Shown piece by piece: positions 1 to 64,000 of a stretch of 64,000 bases of DNA (its first letter is position 1; each line of letters opens with the position of its first letter). The DNA is taken from contig DATAVK010000062.1 in NCBI GenBank assembly GCA_036267755.1, positions 887 to 64,886 on the forward strand. Reading direction: 5' to 3'. Both the position numbers and the translations under genes were made by a program. Below the pieces are notes generated by a model. It was not told the DNA's origin and ran no database searches. It saw only the letters and a list, made by a program, of their open reading frames with translations. This stretch comes from Mycobacteriales bacterium (lineage in GTDB: Bacteria; Actinomycetota; Actinomycetes; JAFAQI01).

Positions 1-872
1 CGGATCGAGGCGACGTCGAGTGAGCGGACCACCTCGATGAGGACCTCGGAGCCACGGTGGCCGACCCGCAGCGAAACCGTGCCGTCGTCGTCGAGCGACG
101 GCTCGTTGTCGGTCAGCCGCCGGACCGCCTCCAGCGCCGTCGACCGCTCGGCGGCATCGGGGACCACGAACTCCACGACGTCGCCGCCGATCCGGTCCTT
201 GAGCTCGTCGGCGGTGCCCTGCGCGATGATCTTGCCGTGGTCCACGACCACGATGTCGTCGGCGAGCTCGTCAGCCTCGTCGAGGTACTGCGTCGTGAGC
301 AACAGCGTCGTGCCGCCGGCGACCAGGTCGCGGATCACGTCCCACATGTCGTTGCGGGCGCGCGGGTCGAGGCCGGTCGTGGGCTCGTCGAGGAACAGCA
401 CCCTGGGGCTGGCGACCAGGCTCGCGGCCAGGTCGAGCTTGCGCATCATGCCGCCGGAGTAGGTCTTGGCCCGCCGGTTCGCCGCCTCGGTGAGGTCGAA
501 ACGCTCAAGCAGCTCGGTGGTGCGGGCCTTCACCTGAGACCTGCCGAGGTGGTAGAGCCGCCCGATGATGTCGAGGTTCTCGCGGCCGGTGAGCTCGTCG
601 ATGATCGCCGCCGACTGGCCCGCCAGCCCGATCGAGCGTCGTACCCCGGCCGGATCCTTGACGACGTCCTTCCCATCCACCAAGGCGGTGCCGGAGTCGG
701 GCAGGATCAGCGTCGTCAGCACCTTGACCGCCGTGGTCTTGCCGGCGCCGTTCGGCCCGAGGACGCCGAGCACGGTCCCCCGCGGCACATTCAGGTCGAT
801 TCCGGCCAAGGCATGGACGTCACCGAAGGACTTGCGCAGCCCCTCGACCACGATCGCGCTGTCGGTCGTCAC
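1..872 (-). CDS. ABC transporter ATP-binding protein (DrrA-like), C-terminal end runs off the window
   Basis: Not in the ORF track because it is open at the window edge. Manual minus-strand translation from GTG 872 gives VTTDSAIVVEGLRKSFGDVHALAGIDLNVPRGTVLGVLGPNGAGKTT (Walker A), YSGGMMRKLDLA (ABC signature) and VLFLDEPTTGLD (Walker B). The + ORFs 37-462, 57-1016 and 565-918 are its antisense shadows. Confidence 0.85.
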   Translation of the reverse strand, partial: MTTDSAIVVEGLRKSFGDVHALAGIDLNVPRGTVLGVLGPNGAGKTTAVKVLTTLILPDSGTALVDGKDVVKDPAGVRRSIGLAGQSAAIIDELTGRENLDIIGRLYHLGRSQVKARTTELLERFDLTEAANRRAKTYSGGMMRKLDLAASLVASPRVLFLDEPTTGLDPRARNDMWDVIRDLVAGGTTLLLTTQYLDEADELADDIVVVDHGKIIAQGTADELKDRIGGDVVEFVVPDAAERSTALEAVRRLTDNEPSLDDDGTVSLRVGHRGSEVLIEVVRSLDVASI

Positions 873-2211
873 GCTTCGAAACCCTACCGAGCGCCTCCGA
901 CGGAAGCCCGCGGATTGATGCGTCGAGGACCTCGACGGTGTGCGCGAGGGCGATCGAACGACCGGTACGACGCAAGGCGGACTGCACCTGCATCAGGCAG
1001 CCGGGGTTCGCGGTGACGAGCAGCGTCGCGCCGGTCGCGACCACGTTGGCCGCCTTGCGATCGCCCAGCTCACGGGCCGGATCCGGGTTGAGGAGGTTGT
1101 AGACGCCCGCCGAGCCACAACAGATGTCCGGCTCGGCGATCTCGCGGACCGAAAGCTCTGGGATCCCCGCGAGCAGGCTCCGGGGCTGCGCCCGGACACC
1201 CTGCGCATGCGCCAGGTGACACGCGTCGTGGTACGCCGCGACGACCGGCAGCGGGTGCCTGGTGGCGACCGGCCCGAGTGAGGCGAGCAGCTCGCTGACG
1301 TCGACGCATTTCTCGGAGAAGCGCCGGGCCCGCTCGGCCCAGTGCGGGTCGTCGGCGAGGAGCCGGCCGTAGTCCTTCATCGCGGACCCGCAGCCGGCGG
1401 CGTTGACGACGATCGCCTCGACTCCCTGCGGCTCGAACACCGCGATCAGCCGGCGCGCCCGATCGAGCGCCTCCGGCTCCCGGCCGGCGTGCAGCGACAA
1501 CGCACCGCAACACTGCTGACCCGGCGGGGCGACCACGTCGCAGCCTTCGGCAGCCAGCACCCTCGCGGTCGCGGCGTTGACACCGGGGAAGAACTCGCGC
1601 TGCACGCAGCCGAGCAGCATCCCGACCCGGGCTCGTCGCTCACCCGTGGCCGGGGTGAAAGCCGGCACGGGTTGGGCCGGACCGAGCTCCGGCAGCAAGT
1701 CCGTCATCGCACCCAGACTCGGCGGCAACCGGTCGAGCAGGTCTCGTCGGCGCAACCAGCCGTCCAGTCCGCTGCGCTGGTAGGCCCGCAATGGCCCGCG
1801 GAGCAGCCGGAGCCGCTGCGGATACGGGAAGAGCGAGAAGATCAGCCGCCGCAGCGCCCGGTCCTGGGGCGGCCGATCGGCCTTGCGTTCCACCTGGCTC
1901 CGGGTCGCCTCGATCAGTGCGTCGTACTGCACCCCGGACGGGCACGCGGTCACGCAGGACATGCAGCCCAGGCAGGCGTCGAAGTGCCCGATCGTCGCGT
2001 CGTCGAGCGGCTCACCCTCGAGCACCTGCTTCATCAGCTGGATCCGGCCCCGGGGCGAGTCCATCTCCTCGCCCCACAGCAGGTACGTCGGGCAGGTCGG
2101 CAGACAGAAGCCACAGTGCACGCAGTCCGAGACCAGCTCGGCCGATGGCGGATGGTGGCTGTCGAAGCCCCCGGCGGCCAGGTCGCCCTTGGTGATGTCG
2201 AGATCGGTCAT
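820..2211 (-). CDS. glcF: glycolate oxidase iron-sulfur subunit
   Basis: ORF 820-2496 trimmed to ATG 2211 (MTDLDITKG). It has two ferredoxin-type Cys clusters (CVHCGFCLPTCP, CLGCMSCVTACP) plus C-terminal CCG-type cysteines. The glcE stop lies 1 nt upstream. Confidence 0.9.
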   Translation of the reverse strand: MTDLDITKGDLAAGGFDSHHPPSAELVSDCVHCGFCLPTCPTYLLWGEEMDSPRGRIQLMKQVLEGEPLDDATIGHFDACLGCMSCVTACPSGVQYDALIEATRSQVERKADRPPQDRALRRLIFSLFPYPQRLRLLRGPLRAYQRSGLDGWLRRRDLLDRLPPSLGAMTDLLPELGPAQPVPAFTPATGERRARVGMLLGCVQREFFPGVNAATARVLAAEGCDVVAPPGQQCCGALSLHAGREPEALDRARRLIAVFEPQGVEAIVVNAAGCGSAMKDYGRLLADDPHWAERARRFSEKCVDVSELLASLGPVATRHPLPVVAAYHDACHLAHAQGVRAQPRSLLAGIPELSVREIAEPDICCGSAGVYNLLNPDPARELGDRKAANVVATGATLLVTANPGCLMQVQSALRRTGRSIALAHTVEVLDASIRGLPSEALGRVSKRDDRQRDRGRGAAQVLR

Positions 2212-2212
2212 C

Positions 2213-3292
2213 TCAGATGCCTCCCACGAACCGGCCCGGCGACATCCGGTTCGCCGGGTCGAAGCGCTCCTTGAGCCGGCGCATGATCTCCAGGCCGCGC
2301 ACCGGACCCCACACGTCGAGGTCGGGCCCGGCTTCGGCGGGCACCTCGACGACCACGACCTGGCCGTCGTACTGATCGACGGTGTCCCGCAGCGTGTCGA
2401 GCCCGGACAGGTCGGCGCCGTCGTCACCCACCCAGACGACCCCGGAGCCGACGTGGGCCCGGACCCGGGCCGCGGGCAACACGTCGTTGATGGCACTCAG
2501 CGTCTCGCGCAACGCGCCCAACCGGTGGGTCACCTTCAGGCCGATCCCACCGCTCGACCAGGGCCGCTCGCCGAAGCCGGCCGGGATCACGTCGCCCACC
2601 TCGCCATCCACGGCGGCGGCGAGCGCCTCAGCCTGGGCGTCGGCGCCCGCCTCGATCGACTCGACGAGCACGGTGAGCGCCGAACCGTCCCATTCCGCCG
2701 CGGTAGGGACCGCGCCGGTCGGGCCAAGTCGCCGGGCGGCGTCGGCGGGATCGTCCGGGTGGGCGGTCACGACCCGCATCGCCCGCGGCAGCGGGTGCAG
2801 CCGGAAGGTGCACTGCGCGATCACGCCCAGGGTGCCGAAGGAGCCGGTGAACAGCTTGCCGAGGTCGTAGCCCGCGACGTTCTTCACGACCTTGCCACCG
2901 GAGTGGGCCACCGTGCCATCGGCGAGGACGACGGTCACACCGATCAGCAGGTCGCGAGGCGTGCCGTAGCGCAGTCGGCGCGGGCCGCTCACCGCGGTAG
3001 CGACCACGCCGCCCACCGTGGCGTCCGACTCCGGCGGGTCGAGGGCAAGCCATTGCCCCGCGTCGGCCACCTGCTCCTGCAGCGACGCGAGCGGGACCCC
3101 CGCCTCGGCGGTCACGACCAGGTCGCCCGCTGCGTGCTCGACGATCCGGTCCATCCCGGTGGTCCGGACGACGACGTCCGGCTCGGCCAGCTGTGGCGGG
3201 AGGGCCCACCGGGCTTTGCTGCCCGCGCCTCGCACCGCGACGGTCGGCCCTGTCGGCACCAGCTCGGCGAGAGCCGCCGAGAGCTCCTTCAC
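2213..3292 (-). CDS. glcE: glycolate oxidase FAD-binding subunit
   Basis: FAD-binding PCMH-type sequence (VAVRGAGSKARW, DRIVEHAAGDLVVTAEAGV) located between glcD and glcF. Start set at GTG 3292, the first plausible start after the glcD stop at 3309; the start is uncertain. Confidence 0.8.
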   Translation of the reverse strand: MKELSAALAELVPTGPTVAVRGAGSKARWALPPQLAEPDVVVRTTGMDRIVEHAAGDLVVTAEAGVPLASLQEQVADAGQWLALDPPESDATVGGVVATAVSGPRRLRYGTPRDLLIGVTVVLADGTVAHSGGKVVKNVAGYDLGKLFTGSFGTLGVIAQCTFRLHPLPRAMRVVTAHPDDPADAARRLGPTGAVPTAAEWDGSALTVLVESIEAGADAQAEALAAAVDGEVGDVIPAGFGERPWSSGGIGLKVTHRLGALRETLSAINDVLPAARVRAHVGSGVVWVGDDGADLSGLDTLRDTVDQYDGQVVVVEVPAEAGPDLDVWGPVRGLEIMRRLKERFDPANRMSPGRFVGGI

Positions 3293-3308
3293 CGAGCCGG
3301 GTGCGAGC

Positions 3309-4820
3309 TCAGAAGACGTCGGCAAGGCCGGCCTCCTGAAGCGGATGAACCCCGGTACGCCGGCCAGGGCGTTCGCCGCACAGCCGGGGCGTGGGGAAGA
3401 CCTTGCCCGGGTTGCAGATCCCGTCGGGGTCGAACGCGCACCGGACCAGCTGCATGACGTCGAGGTCGACCTCGCTGAACTGCCGCCCGAGGTAGGCCTT
3501 CTTGTCGAATCCGACGCCGTGCTCACCCGTGATCGACCCGCCGTACTCGAGACACAGCGCGAGGATCTCCTGCGACACCTGTTCGGCTCGCTCGGTCTCG
3601 CCGCGCGAAGCGTCGAAGAGCACGAGCGGATGCAGGTTGCCGTCCCCGGCGTGGAAGACGTTCGCCACCCGGACGCCGGCGTCGGCGGCGACCGCCTCGA
3701 CCGCGCGGAGCACCTCGGGCAACGCCGTACGCGGGATCACGCCGTCCTGGACGATGTAGTCCGGGCTGATCCGCCCGACCGCTGCGAACGCGGACTTGCG
3801 GCCCTTCCAGATCAGGGCGCGTTCGGCGGCATCCGCAGCTACCCGCAGCTCGAACGCCTCGGCCTCGGTGCAGAGCCGCTCGACGTCGGCCAGCTCGGCC
3901 TCGACCTCACCGGCCGGGCCGTCCAGCTCGACGACGAGGACCGCGCCGGCGCCCTCGGGGTAGCCGCAGTTCACCGCGGCCTCGGCCGCCTCGATGGCCA
4001 GTGCGTCCATCATCTCGATCGCGGCCGGCAGCACGCCGGCGGCGATGATGGCGCTGACGGCCGCTCCGGCCGCCTCGATCGACGGGAAGCCGGCGAGCAG
4101 CGTCTGCACCGCCTGCGGCGCCCGCATCAGCCGCACCGTGACTTCGGTGACGATGCCGAGCGTCCCCTCGCTGCCGACCATGGCGCCGAGTACGTCGTAC
4201 CCCACTGGGTCGGGTGCGCGACCGCCAGCCCGGTCGACCGATCCGTCGGGCAGCACGATCTCCAGGCCGGTGACGTGGTGGGCGGTGAAGCCGTACTTCA
4301 GGCAGTGCGCACCGCCGGAGTTCTCCGCGACGTTGCCCCCGATCGAGCAGACCTGCTGGCTCGACGGGTCCGGCGCGTAGTAGTAGCCGTCCGGCGCGGC
4401 GGCGCGAGTGACGTCGAGGTTGATGACGCCGGGCTGGACGACAGCCCGCTCGTCGTCGGCGGCGATGGCGAGGATCTGCTTCATCCGGGAGAGCACGACG
4501 AGGACGCCGTCCGTCACCGGCAAAGCGCCGCCGGAGAGCCCGGTCCCGGACCCCCGGGCGACGAACGGGACGCCGCGCGCTGCACAAGCCGTGACGACAT
4601 GAGCCACCTCCGCGGTGGTCTCAGGCAGCACGACCAGGCCGGGGATGCAGCGGTAGGCCGCAAGCCCGTCGCACTCATACGTCCGCAGCTCGGCGCGGTC
4701 GGTAATGACTGCGCTGGACCCGAGCGCAGTACGGAAATCGGCGGCGAGCGAAGCGAGCTCGCCGCCCTCCCCGCCGTGATCATGACGAAATGGGCCCTTC
4801 GAGCCGGCTGAAGGACTCAT
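3309..4820 (-). CDS. glcD: glycolate oxidase subunit GlcD (FAD-linked oxidase)
   Basis: ORF 3309-4841. The ATG at 4820 (MSPSAGS) is preferred over the TTG at 4841, which overlaps the aceB stop. FAD-oxidase motifs present: FVARGSGTGLSGGALP and GEHGVG. Confidence 0.9.
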   Translation of the reverse strand: MSPSAGSKGPFRHDHGGEGGELASLAADFRTALGSSAVITDRAELRTYECDGLAAYRCIPGLVVLPETTAEVAHVVTACAARGVPFVARGSGTGLSGGALPVTDGVLVVLSRMKQILAIAADDERAVVQPGVINLDVTRAAAPDGYYYAPDPSSQQVCSIGGNVAENSGGAHCLKYGFTAHHVTGLEIVLPDGSVDRAGGRAPDPVGYDVLGAMVGSEGTLGIVTEVTVRLMRAPQAVQTLLAGFPSIEAAGAAVSAIIAAGVLPAAIEMMDALAIEAAEAAVNCGYPEGAGAVLVVELDGPAGEVEAELADVERLCTEAEAFELRVAADAAERALIWKGRKSAFAAVGRISPDYIVQDGVIPRTALPEVLRAVEAVAADAGVRVANVFHAGDGNLHPLVLFDASRGETERAEQVSQEILALCLEYGGSITGEHGVGFDKKAYLGRQFSEVDLDVMQLVRCAFDPDGICNPGKVFPTPRLCGERPGRRTGVHPLQEAGLADVF

Positions 4821-4837
4821 TTCGTCATGATCACCGT

Positions 4838-6439
4838 TCAATCGAGGAGGTCGTACGCCGGCAGAGTCAGGAAGTCGACGAAGTCGTCGGCGAGCGCCAC
4901 CTGCTCGAAGACAGCACGTGCGTCGGTCCAGCGGCCCTTGTCATAGGCCTCCTGGCCCACCTGCTCGCGGATCTCGCGCATCACGTCGTCGGCGACCGAG
5001 CGGACCAGGTCGACGGTGACCGTGTCGCCGGTGTCGTCGAGCTTCACCCCGGCCTGCACCCACTGCCAGACCTGGGACCGGGAGATCTCGGCGGTGGCCG
5101 CGTCCTCCATCAGGTTGTGGATCGCCGCCGCGCCGTTGCCGCGAAGCCAGGACTCGAGGTAGCGGATCCCGACGTCGACGTTGGTCCGCAACCCGGTGCT
5201 GGTCTTCTCCCCCGGCGTCTTGTCCGCGGCGAGCAGGTCGTCGGCGGTGACGTGAACGTCGGGACGCTGCTTGTCGATCTGGTTCGGCCGGTCGCCGAGG
5301 ACCGCGTCGAACTCCTTCATCGCCGTCTCGACCAGGTCCGGGTGGGCGACCCAGGTGCCGTCGAAGCCGGCCTCCGCCTCACGCTCCTTGTCGGCCTTGA
5401 CCTTCTCCAGCGCGACCCGGTTGACCTCGGCGTCCTTGCGGCTCGGGATGAACGCTGCCATCCCGCCCATCGCGAACGCGCCGCGCTTGTGGCAGGTCTG
5501 GACCAGCAGCTCGGTATAGGCGCGCATGAACGGCACCGTCATGGTCACGCTGTTGCGGTCCGGAAGCAGGTACTCCTCGCCGCGGTCACGGAAGGTCTTG
5601 ATCATCGAGAACATGTAGTCCCAGCGGCCGGCGTTCAGACCGTAGGAGTGGTCCCGCAGCTCGTAAAGGATCTCGTCCATCTCGAACGCCGCCGGAATCG
5701 TCTCGATCAGCACGGTGGCGCGGATCGTCCCGGTCGGGATGCCCAGCGACTGCTGCGCGTGGACGAAGACGTCGTTCCACAGCCGCGCCTCGCGGTGCGA
5801 CTCCATCTTGGGCAGGTAGAAGTACGGCCGGGTGCCCTTGTCGAGCAGCCGCTGCGCGTTATGGAAGAAGAACATCGCGAAGTCGAACAGGCCGCCGCTC
5901 ATCGGCTCGCCGTCGACCAACACGTGCTTCTCCGGCAGGTGCCAACCGCGCGGTCGCGGCATCAGCGCGGCCACGGTCTCGCCCAGGCGGTACTCCTTGC
6001 CCTCGGGAGTCGTGAAGTCGATCCGCCGCTCGATCGCATCGGTGAGGTTGATCTGACCCTGCACCTTGTTGTGCCAGGTCGGCGTGGAGGCGTCCTCGAA
6101 GTCGGCCATGAACACCTTGGCGCCGGAGTTCAGCGCGTTGACCAGCATCTTCTGCTCGGTCGGACCGGTGATCTCGACCCGACGGTCGGCCAGATCGGCG
6201 ACGGGCGCGACCCGCCACTCGGTGTCCTCGCGGATCTCCTTGGTCTCCGCCAGGAAGTCCAGCCGCCCGGTATCGGCCGCCAGCTGCCGACGCTCGCGAC
6301 GGGCCGCCAGCAGCTCGGTACGCCGAGGCCCGAACTGACGGTGCAGGTCCGCGACGAATGCCAGGGCTTCGGTGGTCAGGACCTCGTCGAACCGTCCCTC
6401 GACGGCCCCGGTCACCTGCGGTGCGTCACTGCCCGACAT
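4838..6439 (-). CDS. aceB: malate synthase A
   Basis: ORF 4838-6478 trimmed to ATG 6439 ([11 protein letters not shown]), giving 533 aa. Characteristic stretches: [35 protein letters not shown] and [11 protein letters not shown]. Confidence 0.9.
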
Positions 6440-6509
6440 CCACGTCCTCCTCGATCTCGGTGCCCAAGTCTGGTGCACCTCGCTGAGGTCGGCCTACCCG
6501 GGTGAGCTG

Positions 6510-7211
6510 TTATCGACGCCGCCGCCGGCGACGAAGTACGACGAGAAGCAGCAACAGGAGGCCCGCGGCAGCGGCCAGGCGACGGGGAGAGGGCCCTGAC
6601 GAGGTGCCCGCACCATCGCCCGACGACCAGCGGACCGAGTTCGACGAATCGCGCAACGGCAACGGCTGCACCGCCGGCGCGGGGGTGGCGGCGACACCGT
6701 TCGAGGCCGCCCGGGCCGCATCCGTAGTGGCAGCCCCAGGGGCTACAGCCGGTGGAGCTGCCGAGCCGTCTGTCCCGGCCGCCACCTCCTGTAGCCCTGC
6801 CACGACCCCGTCGAGCAGCGTCTCCGCCGCTGCTCCCCAGGCCGCGTCCGAGACGGACTCGCCACGCCCGGTGGCCGTGAGGTCGAGCCGGGCCCGGACC
6901 AGCGTGCCGCCCTCGGCCTCGTGCAGCGAGACGTCGACGGTCGCGCCGAGCGTGCCGGCACCGCGCGCCTCCTTGCCGGTCACCGCCACCGTCGCGGCGT
7001 GGTCGCCGCCGTCGGCCCCGGTGGCCCGGATCGTGACCCGATACGTGATCTGCAGGGTGCCGAGCTTGAGCTTCAGCGACCCCGAGGCGCCGTCGTCGTC
7101 GCGCTGCAACGTGGCTCCCGGCAACGACTCCAGCACCCGGTCGGCATCGCCCAGCTGCCGGCGTACGTCGTCGAGTGGGCGGCGTACCAACGATTCATGG
7201 GTCGACGTCAT
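6510..7211 (-). CDS. SRPBCC/CoxG-like domain protein with C-terminal hydrophobic segment and poly-Arg tail
   Basis: 233-aa ORF. The N-terminal ~140 aa resemble CoxG/SRPBCC proteins ([18 protein letters not shown]...). An Ala/Pro-rich linker follows, then [21 protein letters not shown] at the C-terminus. Confidence 0.6.
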
Positions 7212-7249
7212 CCCAAGATTGTGGCCGATCCCTGCCTAGGCTGTGGCGC

Positions 7250-8164
7250 ATGTTGCCACGTTGGGAGGGATCGAGCGTCGTCGTCGCACCGCCGGAGCCG
7301 AAGCCAGGAGCCTGGGCGGGGGGTCCGAGCGTCGTCGTCGTGGACGGTGTGGTGTACCTCGCGTACCGGCTTCGGAAGCCGATCGGTGAGGGTCGGGGCT
7401 TCGCGAACATGATCGCCCGCTCGGACGACGGCGTGATGTTCACTCCCGTGGTCGAGATCCATAAAGACCGCCTCGGCGGCGCATCGCTCGAGCGGCCCTG
7501 CCTCGTCGTCACCGACGACGGCACCTGGCGGCTTTACCTCAGCGTTGCCACCCGTGAGACCAAGCACTGGCAGGTTGTCCTCCTCGAGGCGTCCTCGCCC
7601 GAGGGCCTGGCCGCGGCGACGCCCCTGACCGTCCTGCCCGGCGACGAGAACACGGCGGTGAAGGACCCGGTCGTGCTCCATGACGGCGGCCAGTGGCACC
7701 TGTGGGCATCGGTGCACCCGCTGGACGACCCCAACGCCACGGACCGGATGACGGTCGACTACGCCACCAGCGAGAACGGTCACGAGTGGACCTGGCGCGG
7801 CACGGTGCTCCGTGGGCGCGAGCACGCCTGGGACTCCCGCGGCGTCCGCCCGGCTGCCGTAACCGTCGACGGCGAGACCCTGATCATGGCGTACGACGGC
7901 CGCGATTCGGCGGAGGCCAACTGGGAGGAGCGCAGCGGCCTGGCCCGTGGCACTCGGGGCCCTGACGGCCGGTTCGGTGAGCTGACGGCCGACGAGATCC
8001 CACCGGTCGGCTCGCCGTGGTCGCTGGGCGGCCTGCGCTACATCAGCGTGCTCGACCTGCCCGACGGATCACGGCGGCTCTACTACGAGTCGACCCGGCC
8101 CGACGGCTCGCATGAGCTGCGTACGGAGCTGGCAGCTCACAACGGCCACTGTGCCGTGACGTAG
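7250..8164 (+). CDS. hypothetical protein, beta-propeller glycosidase-like repeats
   Basis: ORF 7175-8164 trimmed to in-frame ATG 7250 (MLPRWEG). Repeated blade-like motifs ([30 protein letters not shown]) are reminiscent of GH43/GH130-type propellers. The family call is tentative. Confidence 0.5.
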
Positions 8165-8174
8165 GGTTCCAAGG

Positions 8175-8342
8175 ATGGACAAACCCGACATCGACCTGAG
8201 CGAGCTGCTCGAGACCGACGTCAGCACGGAGCCCGATCCCGCCCTGACCACCGGCGCCCACCGGCTGATGCGGGCTATCGACCGGCTCGACGACAGCCAT
8301 CAGGAGCGGGTCGAGGAGCTCCAGCGCCGCCAGGCCTCCTGA
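8175..8342 (+). CDS. small acidic hypothetical protein (55 aa)
   Basis: Below the ORF-track size cutoff and found manually: AAGGA then ATG 8175, MDKPDIDLSELLETDVSTEPDPALTTGAHRLMRAIDRLDDSHQERVEELQRRQAS, stop at 8340-8342. No homology recognised. Confidence 0.3.
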   Translation: MDKPDIDLSELLETDVSTEPDPALTTGAHRLMRAIDRLDDSHQERVEELQRRQAS

Positions 8343-8350
8343 CCCACTGA

Positions 8351-8974
8351 TCAGACGCTGAGCCGGAGCCGCTCGAGCCGCAAGATGGACTCGGGATCGC
8401 CGCTGAGGTCCACCGCGGCGGCAGCCTTCCGGCCGAAGACCCACAGCGCGACGTCGCCGACCGGCCCACGAAGCTCGACTCTGGGACCGTGGCCGTAGCT
8501 GGCGCGCTCGCCATGCTCGGTCACGACCTCCACCTCGACGTCCCGCAGCCGCAGCAGCGACATCCGCAGCAGCACCCGCAGCCGCGCGAACAGCGCCCGC
8601 TCCATCTCGGGTGGCAGCGACCGGGGCTGATCGCCATGCGCCCGCCGCACGTCCTCGACATGGATGAAGAACTCCACGAGGTTCATCTGCTCGTCGAGCG
8701 GTCGGAGCAGTCGCGGCGGGCCCGCGGCCAGGATGTCGACCACGTTGTCGAACCCGTTGACCCGCAGCACGCTCGCCATCACCCGCGCGGTGTACGACGC
8801 GGCCGGTCCCGGTAGCACCGCTCCGGGTGCGGCGTCCGGCCGACGCTCCCGGACGTAGAGGTGCGCGGCGAGGTCGGCCGTGGTCCAGCCCTCACACAGC
8901 ACGTCGGCGTCCGGCCCGAGGGTTCGGAACAGCTCGACGAGGACAGCCCGCTCCCGTTGCGCCCAGGCACTCAC
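8351..8974 (-). CDS. DinB/maleylpyruvate-isomerase-like (TIGR03085-type) protein
   Basis: This is the C-terminal 207 codons of the 625-aa ORF 8351-10228, starting at in-frame GTG 8974 (VSAWAQRERAVLVELFRTLGPDADVLCEGWTTADLAAHL). That N-terminus is typical of the mycothiol-dependent MDMPI/DinB fold. Confidence 0.7.
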   Translation of the reverse strand: MSAWAQRERAVLVELFRTLGPDADVLCEGWTTADLAAHLYVRERRPDAAPGAVLPGPAASYTARVMASVLRVNGFDNVVDILAAGPPRLLRPLDEQMNLVEFFIHVEDVRRAHGDQPRSLPPEMERALFARLRVLLRMSLLRLRDVEVEVVTEHGERASYGHGPRVELRGPVGDVALWVFGRKAAAAVDLSGDPESILRLERLRLSV

Positions 8975-8995
8975 GATCAGGACAATAGAGCGGTC

Positions 8996-11272
8996 ATGGT
9001 TGACTGCGCAGTCGTGACCTCCCGGCTTGCCGAGGCCCTTGCCGGCCGGCGAATCCTGCTGACCGGAGCCACCGGCTTCGTCGGCGAGGCGATTCTCGAG
9101 CGTCTGCTGCACGATCTGCCGGATGCCAGTGTCGTCGTTCTGGTGCGCAGCCGGCCTGGTCAGAGCGGCGAGGACCGGGTCGAGCAGCAGCTGCAGAGTC
9201 CGGCTTACGGCCGACTTCGCGAGCAGCTTGGCGAGGACGGAATCAACGCGCTCATCGGGTCGCGCATCACGGTGCTCGAGGGCGATCTCACCCACATCCC
9301 GCCGCTCCCCGCTGACCTCGACATCGTCATTCATTGCGCCGGCGAGGTGTCGTTCGATCCGGCGATCGACGAGGGGTTCGCCACCAACGTCCACGGCACG
9401 CTCAACCTGCTGGCCGCGGTCGAAGCGAGTGGCAGCCGGCCGCACTACCTGCATGTCTCGACGGCGTACGTCGCAGGCCGACAGCAGGGCCACGTCCGCG
9501 AGGGCCGGCTCGAGCACGAGATCGACTGGCGCGCCGAGGCAGCGGTCGCGGCGACGATGCGGGAGCGGTTCGAGACCGACAGCCGGCTGCCCGACCAGCT
9601 GGGCGAGTTCATCGCGGCGGCAGAACGAGAGCACGGTCACTCCGGCCATACCGCCGTCGGTGCCGACGCCGAGCGCCAGCGCCAGGAGTGGGCATCGAAG
9701 GCCATGGTCGACGCCGGCCGACAACGGGCCCGCACCCTGGGCTGGACCGACTGCTACACGTTCACCAAGGCGATGGCGGAGCGGGCGGTCGAGGAGACCG
9801 CGGCCCACCTGCCGGTGACGATCCTGCGGCCGAGCATCATCGAGAGCGCCCTCGAGCAGCCGTATCCCGGCTGGATCGAGGGCTTCAAGATGGCGGAGCC
9901 GATCATCCTGGCCTTCGGTCGCGGCGACCTGCCGGACTTTCCCGGCCTGCCCGACGGCACGATTGACATCATCCCGGTCGACCTGGTCGTCAACGCGACG
10001 CTCGCCGCCGCGGCCCAGACACCCGAGCCGGGCGACCCGGCGTACTTCACGATCTGCTCCGGTGCCCGCAACCCCCTCACCTTCCACCGGCTCTACCAGC
10101 TGGTCCGCGGGTACTTCACCGAGCACCCACTGGTCCAGCCCGACCGCGGTGCCGTCCGGGTGCCCGAGTGGCAGTGGCCGGGCTCCGCCCGCGTCGGCCA
10201 GCTGCTCGACCTCGGCGAGAAGGCCCACAAGGTCGTCGACCGGGTCGTGACGTCGCTGCCGCGCTCAGACCGCAGCCGCGGCTGGGCCCGGTCGCTGGAC
10301 CGCCAGAAACGACGGATCGACTTCCTGCGCCGCTATTTCGACCTCTACCGCCCGTACGCCGATGCCGAGCTGATCTTCCACGACAGCCGCACCCTGGCCC
10401 TGCACGAGTCGCTGCACCCGGACGACGTCGCGACGTTCGGCTTCGACGCGGCGGTCATCGACTGGCCGGAGTACCTGATCGGGATCCACGTCCCCGGTGT
10501 GGTCGAGCCGATGCGCGCCTTCACCACCTCACGGCCGCCGCGACCGGACCCGAAGCGCGACGTGACGCCGGCGGAGAACGCCGTGGCGGTCTTCGACATG
10601 GACGGCACGCTGCTGCCGAGCAACGTCGTCGAGTCCTACCTCTGGCTCCGGTTACCAGAACTCCCCACCGGGCAACGGGCGCGGGAGGTCGTCGACGTCG
10701 CGGGCGCGCTTCCCCGCTGGCTCGCGACCCAGCGCCGTGACCGTGCGGCGTTCCTGCGAGCCGTCTACCGCCGCTACGAGGGTGCCCGGCTCAGCGAGCT
10801 CGAGCAGATCGTGGACGCCGACGTGACGACCACCGTGCTCGGGCGGCTCTCCCCCGGCGCGGTCCGTGCGGTCCGGGAACATCGCGCCGTGGGCTACCGG
10901 GTCGTGCTGGTGACCGGCGCCGTGTCGCCGCTCGTCCGGCCGGTGGCTGCACTGTTCGACGAGATCGTGTCGGCCGAGCTCGAGGTCGACGCCACGGGCC
11001 GCTGCACCGGCCACCTGGCCCGGCCCCCGCTGGTCGGCGAGGCCCGCGCCGCCTGGCTGCGACACCGAGCCCGGGAGGACGGCTGGGACCTGTCCGTGAG
11101 CTACGCGTACGCCGATTCCGCCAGTGACCTGCCGCTGCTTCGATCGGTCGGTCACCCGGTAGCGGTCGACCCCGACGTGATCCTGTCCCGCGTCGCCCAC
11201 AAGGAACGCTGGCCGGTCGAGGGCTGGCATGCCGGGGCGCCGGTCGGCCGGAGTCTGGTGCGAGCCCGATGA
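8996..11272 (+). CDS. fatty acyl-CoA reductase (SDR/male-sterility type) fused to HAD-IB phosphatase domain
   Basis: ORF 8861-11272 trimmed to ATG 8996. Rossmann motif LLTGATGFVGEAILERL, catalytic YTFTK (YxxxK), and a C-terminal HAD domain with VAVFDMDGTLLPSN (DxDxT) and YADSASDLPLL. Confidence 0.8.
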   Translation: MVDCAVVTSRLAEALAGRRILLTGATGFVGEAILERLLHDLPDASVVVLVRSRPGQSGEDRVEQQLQSPAYGRLREQLGEDGINALIGSRITVLEGDLTHIPPLPADLDIVIHCAGEVSFDPAIDEGFATNVHGTLNLLAAVEASGSRPHYLHVSTAYVAGRQQGHVREGRLEHEIDWRAEAAVAATMRERFETDSRLPDQLGEFIAAAEREHGHSGHTAVGADAERQRQEWASKAMVDAGRQRARTLGWTDCYTFTKAMAERAVEETAAHLPVTILRPSIIESALEQPYPGWIEGFKMAEPIILAFGRGDLPDFPGLPDGTIDIIPVDLVVNATLAAAAQTPEPGDPAYFTICSGARNPLTFHRLYQLVRGYFTEHPLVQPDRGAVRVPEWQWPGSARVGQLLDLGEKAHKVVDRVVTSLPRSDRSRGWARSLDRQKRRIDFLRRYFDLYRPYADAELIFHDSRTLALHESLHPDDVATFGFDAAVIDWPEYLIGIHVPGVVEPMRAFTTSRPPRPDPKRDVTPAENAVAVFDMDGTLLPSNVVESYLWLRLPELPTGQRAREVVDVAGALPRWLATQRRDRAAFLRAVYRRYEGARLSELEQIVDADVTTTVLGRLSPGAVRAVREHRAVGYRVVLVTGAVSPLVRPVAALFDEIVSAELEVDATGRCTGHLARPPLVGEARAAWLRHRAREDGWDLSVSYAYADSASDLPLLRSVGHPVAVDPDVILSRVAHKERWPVEGWHAGAPVGRSLVRAR

Positions 11273-11282
11273 GGAGCCTGCT

Positions 11283-12464
11283 GTGATCTCGGCCCTGGAG
11301 GTCTACCGCTCGCTGCCGCGATACGTCGCCGCGCGTGCGATCGGCCCGCGGCTGCCCGGCTTGCTGGCCGGCCCGCTCGCACCGCTGCGGCTGATGCACC
11401 ACGACGCGCCACGGTCCCCCGGCGAGGACTGGGTGCGGGTGCGGCCCCGGCTCTCCGGCATCTGCGGCAGCGACCTCGCGACGCTCTCGGGTCACACGTC
11501 GCTGTACTTCACACCACTGGTGTCGATGCCGTTCGTCCCTGGACACGAGATCGTCGGCGAGCTCCGTGACGACGCCCCAGGCATGCCGAAGGGCACCCGC
11601 GTCGTGCTCGACCCCGTGCTCGGCTGCGCGGCGCGTGGCCTCGAGCTCTGTGACGCGTGCCGCGAGGGCGCCCGCAACCGCTGCGACCGGGTCACGGTCG
11701 GTCACCTGTCCCCCGGCCTGCAGACCGGCTACTGCCGGGACACCGGCGGGGGGTGGAGCGGCGAGCTGGTGGCACACATCTCCCAGCTGCACGCCGTACC
11801 GGACGACCTCAGCGACGACCGTGCGGTCCTCGTCGAGCCGCTCGCCTGCGCGGTCCACATCGCGCGCCGCGCCCAGCTCGCCGAAGGTGGGTCGGCGCTG
11901 ATCGTCGGCGCCGGTGCCGTCGGGCTGTTCGTCGCGCTGGCGTTGCGCGAGCTGGCCCCCGCCGCCCAGGTCACCGTCGTCGCCAAGCACTTCAAGCAGC
12001 AGGAGCTCGCGGCCCGGCTCGGCGCGACAAGCGTGGTGACGCCGACCGAGGTCGCTGCCGCAGTCCGCAGATCGACGCGGGCGCTACGGCTCGAGCCGGA
12101 ACGCGGAGCGCCGTACCTGCTCGGTGGCGTCGACGTCGCGATCGACGCCGTAGGTTCGCGCAGCTCCATCGATACCGCGCTTCGGCTCACCCGGGCCGGT
12201 GGCCGAGTCGTACTAGGCGGCGTGCCCGGCGACGGCGTCGACCTGACACCTGCGTGGTTCCGCGAGCTCGACATCGCCGGCGCTTACGCCAGCGGAGGCG
12301 ATGCCTTCGACGTGGCGATCCGGCTCGCGGCCAGCGCACCGATCGACGACCTGCTGGGCGTGGCATATCCCCTCGACCGGTGGCGGGAAGCGCTGGACCA
12401 CGCGCACGACGCCGGCCGGCTGGGGACCTTGAAAGTGGCATTCGACCTGAGGAACGCAGCATGA
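11283..12464 (+). CDS. zinc-dependent alcohol dehydrogenase family protein
   Basis: ORF 11229-12464 with start moved to GTG 11283, 10 nt after the upstream stop. Motifs: GICGSDLATLSG, PFVPGHEIVGEL and Rossmann LIVGAGAVG. Confidence 0.8.
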   Translation: MISALEVYRSLPRYVAARAIGPRLPGLLAGPLAPLRLMHHDAPRSPGEDWVRVRPRLSGICGSDLATLSGHTSLYFTPLVSMPFVPGHEIVGELRDDAPGMPKGTRVVLDPVLGCAARGLELCDACREGARNRCDRVTVGHLSPGLQTGYCRDTGGGWSGELVAHISQLHAVPDDLSDDRAVLVEPLACAVHIARRAQLAEGGSALIVGAGAVGLFVALALRELAPAAQVTVVAKHFKQQELAARLGATSVVTPTEVAAAVRRSTRALRLEPERGAPYLLGGVDVAIDAVGSRSSIDTALRLTRAGGRVVLGGVPGDGVDLTPAWFRELDIAGAYASGGDAFDVAIRLAASAPIDDLLGVAYPLDRWREALDHAHDAGRLGTLKVAFDLRNAA

Positions 12465-14038
12465 GCAGACCGGGCTTTGTCCTCGACGTCGATCAGCGGA
12501 CACCTCCGCTGCTCGTGCACTCAGGCGAGTCGTTCCGGCTCCAGGAGTTCCCGCTCGGCACCCGCGTCGTCTATCCCGCCGAGTCGCTGCCCGCCGTCCC
12601 CGACCTCGACGAGGCGATCGAGGACGCGCTGCTGCACCCCGTCGACAGTGAGCCGCTACCGGCACTGCTCCATGCCGGGATGAAGCTCACCATCGCCTTC
12701 GACGACCTGTCGCTGCCACTGCCTCAGATGCGCAAGCCCGACATCCGGCAGAAGGTCATCGAGCACGTTCTGCAGTACGCCGCCGACGCCGGTGTCGACG
12801 ACGTCGAGCTGATCGTGGCGACGGCGCTGCACCGCCGGATGACCGGCGAGGAGATCAAGGCCGTCGTCGGCGAGCGGGTGTTCCGATCGTTCTGGCCCGA
12901 CCAGCTCTACAACTTCGACGCCGAGGACCCAGACGCGCTGGCGCACCTGGGTACGACGGACAGCGGCGAGGACGTCGAGATCTCGAAGCGGGCGGCCGAA
13001 TCCGATCTGCTCGTCTACGTCAACGTCAACCTGGTGGCGATGGACGGCGGCTGGAAATCCACTGCTGTCGGACTCGCGTCGTACAAGTCGTTGAAGCACC
13101 ACCACAACGCGCACACCATGGTGAACTCGCGGTCGTTCATGGATCCGAAGCACTCGCAGCTGCACTCCTCCGCCTGGCGGATGGGGCGCATCATCAACGA
13201 ACACGTCAAGGTCTTCCAGATCGAGACGACGTTGAACAACAACGCTTTTCCGTCGCGCTACGGCTTCCTGCAGAAGCGCGAGTGGGAGTGGTCGCTGCGC
13301 GACCAGGCGATGTTCCTCGGCGCGAAGCAGGGCATCGACGTCATGCCGGCCAAGCTGCGCCGCAACACCTTCCAGAAGATGGAGGCGCCGTACGGCATCA
13401 CCGGCGTCACGGCGGGTGCGGTCGAGCCGGTCCACGAACGGACCCTCGAGAAGGTGCACCAGCAGCAGCTCGTCGAGGTCGACGGCCAGTCCGACGTGAT
13501 GGTGCTCGGCCTGCCGTACCTGTGCCCCTACAACGTCAACAGCATCATGAACCCGATCCTCGCCGCCTGCCTCGGGCTCGGTTACTTCTTCAACATGTAC
13601 GTCGGAAAACCGTTGGTACGCAAGGGCGGAGTCCTGATCCTGCATCACCCGGTGCCGTGGGAGTTCTCGACGCTGCACCATCCGTCGTACGTCGACTTCT
13701 TCGACGAGGTGCTGGCGGAGAGCACCGACCCGAAGGTGATCGGGCCGAAGTTCGAGGAGCAGTACGCGACCGACCCGTGGTACCGGCACCTGTACCGGAC
13801 CTCGAACGCCTACCACGGCGTGCACCCGTTCTACATGTGGTACTGGTGCGCCCACGCGCTCGACCATCTCGGTCAGGTCATCTGGGTCGGCGGCGATCGG
13901 CGCGCGATCGCTCGGATGGGGATGCGGTCGGCGTCGACGTTCGCCGACGCTTTGGAGCTGGCGCGTGACACGGTCGGCGCCAGCCCGTCGATCACCTACA
14001 TGCACTCGCCGCCGCACGTCCTCGCGGACGTCCGATGA
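12461..14038 (+). CDS. LarA-like (lactate racemase N-terminal domain, DUF2088) protein, divergent
   Basis: Real start is ATG 12461, which overlaps the ADH stop (ATGA). The upstream part of ORF 11657-14038 is a shadow. LarA-like strings: LIVATALHRRMTGEE and MDGGWKSTAVGLASYKSLKHHHNAH. Confidence 0.75.
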   Translation: MSRPGFVLDVDQRTPPLLVHSGESFRLQEFPLGTRVVYPAESLPAVPDLDEAIEDALLHPVDSEPLPALLHAGMKLTIAFDDLSLPLPQMRKPDIRQKVIEHVLQYAADAGVDDVELIVATALHRRMTGEEIKAVVGERVFRSFWPDQLYNFDAEDPDALAHLGTTDSGEDVEISKRAAESDLLVYVNVNLVAMDGGWKSTAVGLASYKSLKHHHNAHTMVNSRSFMDPKHSQLHSSAWRMGRIINEHVKVFQIETTLNNNAFPSRYGFLQKREWEWSLRDQAMFLGAKQGIDVMPAKLRRNTFQKMEAPYGITGVTAGAVEPVHERTLEKVHQQQLVEVDGQSDVMVLGLPYLCPYNVNSIMNPILAACLGLGYFFNMYVGKPLVRKGGVLILHHPVPWEFSTLHHPSYVDFFDEVLAESTDPKVIGPKFEEQYATDPWYRHLYRTSNAYHGVHPFYMWYWCAHALDHLGQVIWVGGDRRAIARMGMRSASTFADALELARDTVGASPSITYMHSPPHVLADVR

Positions 14039-14051
14039 CGGACGCCGCGAC

Positions 14052-14954
14052 ATGAGCGTCGCGCGGGATGTCCGGCAGGTCGCGAAGGGTTGGCGCTGGG
14101 CCCATCGGCCGTTGCCACCGCAGTCGGCTGAGCCACACTTCACCTTCCTCGAGAAGAAGGAGTTCTCGACCGACTGGGCCCGATCCCGCCCCGCCCAGGC
14201 CGCCCGTGAGGTCATCCTCCGCGGTGGCCTCGGCCCGCTGGTACGCCGCGAGACCGCGGTGCAGGTGGCTGGGTTGGACATCTTCGACGACCTCACCGGC
14301 CCGGCGGTCTTCGTCGCCAACCACACCTCGCACATCGACACTGCGCTGCTGCTGACGACCCTGCCGCCCGCCTGGCAGCGACGGGTCACGGTGGGTGCGG
14401 CCGCCGACTACTTCTTCGACGCCTGGTGGCGCGCCGTCGGCTCGGCCCTGGTCTTCGGAACCTTCCCGATCGAGCGGCACGGCGTGGGGCTGTCGGGTAC
14501 GCCGGAGAAGCTGCTGGCCGAGGGCTGGTCGGTCGTGATGTTCCCGGAAGGCACCCGCTCGCCCGACGGGTGGACGCGCCGGTTCCGTCCCGGTGCGGCG
14601 GCGCTGGCCCGCGCCAACGGTGTTCCCGTCGTACCAGTGGGCCTCGTTGGATCCTTCGCGGCGATGCCGCGCGGCCGCGGCTGGCCCGCACCCGGCCGGC
14701 CACCGGTCCATGTCCGCTACGGCCGTCCGTTGCTGGCCGGTGCGGACGAGAACACGTTGGCGTTCAACGCGCGCATCGCCGACGCGGTCTCGGCGTTGCT
14801 CGACGAGGACCGCACCGACTGGTACTCCGCTGCTCGCCGGGCGGCTGCCGGTGACACGCCGCCGAGCTCCGGCCCGCCGACCGCGAACTGGCGGCGGGTT
14901 TGGGCGTCTTCCGCGTCGCCCAAGACCGACAAGGCGCCGCGCGCCTGGCGCTAA
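14052..14954 (+). CDS. 1-acyl-sn-glycerol-3-phosphate acyltransferase family (PlsC-like) protein
   Basis: ORF 13965-14954 trimmed to ATG 14052, 13 nt after the upstream stop. Acyltransferase motifs NHTSHID (Hx4D) and FPEGTRS. Confidence 0.8.
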   Translation: MSVARDVRQVAKGWRWAHRPLPPQSAEPHFTFLEKKEFSTDWARSRPAQAAREVILRGGLGPLVRRETAVQVAGLDIFDDLTGPAVFVANHTSHIDTALLLTTLPPAWQRRVTVGAAADYFFDAWWRAVGSALVFGTFPIERHGVGLSGTPEKLLAEGWSVVMFPEGTRSPDGWTRRFRPGAAALARANGVPVVPVGLVGSFAAMPRGRGWPAPGRPPVHVRYGRPLLAGADENTLAFNARIADAVSALLDEDRTDWYSAARRAAAGDTPPSSGPPTANWRRVWASSASPKTDKAPRAWR

Positions 14955-14969
14955 CGAATCCGGCATCGC

Positions 14970-15626
14970 GTGACTGATCCAATCGTGGTCGACCGACGGG
15001 ACTCGCCACGCGGCGAGCTGGTGCTACGACGACGCGGTGCGGGCTTCGAGATCATCAGCAACGGGGTCTTCCTGATGGACACCAGCGACGGCCGCTCAGA
15101 ACGATTGCTCGTCGAAGCCGCACTCGACATCGCCGCCGCTGGCCGCCGGATCCTCATCGGCGGTCTTGGTGTCGGCCTGTCGTTACGTGCCGCGCTCGAC
15201 GACCCGCGGACCGAGACCGTCGTGGTGGCCGAGATCGAGCCGGCTGTCGTCGACTGGAACCGCAGCTACTTGGCCGGCGTCTCGGACCATGCCCTCGACG
15301 ACCCGCGGGTGGAGGTTTTGATCAGCGACATCCTCGATCTGCTGCGTGATGACGCATCGTCGTACGACGCGATCTGCCTCGACGTCGACAACGGTCCGGG
15401 CTGGACGGTGACCGACGCCAACGCCGCGTTGTACTCCGACACCGGCACCTCGTTGCTCGTGTCCCGACTCCACGTCGGTGGCGCGCTGTCGGTCTGGGGC
15501 GCCGCGCCCGACCCGTCGTACCAAGCGATCCTGAGCCGACACCTCGATGACGTCCGCGTCCTCGGCGTCGAGGTCGCCCGCGGAGACCCGGACGTGGTGT
15601 GGGTGGGCCGCCGAGGGCCGGACTGA
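14970..15626 (+). CDS. spermidine synthase-like / class I SAM-dependent transferase
   Basis: 218-aa ORF starting at GTG 14970. It has ILIGGLGVGLSLR and VVVAEIEPAVV strings like the spermine/spermidine synthase family. It begins 15 nt after the PlsC-like stop. Confidence 0.6.
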   Translation: MTDPIVVDRRDSPRGELVLRRRGAGFEIISNGVFLMDTSDGRSERLLVEAALDIAAAGRRILIGGLGVGLSLRAALDDPRTETVVVAEIEPAVVDWNRSYLAGVSDHALDDPRVEVLISDILDLLRDDASSYDAICLDVDNGPGWTVTDANAALYSDTGTSLLVSRLHVGGALSVWGAAPDPSYQAILSRHLDDVRVLGVEVARGDPDVVWVGRRGPD

Positions 15627-15670
15627 CCCCGGTGTTCGACGTCGGGCACGCGGTCGTGTACGACGGTGCC

Positions 15671-17143
15671 ATGGCAACCACGACCACACAGGACGAGAAG
15701 CGCGTCATCGACGCCGCGCCGCATCAGCTGTTCATCGGCGGCGAGTGGCGAGACGGCAGCACGAAGCAGACGCTCGGGATCGAGGATCCCGCGACCGGCG
15801 AGACACTGTGCGGGATCGCCGACGGCACCCCCGACGACGCCAAGGCCGCCCTGGACGCCGCGTGCGCGGCGCAGGACGACTGGGCCGCGACCGCGCCCCG
15901 CGAGCGCGGGGAGATCCTGCGTCGCGCCTTCGAGTTGATGACCGAGCGAGCGGACGAGCTCGGCCTGCTGATGACGCTCGAGATGGGCAAGCCACTCGCC
16001 GAGTCGGCGGGCGAGATCACCTACGCCGCCGAGTTCCTTCGGTGGTTCTCGGAGGAGGCCGTCCGGATCGACGGCCGATACGCGATCAACCCGGCCGGCG
16101 CCGGTCGGTTGCTCACGATGAAGCAGGCGATCGGACCGTGCCTGCTCATCACGCCGTGGAACTTTCCGACGGCGATGGGCACCCGCAAGATCGGGCCGGC
16201 GATCGCGGCGGGCTGCACGATGGTCGTCAAGCCCGCGCAGCAGACCCCGCTGTCGATGCTCGCCCTCGCGGCGCTGCTGCGTGAGGCCGGGCTCCCGGAC
16301 GGTGTGCTCAACGTCGTCACCACCAGCAAGGCATCCGACGTCACCGGTCCGCTCTTCGACGACAGCCGGCTCCGCAAGATGTCATTCACGGGGTCGACTC
16401 CCGTGGGCAAGACGCTGATGAAGCTGGCGTCAAAGAAGCTCGTGAAGTGCTCGATGGAGCTAGGCGGCAACGCGCCGTTCCTCGTCTTCGCCGACGCCGA
16501 CCTCGAGCACGCCGTCGACCAAGCGGTGATCGCGAAGATGCGCAACGGCGGCGAGTCGTGCGTCGCGGCGAACCGATTCCACGTGCACTCCTCGGTGGCC
16601 GACGAGTTCGCCGCCCGGCTCAGCGACAAGCTGGCGGCGATGAAGGTCAGTCGCGGCACCGAGGACGGCGCCCAGGTCGGGCCGCTCATCGACGCGACCC
16701 AGCGCGACAAGGTCGCCGAGCTCGTCGACGACGCCGTCGGCAAGGGCGCCAAGGTCCTCACCGGCGGCAGCACCGTCGGCGACCGCGGCTACTTCTACTC
16801 CCCCACCGTGCTCTCGGGCATCGCTGACGGCACCCAGCTGCTGACCGAGGAGATCTTCGGGCCGGTCGCACCGGTCAAGACCTTCGAGACCGACGACGAG
16901 GCCATGGCGGCAGCCAACGCCACGGAGTTCGGTCTCGTGGCCTACGCGTTCACGCGCGACATTGGGCGGGCGCTGCGGGTCGCGGAAGGTCTCGAGGTCG
17001 GAATGTTGGGGCTGAACAAGGGACTGGTGAGCAACGCGGCCGCACCGTTCGGCGGCATCAAGGAGTCCGGCTTCGGCCGCGAAGGCGGTCGCGAGGGCAT
17101 CGAGGAGTACCTGACGACGAAGTACGTCGCCGTCGACCTGTGA
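15671..17143 (+). CDS. gabD: NAD(P)-dependent succinate-semialdehyde dehydrogenase
   Basis: ORF 15599-17143 trimmed to ATG 15671 (MATTTTQDEK). Aldehyde dehydrogenase motifs MELGGNAPFLVF and NGGESCVAANR; 490 aa. Confidence 0.9.
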   Translation: MATTTTQDEKRVIDAAPHQLFIGGEWRDGSTKQTLGIEDPATGETLCGIADGTPDDAKAALDAACAAQDDWAATAPRERGEILRRAFELMTERADELGLLMTLEMGKPLAESAGEITYAAEFLRWFSEEAVRIDGRYAINPAGAGRLLTMKQAIGPCLLITPWNFPTAMGTRKIGPAIAAGCTMVVKPAQQTPLSMLALAALLREAGLPDGVLNVVTTSKASDVTGPLFDDSRLRKMSFTGSTPVGKTLMKLASKKLVKCSMELGGNAPFLVFADADLEHAVDQAVIAKMRNGGESCVAANRFHVHSSVADEFAARLSDKLAAMKVSRGTEDGAQVGPLIDATQRDKVAELVDDAVGKGAKVLTGGSTVGDRGYFYSPTVLSGIADGTQLLTEEIFGPVAPVKTFETDDEAMAAANATEFGLVAYAFTRDIGRALRVAEGLEVGMLGLNKGLVSNAAAPFGGIKESGFGREGGREGIEEYLTTKYVAVDL

Positions 17144-17156
17144 GGTACGCCGCCGG

Positions 17157-17204
17157 CTACCGGTGACGCTGGACTTACCAGTGACGCCGGATTACCAGTG
17201 ACCC
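17157..17204. repeat. three tandem copies of a ~17-18 nt unit, core TACC(G/A)GTGAC(G/C)C
   Basis: CTACCGGTGACGCTGGA (17157-17173), CTTACCAGTGACGCCGGA (17174-17191) and TTACCAGTGACCC (17192-17204). The third copy contains the stop codon and the last codons (GHW*) of the minus-strand gene. Confidence 0.7.
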
Positions 17205-18301
17205 TTAGAGATCAGGTACTCGTCGTGTAGCAGGGTGCCGTGGTTGTGCCCTGGCCACGCGACCGCCGTACCGGCCAAGGTTCGCTTGGTCGCCGCGAGC
17301 GCGGAGCTTGAGGAGTTCAGCCGCCAGTTCACCGAGACCCCGGAGGCGCGGTCGGGGATCTCCTCGTTGAAGTACACGACCGCCCGCACACCCAACGGTG
17401 CCGTACCTGTGAACAGCTGCCTGATCCACGTCGGCTTGCGGGAGGACGTCACGGTGCCCGCCTCGGCGATCATGATCGGCTTGTGCGTGATCTTGCGGAT
17501 GTCCGCCGCGGTCTTGCGGATCGCCGCCACGGGGTTGGGGTAGCGGCCGTGGGCCTTGTCCTCACGGTCGAACACGTCGATGCCGGTCCAGTTCACGTAC
17601 TTCTTGCCCGGCCACAGCGACCGCAGGCTTTCGCGCGGCTTGGTCAGCTCCTTGTCGGGGTTCCAGACGAACTTGACCTTATTCGCGCCGTAGTGCCGGA
17701 ACAGCCGGACCACGTGGCGGAACGCCCTCCTGAACTGCACAACCGTGTTGCCATGGACGCCCGGCGAGTAGCTCTCCCAGTTGCCGTTCATCTCGGGGAA
17801 CAACCGGAACAGGAACGGGTGGTTCCAGGCGCGCAACGCCTTGGCATAGGCCGCCAGTGTCGCGTTCTGGCTTCCCATGTTGATCGACCGGAGCGTGACC
17901 GACGCTGGCGGGCTCAGGGCGACCATCGGGATGGCGCCACGATGCCGCGCCCACTGCGCGTAGTGGACGACCTCGTGCGCCTCCGTCGTCGCGCTAACGT
18001 TCGTCTGCTTCCAGGTCAGGAACGTCCCGACGATGCCGGACTTGGCCTTGTCCTGCTGATCATCGGTCACGATCTCGGTTTCCCAGTGGTCGTCGAGACC
18101 GAAGAGAACCGCACGCTTCGGGGGCATGGCCTTGGATCGGTGCGACGCACCAGCGCTCGGCTTGGCGGCGTGATCGCGAGTGCTCGGGGCGGCCTGCGCG
18201 GCCGACAACGTCAGCGGCGCAGCGATCGCGAGGAGCGCAGGAACGGTCACCAAAAGACTGAGGGGGCGCCGGACTGATCTCGTGGGGGGAGATGTAGGCA
18301 T
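17192..18301 (-). CDS. secreted glycoside hydrolase, GH26-like
   Basis: 369 aa. Signal peptide (LLVTVPALLAIAAPLTLSAAQAAP), FRLFPEMNGNW (GH26-like HEMNG region with P in place of H) and IMIAEAG (candidate nucleophile Glu). By eye, G+C is lower than in the neighbouring genes. Confidence 0.65.
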   Translation of the reverse strand: MPTSPPTRSVRRPLSLLVTVPALLAIAAPLTLSAAQAAPSTRDHAAKPSAGASHRSKAMPPKRAVLFGLDDHWETEIVTDDQQDKAKSGIVGTFLTWKQTNVSATTEAHEVVHYAQWARHRGAIPMVALSPPASVTLRSINMGSQNATLAAYAKALRAWNHPFLFRLFPEMNGNWESYSPGVHGNTVVQFRRAFRHVVRLFRHYGANKVKFVWNPDKELTKPRESLRSLWPGKKYVNWTGIDVFDREDKAHGRYPNPVAAIRKTAADIRKITHKPIMIAEAGTVTSSRKPTWIRQLFTGTAPLGVRAVVYFNEEIPDRASGVSVNWRLNSSSSALAATKRTLAGTAVAWPGHNHGTLLHDEYLISKGHW

Positions 18302-18408
18302 TGAGGCAGACTATCCAGACAGGGCCTGACGGCCGGGTAAGGCACGGTCTCCGCCGTGTCGTGCAGGTGGGCTCCGCACACCCTGAGAGTCACCGTTTGG
18401 GAACGATT

Positions 18409-19293
18409 TCAAACCCGATCCGTGCCGATCAGATCGGCCAGCTGACGGGCGTTGACCTGGGCATAGTTGCGGTAACAGTTGTTGAGAAGCACGTGGGTCT
18501 CCGCGGTCTGGCCGGCGAGCTCGCGCAGCCGCGGCGCCCACGGTCGCAGTTCCTTCTCGTCGTAGCGATAGCCGAACCGTTCGTAGATGTCGCGGCTCTG
18601 CCAGTTCTCGCTGTGGCCGTGGAACCGCACCACCGCCATGTCCCGGGACGTCGCAGCAACGATCGGCGGCACAGACGACGCGTAGCCCTGCGGCATGTCG
18701 ACACAGACGAACGGCAGCGCGTAGGACCGCAGGAAGTCCAGCGTCTCCTCGGTGGCCGCCTTGTCGCGGAACCAGGTCGCGGAACGGAACTCGACCGAGA
18801 TCCGGTACGGCGCCGCGCGTTCCTTGCACTCCAGCAGGTAGTCCTTGTTCGCGCGCTTGAGCGTGAACCACTGCGGGAACTGGAAGAGCACCGCGCCGAG
18901 CTTGCCTGCCTCGTGCAACGGCGCCAACGCCGACAGGAACCGCTCCCAGACCTCGTCAACGACGGTCGGGTCAAGATCCTTGGCGTAGATGTTCGTCTTG
19001 TCGGTCTCCGGCCGCAGGTCCTTGTACAGCGCGGCGGCACGGGTGGGGTGTTGGGTCAGCAGCGAGAAGGCCTTGACGTCGAACCGGAACCCCTCCGGCG
19101 TCCGAGCAACCCATCGCGCGCTGTTGGCTTCGTTCGGCGGCGTGTAGTACGTCGAGTCGACCTCGACCACCGGAAACTGCTCGGCGTAGTAACGCAACCG
19201 GTCCTCGGCCGAGCTGGCGTCGGCGGGGTACCAACCGGATGCGAGCAGAGTCTTGTCCGTCCACGACGCGGTCCCCACCCGGATCTCACCCAA
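18409..19293 (-). CDS. DUF72 (YecE-like) family protein
   Basis: 294 aa. IRVGTASWTDKTL, YYAEQFPVVEVDSTYY and FRFDVKAF are typical of DUF72. Confidence 0.85.
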   Translation of the reverse strand: MGEIRVGTASWTDKTLLASGWYPADASSAEDRLRYYAEQFPVVEVDSTYYTPPNEANSARWVARTPEGFRFDVKAFSLLTQHPTRAAALYKDLRPETDKTNIYAKDLDPTVVDEVWERFLSALAPLHEAGKLGAVLFQFPQWFTLKRANKDYLLECKERAAPYRISVEFRSATWFRDKAATEETLDFLRSYALPFVCVDMPQGYASSVPPIVAATSRDMAVVRFHGHSENWQSRDIYERFGYRYDEKELRPWAPRLRELAGQTAETHVLLNNCYRNYAQVNARQLADLIGTDRV

Positions 19294-19372
19294 TCGGATC
19301 CTCGCATCGCCGGTTGCACTCCGTGACCCGCGCTAGTCTGGCCTGGCTGGCCGAGCACGGGAGAGACACCAC

Positions 19373-20563
19373 GTGAGCACTGCACGTTCGGCGTCCGTTC
19401 ACGCCACCAAGGGTGACACGGACACCAAGTCCGGCGGCACCACGACAGATCACCCGACGGCGTCGATGTCCGTCGTGGATCCGGACGTTGAGCCGCCGAC
19501 CGGCGCGCCCCCGGCCACCGGCAGTGGTGGCCCAGTCGTCGACAGCACGACGTTGCCCTCCGCCGCGGAGGAGCCCGCCGAAAGCGAGCTCGCCGAGGAG
19601 GAGGACGAGGCCGACATCGTCCCCGAGGAAGACACCTCCGGACCGTCGACCGACCTGGTCCGGGCGTACCTCAAGGAGATCGGCCGCGTCGCGCTGCTCA
19701 ACGCGGAGCAGGAGGTCTCGCTGGCGAAGCGGATCGAGGCCGGGCTGTTCGCGGCCGAGCGGCTGCGCCAGTGCGATGTCGGCGAGGCCAAGCTCACCAA
19801 GACGATCCGCAAGGACTACATCTGGCTCACCGCGGACGGTCAGCGCGCGAAGGACCACCTGCTCGAGGCCAACCTGCGTCTGGTGGTATCCGTCGCCAAG
19901 CGCTACACGGGTCGGGGCATGGCGTTCCTCGACCTGATCCAGGAAGGCAACCTCGGCCTGATCCGCGCGGTCGAGAAGTTCGATTACACCAAGGGCTACA
20001 AGTTCTCGACGTACGCCACCTGGTGGATCCGGCAGGCGATCACCCGGGCCATGGCCGACCAGGCCCGCACCATCCGGATCCCGGTGCACATGGTCGAGCA
20101 GATCAACAAACTCACCCGGGTCCAGCGCCAGATGCTGCAGGACCTGGGACGCGAGCCGACCGCAGAGGAGCTCGCCAAGGAGCTCGACATGACCCCCGAC
20201 AAGGTCGTCGAGATCCAGGGCTACGCGCGGGAGCCGGTGTCGCTCGAGCAGAACGTCGGTGACGAGGGCGACAGCCAGCTCGGTGACTTCATCGAGGACG
20301 CCGACGCTCCGATCGCCGCCGAGGTGGTGTCGTTCGGGCTGCTGCAGCGCGAGCTCGATAGTGTGCTCAAGACCCTGCCGGAGCGCGAAGCCGCGGTCGT
20401 GGCGCTGCGGTTCGGTCTCACCGACGGTCAGCCGCGCACGCTCGACGAGATCGGCAAGGAGTTCGGGCTGACCCGCGAGCGGATCCGCCAGATCGAGGCC
20501 AAGACGCTGTCGAAGCTGCGTCACCCGAGCCGGTCCCAGAAACTGCGCGACTACCTCGAGTAG
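19373..20563 (+). CDS. sigA: principal RNA polymerase sigma factor (HrdB/SigA-type)
   Basis: 396 aa from GTG 19373, preceded by GGGAGAG. Acidic N-terminus, then [50 protein letters not shown], and the C-terminus [17 protein letters not shown], which is nearly identical to the HrdB/SigA termini as I recall them. Confidence 0.9.
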
Positions 20564-20610
20564 AGGCCTCAGGCCGGTCACGCTCGTGTTTGGCCGGCGG
20601 CCCTGACAGA

Positions 20611-21360
20611 TCAGCCGGTGACGATCAGCTTGATCGCCACGCCGACGCCGACGACCGCGATGATCACCCGCAGCACCGTGGGATGCATGCGGCGCCCGAC
20701 ATGGGCTCCGATCTGGCCCCCGATCGTCGACCCGACGAGCAGTTCCGCGGCCGCGCCCCAGGCGATATGGGTGGACACGACGAACACCACTGCGGCGGCT
20801 GCGTTGCTCGCCCCCACCAGCACGTTCTTCGCGGCGTTGAGCCGCTGCACCCCGTCGTCCAGCGTGATCCCGAGCAACGCGAGCATGATCACGCCCTGGG
20901 CAGCGCCGAAATATCCGCCGTACACCGCGGAGGCGAACCCCCCGGCGTAGAGGACCGGACCGGCCTCGGTACGGCTCTCCCCTCGATGTGCCCGACGACG
21001 CGCCAGTCGCGGCTGGACCAGCACCAAGCCGACAGCGACCAGGATCAGGATCGGGACCACGTCCTCGAACACCGAGCTGGGCAACGCGAGCAGCAGGATC
21101 GCTCCCAGCAGGCCACCACTGATTGCCGGCACGAGCAACAGCGAGACTCGTCGCCACTGCCCGACGAGCTCGCGCCGGTACCCCACGGCGCCGCTGATCG
21201 ATCCGCCGAGCAGACCCACGTTGTTCGTGACGTTGGCGAGGACGGCCGGGTAGCCGAGGGCGAGCAACGTGGGAAAGGTCAGCAGCGAGCCAGATCCGAC
21301 GATCGCGTTGACCATCCCAGCGACCACGCCGACCGCCAGGATGATCAGCGGGTGCAGCAC
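20611..21360 (-). CDS. TauE/SafE family sulfite-exporter-like membrane protein
   Basis: ORF 20611-21474 trimmed to GTG 21360 (VLHPLIILAVGVVAGMVNAIVGSGSLLTFP). Multi-TM protein with a repeated GGxxG-type motif typical of TauE. Confidence 0.75.
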   Translation of the reverse strand: MLHPLIILAVGVVAGMVNAIVGSGSLLTFPTLLALGYPAVLANVTNNVGLLGGSISGAVGYRRELVGQWRRVSLLLVPAISGGLLGAILLLALPSSVFEDVVPILILVAVGLVLVQPRLARRRAHRGESRTEAGPVLYAGGFASAVYGGYFGAAQGVIMLALLGITLDDGVQRLNAAKNVLVGASNAAAAVVFVVSTHIAWGAAAELLVGSTIGGQIGAHVGRRMHPTVLRVIIAVVGVGVAIKLIVTG

Positions 21361-21384
21361 CCGGCTGAGCGTAGGGTGCCCGTC

Positions 21385-22164
21385 GTGTCGATTGCCTACT
21401 ACCTCCCGCTCGGTGACGACCGCTACACCGCAACTGAGCACACCCAAGGACCTTGGGACCGCGGCCTGCAGCACGGCGGCCCGCCGTCGGCCCTGCTGGC
21501 CCGCGAGCTGGAGCGGCTCGCTGCCGACGCCCCGCGAGTCGTGGTTCGGATGTCCATCGACCTGCTCGGTCCGGTGCCGGTCGGTGACGTGACGATCGCC
21601 GCCCGGGTGCTCCGTCCCGGCCGCAAGGTGGAGCTGGTCGAGGCGGAGCTCAGCGCGGGCGACCGGGTAGCGGTCCGGGCCCTGGCGTGGCGGCTGCGGA
21701 GCGAGGCTCTCGAACTCCCGGCCGGCGCGGGGGAGTTTCGGCTACCACCGGCGTTCCCGGACACCGACAGCCCGTCGGCGCCCGGCTGGGCTGGGGGCTT
21801 CATCGACTCGCTGCAGGCCCGGTTCGTCGAAGGCGGGTGGAACTCCGCCGGACCCGCCACCATGTGGGCCCGTATGCGCGGCGCGCTCGTGGCTGACGAG
21901 CAGCCCACCGGCCTGCAGCGGCTGATGGTCCTCGCCGACTGCGGGAACGGCATCTCCAGCCGGTTGCCCATCGGATCGTGGATGTTCATCAACCCTGACC
22001 TGGCCGTCCATCTGGGGCGGCAGCCGGAGGGTGAGTGGCTGTGCCTCGAGGCGGAAACCAGCATCGATCCGGCCCACGGGTTCGGGCTGGCCTCCTCTCG
22101 GCTCTATGACCGAACCGGGCAAGTGGGCACGGGTGCACAGTCGCTGTTCGTGACCCCTCGCTGA
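21385..22164 (+). CDS. thioesterase-like superfamily protein (TesB-like double hot-dog)
   Basis: Real part of ORF 20590-22164, starting at GTG 21385 (SIAYYLPLGDDRYTATEHTQGPWD). The N-terminal motif and the C-terminal GFGLASSRLYD are typical of acyl-CoA thioesterase-like proteins. Confidence 0.65.
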   Translation: MSIAYYLPLGDDRYTATEHTQGPWDRGLQHGGPPSALLARELERLAADAPRVVVRMSIDLLGPVPVGDVTIAARVLRPGRKVELVEAELSAGDRVAVRALAWRLRSEALELPAGAGEFRLPPAFPDTDSPSAPGWAGGFIDSLQARFVEGGWNSAGPATMWARMRGALVADEQPTGLQRLMVLADCGNGISSRLPIGSWMFINPDLAVHLGRQPEGEWLCLEAETSIDPAHGFGLASSRLYDRTGQVGTGAQSLFVTPR

Positions 22165-22213
22165 GAAACCGAACGCCGCTCAGGTTTTCGGAGACGACTG
22201 CCGAGGACACGGC

Positions 22214-22972
22214 ATGCCGCTGAGTGCCGACATGGAGCGAGTTCACCGGATCAGAGAGCTCGTCGAGCAGCTCATCAACGACCCGAGGCAGCTGGGACCG
22301 AACTACGAGCCGATCGTCCGGCTGGCCGACCGGAAGGTGGTGGGCGTCAAAGCCACCGGCCGCGGCGCGCCCGGCACCGAGCTGGCCGACACGCTCAGCC
22401 TGCTCGACGGCGCCCGCTCGCTCGGGCTCGTCGAGCGCCTGGACTGGGCGTTTCGGGCAATGAGCTTCGACGACCTGCACGGCCGGGACGATCTCGAGCT
22501 GCACCTGACCCCCGAGCCGGAAACGTTCGGCACCGCCTGCCCGCCGCGGTTCGCGGCCTCGGTGTCGCGCGGCCGCCGTGAGCTGACGGTCGCCGCCGAG
22601 CTGCACGCGGACTCCTTCGGACCCGGTGTGACGCTCAACCAGGGCCTGTCGGAGATCCGGGAGTGGGGCTGGCGGGTCGTCCTCGCCGATGTCGCCGACG
22701 ACCCCGCTGCCGTCGACGGGGCCGCCGCGGTCGGCCCGGACATCGTCCAGATCGACCTCAGGCTGCCTCGGCGGTCGCCGGGTGCGCTTCCCCTCGGATC
22801 GCGACGGCTGCTGTCCATGGCGGCAGACACCGGAGCCCAGGTGATGGCCCTCGGTGTCGACACCGAGGCCGCTCGCGCCGTGGCCCTCGATCTGGGATGC
22901 GTTCTGGCCCGCGGAGCGTTGTTCGGACGGCCCGGACCACTGCCTCAGGCGGGAATCACCCGCTCGGCCTGA
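22214..22972 (+). CDS. stand-alone degenerate EAL-domain protein
   Basis: 252 aa. The EAL-fold skeleton is recognisable ([41 protein letters not shown]), but the EAL motif itself reads KAT and several metal-binding positions appear substituted. Confidence 0.6.
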
Positions 22973-23162
22973 CCCGCGGGACGCGCGGGCACCCCCCTGC
23001 CGTGACAACGAGCGCGGCGTAAGGCATCATGGTGGGTCGCGCCTCAGGAACACATTGGGCGCTGTGCACGTTGCACCGTCTGGCAGGTCATCCCCTCCAG
23101 GGTCGGACCGCCACGACGCACTCAGCACGATATGCCAGCCGACCACGACTAGCCAAGGATGT

Positions 23163-24383
23163 ATGTCCCCCATGAGCACCGCCACCATCGCCCGCGCTGA
23201 CTCCGAGCAGACGTTGCCTGCGCCGGTCGAGGAGCTTCTCGACCAGGCCTCCGCAACGAGCGCCCTGACGTTCGCGCAGGTCCGCAAGGCGCTCGACGAG
23301 GCCAATATCGGCCCGGTCGAGGCCAAGCGGGTCATCGCCGACATCCGCCGGCGCGGGGTGACCATCGGGGCTGACTCCGGCTCGACCGCACCTGGTGCGG
23401 CCGCCGGCGCGACCGCCACGGACGACGACGAGGCGGCGGACGACACCTGGGACCACGAAGTCCCCACCACGGACCTGGTCCGGGTGTACCTCACCGACAT
23501 CGGCCGCGTGGCGCTGCTCACCGCGGAGATGGAGGTCGACCTGGCCCGCCGGATCGAGGCCGGGCTGTATGCCGCGGAGAAGATCCGCCGCTCCGAGGCC
23601 AAGGAGATCAAGAAGCTGACCCCCGCGGTACGCCGTGACCTGGGTCTGATCTCCGCTGACGGTGCGCGCGCCCGTAACCACCTTCTCGAGGCCAACCTGC
23701 GGCTCGTGGTGTCGCTCGCGAAGCGTTACCAGGGCAAGGGCCTGACGCTGCTCGACCTGATCCAGGAGGGCAACATCGGCCTGGTCCGGGCAGTCGAGAA
23801 GTTCGACTACACCAAGGGCTACAAGTTCTCGACGTACGCCACCTGGTGGATCCGTCAGGCGCTGCAGCGCGCCATCGCCGACCAGGGCCGCACCATCCGG
23901 GTGCCCGTCCACATGGTCGAGCAGATCAACAAGGCGCTGCGGGTCAAGCGTGACCTCGCCACCGAGTACGGCCGCGAGCCCACCTTCGGCGAGATCGGTG
24001 CGGTGCTCGAAATGACCGCCGAGCGCGTCGAGGAGATCCTCGGCTACGGCCGCGAGACGCTGTCGCTCGAGACCCCCGTGGGTGACGACGGCACCGCGAC
24101 GTTCGGCGAGTTCATCGAGGACATGGACGCGCCGGTCGCTGCCGACGTGGTCGACTTCGGGTTGCTGCAGGATCGCCTGCGCGACGTCCTGGGCACGCTG
24201 CCCGAGCGTTCGGCGGTCGTGATGCGGATGCGCTTCGGTCTGGATGACGGTCGCCCGCGCACGCTCGACGAGGTCGGTCGCGCACTCGGTCTCACCCGGG
24301 AGCGGATCCGTCAGATCGAGCGGGACACGCTGCGGGAGCTGCGTCGCAGCGACGAAGCCGCAGCGCTCAAAGCCTGGCTGTAA
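23163..24383 (+). CDS. second principal-like (group 1/2) sigma-70 factor
   Basis: ORF 22854-24383 trimmed to ATG 23163 (ATG 23172 is also possible) after AAGGA. Regions 2-4 are highly similar to the sigA copy ([29 protein letters not shown]). The N-terminus [34 protein letters not shown] looks like region 1.1. Confidence 0.9.
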
Positions 24384-24491
24384 GCCTCCGCACGACGGGT
24401 AGCCGAAACTCACAGGCAACGAGTAGGTTCTCCAAAGCGTCTATTGGGTACGTTGCGCAACACTCTGCCTAACGACGACCTGAGGAGCCCC

Positions 24492-24758
24492 GTGAAGCTT
24501 TCAACGAGGTCGCTGTTCGAGTCCGAGATGGTGGAGCAGGTCCAGGCCGCCGAGGTCGCTGTCCGCGAAGCCGAGAGCAGCGATGACGCGCTGTCCGTAG
24601 ACGTCGCACGCAACCACCTCGACAACCTGCTGTCACTCGCCCGGCGCAACGGGCTGGCGATCAGCTCGGAGTTCAGCAGCGCGCCGACACCGCCACGTTC
24701 GATCACCCTCACCGTGGTGGACGGCGACGGTGCGGAAGCCATCGCTCCGGCCGTCTGA
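24492..24758 (+). CDS. hypothetical small protein (88 aa)
   Basis: ORF 24444-24758. GTG 24492 is preferred because GAGGAG lies about 5 nt upstream. No family recognised. A strong hairpin follows. Confidence 0.4.
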   Translation: MKLSTRSLFESEMVEQVQAAEVAVREAESSDDALSVDVARNHLDNLLSLARRNGLAISSEFSSAPTPPRSITLTVVDGDGAEAIAPAV

Positions 24759-24784
24759 CTCCCCCGGGGCTCAGCAGATACGAC

Positions 24785-24825
24785 AAACGGCGGCGAGGTC
24801 CCTCACAGGGATCTCGCCGCCGTTT
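24785..24825. terminator. bidirectional intrinsic-terminator-like hairpin between convergent genes
   Basis: AAACGGCGGCGAG-G-TCCCT-CAC-AGGGA-T-CTCGCCGCCGTTT. This is a near-perfect ~19 bp stem with T-rich flanks on both strands. It sits between the stop at 24758 (+) and the msrA stop at 24860 (-). Confidence 0.65.
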
Positions 24826-24859
24826 CGTTGGGTCGAGCGACTTTGTTGTCAGGCGATCG

Positions 24860-25513
24860 TTACATCGTCGCGACGCCCACCGGGCAGCTGGCGCCGGTCG
24901 CGTGGACCGGGCAGTAACCGTTGGGGTTCTTCGCGAGGTACTGCTGGTGGTAACCCTCGGCGTAGTAGAACTCCCCCGCCGGCGCGATCTCGGTCGTGAT
25001 CTCGCCGTACCCCATCGCGGTCAGCGCGGGCTGGAACGCATCCCGCGTCTGAATCGCGGCCTGCTTCTGCGCGTCGGAGGTGAAGTAGATCGCGGAGCGG
25101 TACGACGTGCCCACGTCATTGCCCTGCCGCATGCCCTCGGTCGGGTTGTGGCCCTCCCAGAAGGTCTTGAGGATCTGCGCGTAGCTGACCTTGGCCGGGT
25201 CGAAGACGACCTTCACCGTCTCGGCATGCCCGGTCCGGTCGGAGCAGACCTCCTCATACGTCGGGTTCGGCGTCACGCCGCCCTGGTAGCCAACTGCCGT
25301 GGTGTAGACCCCCGGGATCGACCAGAACTCCTTCTCGGCCCCCCAGAAGCACCCCATGGCGACGTAAGCAACCTCGAGCCCGTCCGGGTACGGCGGCTCA
25401 AGCGGGGTCCCGAGGACCTCGTGACGCTCCGGTACGGCGAAACGCCGCTCCTCGCGTCCCGCGAGCGCGTGCTCCGGGTCGATGATGGTCGTCTTGTGGT
25501 GTGAGAACAACAT
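24860..25513 (-). CDS. msrA: peptide-methionine (S)-S-oxide reductase
   Basis: 217 aa. The [11 protein letters not shown] active-site motif and overall MsrA-like sequence. Confidence 0.95.
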
Positions 25514-25559
25514 GTGCCCACCTTCTCTTTGCGGGTGTGTCTAGTGCAACAGTGAAGGG

Positions 25560-26030
25560 GTGGTCGACGTTCCCGCAACCCCACTGCGGCTCGACGGTGA
25601 CGGGTGGGTCCGTTGCTCCCTCGGCCACAAGCACTGGGGCGTCCACGGGGCCGCTGGGCTGCTGGTCCGCGCGCCGGACGACGAAGGCGTCGACCGGGTG
25701 CTGCTACAGCGGCGCGCCTGGTGGACCCACCACGGTGACAGCTGGGGCGTGCCCGGCGGCGCCCGGATGTCCACCGAGACGCCGGAGCAGGCCGCCTGGC
25801 GCGAGATCGGCGAAGAAGTCGACATCGATCTGTCGGACGTGACGATCGACGGGCTCCACACCGACGACCACGGCGGATGGACCTACTGGACGGTGCTGGC
25901 CAGGGCGCCGCACATCGTCCCCGCCGACGGGCACAGCCGGGAGACCGCCGAGGTCAGGTGGGTACGCCAGGACGACGTACGACGGCTCCCACTGCATCCG
26001 GGCTTTGCGGCTACCTGGCCGCGACTGTGA
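25560..26030 (+). CDS. NUDIX hydrolase
   Basis: 156 aa. Nudix box GGARMSTETPEQAAWREIGEEVDI. Confidence 0.8.
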   Translation: MVDVPATPLRLDGDGWVRCSLGHKHWGVHGAAGLLVRAPDDEGVDRVLLQRRAWWTHHGDSWGVPGGARMSTETPEQAAWREIGEEVDIDLSDVTIDGLHTDDHGGWTYWTVLARAPHIVPADGHSRETAEVRWVRQDDVRRLPLHPGFAATWPRL

Positions 26031-27150
26031 GCACCCCCGGCAGCACCGACGCCAGCCGCTCGTAATCGGCCGGGGTGTTGTAAAGCTGCCCGCACACCCG
26101 TAGCCAGGCGTGCCCGTGCAGCGACAGCACCGCGACCTCGAACCCATGCTCGTCGTGCAGCCGCTCGCGAAGCGCGCGCCCTTCGGCCAGGTCAAGCTCC
26201 ACCGGAAGCGCCACGATCCGCATCGCCGCGGTCATCCCGGGCGGCTTTGGCGATCTGGTGCCAAGCGCCGCAGCCAGCAGATCCGCGCCGGTGTCGACCA
26301 GCTCACGCTGCCGGGTCCGGGCGGTCTCCCAGCCGATCTGCTCCCAGTAGTCGAGGGCCGCGGGAACGCTCAGCAGGGGCACCGGATCCTTGGTTCCGGT
26401 CCAGTCGAACGCCGGCTGGAAGCCCGCGGTGTAGTCGTGCGAGGCAACTAACGGCCGGATGAGCGGCTGCCAACTCGGCGCGACGTGAAGCGCCGCGAGC
26501 CCACGCTGGCAGCAGACCCACTTGTGCAGGTTCCCCACCCAGAAGTCGGCGCCCGTGGCCTGCAGGTCCACGGCCACCTGGCCCGGCATGTGCGCGGCGT
26601 CGACGAGCACCGGGATCCCCCGCTCATGGGCGGCGGCCACGATTTCGGCGACCGGGAAGTACATGCCGCTGGGCGACGCGATGCCGTCGACGACCAGCAG
26701 CCGGGTCCGCGGTGTGGCCCGGTCCAGAATCGCCGTCACGACGTCCGCGGTGCTCGCGACCTCCATCGGCACGTGAGCTGACACCGTCTCGACGCCGTAC
26801 CGCTGCGTGACAACCGCGAGCTGTGCGCTCACCGCGGGATAGCAGTGATCCGTCGTCAGCACCTCGTCACCGGGAGCCATCGAGGCGGTGAGCACGGCGA
26901 GCACAGTGGCGGTTCCGGTCGTCGCGTTGTCGACGAACGCGAGGTTCGCCGGGTCGGCCCCGAGCAGGCCAGCGACCCGGCCGCGTACCTCGTCGATCCG
27001 ATCGGGCAGCCGTCGTACCAGCAGGTCCGCGGGGTTGCGCTCCACCTCGCGCCGGATCTCGGCCGCCGCCTCGGCGACGGGAACGGGGAGTACGCCGAAA
27101 CTGCCGTGGTTGAGGTAGGTGATCTGCGGGTCGAGCTGCCATTCGGTCAC
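26011..27150 (-). CDS. aminotransferase class V-fold PLP-dependent enzyme (isopenicillin-N-epimerase-like)
   Basis: 379 aa. Its ITYLNHGSFGVLP N-terminus and GADFWVGNLHKW (PLP-Lys region) are typical of class V enzymes. Confidence 0.8.
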   Translation of the reverse strand: MTEWQLDPQITYLNHGSFGVLPVPVAEAAAEIRREVERNPADLLVRRLPDRIDEVRGRVAGLLGADPANLAFVDNATTGTATVLAVLTASMAPGDEVLTTDHCYPAVSAQLAVVTQRYGVETVSAHVPMEVASTADVVTAILDRATPRTRLLVVDGIASPSGMYFPVAEIVAAAHERGIPVLVDAAHMPGQVAVDLQATGADFWVGNLHKWVCCQRGLAALHVAPSWQPLIRPLVASHDYTAGFQPAFDWTGTKDPVPLLSVPAALDYWEQIGWETARTRQRELVDTGADLLAAALGTRSPKPPGMTAAMRIVALPVELDLAEGRALRERLHDEHGFEVAVLSLHGHAWLRVCGQLYNTPADYERLASVLPGVLTVAAR

Positions 27151-27191
27151 CGCTCCACCGTTTCACGGTGCGCTGCGATCACCGCAGCGAT

Positions 27192-27515
27192 TTACAGGTA
27201 GAGCCCGGGAGCGGCGTCTTCCAGCCGTTCGCTCGCTACAGCGTGGATGTCCCGCTCCCGCAGGACGACGTGCATGCTGCCGTGCAGCTCGACCTCGGCC
27301 CGGTCCTCCGGGTCGAACAGCACCCGGTCGCCAACCTGAAGCGTGCGGACGCTGCCGCCCGTGGCGGTCACCTCGGCCCAGGCCAGACGCTTTCCGAGCT
27401 GGGCAGTCGCGGGGATGACGATGCCCGCGTTGGACCGCCGCTCGCCGGCCTCGTCGTCGATGGTGACGAGCACCCGATCGTGCAGCATCTGGATCGGCAG
27501 CTTCTCTGCAGGCAC
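27192..27515 (-). CDS. GroES/Cpn10-family protein (orphan, no adjacent groEL)
   Basis: 107 aa. IQMLHDRVLVTIDDEAGERRSNAGIVIP...VGDRVLF follows the Cpn10 pattern. Confidence 0.7.
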   Translation of the reverse strand: MPAEKLPIQMLHDRVLVTIDDEAGERRSNAGIVIPATAQLGKRLAWAEVTATGGSVRTLQVGDRVLFDPEDRAEVELHGSMHVVLRERDIHAVASERLEDAAPGLYL

Positions 27516-27524
27516 GTCACGACG

Positions 27525-28700
27525 TTACCGGTCCACCGGCTGCCTCGGCCGAGCTGTCTTCGCAGCTGGGAATGCCGCCGCGACGACAGCAACAGCTCCC
27601 GCGAGGGCGAACGTCGGGCGGGCGCCCAAGCCGTCGACGCTGACGCCGCCCAGCGACGATCCGGCCGCCGTACCGATCAGGAAAGCCGTGCTCAGCCAGC
27701 CGAACGCCTCCGTCGTCGACCCCTCGGGCGCGGCCACACTGATCCGGGTGTAGAGCCGGGCGAGGGACGGTGCGAGCGCCAAGCCGCTGCACCACAGCAC
27801 CGCGGCGAGCACAATGTTGTCCGGCGAGAGCGCCGACACGGTGAGAAGCACCGCGAAACAGGTGATCGTGCCGGCCAGGCCGCGGTCGGTGACGGCGCCG
27901 GCCGGGGAGCCGAACCACAGGCCACCGACCAGAGATCCGGCGCTCCAGATCACCAGCACGATTCCGGACTTCGCCGATGCCTCCCGGCCACCGACGAAGG
28001 CGACCGTCGCGATCTCGGTCATCGCGAAGCAGACGGTGAGGCAGCAGCCGGTCGCGACGTACCCGAGGACCCCGGTGCCGCGCAGCACCCGATGCCGTGG
28101 CGGTCGCACCGTCCGCCCTACCGTCCCGAACGGCGGCGCGGTGACGTAGGCGACGACCCCCAGCAGCCCGAGTACGCCGGTCGCGACCACGGCGGTGCGC
28201 GGCCCGGCGGTGCCGGCGATCAAGGCGACCAGCCCCGGCCCGGCGATGTACACCAGCTCCTGCGCCGTGGCCTCGAGCCCGAACACCCGCTGCGACAGCG
28301 ACGGGTCGAGCACCCGCGCCCACATGCTGCGGGTCACCGCGGTGATCGGCGGCGTGGCGATTCCGATAACCGCGCAGATCGCCAGCTGCCCGCCGAACCG
28401 GCCGTCGGCGTCGACCGCCAACGCCACCAGCGCGGCGGCGTACCACGTCGAGGCGAACGCCAGCACCGGTCGGGCGCCGCGCCGGTCGACGGCGCGGGCG
28501 AGCAGTACGCCCGAGATGCCACCCGTGATGACCGACGCCCCAGTGGCGAGACCGGCCCGTGCATACCCGTCGCGGGGCGCGAGAAGCAGCAGGATCGCGA
28601 GGCTGACCATGCCCTGCGGCAACCGGGCCAACAGCGAGGTGAACAGCAGCCGCGACACGTGTTGGGTGCGCAGGAGCTCGACGTAGCCGCGCGACCTCAC
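27525..28700 (-). CDS. MFS transporter
   Basis: ORF 27525-28742. GTG 28700 is preferred because it forms a GTGA overlap with the upstream TrmH-like stop. About 12 hydrophobic segments; MFS-like LLARAVDRRGARPVL loop. Confidence 0.8.
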   Translation of the reverse strand: MRSRGYVELLRTQHVSRLLFTSLLARLPQGMVSLAILLLLAPRDGYARAGLATGASVITGGISGVLLARAVDRRGARPVLAFASTWYAAALVALAVDADGRFGGQLAICAVIGIATPPITAVTRSMWARVLDPSLSQRVFGLEATAQELVYIAGPGLVALIAGTAGPRTAVVATGVLGLLGVVAYVTAPPFGTVGRTVRPPRHRVLRGTGVLGYVATGCCLTVCFAMTEIATVAFVGGREASAKSGIVLVIWSAGSLVGGLWFGSPAGAVTDRGLAGTITCFAVLLTVSALSPDNIVLAAVLWCSGLALAPSLARLYTRISVAAPEGSTTEAFGWLSTAFLIGTAAGSSLGGVSVDGLGARPTFALAGAVAVVAAAFPAAKTARPRQPVDR

Positions 28701-29344
28701 CCGCTCGCCTGCCGGTGACCAGTCCCGTGGCGGCGATGCCACTCGAACATTGCAATCCCGCTGGCGACCCCGGCGTTGATCGACCGGGTCGAGCCGAGCT
28801 GCGGAACGTGCAGCACCTGCTTAACCGCCGCCCGCGCGGCCTGGCTCAGGCCGGGGCCCTCCTGCCCGAAGACCAGCACGCAACGCAGCGGGAGATCGGC
28901 ATCGAGGATGCTCGCCGACCCGGGTAGCAGGTCGATCCCGACGAGTGGGAGGTCTTCGGCAGCCGCCCACAAGGCCAGGTCGTCGATGTCGGGATGATGC
29001 CGTACGTCGACGTAGCGGTCGGTGACCATGGCGCCTCGACGATTCCAGCGCCGATTGCCGACGATGTGCACCGCCTCAGCGAGGAACGCGTTGGCGTTGC
29101 GGACCACCGTGCCGATGTTGAAGTCGTGCTGCCAGTTCTCGATCGCGACGTGGAACGGCCGACGGTGGGCGGCCAGGTCGGCGACTATCGCCTCGTGGCT
29201 CCAGTAGCGGTACCGGTCGACGACGTTGCGCCGGTCGCCCTCGGCCAGCAGAGCCGGGTCCAGCCGCGGATCGTCGGGCCAGGGCCGGGGGTGCGGCCCC
29301 ACGCCCACCTGGTCCACGCCGCCATTGTCCCCCGGCTCAGCCAA
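28697..29344 (-). CDS. TrmH/SpoU-family RNA 2'-O-methyltransferase
   Basis: 215-aa ORF. SpoU motifs NIGTVVRNANAF, LVFGQEGPGLS and GSTRSINAGVASGIAMFEW. The start is uncertain: TTG 29344, or GTG 29317 or 29308. Confidence 0.8.
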   Translation of the reverse strand: MAEPGDNGGVDQVGVGPHPRPWPDDPRLDPALLAEGDRRNVVDRYRYWSHEAIVADLAAHRRPFHVAIENWQHDFNIGTVVRNANAFLAEAVHIVGNRRWNRRGAMVTDRYVDVRHHPDIDDLALWAAAEDLPLVGIDLLPGSASILDADLPLRCVLVFGQEGPGLSQAARAAVKQVLHVPQLGSTRSINAGVASGIAMFEWHRRHGTGHRQASG

Positions 29345-29412
29345 CTGATTTCACCCGGTTGGACGGCGTCGGCTGCCGGTTTCTGCCAGGAAGTCCCCCT
29401 ACAGTGCCTGTG

Positions 29413-30645
29413 ATGCGCACCGTGTCACACCGTCCGGTCCGGGCAGCAGTCGTCATCGGGCTCGCCGCGATCGGCGTCTCCGTCGCCGTCGCAGCTCCGG
29501 CATCGGCATCACCGAGGTCGCAGCTGCGGCATCAGGTCAGCGCGTCGTTTCGGGGCAGCACAGCCCGCGACGTGCACTACAACGTCCAGATCGCCGGCGG
29601 TCCGACGCTGACTCGACACTCGAACCTGACGTCCCGTCCCGCCAGCAACGAGAAGCTGATCACGACCGAGACCCTGCTCGCGCAAATCGGCCCCAGCTTT
29701 GAGTACCGCACCACCTTCTACGTGACGGCGCCGGTGTCCGACGGGGTCGAGGACGGTGACCTGATCGTGGTGGGTGGCGGCGACCCCACGCTGACCAGCA
29801 GCGAGCTCGGCCTACTCGGCAAGGACCTGCACCAGGCCGGTCTGCACAAGGTCACCGGGAACCTGGTGATCGACGACTCGCGCTACAACCACTGGACCAC
29901 CGCGCCGGGCTGGAAGCACGGCTTCCTGCCGGACGAGAGCGGTCCGATCGACGCGTTCTCCGTCGACAGCGACGCCCACGGGCACTCCTCGTCGTACCTC
30001 GCGGATCCGACCCTCGCCAATGCGAAGATCTTGCGCAAGGAGCTGCACAGCGCGCACATCGCGATTTCCGGCAGCGACAAGGCAGGCCGGCTGCCGGCCG
30101 ACGCGACACTGTTGCGGGTCCACCGATCCGGCGCGCTCAGCCAGATCGTTCGCGAGACGCTCACCGTCTCGGACAACTACAACGCCGAGATGATGCTTCG
30201 GGAGGCCGGCTACCAGGCCTCCGGCGAGGGCACCCGGACCAGCGGGATCGCGGCGATCCGGGCGGAGGCCAAGCACCTGCACGTCAAGCTGGGACGGATC
30301 GAGGACGGCTCCGGCCTGTCCTACCTGGACGCTGAGTCACCTCGCGACATCACGAGATGGCTCCATGCCATCCACGGTTCGAATCAGTTCCACGAGATCT
30401 ACACGTCGGTGCCGACGTCCTGCCGCACCGGGACGCTGGAGTTTCGGCTCTGCGGAGCGCACGTCGCCAGCCGGGTCCACGCGAAGACCGGCACGCTCGA
30501 TCACGACGTCGCGCTGTCCGGCTGGACCCACACCCGATCGGGTCGACTCGTGACGTTCTCGTTCCTGCTGAGCAAGGTCCACTCCACGGCGACCGCGGAG
30601 ACCCATCTCGACGCCGCGGTCTCGCGGATCGCCCGCTACCGCTGA
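29413..30645 (+). CDS. dacB: D-alanyl-D-alanine carboxypeptidase/endopeptidase (PBP4, S13 family)
   Basis: ORF 29359-30645 trimmed to ATG 29413 (MRTVSHRPVRAAVVIGLAAIGVSVAVAAPASA signal peptide). SxxK motif as PASNEKLIT; SDN (TVSDNYNAE); KTG (HAKTGTL). Confidence 0.8.
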   Translation: MRTVSHRPVRAAVVIGLAAIGVSVAVAAPASASPRSQLRHQVSASFRGSTARDVHYNVQIAGGPTLTRHSNLTSRPASNEKLITTETLLAQIGPSFEYRTTFYVTAPVSDGVEDGDLIVVGGGDPTLTSSELGLLGKDLHQAGLHKVTGNLVIDDSRYNHWTTAPGWKHGFLPDESGPIDAFSVDSDAHGHSSSYLADPTLANAKILRKELHSAHIAISGSDKAGRLPADATLLRVHRSGALSQIVRETLTVSDNYNAEMMLREAGYQASGEGTRTSGIAAIRAEAKHLHVKLGRIEDGSGLSYLDAESPRDITRWLHAIHGSNQFHEIYTSVPTSCRTGTLEFRLCGAHVASRVHAKTGTLDHDVALSGWTHTRSGRLVTFSFLLSKVHSTATAETHLDAAVSRIARYR

Positions 30646-31757
30646 GTGACGACGCGACCCGACACCGATCCGAGGTCGAGCCGCGATCCGTCCGTGGCCG
30701 GCGCGGTCGCTGTGATCACCACCTCGTCACCGTCGGCCAGGTAACGCTGATTGCGCCATCGCTCGAGCAGCGATCCCACCTGGTCGCGGTCCGGCCCACT
30801 GACGGTGCCCGAGGCGAAGAGGTCTCCGGTGCGCAGCGTCGCGCCGTTCGCGGTGAGGTGAGCCATCATCTGCGCCGGCGAGAAGTGCATCGTCCGGTAC
30901 GGCGGCCGCGAGACCACCTCCCCATTGATGCTCAGCTCCAGGTCGAGGTCCAGGCCCCAAGGCTCGGTCTCGACCAAGTACGGCGATAAATCGCTGCCCG
31001 CAGCCGGGACCGGCACCCGGGCCGCCGCCAGCGCATCGAGCGGGACCACCCACGGCGAGACCGAGGTCTGGAACGACTTGCCGAGGAACGGGCCGAGCGG
31101 CACCGTCTCCCACATCTGGATGTCGCGCGCCGACCAGTCGTTGAGCAGCAGCAGGCCGAAGACGTGGTCCTCGAACCCACTCACCGGCACCGGCTTCCCA
31201 AGGGTCGAGCCAGTGCCGACGACGTACCCGACCTCAACCTCGACGTCGAGCGCCGCCGTCGGTTGGTAGGACGGTCGGTCGTCGTCCCCGGGCCCGGCGA
31301 CGTGGCCGGACGGCCGGACCACCGGCGTGCCGCTCACCACCACGGTGCCGGCGCGACCGTGATAGCCGATCGGCTGATGCCGCCAGTTCGGCTGGAGTCC
31401 CGGCCTGCCGGGTCGCAGGATCCCGGCGACGTTCACCGCGTGGTTCTCGCTGGTGTAGAAGTCGACGTAGTCCGCGACGGTGAACGGCAGCAGCAGGTCC
31501 AGGTCGTCCAGCCAGGTGAGCGGCGGCTCGTCGGCGATCCAGTCGAGAACCGAGCGCCGGACGTCGCGCCACGCGTCCGGGCCGGCGGCGAGTAGCGGGT
31601 CGAGTGTCGGCGCGCTCAGCTCGGCTGCCAGCGGATGCGACATCTCCGTGGCGACCGGCCCGACGTCGAGCGCCTGATCCCCGACCCGGACCACGACCCT
31701 CGGCGGCCCGTCTCCGCCGCGCCCCACTGCCACGCCGTACGGATAGCACTCGCTCAC
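30636..31757 (-). CDS. fahA: fumarylacetoacetase
   Basis: C-terminal 373 codons of ORF 30636-32294. GTG 31757 forms a GTGA overlap with the hmgA stop. FAH-like strings DYVDFYTSENH, HQPIGYHGRAGTVVVSG and LLNDWSARDIQ. Confidence 0.85.
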   Translation of the reverse strand: MSECYPYGVAVGRGGDGPPRVVVRVGDQALDVGPVATEMSHPLAAELSAPTLDPLLAAGPDAWRDVRRSVLDWIADEPPLTWLDDLDLLLPFTVADYVDFYTSENHAVNVAGILRPGRPGLQPNWRHQPIGYHGRAGTVVVSGTPVVRPSGHVAGPGDDDRPSYQPTAALDVEVEVGYVVGTGSTLGKPVPVSGFEDHVFGLLLLNDWSARDIQMWETVPLGPFLGKSFQTSVSPWVVPLDALAAARVPVPAAGSDLSPYLVETEPWGLDLDLELSINGEVVSRPPYRTMHFSPAQMMAHLTANGATLRTGDLFASGTVSGPDRDQVGSLLERWRNQRYLADGDEVVITATAPATDGSRLDLGSVSGRVVTQR

Positions 31758-32956
31758 GTCAGGCGCCGACCGGCCCACGACCAGGCGTAGCTCTCGTCCT
31801 CGCACTCGAGTCCCGCCGCCCCGAGCTCGAGCGGCCGGAACGTGTCCACCATGACGGCGAGCTCGTCGAAGAACTCCGCACCGAGGCTGCGTTCCACCGC
31901 TCCTGGCTGCGGGCCGTGGGCGTAACCGCCGGGATGCAGCGAGATCGACCCCTGCTCGATCCCGGATCCCTTGCGGGCCTCGTAGTCGCCGCCGCAGTAG
32001 AACATCACCTCGTCGCTGTCGACGTTGGAGTGGTAGTAGGGCACGGGGATCGCCAGCGGGTGGTAGTCGACCTTGCGCGGCACGAAGTTGCAGATCACGA
32101 AGTTGCCGCCTTCGAAGACCTGGTGCGCCGGCGGCGGCTGATGCACCCGCCCGGTGATCGGCTCGTAGTCGGAAACGTTGAAAACGTAGGGATAAAGGCA
32201 GCCGTCCCAGCCGACGACGTCGAACGGGTGCGTCGCGTGGACGTGGATCGTGCCGCCGACACCGTTGCCACCCGGGGCGCGGTGCTTCACCCACACCTCG
32301 ACGTCGTCGCCCTCGACGAGCATCGGCTCGGTCGGCCCGCGCAGGTCCCGCTCGCAGTACGGCGAGTGCTCGAGCAGCTGCCCGAACTTCGACAGGTAGC
32401 GCCGTGGCGGTGTGATGTGGCTGTTGGCCTCGATGGCATAGCTACGCAGCGGCGCGCTGCCGTCGAGGACCCAGCGGTGGGTCGTCGCGCGCGGCACGAT
32501 CACGTAGTCGCCCTGACCGACCGCCAACGACCCGAACACCGTCTCGACCACCGCGTTCCCGGCTTCGACGTACACGCACTCGTCGCCGAGTGCGTTCCGG
32601 TAGTACGGGGACGTCTCGCCGGCGACCGAGTACGAGATCCGTACGTCGGCATTGCCCAGCACCAGGCGGCGCCCGTTGACGGGGTCGAGTGCCTTCCACT
32701 CGTTGTCGCCGACCAGCGCGTGAAGCCGGAGATGGCGGGGCTTGAGCGGTTGGTTGGGCGTCGTCGTCTGCCCGGTGAGGTCCCAGGTCCTGGCATCAAC
32801 GATGGCGGACGGGATCCCGCGGTGGTAGAGCAGCGACGAGTCCGACGAGAACCCCTCTTCGCCCATCAGCTCCTCGGCGTAGAGCCCACCGTCGGGACGA
32901 CGGTGCTGGGTGTGTCGCTTCGGCGGGACATCTCCCAGCTGCCGGTAGAACGCCAT
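31754..32956 (-). CDS. hmgA: homogentisate 1,2-dioxygenase
   Basis: ORF 31754-33733 trimmed to ATG 32956 (MAFYRQLGDVPPKRHTQ), giving 400 aa. HGD-like PYYHSNVDSDEVMFY and ISLHPGGYAHGP. It sits in an operon with fahA. Confidence 0.9.
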   Translation of the reverse strand: MAFYRQLGDVPPKRHTQHRRPDGGLYAEELMGEEGFSSDSSLLYHRGIPSAIVDARTWDLTGQTTTPNQPLKPRHLRLHALVGDNEWKALDPVNGRRLVLGNADVRISYSVAGETSPYYRNALGDECVYVEAGNAVVETVFGSLAVGQGDYVIVPRATTHRWVLDGSAPLRSYAIEANSHITPPRRYLSKFGQLLEHSPYCERDLRGPTEPMLVEGDDVEVWVKHRAPGGNGVGGTIHVHATHPFDVVGWDGCLYPYVFNVSDYEPITGRVHQPPPAHQVFEGGNFVICNFVPRKVDYHPLAIPVPYYHSNVDSDEVMFYCGGDYEARKGSGIEQGSISLHPGGYAHGPQPGAVERSLGAEFFDELAVMVDTFRPLELGAAGLECEDESYAWSWAGRRLT

Positions 32957-33122
32957 GCGCGCCTCCTCGACGTCACCGTAACGCCTACCATCGCGACGTC
33001 CGCACGATCGAGGAGGCATCCTGCCGAGCCGCCGAACCATCCCTGGCCCGCCCACGCTCACCGAGGCCGATGTCGCCGCGCTGCGCTCTCGTGTCGCCGC
33101 CGGTGAGAAGCCACGCGTCGTC

Positions 33123-33773
33123 GTGCGAACCCCGTCCGCGTCGGTAGCCGCCGGGACGCGCGGCAACGTCGTGCGCCTGGGCGACCCGAAGGACAACGAA
33201 TACGTCGTGGTCCGCCTCGGCCGCGACGAGGTGCCGTTTGCGCCGTCGGAGCTAGCACTGTCAGTCCGGGGGAAGGCGGCAGCAGTAGCACCGCCCGCCG
33301 CCGACCCGCCTGCCTCGGCACCAGCCCCGGCAAGGAAGGCGTCGCCACGAGCGACGACAACCAAGACCTCGGCTGCCAAGCCCGCAGCCGCACCCGCACC
33401 CGCAGCCGCACCCGCAGCCGCGGCGCGGCGTCCGGCTGCCGCGGCGTCCCGCAGCCGCCGCTCGTCCACCTCGGCACGTCGCTCGGCTGCTCCGCTCACC
33501 GTCACGCTTCGCTTCCGCAGCGATGAGTGGACGGTCGAGGCGCAGCGCGGCGCCCGCCGCCTGTCCAAGGCGGGGCCGCTACGTCCCGGCGCCGTGTCGG
33601 CCTTTGCGGAGCACGTTGACGATGAGGCGATCCGGGACGCGCTCGTCGAGACCGTCGAGTCCTGCCGCGCCGTGGTGGAGCAACGGGCCGAGGCGCTGCG
33701 GGCGCAGCTGCAGGAGGCTGAGGCGACACTCAAGGACTACGAGGCGAAGCCGAGCCGGCGTACCGCTCGCTGA
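33123..33773 (+). CDS. hypothetical protein with Ala/Pro-rich linker and C-terminal coiled-coil-like domain
   Basis: 216-aa ORF starting at GTG 33123. The open frame extends upstream to 32982 with coding-like GC3 but no ATG/GTG/TTG (see findings). No family recognised. Confidence 0.5.
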   Translation: MRTPSASVAAGTRGNVVRLGDPKDNEYVVVRLGRDEVPFAPSELALSVRGKAAAVAPPAADPPASAPAPARKASPRATTTKTSAAKPAAAPAPAAAPAAAARRPAAAASRSRRSSTSARRSAAPLTVTLRFRSDEWTVEAQRGARRLSKAGPLRPGAVSAFAEHVDDEAIRDALVETVESCRAVVEQRAEALRAQLQEAEATLKDYEAKPSRRTAR

Positions 33774-33805
33774 CGGTTTCCAGCCGGGCGTGCTGAGGTG
33801 TAGCC

Positions 33806-35644
33806 GTGAGGGGATGGGTCGGCCGCGTTGCCCGCGCGGCGATCCTCCTGGTGGTCGTGCCGCTGGCAGTCGTCGCATGTGGCGCCCGGCCGGCGTCGAT
33901 CCCTGCGTCAGCACCTGCTCCGCTGGCCCCGATCGGGCTCGGATCGGGATCGGTGAGCGCGTTCCCTGAGCCCGGGTCGGCGACCGCGTCGCCGGGGACG
34001 CAGATCAGCTTCGACGGCGCTACCGGCACTGAGCTGGCCGGGCTCACGGTGACCGGCAGCGTCTCGGGTCATCACGACGGCCGCGTCGAGGGCTACTCCA
34101 CCGGCACGGGCGCGAGCTTCCTGCCGGCTCGGCCATTCGTCCCGGCGGAGCGCGTCACGGTGAGCACCGGTCTCGCGATCCGCGGCGGCCATGACGGGAT
34201 GTTCGCCTTCACCATCGCGACCCCGGCGACCGAGACCACTCCCCCCGTGACGCCGAAGCCGGTGGTGCCACCGACTCCCCCGGCAACCGTGACGCACAAC
34301 GTCTCGGCCCGATCGATCCACGCGCCCGTCGTCACGGTCGAGACCCACCGGCGCTCGGCAGCAGCCGGCGACATCTTCCTGGGCACGAAGGGCGGCGGCC
34401 TCCCGCACGCCGTCACCATCGTGGACGGGAACGGGAAGCTGGTCTGGTACCACCCGGAGGGAACGCTCGACGTCGAGGACGTCCACGTCCAGCAATACGA
34501 CGGGCAGCGGGTGCTGACGTGGTGGCAGGGTCACCAGAACACTCCCCACGGGTACGGCGACGGCGTGGACGTGATCGTGGATTCGTCGTACCGGCGAATC
34601 GCGACGGTGCGCGCCGGCAACGGCTGGTCGGCCGACCTGCACGACTTCGAGCTCACTTCGGCCGGGACCGCCTTGATCACGGTGGCCGCCCCGATCCGCT
34701 GGAACCTCAGCGCTTTAGGCGGTCCCGTCCACGGGATCGTCATCGACGACCTGATCCAGGAGATCGACGTCAAGACCGGTCTCGTGATGTTTGAGTGGGG
34801 ATCGCTCGACCACGTGCCGCTGAGCGCATCGACCGCCGGCGTCGTCAAGAACGCCACGACGGCCTGGGACTTCATCCATCTCAACAGCGTCACGCCAGCA
34901 CCCGACGACGGGCTGCTGCTGTCGTCGCGGCACACCTTCGCGCTCTACGACGTCGACCTGCGGACCGGGAACCTGCGCTGGACGCTCGGCGGTCGGGACA
35001 GCACGTTCTTGATGTCGCGGCGGGCGCGCTTCTACTACCAGCACGACGCGCGGTTCCTCGGGCGCTGGCACATCACGTTGTTCGACGACGGCGGCGGGCC
35101 GCCGCGCCGTGAGGCGCAGTCACGGGCCCTGGAGCTGACGCTGCACCCGAAGAGCGACACGGTGACCGTCGCCCGGTCGTTAACGCACCGGCCCGAGCCG
35201 GTCGTGTCGGACAGCCAGGGCAACGTCCAGGCGCTGCCGAACGGAGACCTGCTCGTCGGCTTCGGCGCGGAGTCGCACATCACCGAGTTCGACCCCGCCG
35301 GCCGGGTGGTCTTCGAGGCGACGCTGCCACGAGGCGTCTCCAGCTATCGCGCCTATCGCAGCCGGTGGGTCGGCTCGCCTGCGACCGTTCCGGTGATCGC
35401 CGTCACGCGGACCCGACACGGGATGCGAGCCCACGTGAGCTGGAACGGTGACACCAGAACGATGCGGTGGCGACTGCTGGTGGGTTCGTCGACTGCCCAG
35501 CTCGTCGCCACGTCGACGGTGGTGGCCCGTCACGGTTTCCAGGCCACGCTGCCCATCCCCCGAGGGGTGCGGGTCGTCGCGGTGCAGGCGCTCGGGGCTG
35601 ACGGTCGGCCGCTCGCGAGGTCGGCGGTCGCCACGACGCGTTGA
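33806..35644 (+). CDS. arylsulfotransferase (ASST)-family beta-propeller lipoprotein
   Basis: 612 aa. Lipobox-like VVAC after a hydrophobic N-terminus. ASST-like strings DLHDFELTSAGTALIT, FEWGSLDHVPL, DFIHLNSV. Confidence 0.65.
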   Translation: MRGWVGRVARAAILLVVVPLAVVACGARPASIPASAPAPLAPIGLGSGSVSAFPEPGSATASPGTQISFDGATGTELAGLTVTGSVSGHHDGRVEGYSTGTGASFLPARPFVPAERVTVSTGLAIRGGHDGMFAFTIATPATETTPPVTPKPVVPPTPPATVTHNVSARSIHAPVVTVETHRRSAAAGDIFLGTKGGGLPHAVTIVDGNGKLVWYHPEGTLDVEDVHVQQYDGQRVLTWWQGHQNTPHGYGDGVDVIVDSSYRRIATVRAGNGWSADLHDFELTSAGTALITVAAPIRWNLSALGGPVHGIVIDDLIQEIDVKTGLVMFEWGSLDHVPLSASTAGVVKNATTAWDFIHLNSVTPAPDDGLLLSSRHTFALYDVDLRTGNLRWTLGGRDSTFLMSRRARFYYQHDARFLGRWHITLFDDGGGPPRREAQSRALELTLHPKSDTVTVARSLTHRPEPVVSDSQGNVQALPNGDLLVGFGAESHITEFDPAGRVVFEATLPRGVSSYRAYRSRWVGSPATVPVIAVTRTRHGMRAHVSWNGDTRTMRWRLLVGSSTAQLVATSTVVARHGFQATLPIPRGVRVVAVQALGADGRPLARSAVATTR

Positions 35645-35666
35645 GCTGTCGTACCTCTGCGGCGGC

Positions 35667-36797
35667 TTATTTGGTCTTGGGCTTGTACATCGACGCAACC
35701 TGACCACCCGGCTGGCGGTTGGCCGGGCGCTTCGGCGGCATTGGCTCCGCGGGGAACCGACGAGGCCCAGACCACAAGCCGGGTACGGCGTCGTGCCGGT
35801 AGGCCAGCGCGTAGGCGACCGCTTCGTAGTTGACCCGCCACCCACGAAAGTGCGGCCACGCTTCTTCGGCGCTGCGCTCGGTCTCGAACCCGACGTCGAG
35901 CAGCCGCTGGACGCCGGCTTGGAACTCTTCGTAGGTCAGCTGCAGGTCGCCGTCCGGGTCGGGGTCGGTCTCCACCACGATCCCCACCGCGCTGCCCATC
36001 TGCTGCAACGCGACGAAACCCATGCGCAGGCACAACCGGGGCTCCAGCCGGTCTCGGCTCGGGCTGAGTGACAGCAGGAGAGCGGCGGAGTCCATCACGG
36101 CCAACAGTCCGACCAGCCATGAGGTGTACGGCTGTGGCGACCGGAAGCGCATCAGCACGGGGTAGTTGGAGTGGCTCTCGGCGAGGTCCGCCGACCAGCG
36201 TTCCCACGCGGAGTAGAACGCGGGCAGGTCGTCCCGGTCGCCGGCGATGCCGTATTTGGTCCGGGCCAACAGCTCCGGCCCCCATGGTGGCGCGCCCGCA
36301 CGCGACCCGAGCAGCGTGACTTCGGTCTCCCGCCGGTTGAACGCGGAGTACAGCGTCGGCAGGTAGCCGATCTGTGCCGCGACGACGGTGAGCCCGAAGG
36401 CGGCCGCGGCGACGTCGAGCGCTGTGGTCTGGTTGCCCACCGGCGCGACGAATCCCAACGTGAACATCGACGAGCCGGCTTCCCGGAACGCGACGCCGAT
36501 GTTGTGGGTAGCCGGCCAGATCAGCAGCGCGAATCCGATCAGGTACGACGCCAGCCACACCGCCAGCTGGACCACCAGGAAGCCGGCCGCCTGCGCGGCG
36601 AGGATGTTGTCACGGTCGGGGTAGGCCTTTACCCGCATCGTGGCGATCCGGAAGCCCATGTCGACGATCCGGTCGACGGTCCGGCCGATCGGGCCGAGCC
36701 GGGCTCTGGGGATGACCAGCTGGCGCAGCACGCTCGACGACGTCGCGACGATCAGAGAGAGACCAACCAGCACGCCGAAGATCCGCACCACGATCAC
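35667..36797 (-). CDS. ion-channel-like integral membrane protein with large cytoplasmic C-terminal domain
   Basis: 376 aa. Hydrophobic helices flank a pore-loop-like AGSSMFTLGFVAPVG segment. The call is tentative and rests only on its resemblance to a K-channel pore helix and filter. Confidence 0.4.
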   Translation of the reverse strand: MIVVRIFGVLVGLSLIVATSSSVLRQLVIPRARLGPIGRTVDRIVDMGFRIATMRVKAYPDRDNILAAQAAGFLVVQLAVWLASYLIGFALLIWPATHNIGVAFREAGSSMFTLGFVAPVGNQTTALDVAAAAFGLTVVAAQIGYLPTLYSAFNRRETEVTLLGSRAGAPPWGPELLARTKYGIAGDRDDLPAFYSAWERWSADLAESHSNYPVLMRFRSPQPYTSWLVGLLAVMDSAALLLSLSPSRDRLEPRLCLRMGFVALQQMGSAVGIVVETDPDPDGDLQLTYEEFQAGVQRLLDVGFETERSAEEAWPHFRGWRVNYEAVAYALAYRHDAVPGLWSGPRRFPAEPMPPKRPANRQPGGQVASMYKPKTK

Positions 36798-36829
36798 GGC
36801 ACCATCCTGCCCGAAGGCAAGATGCAGGA

Positions 36830-38344
36830 GTGCTGCTGCTGGAGGTCGTCACCGTGTCGCGCGCCGTGTCGTCGACTACCCGGCGGCTCGCGAAGGTCGA
36901 GCTCATCGCCGCGGCGTTGCGGGACGCCGGGGCCGACGAGGTCGCCGTCGTGGTGCCGTGGCTCTCCGGCGAGCTGCGGCAACGACGTACCGGGATCGGG
37001 TGGGCGTCGCTCCGTGACCTGCCCGCGCCAGCAGCCGGGTCGACGCTGACCGTTGCGGCGGTCGACCGGCTGCTCGAGCGCGCGGCCAGTGCGGCCGGAG
37101 CCGGGTCGGCCGGTGAACGGCAGCGGATCGTCGCCGAGCTGTTCGGCGCCGCCACCGTCGAGGAGCAGGGCTTCCTGCGGGCACTGGTGTCCGGTGAGCT
37201 GCGGCAAGGGGCGCTCGAGGGAGTCATGGTCGACGCGGTGGCGCGGGCGGCCGGCGTGCCGCTTCCCGCGGTACGGCGGGCCGTCATGCTGCGCGGCGCC
37301 GTTGCCCCGGTCGCCGCTGCTGCCCTCACGGGTGGCGAGGCGGCCCTGGCCGAGTTCCGGCTGCAGGTCGGGCGGCCGGTGCAGCCCATGCTGGCGTCCA
37401 CTGCGGCGTCCGTGCCGGCCGCTCTGGAAGCGCTCGGCGGTGTTCCCGTCGCCGTCGACTGGAAGCTGGACGGCATCCGCGTGCAGGTGCACCGCGACGG
37501 CGACGATGTCGCGGTCTTCACCCGGTCGCTCGACGACATCACCCGCCGGGTGCCCGAGCTGGTCGAGGCCGCGCGCCGGCTCCCCGTGACGACGGCGGTG
37601 CTCGACGGCGAGGCGATCGCGTTGCGGGACGACGGTCGGCCGCGGCCGTTTCAGGAGACCGGTTCCCGGACCGCTACCAGATCAACCGGCTCGCCGGTTC
37701 CGTTGTCCTGGTTCATTTTCGACGCCCTGCATCTCGACGGCGAGGACATCCTCGACCTGCCACTCGCCGAGCGCTACGAGCGGCTCATGTCCGTCGTACC
37801 GGAGGAGCTGTTGGTGCCGAGGGTCATCACCGCATCCGTCGATGCGGCATCCGGCGTGCTCGCCGATACGCTGGCGCGAGGCCATGAGGGCGTGGTCGTG
37901 AAGTCGTTGGAGGCGGCCTACGACGCCGGCCGCCGGGGCGCTGGTTGGCTGAAGGTCAAGCCGGTGCACACGCTCGATCTCGTCGTGCTAGCCGCAGAGT
38001 GGGGCAGCGGCCGCCGGCGGGGCTGGCTGTCCAACCTGCACCTCGGCGCCCGCGATCCTGAGACCGGCGGCTTCGTCATGCTCGGCAAGACCTTCAAGGG
38101 GATGACCGACGAGTTGCTGCGCTGGCAGACCGAGCAGCTGCAACAGATCGAGGTATCGCGTAACGACTGGCAGGTCTTCGTCGAGCCACGGCTGGTCGTC
38201 GAGGTGGCGATCGACGGTGTGCAGGCGTCGACGAGGTACCCGGGCGGGGTGGCGCTGCGGTTCGCGCGGATCGTGCGTTACCGCGACGACAAGTCGGCAG
38301 CCGAGGCGGACACGCTCGAGACGGTGCGCAGCTACCTGCCCTGA
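36830..38344 (+). CDS. ATP-dependent DNA ligase (mycobacterial LigB-type)
   Basis: 504 aa. Adenylation motif VDWKLDGIRVQVH (KxDG), EGVVVKS and WLKVKP motifs, and an N-terminal DNA-binding domain (RLAKVELIAAALRD). Confidence 0.9.
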   Translation: MLLLEVVTVSRAVSSTTRRLAKVELIAAALRDAGADEVAVVVPWLSGELRQRRTGIGWASLRDLPAPAAGSTLTVAAVDRLLERAASAAGAGSAGERQRIVAELFGAATVEEQGFLRALVSGELRQGALEGVMVDAVARAAGVPLPAVRRAVMLRGAVAPVAAAALTGGEAALAEFRLQVGRPVQPMLASTAASVPAALEALGGVPVAVDWKLDGIRVQVHRDGDDVAVFTRSLDDITRRVPELVEAARRLPVTTAVLDGEAIALRDDGRPRPFQETGSRTATRSTGSPVPLSWFIFDALHLDGEDILDLPLAERYERLMSVVPEELLVPRVITASVDAASGVLADTLARGHEGVVVKSLEAAYDAGRRGAGWLKVKPVHTLDLVVLAAEWGSGRRRGWLSNLHLGARDPETGGFVMLGKTFKGMTDELLRWQTEQLQQIEVSRNDWQVFVEPRLVVEVAIDGVQASTRYPGGVALRFARIVRYRDDKSAAEADTLETVRSYLP

Positions 38345-38408
38345 CCCCCCGTCACCCGCCTGTGGATGACGCCAGCACGGGAGCCTCCAGCCGAGCCAGA
38401 CTGCCGCC

Positions 38409-38687
38409 ATGGAGCTGACCGTCTCCCCGGACGACCTACACGCGGCCGCTGTCGCGGTCGACGGGTGCGCCCATCGCCTCGAGTCGGCCCGCGCCGACTT
38501 CGTCTCGGTGTCGGTCGGCGTGATTCCCGATCTCGGTCCCCACGCCGCTGCTACGGCGGAGGGCGCCTCACAGGCGTCGGCCCAGGCGACCGAGGTGGTG
38601 GCCGACGACATCCGACATCTCGCGGCGGCGTTGCGGGTGCTCGCCCAGGTCTACGAACGGCTTGACGCGACCGCCGTACCGCGATGA
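38409..38687 (+). CDS. EspC/DUF2580-like small helical protein, putative type VII secretion partner/targeting factor
   Basis: 92 aa. N-terminus MELTVSPDDLHAAA is like the LTVxPxxL start of EspC-type proteins. C-terminal LAQVYERLDATAVPR contains YxxxD. Its stop overlaps the next start (ATGA at 38684-38687). Confidence 0.6.
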   Translation: MELTVSPDDLHAAAVAVDGCAHRLESARADFVSVSVGVIPDLGPHAAATAEGASQASAQATEVVADDIRHLAAALRVLAQVYERLDATAVPR

Positions 38688-40099
38688 GCGTCGCCCCTCC
38701 TCTCGTCGGCGCGCCGGTGGCACCCGCTCACTTCACGATCCCGAAGATCGCAGGCGATGCGGCAGCCGCCCGACGACTCGCCGCGGGGTACGCCGATCTT
38801 GCCGACTCGGTCGACGCGGCGAGTGCTCAGGTCGGCGCGATCATGGCCGCGTTGACGGCAACGTGGACCGGAGCCGGAAGCGCCGGGTCGATGGCACCGG
38901 TCGAGAAGGTTCGCCACGATTCGGCCGCGCTGTCCCGTGCGTTGCGGGCCGCCAGCGACGACATGTCCCGGTACGCCGCGTCCTTGGCGAAGGCCCATGA
39001 CCATCACGGGTTCTCGTTGCACAAGCTGGTCGCGATCGGTGCGGTCGTGGTCGTGTCCGCGGTCGCGATCACGGTGACCGTCGGCGCCGCCGCCGTCGTG
39101 GAAGCGGGCGCAGCGACGGCTGCCGTCGCCGGTGCGACCGAGGCGGCGGGGGACGCGGTCACGGCCGACCTCGCCGTCGGTGAGGGGCTCGCGGAGGCGA
39201 TGGGCAGCGTCTCGTGGCTGCGACCACTGGCGGCCTTCGTCGTCCCGCATCTGTTGCAGGTCGAGTGGTCAGCCGGGTCCGTCGCTGGCTACGACGAAGC
39301 CACGGCCGGCAGGCTGGACTGGCGCGCGATCGGTGTGGCGAGCGGACTGAGCTTCACCGGCTCGGCGGCGGCTGACGGTGTTGGAGCGCGGGTCGCCACG
39401 ACCGACTGGTACACCGGTGCGTCGCCCGGTGTGCAACATGCCGCCGACGGTCTGGCGCAGGGAACCCTGTGGGCCGGGATCGCCGGGCTCGACGACCGGA
39501 TTGTCGAGGGTCGGGTCGACAGCATCGACATGATCGAGGCGATGCTGCTCACCAGCAGCGGCGTCACCGCCCACGACCTACTGCAGGAACACGGCCTGGT
39601 CTTCCGGCCGAAGACCGACTATCACCGACTTGCGTTGATCGCGGCACTGCGCCAGCCCGGGCGGATCCTCGATCCCGAGATCGCCCGCGAGATGGCGCTG
39701 CTTCGGCAGCCGCTCGACGAGGTGGTCCGCGGTGACGTCGACCTTGCACTGCACGAGGGTCCCGGCCACACGATGAGCCGGCACGTCGGCCTAACGACCC
39801 GGCAGCTGATGACACGGATCCGGCGGGAACGGCTCCCCCGGGCATCGACGTACTGGGATGAGCAGTTAGCTCAGCGAGCCGTCGGTCAGGCGCTTAGAGA
39901 GAACAGCGCAATGATCAGAAAGTGGTTGGCCAGCAACGATCTCCACCACCTTCGGCTTGATTACCTGAGCAACGATGACGTGGGATACACCATGACCAGG
40001 CGAGGGCGCATCAAGCTGACCAGGAGGGTTGTCGTCATCCTCAAGCAGGTCGACGGCGATGTTGTGCTGGTCACGAGCTTCCCGGAGCCGAGCCGATGA
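38684..40099 (+). CDS. putative polymorphic toxin: WXG-type N-terminal domain, hydrophobic segment, unknown central domain, RNase-A-like C-terminal toxin domain
   Basis: 471 aa. WXG in LTATWTGAGSAGS within a helical head. Hydrophobic LVAIGAVVVVSAVAITVTVGAAAVV. C-terminus HEGPGHTMSRHVGLTTRQLMTRI...VVVILKQVDGDVVLVTSFPEP resembles, from memory, the GHTxxRHVG signature of bacterial RNase A-like CdiA-CT domains. G+C drops in the last ~260 nt. Confidence 0.65.
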   Translation: MSVAPPLVGAPVAPAHFTIPKIAGDAAAARRLAAGYADLADSVDAASAQVGAIMAALTATWTGAGSAGSMAPVEKVRHDSAALSRALRAASDDMSRYAASLAKAHDHHGFSLHKLVAIGAVVVVSAVAITVTVGAAAVVEAGAATAAVAGATEAAGDAVTADLAVGEGLAEAMGSVSWLRPLAAFVVPHLLQVEWSAGSVAGYDEATAGRLDWRAIGVASGLSFTGSAAADGVGARVATTDWYTGASPGVQHAADGLAQGTLWAGIAGLDDRIVEGRVDSIDMIEAMLLTSSGVTAHDLLQEHGLVFRPKTDYHRLALIAALRQPGRILDPEIAREMALLRQPLDEVVRGDVDLALHEGPGHTMSRHVGLTTRQLMTRIRRERLPRASTYWDEQLAQRAVGQALRENSAMIRKWLASNDLHHLRLDYLSNDDVGYTMTRRGRIKLTRRVVVILKQVDGDVVLVTSFPEPSR

Positions 40100-40410
40100 C
40101 GTATCCAGTTGAGCTGTGGCCGGTCCTCGCGGCGGCCTTCTCAGGCATGAACGACCCACCCGGCCGACTCCGAGGTCGGGAGGCCTTCACTCACGTGATC
40201 GGCCTCGACTGGAATGCCGGAGGCCGCGCCACCGCCCTCGTTGAGCTGCGCGATTTCTTGGCAAAAGGCGCTGACGAGGAACGCTGCCGATGGCTGATGG
40301 ACGACATGGCGAGCATGTACGACCCGCTCGTGGACTTCCCGACGCACCGCGCCTGCGTCCTCTGGGTCAGAGATCAACTAGAAGCAGGTGCCCGCAGCAG
40401 TACGATCTGA
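40096..40410 (+). CDS. putative cognate immunity protein
   Basis: 104 aa. The ATG overlaps the toxin stop (ATGA at 40096-40099). No signal peptide and no family recognised. The call rests on position and coupling only. Confidence 0.5.
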   Translation: MTYPVELWPVLAAAFSGMNDPPGRLRGREAFTHVIGLDWNAGGRATALVELRDFLAKGADEERCRWLMDDMASMYDPLVDFPTHRACVLWVRDQLEAGARSSTI

Positions 40411-40484
40411 TCTCGCGATTTTGCGAGCGCCGGATGCCCGGACTCTAGCCCGGTTATCCGGCGATGATCTTTGGCCCAGGGTCG

Positions 40485-40547
40485 GCCGATGCCGCGATGG
40501 CCGTTTAAGGCGGCTCTAACGTCGCTAAACGGCCATCGCACATCGGC
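40485..40547. terminator. long imperfect hairpin with 14-bp perfect core arms, between convergent operons
   Basis: GCCGATG-CC-GCGATGGCCGTTTA (40485-40507) pairs with TAAACGGCCATCGC-A-CATCGGC (40526-40547), with an 18-nt loop. Two shorter hairpins lie upstream at 40412-40427 and 40428-40463. Confidence 0.45.
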
Positions 40548-40614
40548 AGCGCACTTCTCGTTGCAGTGAAGCCGGTTCTACGCCATCAACGTTGCACTCA
40601 ACGCGATCAGCGCG

Positions 40615-41520
40615 TTACTTCGAGAGAAGTTCGAACAGTTGGCCCAGCTCATCGCCGGACTGGGTCGGAACGATGTAGCCCTCTTGGTTCTCGATCTGAT
40701 CGATGTTGTCGAGGACATCCTCGGCGGTCGCGATCGTGTCCTTGCCGCCGTACCAACCGGGAGCGAGCCCGACGAATACGCGCGCGTAACGGCCGCCGGC
40801 GGCCGAGAACGTCTCGTGGGTAAAGGTGCATGCCTCAGACGCGAGGAACGTGACCAGTGGCGTCACGGTCTCCGGCTTGAGCAGTTTGGCGAAGTCACCG
40901 AGCAGCTCCTCCGTCATCCGGGTCCCGGCGACCGGACACACCACGTTCGACAGGATGCCGGCCTTGGCACCTTCGATGGCGAGCACGTTGGACAGACCGA
41001 CGAGGCCCATCTTCGCCGCGCCGTAGTTGGCCTGGCCGAAGTTGCCGAAGACACCGGAGTTCGACGAGGTGAAGACGAAGCGGCCGTAGCCGTTCTCCTT
41101 CATCACCTTGAACGCCGGCTGCGACACGTAGAACGCACCCCTGAGGTGTACGTCGATAACCAGGTCGAGGTCTTCCCAGCTCATCTTGGCGAACGACTTG
41201 TCACGCAGGATGCCGGCGTTGTTGATGACGACGTCGACCTTGCCGTAGGTGTCGACCGCCGTCTTGACGATGCTCTCGCCGCCTTCCGGCGAGGAGACCG
41301 AGTCGTAGTTGGGCGTTGCCTCGCCGCCTGCGGCCTTGATCTCGTCCACGACCTTCTGCGCCGCCGCGTCGTCGCCGCCTTCACCGTTCACGGACCCACC
41401 GAGGTCGTTCACGACGACCTGCGCACCGCGGCGCGCCAGCTCGAGGGCGTAGGTACGACCCAGCCCGCCGCCTGCACCGGTGACGATGGCGACCCGGCCG
41501 TCGAAGGTGATCTCAGACAC
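40615..41520 (-). CDS. SDR-family oxidoreductase (MFE-2/HSD17B4-type 3-hydroxyacyl-CoA dehydrogenase-like)
   Basis: 301 aa. VAIVTGAGGGLGRTYALELARRGAQVVVNDLG and NYGAAKMG (YxxxK). Confidence 0.85.
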   Translation of the reverse strand: MSEITFDGRVAIVTGAGGGLGRTYALELARRGAQVVVNDLGGSVNGEGGDDAAAQKVVDEIKAAGGEATPNYDSVSSPEGGESIVKTAVDTYGKVDVVINNAGILRDKSFAKMSWEDLDLVIDVHLRGAFYVSQPAFKVMKENGYGRFVFTSSNSGVFGNFGQANYGAAKMGLVGLSNVLAIEGAKAGILSNVVCPVAGTRMTEELLGDFAKLLKPETVTPLVTFLASEACTFTHETFSAAGGRYARVFVGLAPGWYGGKDTIATAEDVLDNIDQIENQEGYIVPTQSGDELGQLFELLSK

Positions 41521-41633
41521 GCTGCACTCCAGTGCTCATGGTTGATCGGATGGTTGGCTACTCGTCAGTAGGCGTTACCCACATTGTGCCGAAGCCATGT
41601 CCCGCGAGCCGCGCCGGGTGGCAGACTCGCGGC

Positions 41634-42131
41634 ATGCCATCGAGCACCGCGGTCCGCGCCGGCACCTTCGCGAGCTCACTCGCGACCGTTGGAGCCGTAG
41701 CGGCAACCGGCGGCCTCGTCACCTGGCGCCGGCTCGGGTGGTATCGCTCATTGGCCCGGCCGCGCTGGACCGCTCCGGACCTGGCCTTCGGCCCGATCTG
41801 GTCGATCCTGTACGCGGAGCAGGCCGTCGCCGCCTGGCTGGTGTGGCGCTCGGGCGACGACCACGACGCGGTCGACGTACCGGCGCTCACCTCCTACAGC
41901 GTGCAGCTCGGCCTGAACCTGGCCTGGACGCTGCTGTTCTTCGGCGTACGTCGTCCTGCCCTTGCCTTGCTCGATGTCTGTGCCCTGTGGATCGCGATCG
42001 CGGTCACGATCCGGGAGTTCGGCAAGCGCCACAAGCTGGCGGCCGGGTTGCTGCTGCCGTACTTCGCCTGGACGACCTACGCCGCGTTGCTCAACGCCGA
42101 CATCTGGTGGCGCAACCGCAAGAACGCCTGA
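41634..42131 (+). CDS. tspO: tryptophan-rich sensory protein TspO/MBR
   Basis: ORF 41532-42131 trimmed to ATG 41634, giving 165 aa. WYRSLARPRWTAPDLAFGPIWSILY and LLLPYFAWTTYAALLN are typical of TspO. Confidence 0.85.
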   Translation: MPSSTAVRAGTFASSLATVGAVAATGGLVTWRRLGWYRSLARPRWTAPDLAFGPIWSILYAEQAVAAWLVWRSGDDHDAVDVPALTSYSVQLGLNLAWTLLFFGVRRPALALLDVCALWIAIAVTIREFGKRHKLAAGLLLPYFAWTTYAALLNADIWWRNRKNA

Positions 42132-42149
42132 TCGCTACCGGACCCAGCG

Positions 42150-42989
42150 CTACAACACCCAGGGTCCGGCATCTTCGGGCGGCCGGTCGTCGACTCGCGG
42201 CGTGACCGTCCATCGGCGGTTGGCCAGCGAGGGCATCCTGGACCGACAGTGCTCGACCCGGGCCGCCGTGACCTCTGCGGCCACGACGCCCTCGATCTCC
42301 GCCAGCGACGCGAGCGGCGCACCCATCGGGTCGACGATCCGCGAGCATCCCGAGTACGTCGGTGGCGGCTGGCCGGCCGCGGCGACATAGCAGACGTTCT
42401 CAATCGCCCGAGCGGTGGCGAGCGCCGTCCACTGGGTCTCCTTGGCAGGCCCGTTGACCCAAGCAGAGGGCACCGCCAGCACCGTCGCGCCGGCGTCGAT
42501 CAGGGCACGACTCAGCTCGGGGAAACGCAGGTCGTAACAGGTCATGACGCCGACCTGCAGGTCGCCCAACGGCACCAGCAGCAGCTCGTTGACGTCGCCC
42601 GCGACCAGCCGGTCGGACTCCAGCCAGCCGAGCGCGTCGTAGAGATGCTGTTTGCGATAGCGCCCGACCAGGTCGCCGGCCGGGCCGAGAGCAACGACCG
42701 TGTTGTAGGCCCGGGACCCGTCCCCCTCAACCGGCTCGAACATCCCCGCGACCACGCTCACCTGGTGCTGGCGGGCCAAGCCAGACAGCGCCGTCACGAA
42801 CGGTCCATCCAGCGGCTCGGCCACCGGCGCCAGCGGCAGATCGGGCGGTCCAAAGTCGTGCATCGCGGCTTCGGGGCAGATCACCAGCTCGGCGCCCAGC
42901 CGAGCCGCATCCGCTACCGCTTCCCGGATCTTGTCCAGGTTGGCGGCTTTGTCGTCGCCGGACCGGAGTTGAGCCACTGCGATGCGCAT
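42150..42989 (-). CDS. carbon-nitrogen hydrolase (nitrilase superfamily, omega-amidase-like)
   Basis: ORF 42150-43001 trimmed to ATG 42989 (MRIAVAQL). Catalytic triad context: ICPEAAM (E), YRKQHLY (K), MTCYDLRFPE (C). Confidence 0.85.
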   Translation of the reverse strand: MRIAVAQLRSGDDKAANLDKIREAVADAARLGAELVICPEAAMHDFGPPDLPLAPVAEPLDGPFVTALSGLARQHQVSVVAGMFEPVEGDGSRAYNTVVALGPAGDLVGRYRKQHLYDALGWLESDRLVAGDVNELLLVPLGDLQVGVMTCYDLRFPELSRALIDAGATVLAVPSAWVNGPAKETQWTALATARAIENVCYVAAAGQPPPTYSGCSRIVDPMGAPLASLAEIEGVVAAEVTAARVEHCRSRMPSLANRRWTVTPRVDDRPPEDAGPWVL

Positions 42990-43015
42990 GTCCTCATCCA
43001 ACTACGCTGCCGGGC

Positions 43016-44209
43016 ATGACGTCCCCGCTGGTCGAGCGGATGCGCGGATTCGGTACGACGATTTTCGCCGAGATGACCGCTCTGGCGCTCAGCACCGGCG
43101 CCGTCAACCTCGGACAGGGATTCCCCGACACCGACGGGCCGCCGGCCATGCTGGCGCGCGCCGCCGCCGCGATGACCGAGGGGCTGAACCAGTACCCGCC
43201 CGGGCCCGGCCTCCCGGCGCTGCGGCAGGCCGTGGCACGGCAACGAGCCCGCGACTACGGGCTGGACTACGACCCGGACAGCGAGGTCCTGGTCACGGTC
43301 GGCGCCACCGAGGCCGTGAGCGCCACCATCCTCGCGTTCTGTGAGCGCGGCGACGAGGTCATCGTCCTGGAGCCCTACTACGACGTGTACGCGGCCGCGA
43401 TCGCCCTGGCCGGCGCGGTGCGCGTGGCCGTGCCGCTTCGCGCCGAGCCAGGCGGGGGCCACTTCGCGCTGGACCCGGAAGCGCTCCGCGCCGCCGTGTC
43501 GCCGCGCACCCGGCTGATCCTCATCAACTCCCCACACAATCCGACCGGCACGGTGCTGACGCTCGCCGAGCTCGAGGCGGTGGCCGAGCTCTGCCGCGAC
43601 CGCGATCTGATCGCCGTCACGGACGAGGTCTACGAGTACCTCACTTTCGACGGCGCCCGCCACATCCCGCTGGCCACGTTGCCGGGGATGCGGGAACGGA
43701 CGGTGTCGATCTCCAGCGCGGGCAAGACGTTCAGCGTCACCGGCTGGAAGATCGGCTGGGTCTGCGCTCCGGCGCCCCTGGTCCGCGCGGTGTCGACGGT
43801 GAAGCAGTTCCTCACCTTCACCCACAGCGGCCCGCTGCAGGTCGCGGTCGCCGACGCGCTCGACGGCGAGAGCGCCTGGGTAGCGGAGTCGTGCCGCTCG
43901 CTGCAATCGCGCCGCGATCGGTTGACCGCAGGCCTGCAGAGCGCCGGGTTCGAGGTGCATCGCTCGCAGGGCACGTATTTCGTGCTCGCCGACGGTCGCG
44001 CGCTCGGCCTCGACGACGGCGAGCGGCTGGCCCGCCGGCTGCCGCACGAAGTGGGCGTGGTCGGGATCCCGGTTTCGGTGTTCTGCGACCACGCGGACGT
44101 CGGACGGCCGTACGTCCGGTTCGCCTTCTGCAAGCGGGACGACGTCCTCGACGAGGCCGTCGCCCGGTTCCGCGACTGGTCACATGCGGGAGTCGGTCCC
44201 GCCTCTTAG
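43016..44209 (+). CDS. class I/II pyridoxal-phosphate aminotransferase (DapC / glutamine-transaminase-like)
   Basis: 397 aa. NLGQGFPDTDGP, NSPHNPTG and the PLP-lysine region SISSAGKTFSVTGWKIGW. Confidence 0.85.
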   Translation: MTSPLVERMRGFGTTIFAEMTALALSTGAVNLGQGFPDTDGPPAMLARAAAAMTEGLNQYPPGPGLPALRQAVARQRARDYGLDYDPDSEVLVTVGATEAVSATILAFCERGDEVIVLEPYYDVYAAAIALAGAVRVAVPLRAEPGGGHFALDPEALRAAVSPRTRLILINSPHNPTGTVLTLAELEAVAELCRDRDLIAVTDEVYEYLTFDGARHIPLATLPGMRERTVSISSAGKTFSVTGWKIGWVCAPAPLVRAVSTVKQFLTFTHSGPLQVAVADALDGESAWVAESCRSLQSRRDRLTAGLQSAGFEVHRSQGTYFVLADGRALGLDDGERLARRLPHEVGVVGIPVSVFCDHADVGRPYVRFAFCKRDDVLDEAVARFRDWSHAGVGPAS

Positions 44210-44213
44210 GCTC

Positions 44214-45890
44214 ATGATCATGCCGCATCTGCCACACCGAGCGCCGCCGCTGCTGCTCGAGCTGGACCTCACCCGCGCCCTCGTCGAGACCGAACCCGAA
44301 GACCCGGTGGGCAAGCTGCGTAGCCGGGGCCGGCCAAGGCTGAAGGCGACGCTGCGGGCGTTGCACGAGGCCGGGGCCGACCCGCGGGTCGTCGGCCTGA
44401 TCGCCCGGGTCGGCGACATCGCCATGCCGATCGCGATCGCACAGGAACTGCGGGACGCGGTCACGGTCTTCGCCGCCAGCGGGAAGCCTGCGGTCGCCTA
44501 CGCCGAGACGTTCGGCGAGTCCGCCAACGGCGTGGTTCCGTACCTGCTCGCCACCGGGTTCTCGGAGATCTGGCTGCAGCCGTCGGGTGAGCTCGGCCTG
44601 ATCGGAGTCGCGGCCGAGGTGACCTTCCTGCGCGGAGCGCTGGACAAGGCCGGCATCGAGCCGCAGCTGGACAAGCGCTACGAGTACAAGAACGCCGCCG
44701 ACCGGATCATGAACGACGGCTTCACCGAGGCCCACCGGGAGTCCATGGACCGGCTCGCCGAGTCCGTCTGGGACACCGTGGTGGCGGCGATCACGAGCTC
44801 ACGCGGCATCACCGCTGAGGCGCTCTCGGAACGCGTCGACAACGCCCCGATCTCCCCTGACGAGGCACTCGAGGCTGGCCTGATCGACCGGATCGGCTAC
44901 CGCGACGAGGCGTACGCCGATCTGCGGCGCCGAGTCGGAGCCGAGGCCACGCTGCGTTTTGCCGACCGCTGGACGCCACGGCGCCCCGTCCCCAAGCGAG
45001 TCGTCACCGCCGTCACGAAGCGCCGGGCAGGTGCCGTCGCTCTCATCGAGGGTCACGGCGCCATCGTCACCGGCCGGAGCCGGCGGATGCCGTTCCAGGG
45101 CCCGGTGATGGGAAGCGACACCGTCGCCGCCGCCTTCCGCGCCGCGCGCGAGGACGACCGGGTCCGGGCCGTGGTCTTCCGGGTCGACTCCCCCGGCGGC
45201 TCGGCCGTCGCGTCCGACACGATCTGGCGCGAAGTGGTGGTCACCCGCGAGGCCGGCAAGCCCGTCGTCGTGTCGATGGGGACGATGGCCGGGTCAGGTG
45301 GCTACTTCGTCGCCTGTCCCGCCGACGTCATCGTGGCGCAGCCGTCGACGCTGACCGGTTCGATCGGCGTCTTCGGCGGCAAGGCCGTCGTGTCGCAGCT
45401 CACCGAACGCCTCGGGTTCGCTACGGACGCGGTTGCCCGCGGCCGTCACGCCCGGATGTTCTCGGCCCGGATCGGGTTCAGCGACGACGAGCGGGAGCGG
45501 CTGTCGGTCTGGCTCGACGCGGTGTACGACGATTTCGTTCGCAAGGTCGCATCGGGCCGGAGCATGGAGCGCGACGCCGTGCATCAGATCGCCAAGGGGC
45601 GGGTGTGGACCGGTGCCGACGCCGCGGGCAACGGGCTGGTCGACTCCCTCGGTGGGCTGCGCGACGCGCTGCGCATCGCCCGGGAGCGAGCCGGGCTCGC
45701 CGCCGATGCACCGATGCGACCCGCCGTACGGGTGCCGTTGCTGGCCCGGCTCACGCCACCGTCGTCCAGCGAGGACCCTCGCGCGGCGTCGATGCACCTC
45801 GGCGGCTGGGGCGACCTGGCGGGGATCGCGTCAACGCTGGGACTGCCCGCCGGTGGGCCGTTGAGCATGCCGACCGTGTCGCTGCGCTGA
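44214..45890 (+). CDS. sppA: signal peptide peptidase SppA, 67K type
   Basis: ORF 44184-45890 trimmed to ATG 44214. Two S49 repeats (VVGLIARVG... and VFRVDSPGGSAVASD, MAGSGGYFVA). Confidence 0.85.
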   Translation: MIMPHLPHRAPPLLLELDLTRALVETEPEDPVGKLRSRGRPRLKATLRALHEAGADPRVVGLIARVGDIAMPIAIAQELRDAVTVFAASGKPAVAYAETFGESANGVVPYLLATGFSEIWLQPSGELGLIGVAAEVTFLRGALDKAGIEPQLDKRYEYKNAADRIMNDGFTEAHRESMDRLAESVWDTVVAAITSSRGITAEALSERVDNAPISPDEALEAGLIDRIGYRDEAYADLRRRVGAEATLRFADRWTPRRPVPKRVVTAVTKRRAGAVALIEGHGAIVTGRSRRMPFQGPVMGSDTVAAAFRAAREDDRVRAVVFRVDSPGGSAVASDTIWREVVVTREAGKPVVVSMGTMAGSGGYFVACPADVIVAQPSTLTGSIGVFGGKAVVSQLTERLGFATDAVARGRHARMFSARIGFSDDERERLSVWLDAVYDDFVRKVASGRSMERDAVHQIAKGRVWTGADAAGNGLVDSLGGLRDALRIARERAGLAADAPMRPAVRVPLLARLTPPSSSEDPRAASMHLGGWGDLAGIASTLGLPAGGPLSMPTVSLR

Positions 45891-45906
45891 GCGCAGTGAT
45901 ACCCAG

Positions 45907-47376
45907 ATGACCATGACGGATCTGCCGGCGGCCTCTGACACCTTCGACGTCGTCGTGATCGGCGGCGGCCCGCCCGGCGAGAACGCGGCGGACTACGTGG
46001 TCAAGGGCGGCCTCAGCGCCGCGCTCGTCGAGGTGGATCTGGTCGGCGGCGAGTGCTCGTACTGGGCGTGCATGCCCAGCAAGGCGCTGCTGCGGTCGGT
46101 GGAGACACTTGACCTCGCCCATCACGTTCCCGGCGTACCGGTCGGCGATCGGCTCGACATCGGCTCGGTGCTCGATAACCGGGACAAGTTCACCCATCAC
46201 CACGACGACTCGTCGCAGGTCGAGTGGGCCGAGGGCGCGCACATCACCGTGATCCGTGGCCGCGGCCGGCTCGCCGGCGAGAAGCGGGTCGACGTCACCG
46301 CGCCCGACGGCACCACCCGGACGCTCACCGCTCGTCACGCGGTCGTCGTGGCGACCGGCACCAGCGCCGCGATCCCGCCGATCGACGGCCTGCGCGAGGC
46401 GCAGCCGTGGACGTCACGCGACGTCACCAACCTGCACACCGTCCCGGCACGGATCGTCGTCATCGGCGGTGGTGTCGTGGCCTGCGAGGCCGCGACCTGG
46501 CTGATCGGGCTGGGTGCCCAGGTGACGGTGCTGTGCCGCGAGGAACGGCTGCTGGAGCACAACGAGCCGTTCGCGGGTGAGCTGCTGGCGGACCGGCTCC
46601 GCCAGGACGGCGCCGACGTCCGCCTTAATGTCACGACGGAGCAGGTCCGCCGCGGTCCGATCAGCACGACGGACGAAGGCGAGCCGCGGGGCAGCGAGGT
46701 GACGGTGACCGCCGATGGGGAGGCGATCGTCGCCGACGAGGTGCTGATCGCCGCCGGACGCACCCCCAACAGCGGCGACCTCGGCCTCGACTCGATCGGC
46801 CTCGCGCGGGATGGCTACCTGTCGACCGACGACACGATGCTCGTCGACGACGTGCCCGGCGGCTGGCTCTACGCGGTTGGCGACATCACCGGGCGCGCCC
46901 TGCTCACCCACATGGGCAAGTACCAGGCGCGGGTCTGCGGTGACGTGATCGCCGCCCGCGCGAAGGGCGAGCCCACCGACGCCCGGCGGTTCCGGGCGAG
47001 CAGCGACCACGGAGCGGTCCCGCAGGTCACGTTCTCCACACCACAGGTTGCCTCGGTCGGTCTGACCGAAGCCCACGCAAGAGCGGCCGGTACGCCAGTC
47101 CGGACCGTGAGCTACGACATCGGCAGCGTCGCCGGCGCTGCCTTGCTGCGCAACGACTTCGTTGGTCGGGCCCAGCTCGTCGTCGACACCTCCGACGAGA
47201 CGCTCGTCGGCGCGACGTTCGTCGGTCCCGACGTCGCTGAGCTGGTGCACGCGGCCACAATCGCGGTCGTCGGCAAGGTGCCGCTCGACGTGCTGTGGCA
47301 CGCGGTTCCGTCGTACCCGACGGTCAGTGAGATTTGGCTCCGGTTGCTCGAGACCTGGCGCGCCGAGGCGGCCTGA
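45907..47376 (+). CDS. FAD-dependent pyridine nucleotide-disulfide oxidoreductase (dihydrolipoyl dehydrogenase family)
   Basis: 489 aa. VVVIGGGPPGENAA, a redox-active CxxxxC in GGECSYWACMPSK, and a C-terminal dimerisation-domain HAVPSYPTVSE. Confidence 0.8.
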   Translation: MTMTDLPAASDTFDVVVIGGGPPGENAADYVVKGGLSAALVEVDLVGGECSYWACMPSKALLRSVETLDLAHHVPGVPVGDRLDIGSVLDNRDKFTHHHDDSSQVEWAEGAHITVIRGRGRLAGEKRVDVTAPDGTTRTLTARHAVVVATGTSAAIPPIDGLREAQPWTSRDVTNLHTVPARIVVIGGGVVACEAATWLIGLGAQVTVLCREERLLEHNEPFAGELLADRLRQDGADVRLNVTTEQVRRGPISTTDEGEPRGSEVTVTADGEAIVADEVLIAAGRTPNSGDLGLDSIGLARDGYLSTDDTMLVDDVPGGWLYAVGDITGRALLTHMGKYQARVCGDVIAARAKGEPTDARRFRASSDHGAVPQVTFSTPQVASVGLTEAHARAAGTPVRTVSYDIGSVAGAALLRNDFVGRAQLVVDTSDETLVGATFVGPDVAELVHAATIAVVGKVPLDVLWHAVPSYPTVSEIWLRLLETWRAEAA

Positions 47377-47382
47377 CCTGCC

Positions 47383-48015
47383 ATGAATCTTGCGACCGGA
47401 GCCGAGCTGGCCACAGCTGGGGGCACGCTGGTGCTCGCCATCGCGACGTTCGCCTCGATCCGCAGCGGTCAGCGGGCCGCCAGAATCGCGGAACGCTCGC
47501 TGCTCGCCGGGCTGCGCCCCATGCTGTTCCCGACGCGGCTCGGCGACCCGTCGGAAAAGGTGGGGTTCTCCGACACCCACCACGTCGTCGTGGAGGGAGG
47601 TCGGGCCGTCATCGAGGTGACCGACACCGCGATCTACCTCGCGATGACGCTGCGCAACGTCGGCTCCGGGCTGGGGGTGCTCGATCGGTGGGCGATCCGC
47701 GATGAGATCGACACGCACAACGTCGAGCCGTCACCGCAGAGCGCGTTCCGCCGGCTCACCCGCGACATCTACGTCCCGCCGAACGACTTCAGCTTCTGGC
47801 AGGGCGCGTTGCGCGACCCATCGGAGCCACTGTTCGCCACTGTCCGGAACGCGGCCGAGCAGCGGCAACGGCTGTACCTCGAGCTGCTCTATGGCGACAT
47901 GGAGGGTGGACAGCGCACCATCTCGCTGTTCATGTTCACACCGGTGCAGCGCGACGGCGGCTGGATCACGTCCCTGGCCCGGCACTACTACCTCGACCGG
48001 GCCAACCCCCGCTAA
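47383..48015 (+). CDS. hypothetical membrane-anchored protein
   Basis: 210 aa. A single N-terminal hydrophobic helix (GGTLVLAIATFASI). It begins 6 nt after the upstream stop. No family recognised. Confidence 0.45.
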   Translation: MNLATGAELATAGGTLVLAIATFASIRSGQRAARIAERSLLAGLRPMLFPTRLGDPSEKVGFSDTHHVVVEGGRAVIEVTDTAIYLAMTLRNVGSGLGVLDRWAIRDEIDTHNVEPSPQSAFRRLTRDIYVPPNDFSFWQGALRDPSEPLFATVRNAAEQRQRLYLELLYGDMEGGQRTISLFMFTPVQRDGGWITSLARHYYLDRANPR

Positions 48016-48048
48016 CCCTGCAGCACCATGGCGTGTGGGTGTGGGCGG

Positions 48049-50235
48049 CTAGGGGGCGTCGACGGAGTCCAGGCGCGCGGGGAGCGGCTCGTGGACCCCG
48101 AGGTCGCCCACCTGGAGCAACCGTGAGATCGCCGCCGCTGGCTGCGGCCGGGCGAAGTAGAAGCCCTGCGCGACATGGCAGCCGAGCGTGCTCAGTGCGC
48201 TTGCCTGCTCGGGCCGCTCCACGCCCTCGGCCACGGTGTCGACGTCCAGCGCGGTGGCGAGATCGATGATCGAGCGGACCAGCGCCGCCTGCCTCGGGCC
48301 ATCCGTGAGCGGGTCCACGAAGGTGCGGTCGATCTTCAGCACGTCGACGGGGTAGCGCCGCAGGTAGGCCAATGACGAGTAGCCGGTGCCGAAGTCGTCG
48401 ACGGCGAGCTGGATGCCGAGTGCGCGAAGTTGCGCCAGCCTGGTGCCGGCAAGCACCGCGTCGCCGAGCAGCAGGTTCTCGGTGATCTCGATGGTGAGCA
48501 CGCCGGCCGGCAGCCCGGAGCTGGCGAGCGCCCGGGCAGCGACGTCGACGAAGTCGGGGTCGTAGAGCTGCCGTGGCGAGAGGTTGACCGAGATGGTGAG
48601 CGGCCGGTCGGGGTCGGCGGCTCGCCACAGGCCGGCCTGCCGACACGCCTCGGTGACGATCCACTGACCCAGCGGCACGATCAGGCCGGTGTCCTCGGCG
48701 ACCTCGACGAACTCCGCCGGCAGCAGCAGACCACGGATCGGGTGATGCCAGCGAATCAGCGCCTCGAGCCCCACGATCATCCGGCTCTCGAGGTCGACGT
48801 ACGGCTGGTAGTACAGCTCGAACTCGCCGCGCTCGACGGCGGTGCGCAGCTCGCTCTCCAGCCGAAGTCGGGTGACGACCCGCTCGTGCATCGACGGCTC
48901 GAAGACGACGAGCCGGTTCTTGCCGTCCGCCTTCGCCTTGTACATCGCGACGTCGGCGTCGCGGAGCAGGTCGTGGCCCGAGAGCTGCTCGGCCGCATGG
49001 ACCACGCCGACACTGGCGGTCACGACGACCTGGCCACGGCGCAGCGAGAACGGAGCCGAGAGCGCGTCGAGGACCCGCCGCCCGACGGCCACCGTTTCGG
49101 CACCGTCGATCCGTTCCAGCAACAGCGCGAACTCGTCGCCGCCGAGCCGCGCAGCGATGTCACCGTCGCGCAGGCACGAGCGGAGCCGGCGGGCCACTGC
49201 GAGCAGCAGCTCGTCGCCGACGGAGTGACCGAAGCTGTCATTGACGGACTTGAACCCGTCGAGGTCGAGCAGCAGCACCGCGACGCCCGGCGAGCCGGAG
49301 TCGAGGGCGGTGACCGCAGCGTCGATCCGCTGGTTGACGAGGTTGCGGTTGGCCAGCCCGGTCAACGGGTCGCTCAGTGCGAGCTGGCGGAGCCGACGCT
49401 CGGACTCCTTGCGTGCGGAGATGTCGGTGATCAGGCCCATCAGGCCGGTGACCTCGCCGTTTTCGTCGAACATCACCGACGACGCGACGGACACCTCCTG
49501 CATCTGGCCGTCTCGGCCGACCCGGGTCTCCTCGTGCTCGACGAGCGTCTCGCCGCCGAGGATCATCCGGTCGACGAGCTCGGCGAACGCCTCGCGCCGT
49601 TCGGCGGGAATGTGCGGGGCGACGGTCCCGCGGACCTCCGACTCGCGCAGCCCGAACATCCGCTCGGCGGCCGGATTCCACAGCTGGACCCGCCACTCCC
49701 GGTCCATCACGACGATCGCGGCCGGCGACATGCTGACGGAGGCGTCCAACCAGGCTCGGGCCTCGTCGACCTGCTGCCGCCTGCGGTGCAGCTCGCTGAC
49801 GTCGGTGACGACACCGTCCACCAGCCGTCGACCGTCCGACGTCACCTCGCGCAGCCACATCTGGTCCAGCACCCAGCGCACCACGCCGTCCTTGCCGCGC
49901 ATCCGGTACTCCATGGCGACCGAGCTGCGCTGACCGAGGTTGCCCTCCGCGCGGTATCGCTCCAGGTCGTCGGGGTGGACGTAGGCGTTCCACAGCGTGG
50001 ACAGGTTCTCGTCGGGATCCGGGTGGCCGCCGATCAACAGCTCGAGACCCGGACCGGTGAAGATCTCCTCGTAGCTACCGTCCGGATGCAGCTCGCCGGT
50101 GTAGACGTGGCACCCGATCCGGGTCAGCAGGGCAAGCACGTCCAGACCCGGGGCAGCCACCATCGACTGTGGCCGCGAAGTGGGCACACTCATAGAAGGT
50201 CTATCGGCAGAGAAGGTGCTCGGCATGACCACCAC
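48049..50235 (-). CDS. PAS-PAS-GGDEF-EAL c-di-GMP signalling protein
   Basis: 728 aa (start GTG 50235 or ATG 50226). Intact RLGGDEFALLL and GLEALIRW, plus DDFGTGYSSLAYL. Confidence 0.9.
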   Translation of the reverse strand: MVVMPSTFSADRPSMSVPTSRPQSMVAAPGLDVLALLTRIGCHVYTGELHPDGSYEEIFTGPGLELLIGGHPDPDENLSTLWNAYVHPDDLERYRAEGNLGQRSSVAMEYRMRGKDGVVRWVLDQMWLREVTSDGRRLVDGVVTDVSELHRRRQQVDEARAWLDASVSMSPAAIVVMDREWRVQLWNPAAERMFGLRESEVRGTVAPHIPAERREAFAELVDRMILGGETLVEHEETRVGRDGQMQEVSVASSVMFDENGEVTGLMGLITDISARKESERRLRQLALSDPLTGLANRNLVNQRIDAAVTALDSGSPGVAVLLLDLDGFKSVNDSFGHSVGDELLLAVARRLRSCLRDGDIAARLGGDEFALLLERIDGAETVAVGRRVLDALSAPFSLRRGQVVVTASVGVVHAAEQLSGHDLLRDADVAMYKAKADGKNRLVVFEPSMHERVVTRLRLESELRTAVERGEFELYYQPYVDLESRMIVGLEALIRWHHPIRGLLLPAEFVEVAEDTGLIVPLGQWIVTEACRQAGLWRAADPDRPLTISVNLSPRQLYDPDFVDVAARALASSGLPAGVLTIEITENLLLGDAVLAGTRLAQLRALGIQLAVDDFGTGYSSLAYLRRYPVDVLKIDRTFVDPLTDGPRQAALVRSIIDLATALDVDTVAEGVERPEQASALSTLGCHVAQGFYFARPQPAAAISRLLQVGDLGVHEPLPARLDSVDAP

Positions 50236-50332
50236 GACGCGGTTTGTAAAGGAATCGGACGGCGTCAGCTGGTTTGTCCGCCAGCCGAACTGGACGCTCG
50301 ATCACTAGGCCGCATCCGTACGATCGGCCACC

Positions 50333-51064
50333 ATGACCCCGCCACGACAGATCCTGGCCACCTCGGGCGGCTTCCTGCCCGGGCCGACCGGGCCCTACGC
50401 CTGGCGGCGGGGGCCGATCATCGAGCACGCGCTGCGGCTGACCGGCAAGCGCCGCCCCCGGCTCTGTCACCTCGCCACGGCCACCGGTGATGCGCTGACC
50501 ACCGCCCACGGGGTCGCGTCGGCGTTCGCCGGGAGCGACGACGTCATCCTCAGCAGCCTCGAGCTGTTCGCGATGCCGAACGTCCCCGACCCCGCGGCCC
50601 ACCTGCTGAGCCAGGACGTGATCTGGGTCGGTGGCGGCTCGGTCGTCAACCTGCTGGCCGTCTGGCGGGCCCACGGGCTCGACGACGTCATGCGGGAGGC
50701 CTGGGAACGCGGGATCGTGCTCGCCGGGGTCTCGGCCGGCTCGATCTGCTGGCACGTCGGCGGTACGACGGACTCCTTCGGCCCAGACCTGCGACCGGTC
50801 ACGAACGGGCTGGCGCTGCTGCCGTACTCCAACGGCGTGCACTACAACTCCGAGGAGCAGCGCCGGCCGCTGTTCCAGCGGCTGGTCGGTGACGGCACGC
50901 TCCCCGACGGTTACGCCACCGACGACGGAGTAGGCCTGCACTACATCGGCACCGAGCTGCACGAGGTCGTCGCGGACCGGCCGGGGCCGGCGGCGTACCG
51001 GGTGGAACGCGACGGCGCCGAGGTGCGAGAGACCAAGCTGGTCCCGCGGCTGCTCGATCCGTGA
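50333..51064 (+). CDS. peptidase S51 (dipeptidase E-like) family protein
   Basis: 243 aa. VIWVGGGSVVNLL and the nucleophile context LAGVSAGSICW. Confidence 0.7.
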   Translation: MTPPRQILATSGGFLPGPTGPYAWRRGPIIEHALRLTGKRRPRLCHLATATGDALTTAHGVASAFAGSDDVILSSLELFAMPNVPDPAAHLLSQDVIWVGGGSVVNLLAVWRAHGLDDVMREAWERGIVLAGVSAGSICWHVGGTTDSFGPDLRPVTNGLALLPYSNGVHYNSEEQRRPLFQRLVGDGTLPDGYATDDGVGLHYIGTELHEVVADRPGPAAYRVERDGAEVRETKLVPRLLDP

Positions 51065-53160
51065 ACGCGCCTGGCGGCGTCCGGGTCGCGATCGGTCGAG
51101 CCCTGGCGGTGAACCGCAGCGGCCTGCAGCCGGTGGCGGCAATCCGAGCGGCGCTCGGCGTGGCGATCCCGTTCGCCATCGGCATCGCCGTCAAGCAACC
51201 GGTCTACGGATCGATCGCCGCCGCCGGTGCTTTGCCCGCTGGTGTGGCCGGCATGGTCGGGGGTGGTCGGCGCCGCCCCGGCTTGATCACGGCGACCACG
51301 ATCGGGATGACGCTGAGCACCTTCATCGGAGGGCTCGTCGCCGGCCATCTCCCGCTCACCCTCGCCGCGCTCGCGGCCTGGGGGTTCGGAGCCGGCGTCG
51401 CCGTCTCGCTCGGCCAGGAGGCCAGCGTCGTCGGCACCCAGGCGATCGTCGGGCTCGCGGTGTTCGGACGCTTCCCGAGCAGCGTCGAGACCTCGGCAGC
51501 CCACGCCGGCTTCGTGCTGGCGGGCGGCGCGCTCCAGCTCGTGCTCGCCGAGCTGATCCGGTCACCGCACCGGTTCAGCGCAGAGCGCCGCGCCCTGGCC
51601 GCCGCCTTCGACGAACTCGCCCAGATCGCGGCCGACCCCCGCCGCCCCGGCATCGCGGCAGCCACCGCGACGGCGAACGCCGCCGACCTGGTCGGCCGCC
51701 GAGTATCGGGCGACGAGGTGGACCTGCTCAGGGCGTTGACCGACGAGGCAACTCGGATCCGCCTCGAGCTGCACTCCCTCAGCGCCTTCCCGAATGAGCC
51801 GGGTGCCGATGAGGTGCTACGTGCCGCCCGACCCTGGCTGCTCGCGTCCGCCCGGTCGCTCGTCGAGCTCGAGCCACCGCCACCGGAGGATTCCACCCTC
51901 GCCCGGGCAGTGGACACGCTGCGCGCGGCCCGCAGCCACGCGCCGTCCGGTCCGGAAGGAACCGGGACCCGCTACACGGCGGCCCGTGCGGCCGCCCTGC
52001 TCGGGCAGCTACGGGCCGTCGACCGGATACTCGCCGCACTGGCCGGCGTCCGCCGGTTCCAGCTGCCGCACACCGCCGCGCCGACGTACGTCCTGGAGTT
52101 GCCCCGACGTGCCCGCGTGATCGCGTTGGGGCTGGTGACGGCCGCCACGACACCGTCGTCGCCGGCCTTTCGGCATGCGGTCCGGCTCGCGGTGATGCTC
52201 CCAATCGCGGAGGAGGCCAGCCATCTGCTCCCGGGCCAGCGGGGGTACTGGGTGACCCTGACCGTCGCTGTCGTCCTCAAGCCCGACTACGCCGCGACGG
52301 TCGAGCGCGGCCTCGCCAGGGTGCTCGGCACCGAGTTGGGCGTCGTCCTCGCGGGCCTGTTGATCGTCGCCGTCCACCCGCTCGGGGCCGTTGTGTCGGT
52401 GCTGGTGGCGCTGCTGGCATGGGTGTCCTACTGGGTGTTCTCCGCGTCGTACGCGCTCTATTCCTTCGCCATCACCTCGTTGGTGGTCATGCTGCTGTCG
52501 CCGACCGCCCCCACCTCGCTGTCGGTCGTCGGTGACCGCGGGCTGGACACACTCGCGGGAGGTGTCATCGCGATGATCGGGTACGCCGTGTGGCCGACCT
52601 GGGAGGGCGACACGCTCGACGTGGCGGTGTCCCGGCTGTACACGGCGCTGGCGGCCTACTGCGACGCCGTTCTGTCGGCGTACGTCGACCCTGAGCACCT
52701 GGACCGGTCGGCGATCGACCAGGCGGCGACTGCTGTCCGCCGCGCTCGGGTGGACGCCAACGCGTCCTACGACCGGGCCATCGCCGAGCCGCACCGGGCC
52801 CGGGCGGACACCGAGCGCGCCGCCGGGTTGCTGGCCGCGGCTCGTCGGATCGTGATCTCGCTACACGCGTTGCGGACGGCGGTCGAGGATGCTGAGGAGC
52901 ACGTCCCGCTGCCCGAGATCGACCCGGCACGCCAGGCGCTGACCCTCGCGCTGAAGACCGTTACGGCGGCGGGCCCGACCGATCTTGGCGCACTCCGGGA
53001 GCATCAGGCTCGGCTGGAAGAGCAGGCTCGGGAGGACACGAGCTCGTTGCACAGCCGGCGGCTGGGCGTCGTCGCGGCGCACCTCGATCCGCTCGTCGAC
53101 AGCATCGACACCGCTGCCCACGTCGGATCACGTCCAGCGCAGCCCGAGCGACTCCCCTGA
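51061..53160 (+). CDS. FUSC/ArAE-family (fusaric-acid-resistance-like) membrane protein
   Basis: 699 aa. GTG 51061 overlaps the upstream stop (GTGA). Two hydrophobic blocks are separated by a soluble domain; the second block has the YWVTLTVAVVLKPDYAATVERGLARVLGT string typical of FUSC. Confidence 0.7.
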   Translation: MNAPGGVRVAIGRALAVNRSGLQPVAAIRAALGVAIPFAIGIAVKQPVYGSIAAAGALPAGVAGMVGGGRRRPGLITATTIGMTLSTFIGGLVAGHLPLTLAALAAWGFGAGVAVSLGQEASVVGTQAIVGLAVFGRFPSSVETSAAHAGFVLAGGALQLVLAELIRSPHRFSAERRALAAAFDELAQIAADPRRPGIAAATATANAADLVGRRVSGDEVDLLRALTDEATRIRLELHSLSAFPNEPGADEVLRAARPWLLASARSLVELEPPPPEDSTLARAVDTLRAARSHAPSGPEGTGTRYTAARAAALLGQLRAVDRILAALAGVRRFQLPHTAAPTYVLELPRRARVIALGLVTAATTPSSPAFRHAVRLAVMLPIAEEASHLLPGQRGYWVTLTVAVVLKPDYAATVERGLARVLGTELGVVLAGLLIVAVHPLGAVVSVLVALLAWVSYWVFSASYALYSFAITSLVVMLLSPTAPTSLSVVGDRGLDTLAGGVIAMIGYAVWPTWEGDTLDVAVSRLYTALAAYCDAVLSAYVDPEHLDRSAIDQAATAVRRARVDANASYDRAIAEPHRARADTERAAGLLAAARRIVISLHALRTAVEDAEEHVPLPEIDPARQALTLALKTVTAAGPTDLGALREHQARLEEQAREDTSSLHSRRLGVVAAHLDPLVDSIDTAAHVGSRPAQPERLP

Positions 53161-53922
53161 CGCCGGCAGCTGGGACTCGTCCGTCGCGGGCTCGGCGCCG
53201 CCGACGAACCCGGCCAACCCCTCGCCACTCACCACCCGGACCCGGACCGGGCCACTAGCGGCGCGGCGTACCAAGTCGTCGTGGCCGGCTGGCTGGGCTC
53301 CGGCGGCGATCACCAGGTTGCCGGACCGGCGACCCCGCAAGACCGGCGGCTCGGCCAGCATCACGACCGGCCCGATGACCGCCTCCACCGTGGCGATGAC
53401 GACCTTGGCGAGCGCGAACGGAGCCGCGTCGGACAGGTTGCAGACATAACAACCGTCGGCGCGCAGCACCCGTCGCAGCTCGGCCAGCGCGGCGATCGTG
53501 AACAGCGACGTGACGGTGTCGGGACCCTCGTACACGTCGCAGACGACGAGGTCGGCGGAGTCCCCCGGTCGCTGTGCGACCAGCTCGGCGGCGTCGATCT
53601 GCAGCAGCTCGGTGCCATCGATCCGCCCGAGCTTGCGCGCCATCGCCGCGATCGTCGCGGATCGCTCCGCCACCAGCTGGCGCGACCCAGGTCGGCGGGC
53701 TGCCAGCCACCTCGGCAGGGTGCACAGCCCGCCGCCGAGGTGCAGCGCGTCGAGGGGTGTCTCCCCCGGCCACGTCGTGTCGATGACGTGGGCCGCCATC
53801 TGGAGGTACTCGAACTCCAGATGGCTCGGGTCGTCGACGTCCACGTAGGACTGCTCGGACCCGTCGACGAGCAGCCACCAGCCGGCCGGTCGGTCGAGGT
53901 CGCGGATCAGCTCCGCGGTCAT
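53128..53922 (-). CDS. spermidine synthase-like protein
   Basis: 264 aa. LHLGGGLCTLPRW and DLVVCDVYEG, like spermine/spermidine synthase family proteins. Its ATG overlaps the upstream EamA stop (ATGA). Confidence 0.6.
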   Translation of the reverse strand: MTAELIRDLDRPAGWWLLVDGSEQSYVDVDDPSHLEFEYLQMAAHVIDTTWPGETPLDALHLGGGLCTLPRWLAARRPGSRQLVAERSATIAAMARKLGRIDGTELLQIDAAELVAQRPGDSADLVVCDVYEGPDTVTSLFTIAALAELRRVLRADGCYVCNLSDAAPFALAKVVIATVEAVIGPVVMLAEPPVLRGRRSGNLVIAAGAQPAGHDDLVRRAASGPVRVRVVSGEGLAGFVGGAEPATDESQLPASGESLGLRWT

Positions 53923-54830
53923 GCCGCAACCTCAGGGCGACCATCCGTGGGTACGTCGAGAGCCACCGGATCGCCCATCCGACGGGTCGCGCCGATCGAG
54001 GCCACCATCACGCAGGCGACGGCGAGCCAGTCCTCCCAGCGCAGCCGCTGACCAAGGAAAATCAAGCCGGACAGGGCGCCCATCGCGGGCTCCAACGACA
54101 TCAGCACCGAGAACGCCGCCGCCGGCAGTCGCCGGAGAGCGGCGAGCTCGAGACCGTAGGGCACCGCCGAGGACAGGATCCCGATCGCCGCGCCGCGACT
54201 GAGGTTGCCGGGACGCACCAGCGCGCTGCCACCGACCACGATGCCGACCGGTGCCAGAACCACGGCCCCGACGGTGAGGGCGATCGCCAGGCCGCTGAAC
54301 CCAGGAAGCACCCGGCCGACGCGCTGTGACAGCAGGATGTACGCCGCCCAGAACGCTCCGGCCAGCGCGGCAAGCAGGATGCCGACGATGTCGAAGTGGC
54401 CGCCTCCGCCGGCCAGTAGAGCGACGCCCGCGGCGGCCAGCCCGATCCACAACAGGTCCATCGGTCGGCGCGACCCGGCGATCGCGACCCCGAGCGGGCC
54501 GAGGAACTCGATAGTGACCGCGACGCCGAGCGGCACCCGGTCGAGGGAGAGGTAGAAGCACAGGTTCATGGCGGCGAGAACCAGGCCGAACGCGACCCCC
54601 AACGCGGCGTGCCGGCCAGGGATCGCCCGGAATCGCGGCCGGGCGACCGCCAGGACCGCGACGGCGGAGAACAACAGCCGCAGGAAGACCGCCCCAGCCG
54701 GCCCGACGCTCGGGAACAGCTTGGTCGCGAGCGCGGCTCCGGACTGCACGCTCGCCACGGCGGCCACGACGAGCACCGGAGCCGGCAAGACCTCGCGTCG
54801 GCGCACAGCCCGGACGCTATCTGTCGCCAT
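53919..54830 (-). CDS. EamA/DMT-family transporter
   Basis: 303 aa, about 10 TM segments, duplicated EamA-like halves. Confidence 0.8.
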   Translation of the reverse strand: MATDSVRAVRRREVLPAPVLVVAAVASVQSGAALATKLFPSVGPAGAVFLRLLFSAVAVLAVARPRFRAIPGRHAALGVAFGLVLAAMNLCFYLSLDRVPLGVAVTIEFLGPLGVAIAGSRRPMDLLWIGLAAAGVALLAGGGGHFDIVGILLAALAGAFWAAYILLSQRVGRVLPGFSGLAIALTVGAVVLAPVGIVVGGSALVRPGNLSRGAAIGILSSAVPYGLELAALRRLPAAAFSVLMSLEPAMGALSGLIFLGQRLRWEDWLAVACVMVASIGATRRMGDPVALDVPTDGRPEVAA

Positions 54831-54919
54831 TGCTGTCCACGGGCCGCCGGTAGGTCACGCACGTCCACAGCAGCGCCGCCAGGGCCGCCGAGCCGCCGCA
54901 CCGGCCGCACCCTTCGGAT

Positions 54920-55315
54920 ATGACTCACGACAACGCGGCGGTCAGCGCCGACCTGGTGCCGTACGACGCGATCATCACCGAGGTCCGCGACCTGGCGTCG
55001 CTGCTCGAGGGCGCCCTGCTGGCGTTCTTCCTCGACCCCTCGGGGCAGATCATCCTCAAGGTCGCCCTCGACGAAGGCACCCGGCACGTCGACGAGTTGT
55101 TCGTGCGACATCTGCTCGCGCTCATCGGCGAGATCGAGGCGCCGACCGTCGTCCTCGCCTCGGTGCGGCCCGGCGGCCACGCCCGCCGCATCGACCGGCT
55201 GCTGTTCCAAGAGCTGCAGCGGCGACTGACCGGCACGCCGTCGACGCTGGCCGACCTGCTGGTCATCGGCCCCGATCGCTGCTGGTCGGCCGCCGGCCGT
55301 CGGCGGGTCGGCTAG
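54920..55315 (+). CDS. degenerate RadC/JAB-like domain protein
   Basis: 131 aa. VVLASVRPGGHARRIDRLLFQEL...LADLLVIGPDRCWS follows the RadC pattern as I recall it (iilaHNHPSG..PS..D....lDHiivg....S), but the His/Asp metal ligands are replaced. Confidence 0.4.
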   Translation: MTHDNAAVSADLVPYDAIITEVRDLASLLEGALLAFFLDPSGQIILKVALDEGTRHVDELFVRHLLALIGEIEAPTVVLASVRPGGHARRIDRLLFQELQRRLTGTPSTLADLLVIGPDRCWSAAGRRRVG

Positions 55316-56355
55316 CCCGCAGATCGCTCGGCGTCGCCCGCGAGCGGGTCGCCACTGCTCCCCCGGGCCGCCTCGCGAAGCAGCTGCGGGTGCACCTGCC
55401 GGTGGATTGCCTCCGACAGCAACTGGGCGAGCGACAGATCCGGGTTACTCGCGAGTGCGCGGTCCACCGCGGCGCCGGCCACCACCGCCTCCCCACCCGC
55501 GTAGGCGAGCCACGCGAACGTCGCGCACACCGGTGCGTCCATTGGTGGGAGCGCTCGACGCACGCAGTCACGCAGCAGTCGTAGCAGCTGCCCGGAGGCG
55601 TCATCGTCGAGCTCGAGACCGAGAATCTCGTCGCGGCTCGGCACGTCGTGACAGAGCACGATGATGCGGGCGGCGTCGTCGGCGCGAATCGTGATCCGAG
55701 GGTCGGCGTACTCATCCACCAGCTCGCGGACCCGAGCGAGCGCCTTGGCCCGCCATGCGAGGGTGGCCCCGAGCTCCAGCTCGTGGCAGACCCGGTCCAT
55801 GGCCTGCTCGGCACCGATCGCGGCGATCCCACGCGGTGGGGCAATCGAGCGCACCACGGCCTCTCGGTCCGGCAGCACGGATCGGCCCAGCCCCGCGTGG
55901 GCGGCCGCCACCGCGACCGCTCCGCTGGACTCCAGATTCACCGGTCTTCCGTCGCTCGGACATTGACAGCCGTCGTAGCAGAGGTAGGACCACCAGCGGC
56001 CGTCACGCACCAACAGCGCGTCCACCACCGGCGATCGTACCGCCAGCACGAGCTCCTCCACGAGGTCCCGTCGAGGCAGGTCGCCGTCGTCGTCCGGGGT
56101 CGCGGTCAGCACGATGATCTGGACGGCGTCCGGCTCGGTCTGCAGCACCCGTCTGCCGAGGTCCTCGGCGATGACGTGATCGTGCTCGGGTGGGTAGAGA
56201 TCGAGGCGCAGGCTCAGGTTGATCCGCTTGCGCGGACCGTGCAGGCCGAGCAGCACGACGCTCTCGGTCGGCACGAACCCGAACAGGTGCGGGAGGGCGG
56301 CGGCGAGGTCGCCGGGGCCGTTGAGTCTGACGACTTCAGGGCTCTTCTGGGACAT
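55312..56355 (-). CDS. DUF4192 family protein
   Basis: ORF 55312-56415 trimmed to ATG 56355 (MSQKSPEVVRLNGPGDLAAALPHLFGFVPTESVVLLGL), a typical DUF4192 N-terminus. Confidence 0.7.
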   Translation of the reverse strand: MSQKSPEVVRLNGPGDLAAALPHLFGFVPTESVVLLGLHGPRKRINLSLRLDLYPPEHDHVIAEDLGRRVLQTEPDAVQIIVLTATPDDDGDLPRRDLVEELVLAVRSPVVDALLVRDGRWWSYLCYDGCQCPSDGRPVNLESSGAVAVAAAHAGLGRSVLPDREAVVRSIAPPRGIAAIGAEQAMDRVCHELELGATLAWRAKALARVRELVDEYADPRITIRADDAARIIVLCHDVPSRDEILGLELDDDASGQLLRLLRDCVRRALPPMDAPVCATFAWLAYAGGEAVVAGAAVDRALASNPDLSLAQLLSEAIHRQVHPQLLREAARGSSGDPLAGDAERSAG

Positions 56356-56509
56356 CCGGCCACGGTCGTCCGGACCGCACCGCGATGGGCCGCTCTCACC
56401 GGGCTCTGGGGACAAGTAGGCCGGCCCCGCCGTTGTGGATGGCCCAACCGGCCCAGCTGCCGACGTACCGTGGAGCGTGCCTCAGGACAAACCGCCCCGG
56501 CTGCGCCCG

Positions 56510-56824
56510 ATGTCGCCGGGCACCATCTCCGACAACGTCCCGTCCCCAGAGGGCCTCTCCGACCCCGAGCTGATCGCCCGGCTCTATGACGCCCTGGCGA
56601 CGCTGCCGCCGGCCGAGCGAGCCGCCGCCGTGGTCGCGATCGGGCTCGACGAGGGGCCGGCCGGGGCGGCGGTCGAGCTCGACCTCGACCTGGCCGACGC
56701 CGACGCGATCACCCGTAACGCCTTGCAGCTGCTGCGGGGTGCGCTGGGCGACATCGACCTCGACGACCCGGCGACGTACGGCCAGCTCCCACGGCGGCAC
56801 GGCCGCCGGCCGGGCATCGAATAA
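56510..56824 (+). CDS. sigma-70 region-4-only (HTH) small protein
   Basis: ORF 56435-56824 trimmed to ATG 56510. LYDALATLPPAERAAAVVAIGLDEGPAGAAVELDLDLADADAITRNALQLLRGAL follows the ECF sigma region 4 pattern. No region 2 is present. Confidence 0.5.
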   Translation: MSPGTISDNVPSPEGLSDPELIARLYDALATLPPAERAAAVVAIGLDEGPAGAAVELDLDLADADAITRNALQLLRGALGDIDLDDPATYGQLPRRHGRRPGIE

Positions 56825-56830
56825 GCGCAA

Positions 56831-56860
56831 CAGCCCCGGGTCGGTGAAGACCCGGGGCTG
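56831..56860 (+). terminator. intrinsic-terminator-like hairpin
   Basis: CAGCCCCGGGTC-GGTGAA-GACCCGGGGCTG is a perfect 12-bp stem beginning 7 nt after the stop at 56824. Confidence 0.6.
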
Positions 56861-57025
56861 TGGCGATAAAGCGCCGACCCGCCAGGACTGCCTCTCGGCA
56901 CAGATTCGCTCGAAGCGACAAAGGTTGGGACCGGGGGCTTGGATCGAGCCGGCGGACGTCTCTCGACGTCCACTTCAAAACGTATCCCACGTACCGGACA
57001 TTCCGCAGCGTGACACGATTCGCCG

Positions 57026-57955
57026 ATGACCCACTGGACCGCATCCGAGATCCCCGACCAGAGCGGGCGCACGGCCGTGGTCACCGGCGCCAACAGCGGG
57101 CTGGGCTTCATCACGGCGCGCGAGCTGGCGCGCCACGGGGCCCGGGTCGTGATGACCGCGCGAGACCCGGCACGGGGCGCGGACGCCTTGCGTCGCCTAC
57201 GCGACGCCGTCCCTGACGCGGACGTCGAGCTGCGGGCGCTGGACCTCGCCGACCTGGCGAGCATCCGTGGTTTCGCCGCTGAGCTCGTGGCGTCGTACCC
57301 CGTCTTGGACCTGCTCATCAACAATGCGGGGGTCATGGCGATCCCGCGGCGGGAGACCGTCGATGGCTTCGAGATGCAGTTCGGCACCAACCATCTGGGT
57401 CACTTCGCGCTGACCGGGCTGCTGCTCCCGACGATCGTCGACGTTCAAGGAGCCCGGATCGTCACGGTCAGCAGCAATGCGCACAAGACCGGGCGGATCC
57501 GGTTCGACGACCTGCAGCGCGAGCAGAGCTACTCACGGTGGCCGACGTACAGCCAGTCCAAGCTCGCGAACCTGCTGTTCGCCTACGAGCTGCAGCGCCG
57601 GCTGTCGGCAATCGACGCACCCGCGATCAGCCTCGCCGCCCATCCCGGTACGGCGTCAACCAACCTGGTGGCGCCGGGCGCGGAGGGCAACCGGCTCAAG
57701 GAGCGAGTGATGCGTGTCGGGGTCCGCATCATCGGCCAGTCCGATGAGCAGGGGGCGTTGCCGCAGCTGTACGCGGCCACGGCGCCCGACGTGCACGGCG
57801 GCGAGTACTACGGGCCGAGCGGCTTCGGTGAGAGCCGGGGGTACCCGAAGCGGGTCACGTCCACGTCGACGTCTCGCGACCCCGAGCTCGCGGCGCGCCT
57901 ATGGTCGATCTCACAGGACCTGACCGGCGTTCGGTACGACGCCCTGCGCGCCTGA
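57026..57955 (+). CDS. SDR-family oxidoreductase (retinol-dehydrogenase-like)
   Basis: 309 aa. AVVTGANSGLGF and YSQSKLAN (YxxxK). Confidence 0.85.
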   Translation: MTHWTASEIPDQSGRTAVVTGANSGLGFITARELARHGARVVMTARDPARGADALRRLRDAVPDADVELRALDLADLASIRGFAAELVASYPVLDLLINNAGVMAIPRRETVDGFEMQFGTNHLGHFALTGLLLPTIVDVQGARIVTVSSNAHKTGRIRFDDLQREQSYSRWPTYSQSKLANLLFAYELQRRLSAIDAPAISLAAHPGTASTNLVAPGAEGNRLKERVMRVGVRIIGQSDEQGALPQLYAATAPDVHGGEYYGPSGFGESRGYPKRVTSTSTSRDPELAARLWSISQDLTGVRYDALRA

Positions 57956-57956
57956 G

Positions 57957-58391
57957 TCAGCCGGCGCCGAGCAGCCGGGCCAGCGCGTCCCGGGCGGCCG
58001 CCGACTCCCGAGCGCGTACGGCCAGATGGTCGGCGAGCGCCTGCACCCACGTGTCGATCGGCACTTCCTTGCTGGAGATGACAACGCCGCGGACGGCGCG
58101 CGCGATCCGGGCCACAGGGACGCCGCCGCGACCCCGCCCCAGCTCGAGCGTTGTCTCGCCGGTGTCCACCCGCAGCAGCCGTACCGTGCCGGGGCGACCG
58201 GCCACCCGGTCACCCATCGACCGGTCACGCTCAACGGTGACCATGCCTTGCGGCAGAGCCTCCGCGAGCGACGTCGTGAACACTCGGGCGTACAGATCGA
58301 GGTCCGCGCTGTCCGCGCGCAGTGCCGCCGCGAGCGCGTCGACGTCGTCGGGCTGGGGGGAGCTCGGTGGCACGGCGGGCGGCTGGCTCAT
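57957..58391 (-). CDS. hypothetical protein, last gene of the YbjQ-like operon
   Basis: 144 aa. It starts 3 nt after the upstream stop. No family recognised. Confidence 0.5.
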   Translation of the reverse strand: MSQPPAVPPSSPQPDDVDALAAALRADSADLDLYARVFTTSLAEALPQGMVTVERDRSMGDRVAGRPGTVRLLRVDTGETTLELGRGRGGVPVARIARAVRGVVISSKEVPIDTWVQALADHLAVRARESAAARDALARLLGAG

Positions 58392-58394
58392 GGC

Positions 58395-59249
58395 TCAGCC
58401 CGACAGCGGCAAGGTCAGCTGCGGCTTGCTGATCACGTGGTCCGGCCGCAGCGGGCGTACCGCCGTACCGATCGCGAAGAACTCCGTCGTGTGGCCACCC
58501 CACTTGTGCGGGAGCGAGAGCAGCTGGACTCCGACGATGCCCTCGGCGCCCAGTGCCTCGGCCTCGGCCTGCATCCGGGACATCGCGAGCTCACGGGCGT
58601 CGTAGAGCCCCTCCGTGAACTGCGGGATCTCCACGTTCTGTCCGACGTTGCCCATCGACTGCCAGAACCGCTGGTGCGCGATGTGGTAGACGCACGAGCC
58701 CATGACCAGGCCGAGCGGCGCGTATCCGGCCTCGAGCAGGGTCCAGAAGTCCTGCCCGGACAGATCGGAGGTGAACGGCTTGCCAGTGTTGGCCTTCCAA
58801 GTGCCACCGGTCGCCGGCGGGTCCTCGCCGAGGACGGCGGTGCCGACCGCGATGAACTCCGCGAGGTCGTTGCCGAACTCCTTGAACTCGATGTCGAGGC
58901 GTACCCCGACGATCCCGTCGGCCCCGAGCAGGTCTGCCTCCGCCTCCATCCGGGTCATCGCCAGCTCGCGAGCGTGGTACATCGCCTGGGTCAGCGTGCC
59001 CAGCTCCTGGTTCTGGCTCCACTTCCCCATCTGGAAACCGACGTGGTAGATCGAGGAGCCGAGCACCAGCCCGAGCGGCCGGAAGCCGGCCTCGCGCACC
59101 AGCAGGAACTCGTTGACCGACAGGTCGGACGTGAACAGCGACGTCGGCTGACCCGGCCGCATCTCGGCCAGGCGCCTCATGGCATCTTCGGGCACCCCGA
59201 TCGAGGCGGCGTCCTGGGGTGCGCCTGAGGCGGTCTCGTCGGTCGTCAC
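58395..59249 (-). CDS. tandem double YbjQ/UPF0145 (putative heavy-metal-binding) domain protein
   Basis: 284 aa with two repeats. Each has TSDLS..F..L.EAG..PLGLV.G, AREL AM.RM.AEA..LGA.GIVGV and F.A.GTAV, which matches the E. coli YbjQ pattern (ALGADAVVG...GTAV). Confidence 0.8.
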   Translation of the reverse strand: MTTDETASGAPQDAASIGVPEDAMRRLAEMRPGQPTSLFTSDLSVNEFLLVREAGFRPLGLVLGSSIYHVGFQMGKWSQNQELGTLTQAMYHARELAMTRMEAEADLLGADGIVGVRLDIEFKEFGNDLAEFIAVGTAVLGEDPPATGGTWKANTGKPFTSDLSGQDFWTLLEAGYAPLGLVMGSCVYHIAHQRFWQSMGNVGQNVEIPQFTEGLYDARELAMSRMQAEAEALGAEGIVGVQLLSLPHKWGGHTTEFFAIGTAVRPLRPDHVISKPQLTLPLSG

Positions 59250-59274
59250 GAGCAGCTCCTGATCGGTCGGGGAA

Positions 59275-60156
59275 TCATCGGGTGAGCGGCAGAACGGACA
59301 GCGAGCGGGTCGGCGCCGCCCGGCCGGCGTGGAAGCGCAGTACGGCGTTGCCGAGCACCGTCGCGTGGGCGACGTGGTCGACGTGTCCGTCGCTGGGCTC
59401 GATCGAGTAGACCTCCAGCGACATGTCGCTCACGGTGGCCGCGTCGGCGCCGTGGCGGGCGGCCCGCTGCTCGAAACGGTCGCGGGCGTCCGCTCGGGCG
59501 TAGGTGACCAGCTCGGTGTACCCGGGCACCTCGACGTTCTGGCCGGACCAGGACCGGGCCGCCATCCGGGTCGCATAGTCGTCGTGGCGGATCGACACCG
59601 AGATGCCCAGTTCCAACCCAGCCGGGACCCAACCGGCATGGATCAGCCGGGTGACCTCGGTGCCCGACAGGTCAGTCGAGAACAGGTACGCCGGGCGGAT
59701 GCTCGATCGGGCACGGACCGCCGTACCTCGGGCCACGAACTCGTGGGCACCGCCCTCGCCGAGCCGCTCCTGGGTCCAGCGAACCCCGACGACTCCGTCC
59801 GCACCGAGCGCCTGCGCCTCGGTCAGCATCCGGCTCAGGGCGGTGTCGTAACCGCGGTAGAGCGCGTCGACGTAGGGCCGGTATCCGCCGTAGCCGCCAC
59901 GACTCGAGGTGACCGTGGGGGCCGACGCCGCGAGGTAACCGCGGCCGCCGAAGCCCATGACGCCGCAGCCGCCCCAACCGGACCAGCCGATCTGCTCGAC
60001 GATGCATCCCATCACCTCGCCGACCGGGTCGAGACCGACCGACTGGACGGCGGCCTGACCGCCTGGACTCAGCAGCGAGGTCGCGATCCGATCGGTCCGC
60101 GCACGCTCGATCCGCGCGCGGGCGGCCGGTGGCAATCCCTGACCGTCCCACGTCAC
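59275..60156 (-). CDS. tandem double YbjQ/UPF0145 domain protein, paralog with Gly-rich insertion
   Basis: 293 aa starting at GTG 60156. The first repeat carries GWSGWGGCGVMGFGGRGY...GGYGGYRPY before ALSRMLTEAQALGADGVVGV...ARGTAV. The second repeat has STDLSGTEVTRLIHAGWVPAGL. Confidence 0.75.
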   Translation of the reverse strand: MTWDGQGLPPAARARIERARTDRIATSLLSPGGQAAVQSVGLDPVGEVMGCIVEQIGWSGWGGCGVMGFGGRGYLAASAPTVTSSRGGYGGYRPYVDALYRGYDTALSRMLTEAQALGADGVVGVRWTQERLGEGGAHEFVARGTAVRARSSIRPAYLFSTDLSGTEVTRLIHAGWVPAGLELGISVSIRHDDYATRMAARSWSGQNVEVPGYTELVTYARADARDRFEQRAARHGADAATVSDMSLEVYSIEPSDGHVDHVAHATVLGNAVLRFHAGRAAPTRSLSVLPLTR

Positions 60157-60266
60157 AACAGTGACGCTATCCGCTCCGGATTCACCCGGTACGAGGGTTC
60201 CCTCCCTAGCCCAGATGGAGTAACGTCCGCCGGGTCAGTTGGATAAATCCCCATAAATGGAGGCAA

Positions 60267-62216
60267 ATGCCCATGACCCTGGGCCATCGTCGCCGCACGA
60301 CGTACACCGTCGCCGCGGCCGTCCCCCTCGCAGTGGCAGGCATCGCGCTGGTGATCCCCACCTCGGCGTCGGCCACCCCGTCACACACCCGAGCCAACGT
60401 CGCCGGGTCACACCCGAGCTGGGCGAAGCCGGCCAACCGAGCCGCCGCCGTACGCGCCGACAAGGCCGTGCATGCCCGCATCTACCTCGCCCCGCGCAGC
60501 AAGGCCGCGCTCGCGGCCGCGGCGACGGCGGTGTCGACCCCCGGGTCGGCGAGCTACCACCACTTCATCACCCCCGCCCAGTACGACGCCACCTACGCCG
60601 CCACCAAGGCACAGGTGGCCACGGTGACGTCGTGGTTGCGGTCCTCGGGCCTTCGGGTGACCTCTGTCGCCACGGGCAACCGGTACGTCGGCGTTGCCGG
60701 CACCGCGGCTGCCGCCGAGAAGGCGTTCGGCACCAAGCTGGCCCTCTACAAGCACGCGGGCAGCAAGCGCCAGGCACCGGCGAGCGTCCTGACCGTCCCG
60801 AGCTCAGCCGCGTCCGCCGTCCTGGGCGTGACCGGGCTGACCAACGAGACTGCTCGCTCGAAGCCGCAGGTTGCGCAGCCGCCGGTCTTCCGCAACGCGA
60901 AGCCGTGCTCCCAGTACTACGGCCAGCTCACGGCGAAGTACCAGGCGGACTTCACGACCCCACTGCCCGCCTTCCAGGGCAAGGTTCGGGACTACGCCGT
61001 ATGCGGCTACACGCCGACCCAGCTGCGCGGCGCGTACGGCGTGACCGCGTCCAAGCTGACCGGCAAGGGCGTGACGGTCGGCATCATCGATGCCTACGAG
61101 TCGCCCACGCTCGGCAAGGACGCCAACACCTACGCCGTCGACCACGGTGACTCGGCCTTCGCTGCCGGCCAGTTCGTCGACACGGCCACGAAGCCGTTCA
61201 CCCACCAGAAGGCATGCGACCCGCCGGGCTGGTCCGGCGAGCAGACCCTCGACGTCGAGGCCGTCCACTCGATGGCACCGGCCGCCAAGGTGATGTATTA
61301 CGGCGGGGCGAGCTGCGAGGACAACGACCTCGACGACACGCTGGCTCAGGCGATCCAGGCCAACCAGGTCTCGATCATCTCCAACTCCTACGGCGACGCG
61401 GGCGAAGGCGTCTCGACCGCCGAGGTTCAGGAGTTCACCACCCTTGCCGAGCAGGCCGCCATGCAGGGCATCACGCTGAACTTCTCCTCAGGTGACGAAG
61501 GCGACGAGCTCGCCGACATCGGCACCAAGTCCGCCGACTTCAGCGCCAGCGACCCGTGGGTCACCGCTGTCGGCGGCACGTCCACAGCGATCAACGCGAA
61601 CAACAAGATGACGTTCGCTGCCGGGTGGGGAACGGACATCTCGAAGCTGTCTGCGGACGGCAAGAGCTGGTCTACCCCCACGTTCGACTACGGCGCAGGC
61701 GGCGGCTTCAGCACGCTGTTCAACCAGCCGTCGTACCAGGCCGGAGTCGTGCCGGCGGACGACCCGGCGGGCCGCGCCGTTCCGGACATCGCGATGGATG
61801 CCGACCCCACGACGGGGATGCTCGTCGGCGAAACCCAGCAGTTCCCGGACGGCAAGAACAAGTACTCCGAGTACCGGATCGGTGGCACCAGCCTGGCGTC
61901 GCCGCTGCTCGCGGGGGACGAGGCTGACGCCATCCAGCACGCCAAGGGTGGTCGGCTCGGGTTCGCGAACCCGCAGCTGTACGCGCTGAGCGGCAATGCG
62001 GATTCGCCGTACTACGACGTCGCCAAGCAGCATGCGGGTGACGCCAACGTTCGGGTCGACTACGCGAATGGTTTCGACTCCTCGGACGGCTTGCTCTACA
62101 GCGTCCGGACCTTCGACGACGACTCCAGCCTGGTGACCACCAAGGGCTGGGACGACGTCACGGGTGTTGGTGTGCCGACCCTGGCATTCCTGTCAGCACT
62201 GAAGACCAGCAGCTGA
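60267..62216 (+). CDS. secreted S53 (sedolisin/kumamolisin-type) serine peptidase with pro-domain
   Basis: 649 aa (ATG 60267 or 60273, after GGAGG). Signal peptide, a pro-kumamolisin-like activation domain (ASYHHFITPAQY, SWLRSSGL), a catalytic-Ser context GGTSLASPLLAG and SGDEGD. Confidence 0.85.
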   Translation: MPMTLGHRRRTTYTVAAAVPLAVAGIALVIPTSASATPSHTRANVAGSHPSWAKPANRAAAVRADKAVHARIYLAPRSKAALAAAATAVSTPGSASYHHFITPAQYDATYAATKAQVATVTSWLRSSGLRVTSVATGNRYVGVAGTAAAAEKAFGTKLALYKHAGSKRQAPASVLTVPSSAASAVLGVTGLTNETARSKPQVAQPPVFRNAKPCSQYYGQLTAKYQADFTTPLPAFQGKVRDYAVCGYTPTQLRGAYGVTASKLTGKGVTVGIIDAYESPTLGKDANTYAVDHGDSAFAAGQFVDTATKPFTHQKACDPPGWSGEQTLDVEAVHSMAPAAKVMYYGGASCEDNDLDDTLAQAIQANQVSIISNSYGDAGEGVSTAEVQEFTTLAEQAAMQGITLNFSSGDEGDELADIGTKSADFSASDPWVTAVGGTSTAINANNKMTFAAGWGTDISKLSADGKSWSTPTFDYGAGGGFSTLFNQPSYQAGVVPADDPAGRAVPDIAMDADPTTGMLVGETQQFPDGKNKYSEYRIGGTSLASPLLAGDEADAIQHAKGGRLGFANPQLYALSGNADSPYYDVAKQHAGDANVRVDYANGFDSSDGLLYSVRTFDDDSSLVTTKGWDDVTGVGVPTLAFLSALKTSS

Positions 62217-62232
62217 CCGACTAGTACTGCTT

Positions 62233-62267
62233 CGACGGGCGCGTCCCCTGTGGGGGCGCGCCCGTCG
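62233..62267. terminator. bidirectional terminator-like hairpin
   Basis: CGACGGGCGCG-T-CCCC-TGT-GGGG-G-CGCGCCCGTCG, between the S53 stop (62216, +) and the minus-strand small ORF stop (62274). Confidence 0.6.
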
Positions 62268-62273
62268 GCGTCT

Positions 62274-62465
62274 CTAGGACCGCCGCACGCCCCAGCCGGG
62301 AGCGGTGGTCTGGTCCGCGGGATCGCGAACCTCTCGCCGACGGTCACGCTGGCGAAGCTCGGTGTACCGCAGCTTCACCGCGCCTGCGACCGCACCAAAA
62401 CGTGCGAGGACGTGGAGCCGGCGCAGCTCGGCGTCCTCCTCAGCAGTCAGTCGTGAGGTAGTCAC
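62274..62465 (-). CDS. small hypothetical protein (63 aa) downstream of typA
   Basis: ORF from GTG 62465, 25 nt after the typA stop, followed immediately by the hairpin at 62233-62267. Arg-rich, no family recognised. It could be spurious. Confidence 0.3.
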   Translation of the reverse strand: MTTSRLTAEEDAELRRLHVLARFGAVAGAVKLRYTELRQRDRRREVRDPADQTTAPGWGVRRS

Positions 62466-62490
62466 ACCGTCGTATCGGCACGATCCCCGG

Positions 62491-64000
62491 TCATCCTTGA
62501 GGGGTGCGTCGCTTCGCCGATCGATAACGCTGCTGAGCGTCGAGGATGACCTTGCGGATCCGCACGGTGGCGGGCGTGACCTCGACGCACTCGTCCTCGC
62601 GGCAGAACTCCAGCGCCTGCTCCAGGCTCAGCTGCTTGTGCGGGATCAGCGGCACCAGGACGTCCGAGGAGGACTGCCGCATGTTGGTGAGCTTCTTCTC
62701 CTTGGTCGGGTTCACGTCCATGTCGTCCGACCGCGAGTTCTCGCCCACGATCATACCCTCGTAGACCTCGGTACCGGGGCCGACGAACATGGTGCCGCGC
62801 TCCTGCAGGTTCGACAGCGCGAAACCGGTCGTAGGCCCGGTGCGGTCGGCAACCAGGGACCCGGTCGGCCGGGTTCGCAGGTCGCCGTGCCAGGGCTCGT
62901 ATCCCTCGTGGATGTGGTGCAGCAGGCCGGTGCCCCGGGTCTCGGTCAGGAACTCGGTGCGGAAGCCGATCAGGCCGCGGGCAGGGACGACGTACTCCAT
63001 CCGGATCCACCCAGTGCCGTGGTCAACCATCTGCTCGAGCCGGCCCTTGCGCAGCGCCATCAGCTGGATGAGCACACCCTGGTAGTCGCTCGGCGCGTCG
63101 ATGGTGAGTCGCTCCATCGGCTCGTGCACCTTGCCGTCCACGAGGCGGGTGACGACCTGCGGCTTGCCGACGGTTAGCTCGAAGTCCTCCCGGCGCATGA
63201 TCTCGACCAGGATCGCGAGCTGCAGCTCGCCGCGGCCCTGCACCTCCCAGGTGTCGGGTCGCTCGGTCGGGAGCACCCGGATCGACACGTTGCCGACGAG
63301 CTCGGCGTCCAGCCGGTTCTTCACCAGCCGCGCGGTCAGCTTCTTGCCGCTGCGTCCCGCCAGTGGCGCAGTGTTGATACCGATCGTCATCGAGATGTTC
63401 GGCTCGTCGATGCTGATGATCGGGAGCGGCCTCGGATCGTCAGGATCGGCGAGGGTCTCACCGATCGTGATCTCGGGGATGCCGGCGATCGCGACGATGT
63501 CACCCGGGCCGGCCTTGTCGATCGGGACCCGCTCGAGCGCCTCGGTGCCGAGCAGCTCGGTAAGCCGGACCCGCTCGACGGTGCCGTCCCGACGGCACCA
63601 GGCGACGGTCTGACCCTTGGCGAGCCAGCCGTTGTAGATCCGAAGCAGCGCGATCCGCCCGAGGTACGGCGATGCATCGAGGTTTGTGACGTGCGCCTGA
63701 AGTGGGGCGGACTCGTCGTACTCCGGAGCCGGGATGGTGCTGCGGATCACGTCGAAGAGCGGCTCGAGGTTGGGGCTGTCCGGGCTCTCGCCGTCGGCGG
63801 GTCGGTTCAGCGAGGCCTGCCCGGTCTTGGCCTGGCAGTACACGATCGGGAACTCGATCTGCTTCTCGGTGGCGTCGAGGTCGAGGAACAGCTCATAGGT
63901 CTCGTCCACGACCTCGGCGATCCGGGCGTCGGACCGGTCGACCTTGTTGATGATGAGGATGACCGGCAGGTCTTGCTCGAGCGCCTTCCGGAGCACGAAC
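62491..64000 (-). CDS. typA: translational GTPase TypA/BipA, N-terminus beyond window end
   Basis: The ORF is open to the window end. PVILIINKVDR (NKxD), then EF-G-like domains and the BipA C-terminal domain (FVGPGTEVYEGMIVGENSR, NPTKEKKLTNMR). Confidence 0.95.
   Translation of the reverse strand, partial: FVLRKALEQDLPVILIINKVDRSDARIAEVVDETYELFLDLDATEKQIEFPIVYCQAKTGQASLNRPADGESPDSPNLEPLFDVIRSTIPAPEYDESAPLQAHVTNLDASPYLGRIALLRIYNGWLAKGQTVAWCRRDGTVERVRLTELLGTEALERVPIDKAGPGDIVAIAGIPEITIGETLADPDDPRPLPIISIDEPNISMTIGINTAPLAGRSGKKLTARLVKNRLDAELVGNVSIRVLPTERPDTWEVQGRGELQLAILVEIMRREDFELTVGKPQVVTRLVDGKVHEPMERLTIDAPSDYQGVLIQLMALRKGRLEQMVDHGTGWIRMEYVVPARGLIGFRTEFLTETRGTGLLHHIHEGYEPWHGDLRTRPTGSLVADRTGPTTGFALSNLQERGTMFVGPGTEVYEGMIVGENSRSDDMDVNPTKEKKLTNMRQSSSDVLVPLIPHKQLSLEQALEFCREDECVEVTPATVRIRKVILDAQQRYRSAKRRTPQG

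Follow-up and report, generated by a model that had tools for sequence, protein, structure and literature searches.

The question raised by this locus is whether three overlapping genes encode an exported toxin together with its targeting partner and immunity protein, or a nuclease that serves the producing cell in some other way. The cassette is probably a chromosomal polymorphic toxin-immunity system of the actinobacterial ESX/type VII kind. Within the window, that is, the whole 64-kb stretch of DNA that was analysed, the genes are placed as follows.

38409–38687, + strand: ORF1, 92 aa; NCBI HEX3907518.1, 'type VII secretion target'
38684–40099, + strand: ORF2, 471 aa; named 'RNase A-like domain-containing protein' by NCBI
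40096–40410, + strand: ORF3, 104 aa; NCBI HEX3907520.1, 'hypothetical protein'

The original prediction, made from the DNA letters, had described three + strand ORFs chained by ATGA start/stop overlaps. Its coordinates, its quoted strings and the overlaps themselves (ORF1/ORF2 at 38684–38687, ORF2/ORF3 at 40096–40099) were all reproduced. The ORFs are real genes and not chance occurrences since their codons have a GC3 of 0.75–0.85 versus a GC2 of about 0.5, homologues exist for all three, dN/dS values of 0.04–0.29 against two relatives indicate purifying selection on all three, and the overlapping layout is seen again in independent metagenomic contigs. A drop in G+C content over the ORF2 tip and ORF3, also remarked upon originally, was measured as 0.59–0.65 versus about 0.70–0.74. 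The rate dN is highest in the same two parts (tip 0.086, ORF3 0.126), with 0.017–0.066 in the carrier regions of ORF2 and 0.073 in ORF1. The host is an uncultured soil actinobacterium.

ORF1 is matched in a Pfam scan by PF10824, T7SS_ESX_EspC (EspC/DUF2580), with an E-value of 1e-6 and 29.5 bits (cut-off 23.5). The carboxy terminus reads ...VYERLDATAVPR and contains the motif below.

38652–38666, + strand: Y-x-x-x-D of ORF1 (Y82-E-R-L-D86), resembling a type VII secretion signal, as read from the sequence

The tyrosine and the aspartate are kept in all seven aligned orthologues (7/7), and the more distant partner protein of a barnase cassette has L-x-x-x-D in place of Y-x-x-x-D. Orthologues of ORF1 lie upstream of every syntenic ORF2 and are also found in the barnase sister cassette; the dN/dS of ORF1 is 0.17–0.28. 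From its sequence, ORF1 may be described as a helical protein of the EspC family and a putative type VII targeting partner, the role first proposed for it from the carboxy terminal motif.

The amino terminal part of ORF2 was modeled as a helical hairpin with the W-x-G motif at its turn.

38753–39004, + strand: WXG100-like hairpin head, ORF2 residues 24–107; helices 26–60 and 70–107; AF2 pLDDT 70–85
38864–38872, + strand: W61-x-G63 of the head (W61-T-G63), at the modelled turn between the helices

A Foldseek search with the AF2 model of the head returned EsxA/EsxB structures (TM 0.80–0.87, probability 1.0), so that the head recognised earlier by its W-x-G can be assigned a WXG100 fold. Neither W61 nor G63 varies among 41 sequences. 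In the sequence HMMs of Pfam and NCBIfam the head fell below the cut-off (TIGR03930, E = 1.5e-4; PF06013, E = 0.09); close ORF2 homologues exceed the cut-off of either Pfam WXG100 (PF06013) or WXG100_2 (PF25547), and the latter family already covers both the head and the membrane helix that follows it. The LXG family was absent among Pfam hits at E-values up to 1. In the proposed mechanism, the EspC-like hairpin of ORF1 with its Y-x-x-x-D would pair with the WXG100-like amino terminal hairpin of ORF2, and the resulting four-helix bundle would display a two-part type VII export signal. A type VII machine, with its genes in another part of the genome, would then take over the pair.

At the opposite end of ORF2 is the putative toxin.

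39749–40099, + strand: RNase A-like domain, ORF2 residues 356–471 and stop codon; PF18431; AF2 pLDDT >90
39782–39784, + strand: H367, catalytic equivalent by comparison with CdiA-CT(Ykris)
39815–39817, + strand: R378, likewise
40073–40075, + strand: T464, likewise
40079–40081, + strand: F466, likewise

The string GHTxxRHVG had been named as the signature of bacterial RNase A-like CdiA-CT domains, and this was borne out. The sequence HEGPGHTMSRHVG occupies ORF2 residues 357–369, and PF18431 (RNAse_A_bac) matches the tip with an E-value of 1.2e-24 and 87.7 bits (cut-off 27). The CdiA-CT/CdiI pair of Yersinia kristensenii (PDB 5E3E, PF18431/PF18593) carries a tip of the same family both by sequence (5e3e_B, E = 2e-10) and by fold, the AF2 model superimposing on 5e3e_B with a TM score of 0.86 and an rmsd of 2.4 Å over 113 columns at 26% identity. 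Shared features extend to the catalytic His, Arg and Thr, to a lack of disulfides and to an immunity gene directly downstream. The two differ in their delivery, as CdiA-CT(Ykris) ends a CdiA filament of >3,000 residues in a Gram-negative type V system and the ORF2 tip is mounted on a 350-residue WXG100-headed carrier.

They also differ at one catalytic position. From the accessible text of Batot et al. 2017 (PMC5435912), the active site of CdiA-CT(Ykris) comprises His175, Arg186, Thr276 and Tyr278, and a Y278A substitution abolishes activity. H367, R378 and T464 of ORF2, the equivalents of the first three, are invariant across the tip family, and F466 stands where CdiA-CT(Ykris) has Tyr278. 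This phenylalanine was missed in the original prediction. The column toggles repeatedly between Y and F within the family, and a Y-to-F change is not among the substitutions described for CdiA-CT(Ykris) in the accessible text of PMC5435912. The F-type tips (those of the window and of the related loci L001 and L022) retain their immunity genes, and therefore a loss of toxicity is not implied. The ORF2 tip with Phe466 is predicted to be an RNase.

ORF3 gave no hit in Pfam (at E-values up to 1) or in NCBIfam, and it is called hypothetical by annotation pipelines because the Pfam model misses the family. Its AF2 model is all-helical (pLDDT 82.8, pTM 0.78) and aligns with CdiI(Ykris), 5e3e_A, with TM scores of 0.72/0.75, an rmsd of 2.6 Å over 97 columns, a probability of 1.0 and a Foldseek E-value of 0.013. 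The CdiI chains 5e3e_A/C were the sole meaningful PDB match (TM 0.71–0.77), other matches listed having a TMq of 0.38 or less. ORF3 is like CdiI(Ykris) in its all-helical immunity fold (TM 0.72–0.75); sequence similarity to CdiI_2 is undetectable, and hhalign compared the ORF3 family with the CdiI_2-type proteins of distant homologues at a probability of 10.8%. Only 22 clusters make up the ORF3 family among 5.8 billion proteins. In eight of eight contexts, a gene of this family lies directly 3' of an ORF2-type toxin gene; for one of these, L024, the contig stops within the upstream gene, which has no Pfam call. The dN/dS of ORF3 is 0.16–0.26.

From the model, ORF3 is a putative immunity protein with the CdiI(Ykris) fold, in line with its earlier description as immunity-like, and would represent a new small family of immunity sequences with that fold. 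ORF3 is predicted to neutralise the tip. Being translationally coupled to ORF2 on a shared mRNA, ORF3 would keep the nuclease blocked inside the producer up to the moment of export, after which the carboxy terminal RNase A-like nuclease would cut the RNA of a recipient cell. That ORF2 leaves the cell by type VII secretion and acts between bacteria is likewise a prediction.

Further context for a toxin comes from the relatives of the ORF2 carrier. An exhaustive profile search with ORF2 residues 1–352 found 181 carrier relatives, the tips of which include RNase A-like, Ribonuclease (PF00545), EndoU (PF14436), Colicin D (PF11429) and Ntox17 (PF15524) domains and several unassigned ones. The span of the carrier common to the tip types covers profile positions 1 to about 300. 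The immunity gene tracks the tip, with RNase A-like tips followed by ORF3-type or CdiI_2 genes and a Ribonuclease tip by Barstar. Distant RNase A-tipped homologues have a Pfam CdiI_2 gene next downstream, and at the sister locus L013 genes with overlapping ends encode a partner of 92 aa, a toxin of the WXG100_2/Ribonuclease type and Barstar. Since one carrier is found with several nuclease tips, and with a sister that has a barnase-type tip and barstar, the family is a true polymorphic toxin system. The architecture proposed originally holds in each element that was open to computation, with at least five nuclease tips on one carrier.

CpnT has a membrane-associated amino terminal part and a carboxy terminal toxin, with an immunity gene downstream. 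If the cassette is compared with CpnT/TNT of Mycobacterium tuberculosis, the same layout would be compatible with a type VII effector directed against eukaryotes, for instance amoebae, fungi or plant roots. A eukaryotic target is highly improbable, as every tip identified on the carrier is of a type already listed for polymorphic toxin systems of bacteria and the window carries no signal of host association. Both the EsxE/EsxF-CpnT-IFT system of M. tuberculosis and the EspA-EspC system resemble the cassette in having a small Esx/EspC-type partner beside a larger substrate, and ORF1 shares the EspC family with the second. CpnT itself differs in its carrier sequence, which is unrelated to ORF2, in an NAD glycohydrolase tip that is aimed at host cells, and in gene order.

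Between the head and the tip, ORF2 may be considered in terms of four segments.

39020–39100, + strand: hydrophobic helix of ORF2 (HKLVAIGAVVVVSAVAITVTVGAAAVV), residues 113–139; single membrane helix
39101–39208, + strand: acidic Ala-rich stretch, ORF2 residues 140–175, C-terminal to the membrane helix
39209–39583, + strand: middle region, ORF2 residues 176–300; all-helical; AF2 pLDDT 54–80
39584–39748, + strand: helical linker, ORF2 residues 301–355; AF2 pLDDT 77–83; dN/dS 0.04–0.18

The hydrophobic stretch quoted originally lies at residues 115–139. The helix has a Kyte-Doolittle peak of 2.68 at residues 115–133 and a net charge of −6 on its C-flank. It is the best-conserved part of the family, with an identity of 0.91 among close relatives and 0.72 among far relatives, and has a dN/dS of 0.06–0.10. 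A signature of HHxWSLxK followed by ...TVGAA is common to carriers with every tip type. No Pfam family was matched by the middle region. A semi-conserved G-x-V-D at residues 278–282 lies close to where the carrier ends, profile coverage by representative proteins falls from 37–69 at positions 176–300 to only 4–7 at positions 301–350, and the linker at residues 301–355 is restricted to relatives bearing an RNase A-like tip. Judged from these alignments, the carrier with its conserved membrane helix has a recombination boundary near residue 300.

The membrane helix and helical middle would then act as a conserved carrier, common to relatives with other nuclease tips. Most likely, they provide a surface hold on the producer or help the tip to cross the target membrane. 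They may in this way constitute a delivery module of actinobacterial type VII nuclease toxins, whether by surface anchoring or by passage of the tip across the target membrane. Type VII substrates do not usually contain a membrane helix, and its presence could mean insertion into a membrane rather than secretion.

The cassette lies in a housekeeping region of the chromosome. Synteny and vertical inheritance of the locus extend across relatives down to 42% identity. The 20 larger ORFs scanned within the 64-kb window are housekeeping genes, other neighbours of the cassette match housekeeping genes of the syntenic loci, and no ESX/type VII core genes are present in the window, as had been stated. 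Among the aligned full-length sequences, syntenic orthologues included, 41 of 41 have the same tip and diverge evenly along ORF2. A six-frame HMM screen found no extra modules, and the cassette locus has neither the strain-level replacement of tips nor the orphan tip or immunity modules that competition loci usually show. Neither marks of mobile elements nor flanking repeats were found around the cassette, and 50,697 phage records and 72,556 plasmids contained nothing that matched the carrier at BLAST level. The original prediction had counted it as evidence against itself if ORF2 were a housekeeping membrane protein conserved uniformly across relatives. This is in part what was found, ORF2 being syntenic, vertically inherited and evenly diverged at the cassette locus.

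A whole sister clade has lost ORF3 and has no immunity gene within 4–10 kb, yet its toxin is constrained. The tip in this clade has 26 invariant columns, with the catalytic residues among them. A constrained toxin without immunity is hard to reconcile with a self-toxic cytoplasmic RNase, and the clade amounts to a natural experiment in which the immunity gene is gone and the toxin is still under constraint. The carrier module may keep the toxin harmless in a producer that has no antidote, or the toxin may have taken on a non-antagonistic role. It is rather doubtful that both parts of this picture hold together, namely that the helix and middle region form a self-contained delivery module and that the toxin lacking ORF3 is kept harmless by the module or was re-purposed. 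If either the delivery module or this account of the ORF3-less clade is true, it would bear on the way in which type VII toxins get into their target cells. The vertical chromosomal locus, the Phe in place of a catalytic Tyr, the clade without ORF3 and the conserved membrane helix were all unexpected.

These same observations could describe a domesticated, surface-anchored housekeeping RNase. The helix at residues 115–133 would insert ORF2 into the producer membrane, head inside and tip outside, extracellular RNA would be degraded, for example in scavenging nucleotides or phosphate, and ORF3 would be a leftover safeguard. A vertical locus in a housekeeping region, even divergence along ORF2, a membrane helix that is its most conserved part and retention of the invariant tip columns and catalytic residues where ORF3 is missing would all follow, and the acidic C-flank fits the head-in, tip-out topology. 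Batot et al. (PMC5435912) argue likewise for RNase A-like proteins of Bacillus cereus that are conserved and anchored by lipid. Such an enzyme is nevertheless unlikely here. A single carrier combined with five or more nuclease tips, and with immunity genes to match, is a hallmark of conflict systems, an EspC-like export partner is conserved beside the toxin, and in the clade of the window ORF3 is under purifying selection and evolves, together with the tip, faster than the other parts.

The lack of type VII machinery nearby (in the 64-kb window), the translational coupling of a small antidote gene to a nuclease gene and the membrane helix within the toxin would also be expected of an intracellular toxin-antitoxin or abortive-infection module. 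ORF2, freed from ORF3 upon stress or phage attack, would shut down the cell's own RNA in or at the producer membrane, and the WXG-like head would be a structural relic. An invariant W-x-G argues instead for a functional head, and the order of toxin then immunity gene with an EspC-like Y-x-x-x-D partner is typical of exported polymorphic toxins. A search with 5,027 defence-system models gave a single weak hit for the cassette, between the coiled-coil of ORF1 and ZorA (E = 0.0035). As clades without ORF3 would furthermore be inviable, a module of this type is very unlikely.

Read as an exported polymorphic toxin with its immunity protein, the cassette has several known counterparts. WXG-headed type VII polymorphic toxins of Actinobacteria were predicted by Zhang et al. 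2012 (PMC3482391), and Batot et al. 2017 reported, in Figure 9, WXG100 effectors that end in an RNase A-like tip (PMC5435912). As far as the accessible text of both papers goes, these toxins are like the cassette in having a WXG100 head, a variable carboxy terminal toxin and a downstream immunity gene; the same text amounts to catalogues with no experimental member, and does not describe the membrane helix and middle region, the EspC-type partner or an immunity family of the ORF3 type.

Mycobacterial prophages, namely those of Mycobacterium abscessus and M. chelonae, also carry such three-gene layouts, known as PT-Imm cassettes (Dedrick et al. 2021, PMC8092301; Cushman et al. 2021, PMC8191103). 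They follow the same three-gene logic in the same bacterial order, with a small ESAT-6-like WXG100 protein, a WXG-headed variable-tip toxin of ~50 kDa and an immunity protein. Export of PT-Imm toxins by the host ESX is a prediction only, as it is for the present cassette. The PT-Imm cassettes are prophage-borne and lie beside attachment sites, in contrast to the housekeeping chromosomal region occupied here, and their ESAT-6-like partner is unlike the EspC-type partner with its Y-x-x-x-D. The LXG toxins of Firmicutes (type VIIb; Lap/DUF3130 factors) are alike in that their helical amino terminus is joined by small helical partners from upstream genes, and in having a variable carboxy terminal toxin and a downstream immunity gene. 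Unlike them, the cassette has no LXG-domain match in Pfam, one partner instead of two or three, a type VIIa context and a membrane helix in the carrier.

In view of these precedents, the suggestion that the combination of parts might be undescribed could not be upheld. WXG100/RNase A-like effectors appear in PMC5435912, the layout is given in PMC8092301 and PMC8191103, and NCBI already has names for ORF1 and ORF2. The cassette is a fresh example of a type of weapon that has been predicted from genomes since 2012, the kind itself being already known, and the general picture of such toxin systems is unchanged by it. In the literature searched, experimental competition by type VII polymorphic toxins has come from Firmicutes only, and the Actinobacteria are represented by genome predictions. 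The cassette offers a compact three-gene example with fold-level support for each part, and a cultured relative, Acidothermaceae bacterium B102 (complete genome AP028633.1), is usable for experiments.

The cassette consists of three forward-strand genes chained by ATGA overlaps of stop and start codons, at exactly the coordinates proposed in the original prediction, and all of the motifs quoted there were found in the ORF sequences:

38409-38687, + strand: ORF1, 92 aa, NCBI HEX3907518.1, "type VII secretion target"
38684-40099, + strand: ORF2, 471 aa, NCBI HEX3907519.1, "RNase A-like domain-containing protein"
40096-40410, + strand: ORF3, 104 aa, NCBI HEX3907520.1, "hypothetical protein"

The exact proteins are present in NCBI, on an 82-kb contig from a MAG labelled "Mycobacteriales bacterium". 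The codon-position G+C of the three ORFs is typical for real genes in a 70% G+C genome, and each has homologues and is under purifying selection (dN/dS 0.04-0.29 against two relatives). The reading with the best support is that the cassette encodes a polymorphic RNase toxin of the type VII (ESX-type) kind, together with a dedicated targeting partner and immunity protein.

The assignment of ORF1 as an EspC-type partner, and of ORF2 as a protein with a WXG-type head and an RNase A-like C-terminus, agrees with the family and structure comparisons. ORF1 scores over the curated cut-off of Pfam T7SS_ESX_EspC, and Y82-x-x-x-D86 at its C-terminus is kept in 7/7 aligned orthologues. The ORF2 structure model, built from a 41-sequence alignment, presents five regions. 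In the model, the head consists of two helices (26-60 and 70-107) paired as a hairpin, and W61-x-G63 lies at their turn; this hairpin aligns with EsxA/EsxB crystal structures at TM 0.80-0.87, and W61 and G63 are invariant. Residues 113-139 form one strongly hydrophobic helix (Kyte-Doolittle maximum 2.68) with an acidic flank after it. The middle region is predicted to be all-helical and belongs to no known family, and residues 301-355 are modeled as a helical linker. The C-terminal tip is an α+β fold with a pLDDT above 90 that is identified as PF18431 RNAse_A_bac (E 1.2e-24) and resembles the toxin CdiA-CT of Yersinia kristensenii (PDB: 5e3e_B, TM 0.86, 2.4 Å, 26% identity). In that toxin, His175, Arg186, Thr276 and Tyr278 were shown to be important (PMC5435912). 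The equivalents of the first three in ORF2 (H367, R378, T464) are invariant. The Tyr278 equivalent is Phe466 in the ORF2 of the window, and this column has undergone several Tyr/Phe switches across the ORF2 family.

Pfam and NCBIfam scans of ORF3 returned no match. The ORF3 model (pLDDT = 82.8, pTM = 0.78) was searched against 350,542 PDB chains and the sole real match was CdiI of Y. kristensenii (TM 0.72/0.75, 2.6 Å), which is the cognate immunity protein of the toxin that the ORF2 tip resembles; among the matches listed, all others had a TMq of 0.38 or less. A profile-profile comparison of ORF3 with CdiI_2-type proteins by hhalign was not significant (probability 11%) and, since the Pfam scan was also empty, the link between them is one of fold and gene position only. 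From the fold match and the non-significant profile comparison, ORF3 is a sequence-divergent family with a CdiI fold. A profile search of 5.8 billion proteins identified 22 clusters of this family and no members away from toxin genes. In 8/8 contexts examined, one of which (locus L024) has its upstream gene cut by the contig end, the ORF3-family gene lies directly 3' of an ORF2-type toxin gene. Both fold and position support the immunity-like role first proposed for ORF3. The conserved C-terminal half of ORF3 (residues 48-85, RCRWLMDDMASMYDPLVDF) gave weak matches to S100/EF-hand sequences in the PDB (profile search, best single-domain E 0.037). Since these are missing from the fold search, the likeness is unsupported and probably due to chance.

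WXG-headed type VII polymorphic toxins of Actinobacteria were catalogued in 2012 (PMC3482391), and WXG100 effectors with RNase A-like tips were reported in 2017 (PMC5435912). The cassette also shares its three-gene layout with prophages of M. abscessus and M. chelonae that encode a small WXG100 protein, a WXG-headed toxin of ~50 kDa and an immunity gene (PMC8092301, PMC8191103). Pfam WXG100_2 (PF25547) already covers the ORF2 head and helix. Because the toxins, the tips, the layout and WXG100_2 have been described, the cassette belongs to an already known kind of system. While the observation and interpretation of the original prediction were sustained, its suggestion that the combination may be undescribed was not. 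The new details are the CdiI-fold ORF3 family, a defined carrier bounded near residue 300, a stable chromosomal and syntenic setting, Tyr/Phe variation at a catalytic position, and a sister clade without the immunity gene. The cassette may be regarded as a solid, well-resolved example of its kind.

To explore the carrier, 1.84 billion representative proteins were searched exhaustively with a profile of ORF2 residues 1-352 only, which yielded 181 relatives. Many resemble ORF2 through the head, helix and middle region, as far as roughly position 300, beyond which they have other tips: barnase-type Ribonuclease (PF00545), EndoU, colicin D, Ntox17, and several that are unassigned. At the sister locus L013, genes with overlapping ends encode a 92-aa ORF1-like partner, a Ribonuclease-tip toxin and Barstar. 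More distant RNase A-tip homologues, in Frankiales MAGs and the cultured Acidothermaceae bacterium B102, are without ORF1 and are followed by a Pfam CdiI_2 gene. The B102 locus (L022; AP028633.1, complete genome) contains:

2705-3778: ligase gene, 357 aa, directly upstream of the toxin
3899-5619: toxin (460 aa) and CdiI_2-like gene (111 aa)

The B102 toxin has a WXG head, a membrane helix and an RNase A-like tip with Phe at the Tyr278 position; the CdiI_2-like gene comes after it and no ORF1-type partner is found upstream. As a cultured relative, B102 is a possible experimental entry point. At the family level, this is a polymorphic toxin system in which toxin and immunity gene are swapped as matching pairs.

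At the locus itself, about 45 full-length homologues of ORF2 were identified, nearly all of them metagenomic; the RNase A-like tip is present in every one. The locus is flanked by a conserved 376-aa membrane protein and by an SDR/TspO/CN-hydrolase/aminotransferase block, and its position is unchanged in relatives with as little as 42% identity, chromosome-scale contigs (1.9 and 3.6 Mb) among them. Identity to the ORF2 of the window is uniform over its length (tip 0.70 in close and 0.41 in far relatives vs 0.63 and 0.38 for the head), with the membrane helix as the most conserved part. Given this synteny and even divergence, the toxin at this locus is vertically inherited and not swapped between strains.

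ORF3 is present in the clade of the window and in one basal lineage (L016, 43% identity), whereas a large sister clade (23 sequences) lacks it; 7 contigs of that clade, with 5 distinct proteins, were examined and no third gene lay within 4-10 kb. Six-frame HMM screens (±4-10 kb) of orthologue loci without a third gene identified no hidden ORF3-like or CdiI-like genes. As L016 is placed at the base of the sister clade in a neighbour-joining tree, a single loss of ORF3 is implied. In the sister clade, the RNase tip is under the same constraint as the remainder of the protein (pairwise identity 0.61 vs 0.50 for the head); 26 of its columns are invariant, among them all four catalytic positions, of which position 466 is Tyr. 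By contrast, variability in the clade of the window is greatest in the tip; the highest dN is found in the tip and ORF3. The main rival to a polymorphic toxin is a domesticated surface RNase, for which the synteny of the locus, the even divergence along ORF2 and the clade without ORF3 all speak, and which echoes the argument made by Batot et al. on RNase A-like lipoproteins of Bacillus cereus (PMC5435912). Loci L002-L008 and L017-L019 of the sister clade keep both ORF1 and ORF2, with no immunity-like gene within 4-10 kb.

The G+C content is 0.59-0.65 over 39700-40750 (the tip, ORF3 and a 204-nt convergent spacer before the SDR gene) vs ~0.70-0.74 around it. When the window is compared with locus L010, dS is 0.81 for ORF3 vs about 0.43 for ORF1 and ORF2. 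A GC3 dip over the tip occurs only in loci keeping the immunity gene. The G+C drop suggested a recent replacement of the tip and ORF3; however, the tip has diverged in step with the remainder of the protein and a swap was not demonstrated. Either an exchange of the tip-immunity module at an earlier time or an effect of composition may account for the drop and the ORF3 dS. The cassette bears no mark of mobility: no carrier relatives were found in phage or plasmid collections, the window has no Rfam families or tRNAs that would mark an integration site, and flanking direct or inverted repeats were limited to weak matches, as expected for high-G+C DNA. Defence-system models did not match the cassette. 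Consensus scans for sigma-70 promoters and intrinsic terminators over 38000-40800 found nothing, a result that is uninformative for a high-G+C actinobacterium.

If the cassette is a type VII polymorphic toxin system, ORF1 and the ORF2 head would supply the two-part W-x-G / Y-x-x-x-D export signal, the RNase A-like tip would be the payload, and the translationally coupled ORF3 would guard the producer. The shared carrier is made up of the conserved membrane helix and the middle region. Since all identified carrier tips are nucleases, which must reach a cytoplasm, a carrier function in anchoring at the surface or in crossing a membrane is plausible, though purely inferred. The membrane helix and the sister clade without the immunity gene are two loose ends worth pursuing. 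As first noted from the sequence, no type VII core genes lie within the 64-kb window.

Two genes lie next to the cassette on its upstream side:

35667-36797, - strand: 376-aa multi-pass membrane protein
36830-38344, + strand: ATP-dependent DNA ligase, 504 aa, immediately upstream of the cassette

In the syntenic loci examined, the membrane protein, which has neither a Pfam nor a PADLOC match, is a conserved neighbour of the cassette. Its gene is divergent from ORF1 with almost no spacer in far orthologues, and in the clade of the window the ligase gene sits between the two. The ligase is found in this clade and is absent from far orthologues. A functional link to the cassette was considered and rejected: because the ligases of the window and B102 share only 27% identity and belong to different subfamilies with different domain make-up, and far orthologues have none, their adjacency is probably a coincidence. 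In locus L012 (3.6-Mb ENA contig), many genes are split or fused in a manner that looks like frameshift errors from long-read assembly; the ORF3 call carries the last ORF2 residues, the genes for the ligase, peptidase S49 and EAL protein are all fragmented, and gene calls from this contig are to be used with care. The 20 larger ORFs scanned in the window are housekeeping in nature, including glycolate oxidase subunits, malate synthase, aldehyde dehydrogenase, two sigma-70 factors and TypA/BipA. Two full-length sigma-70 family genes (19373-20563 and 22854-24383, both + strand), each with regions 1.2, 2, 3 and 4, lie less than 4 kb apart.
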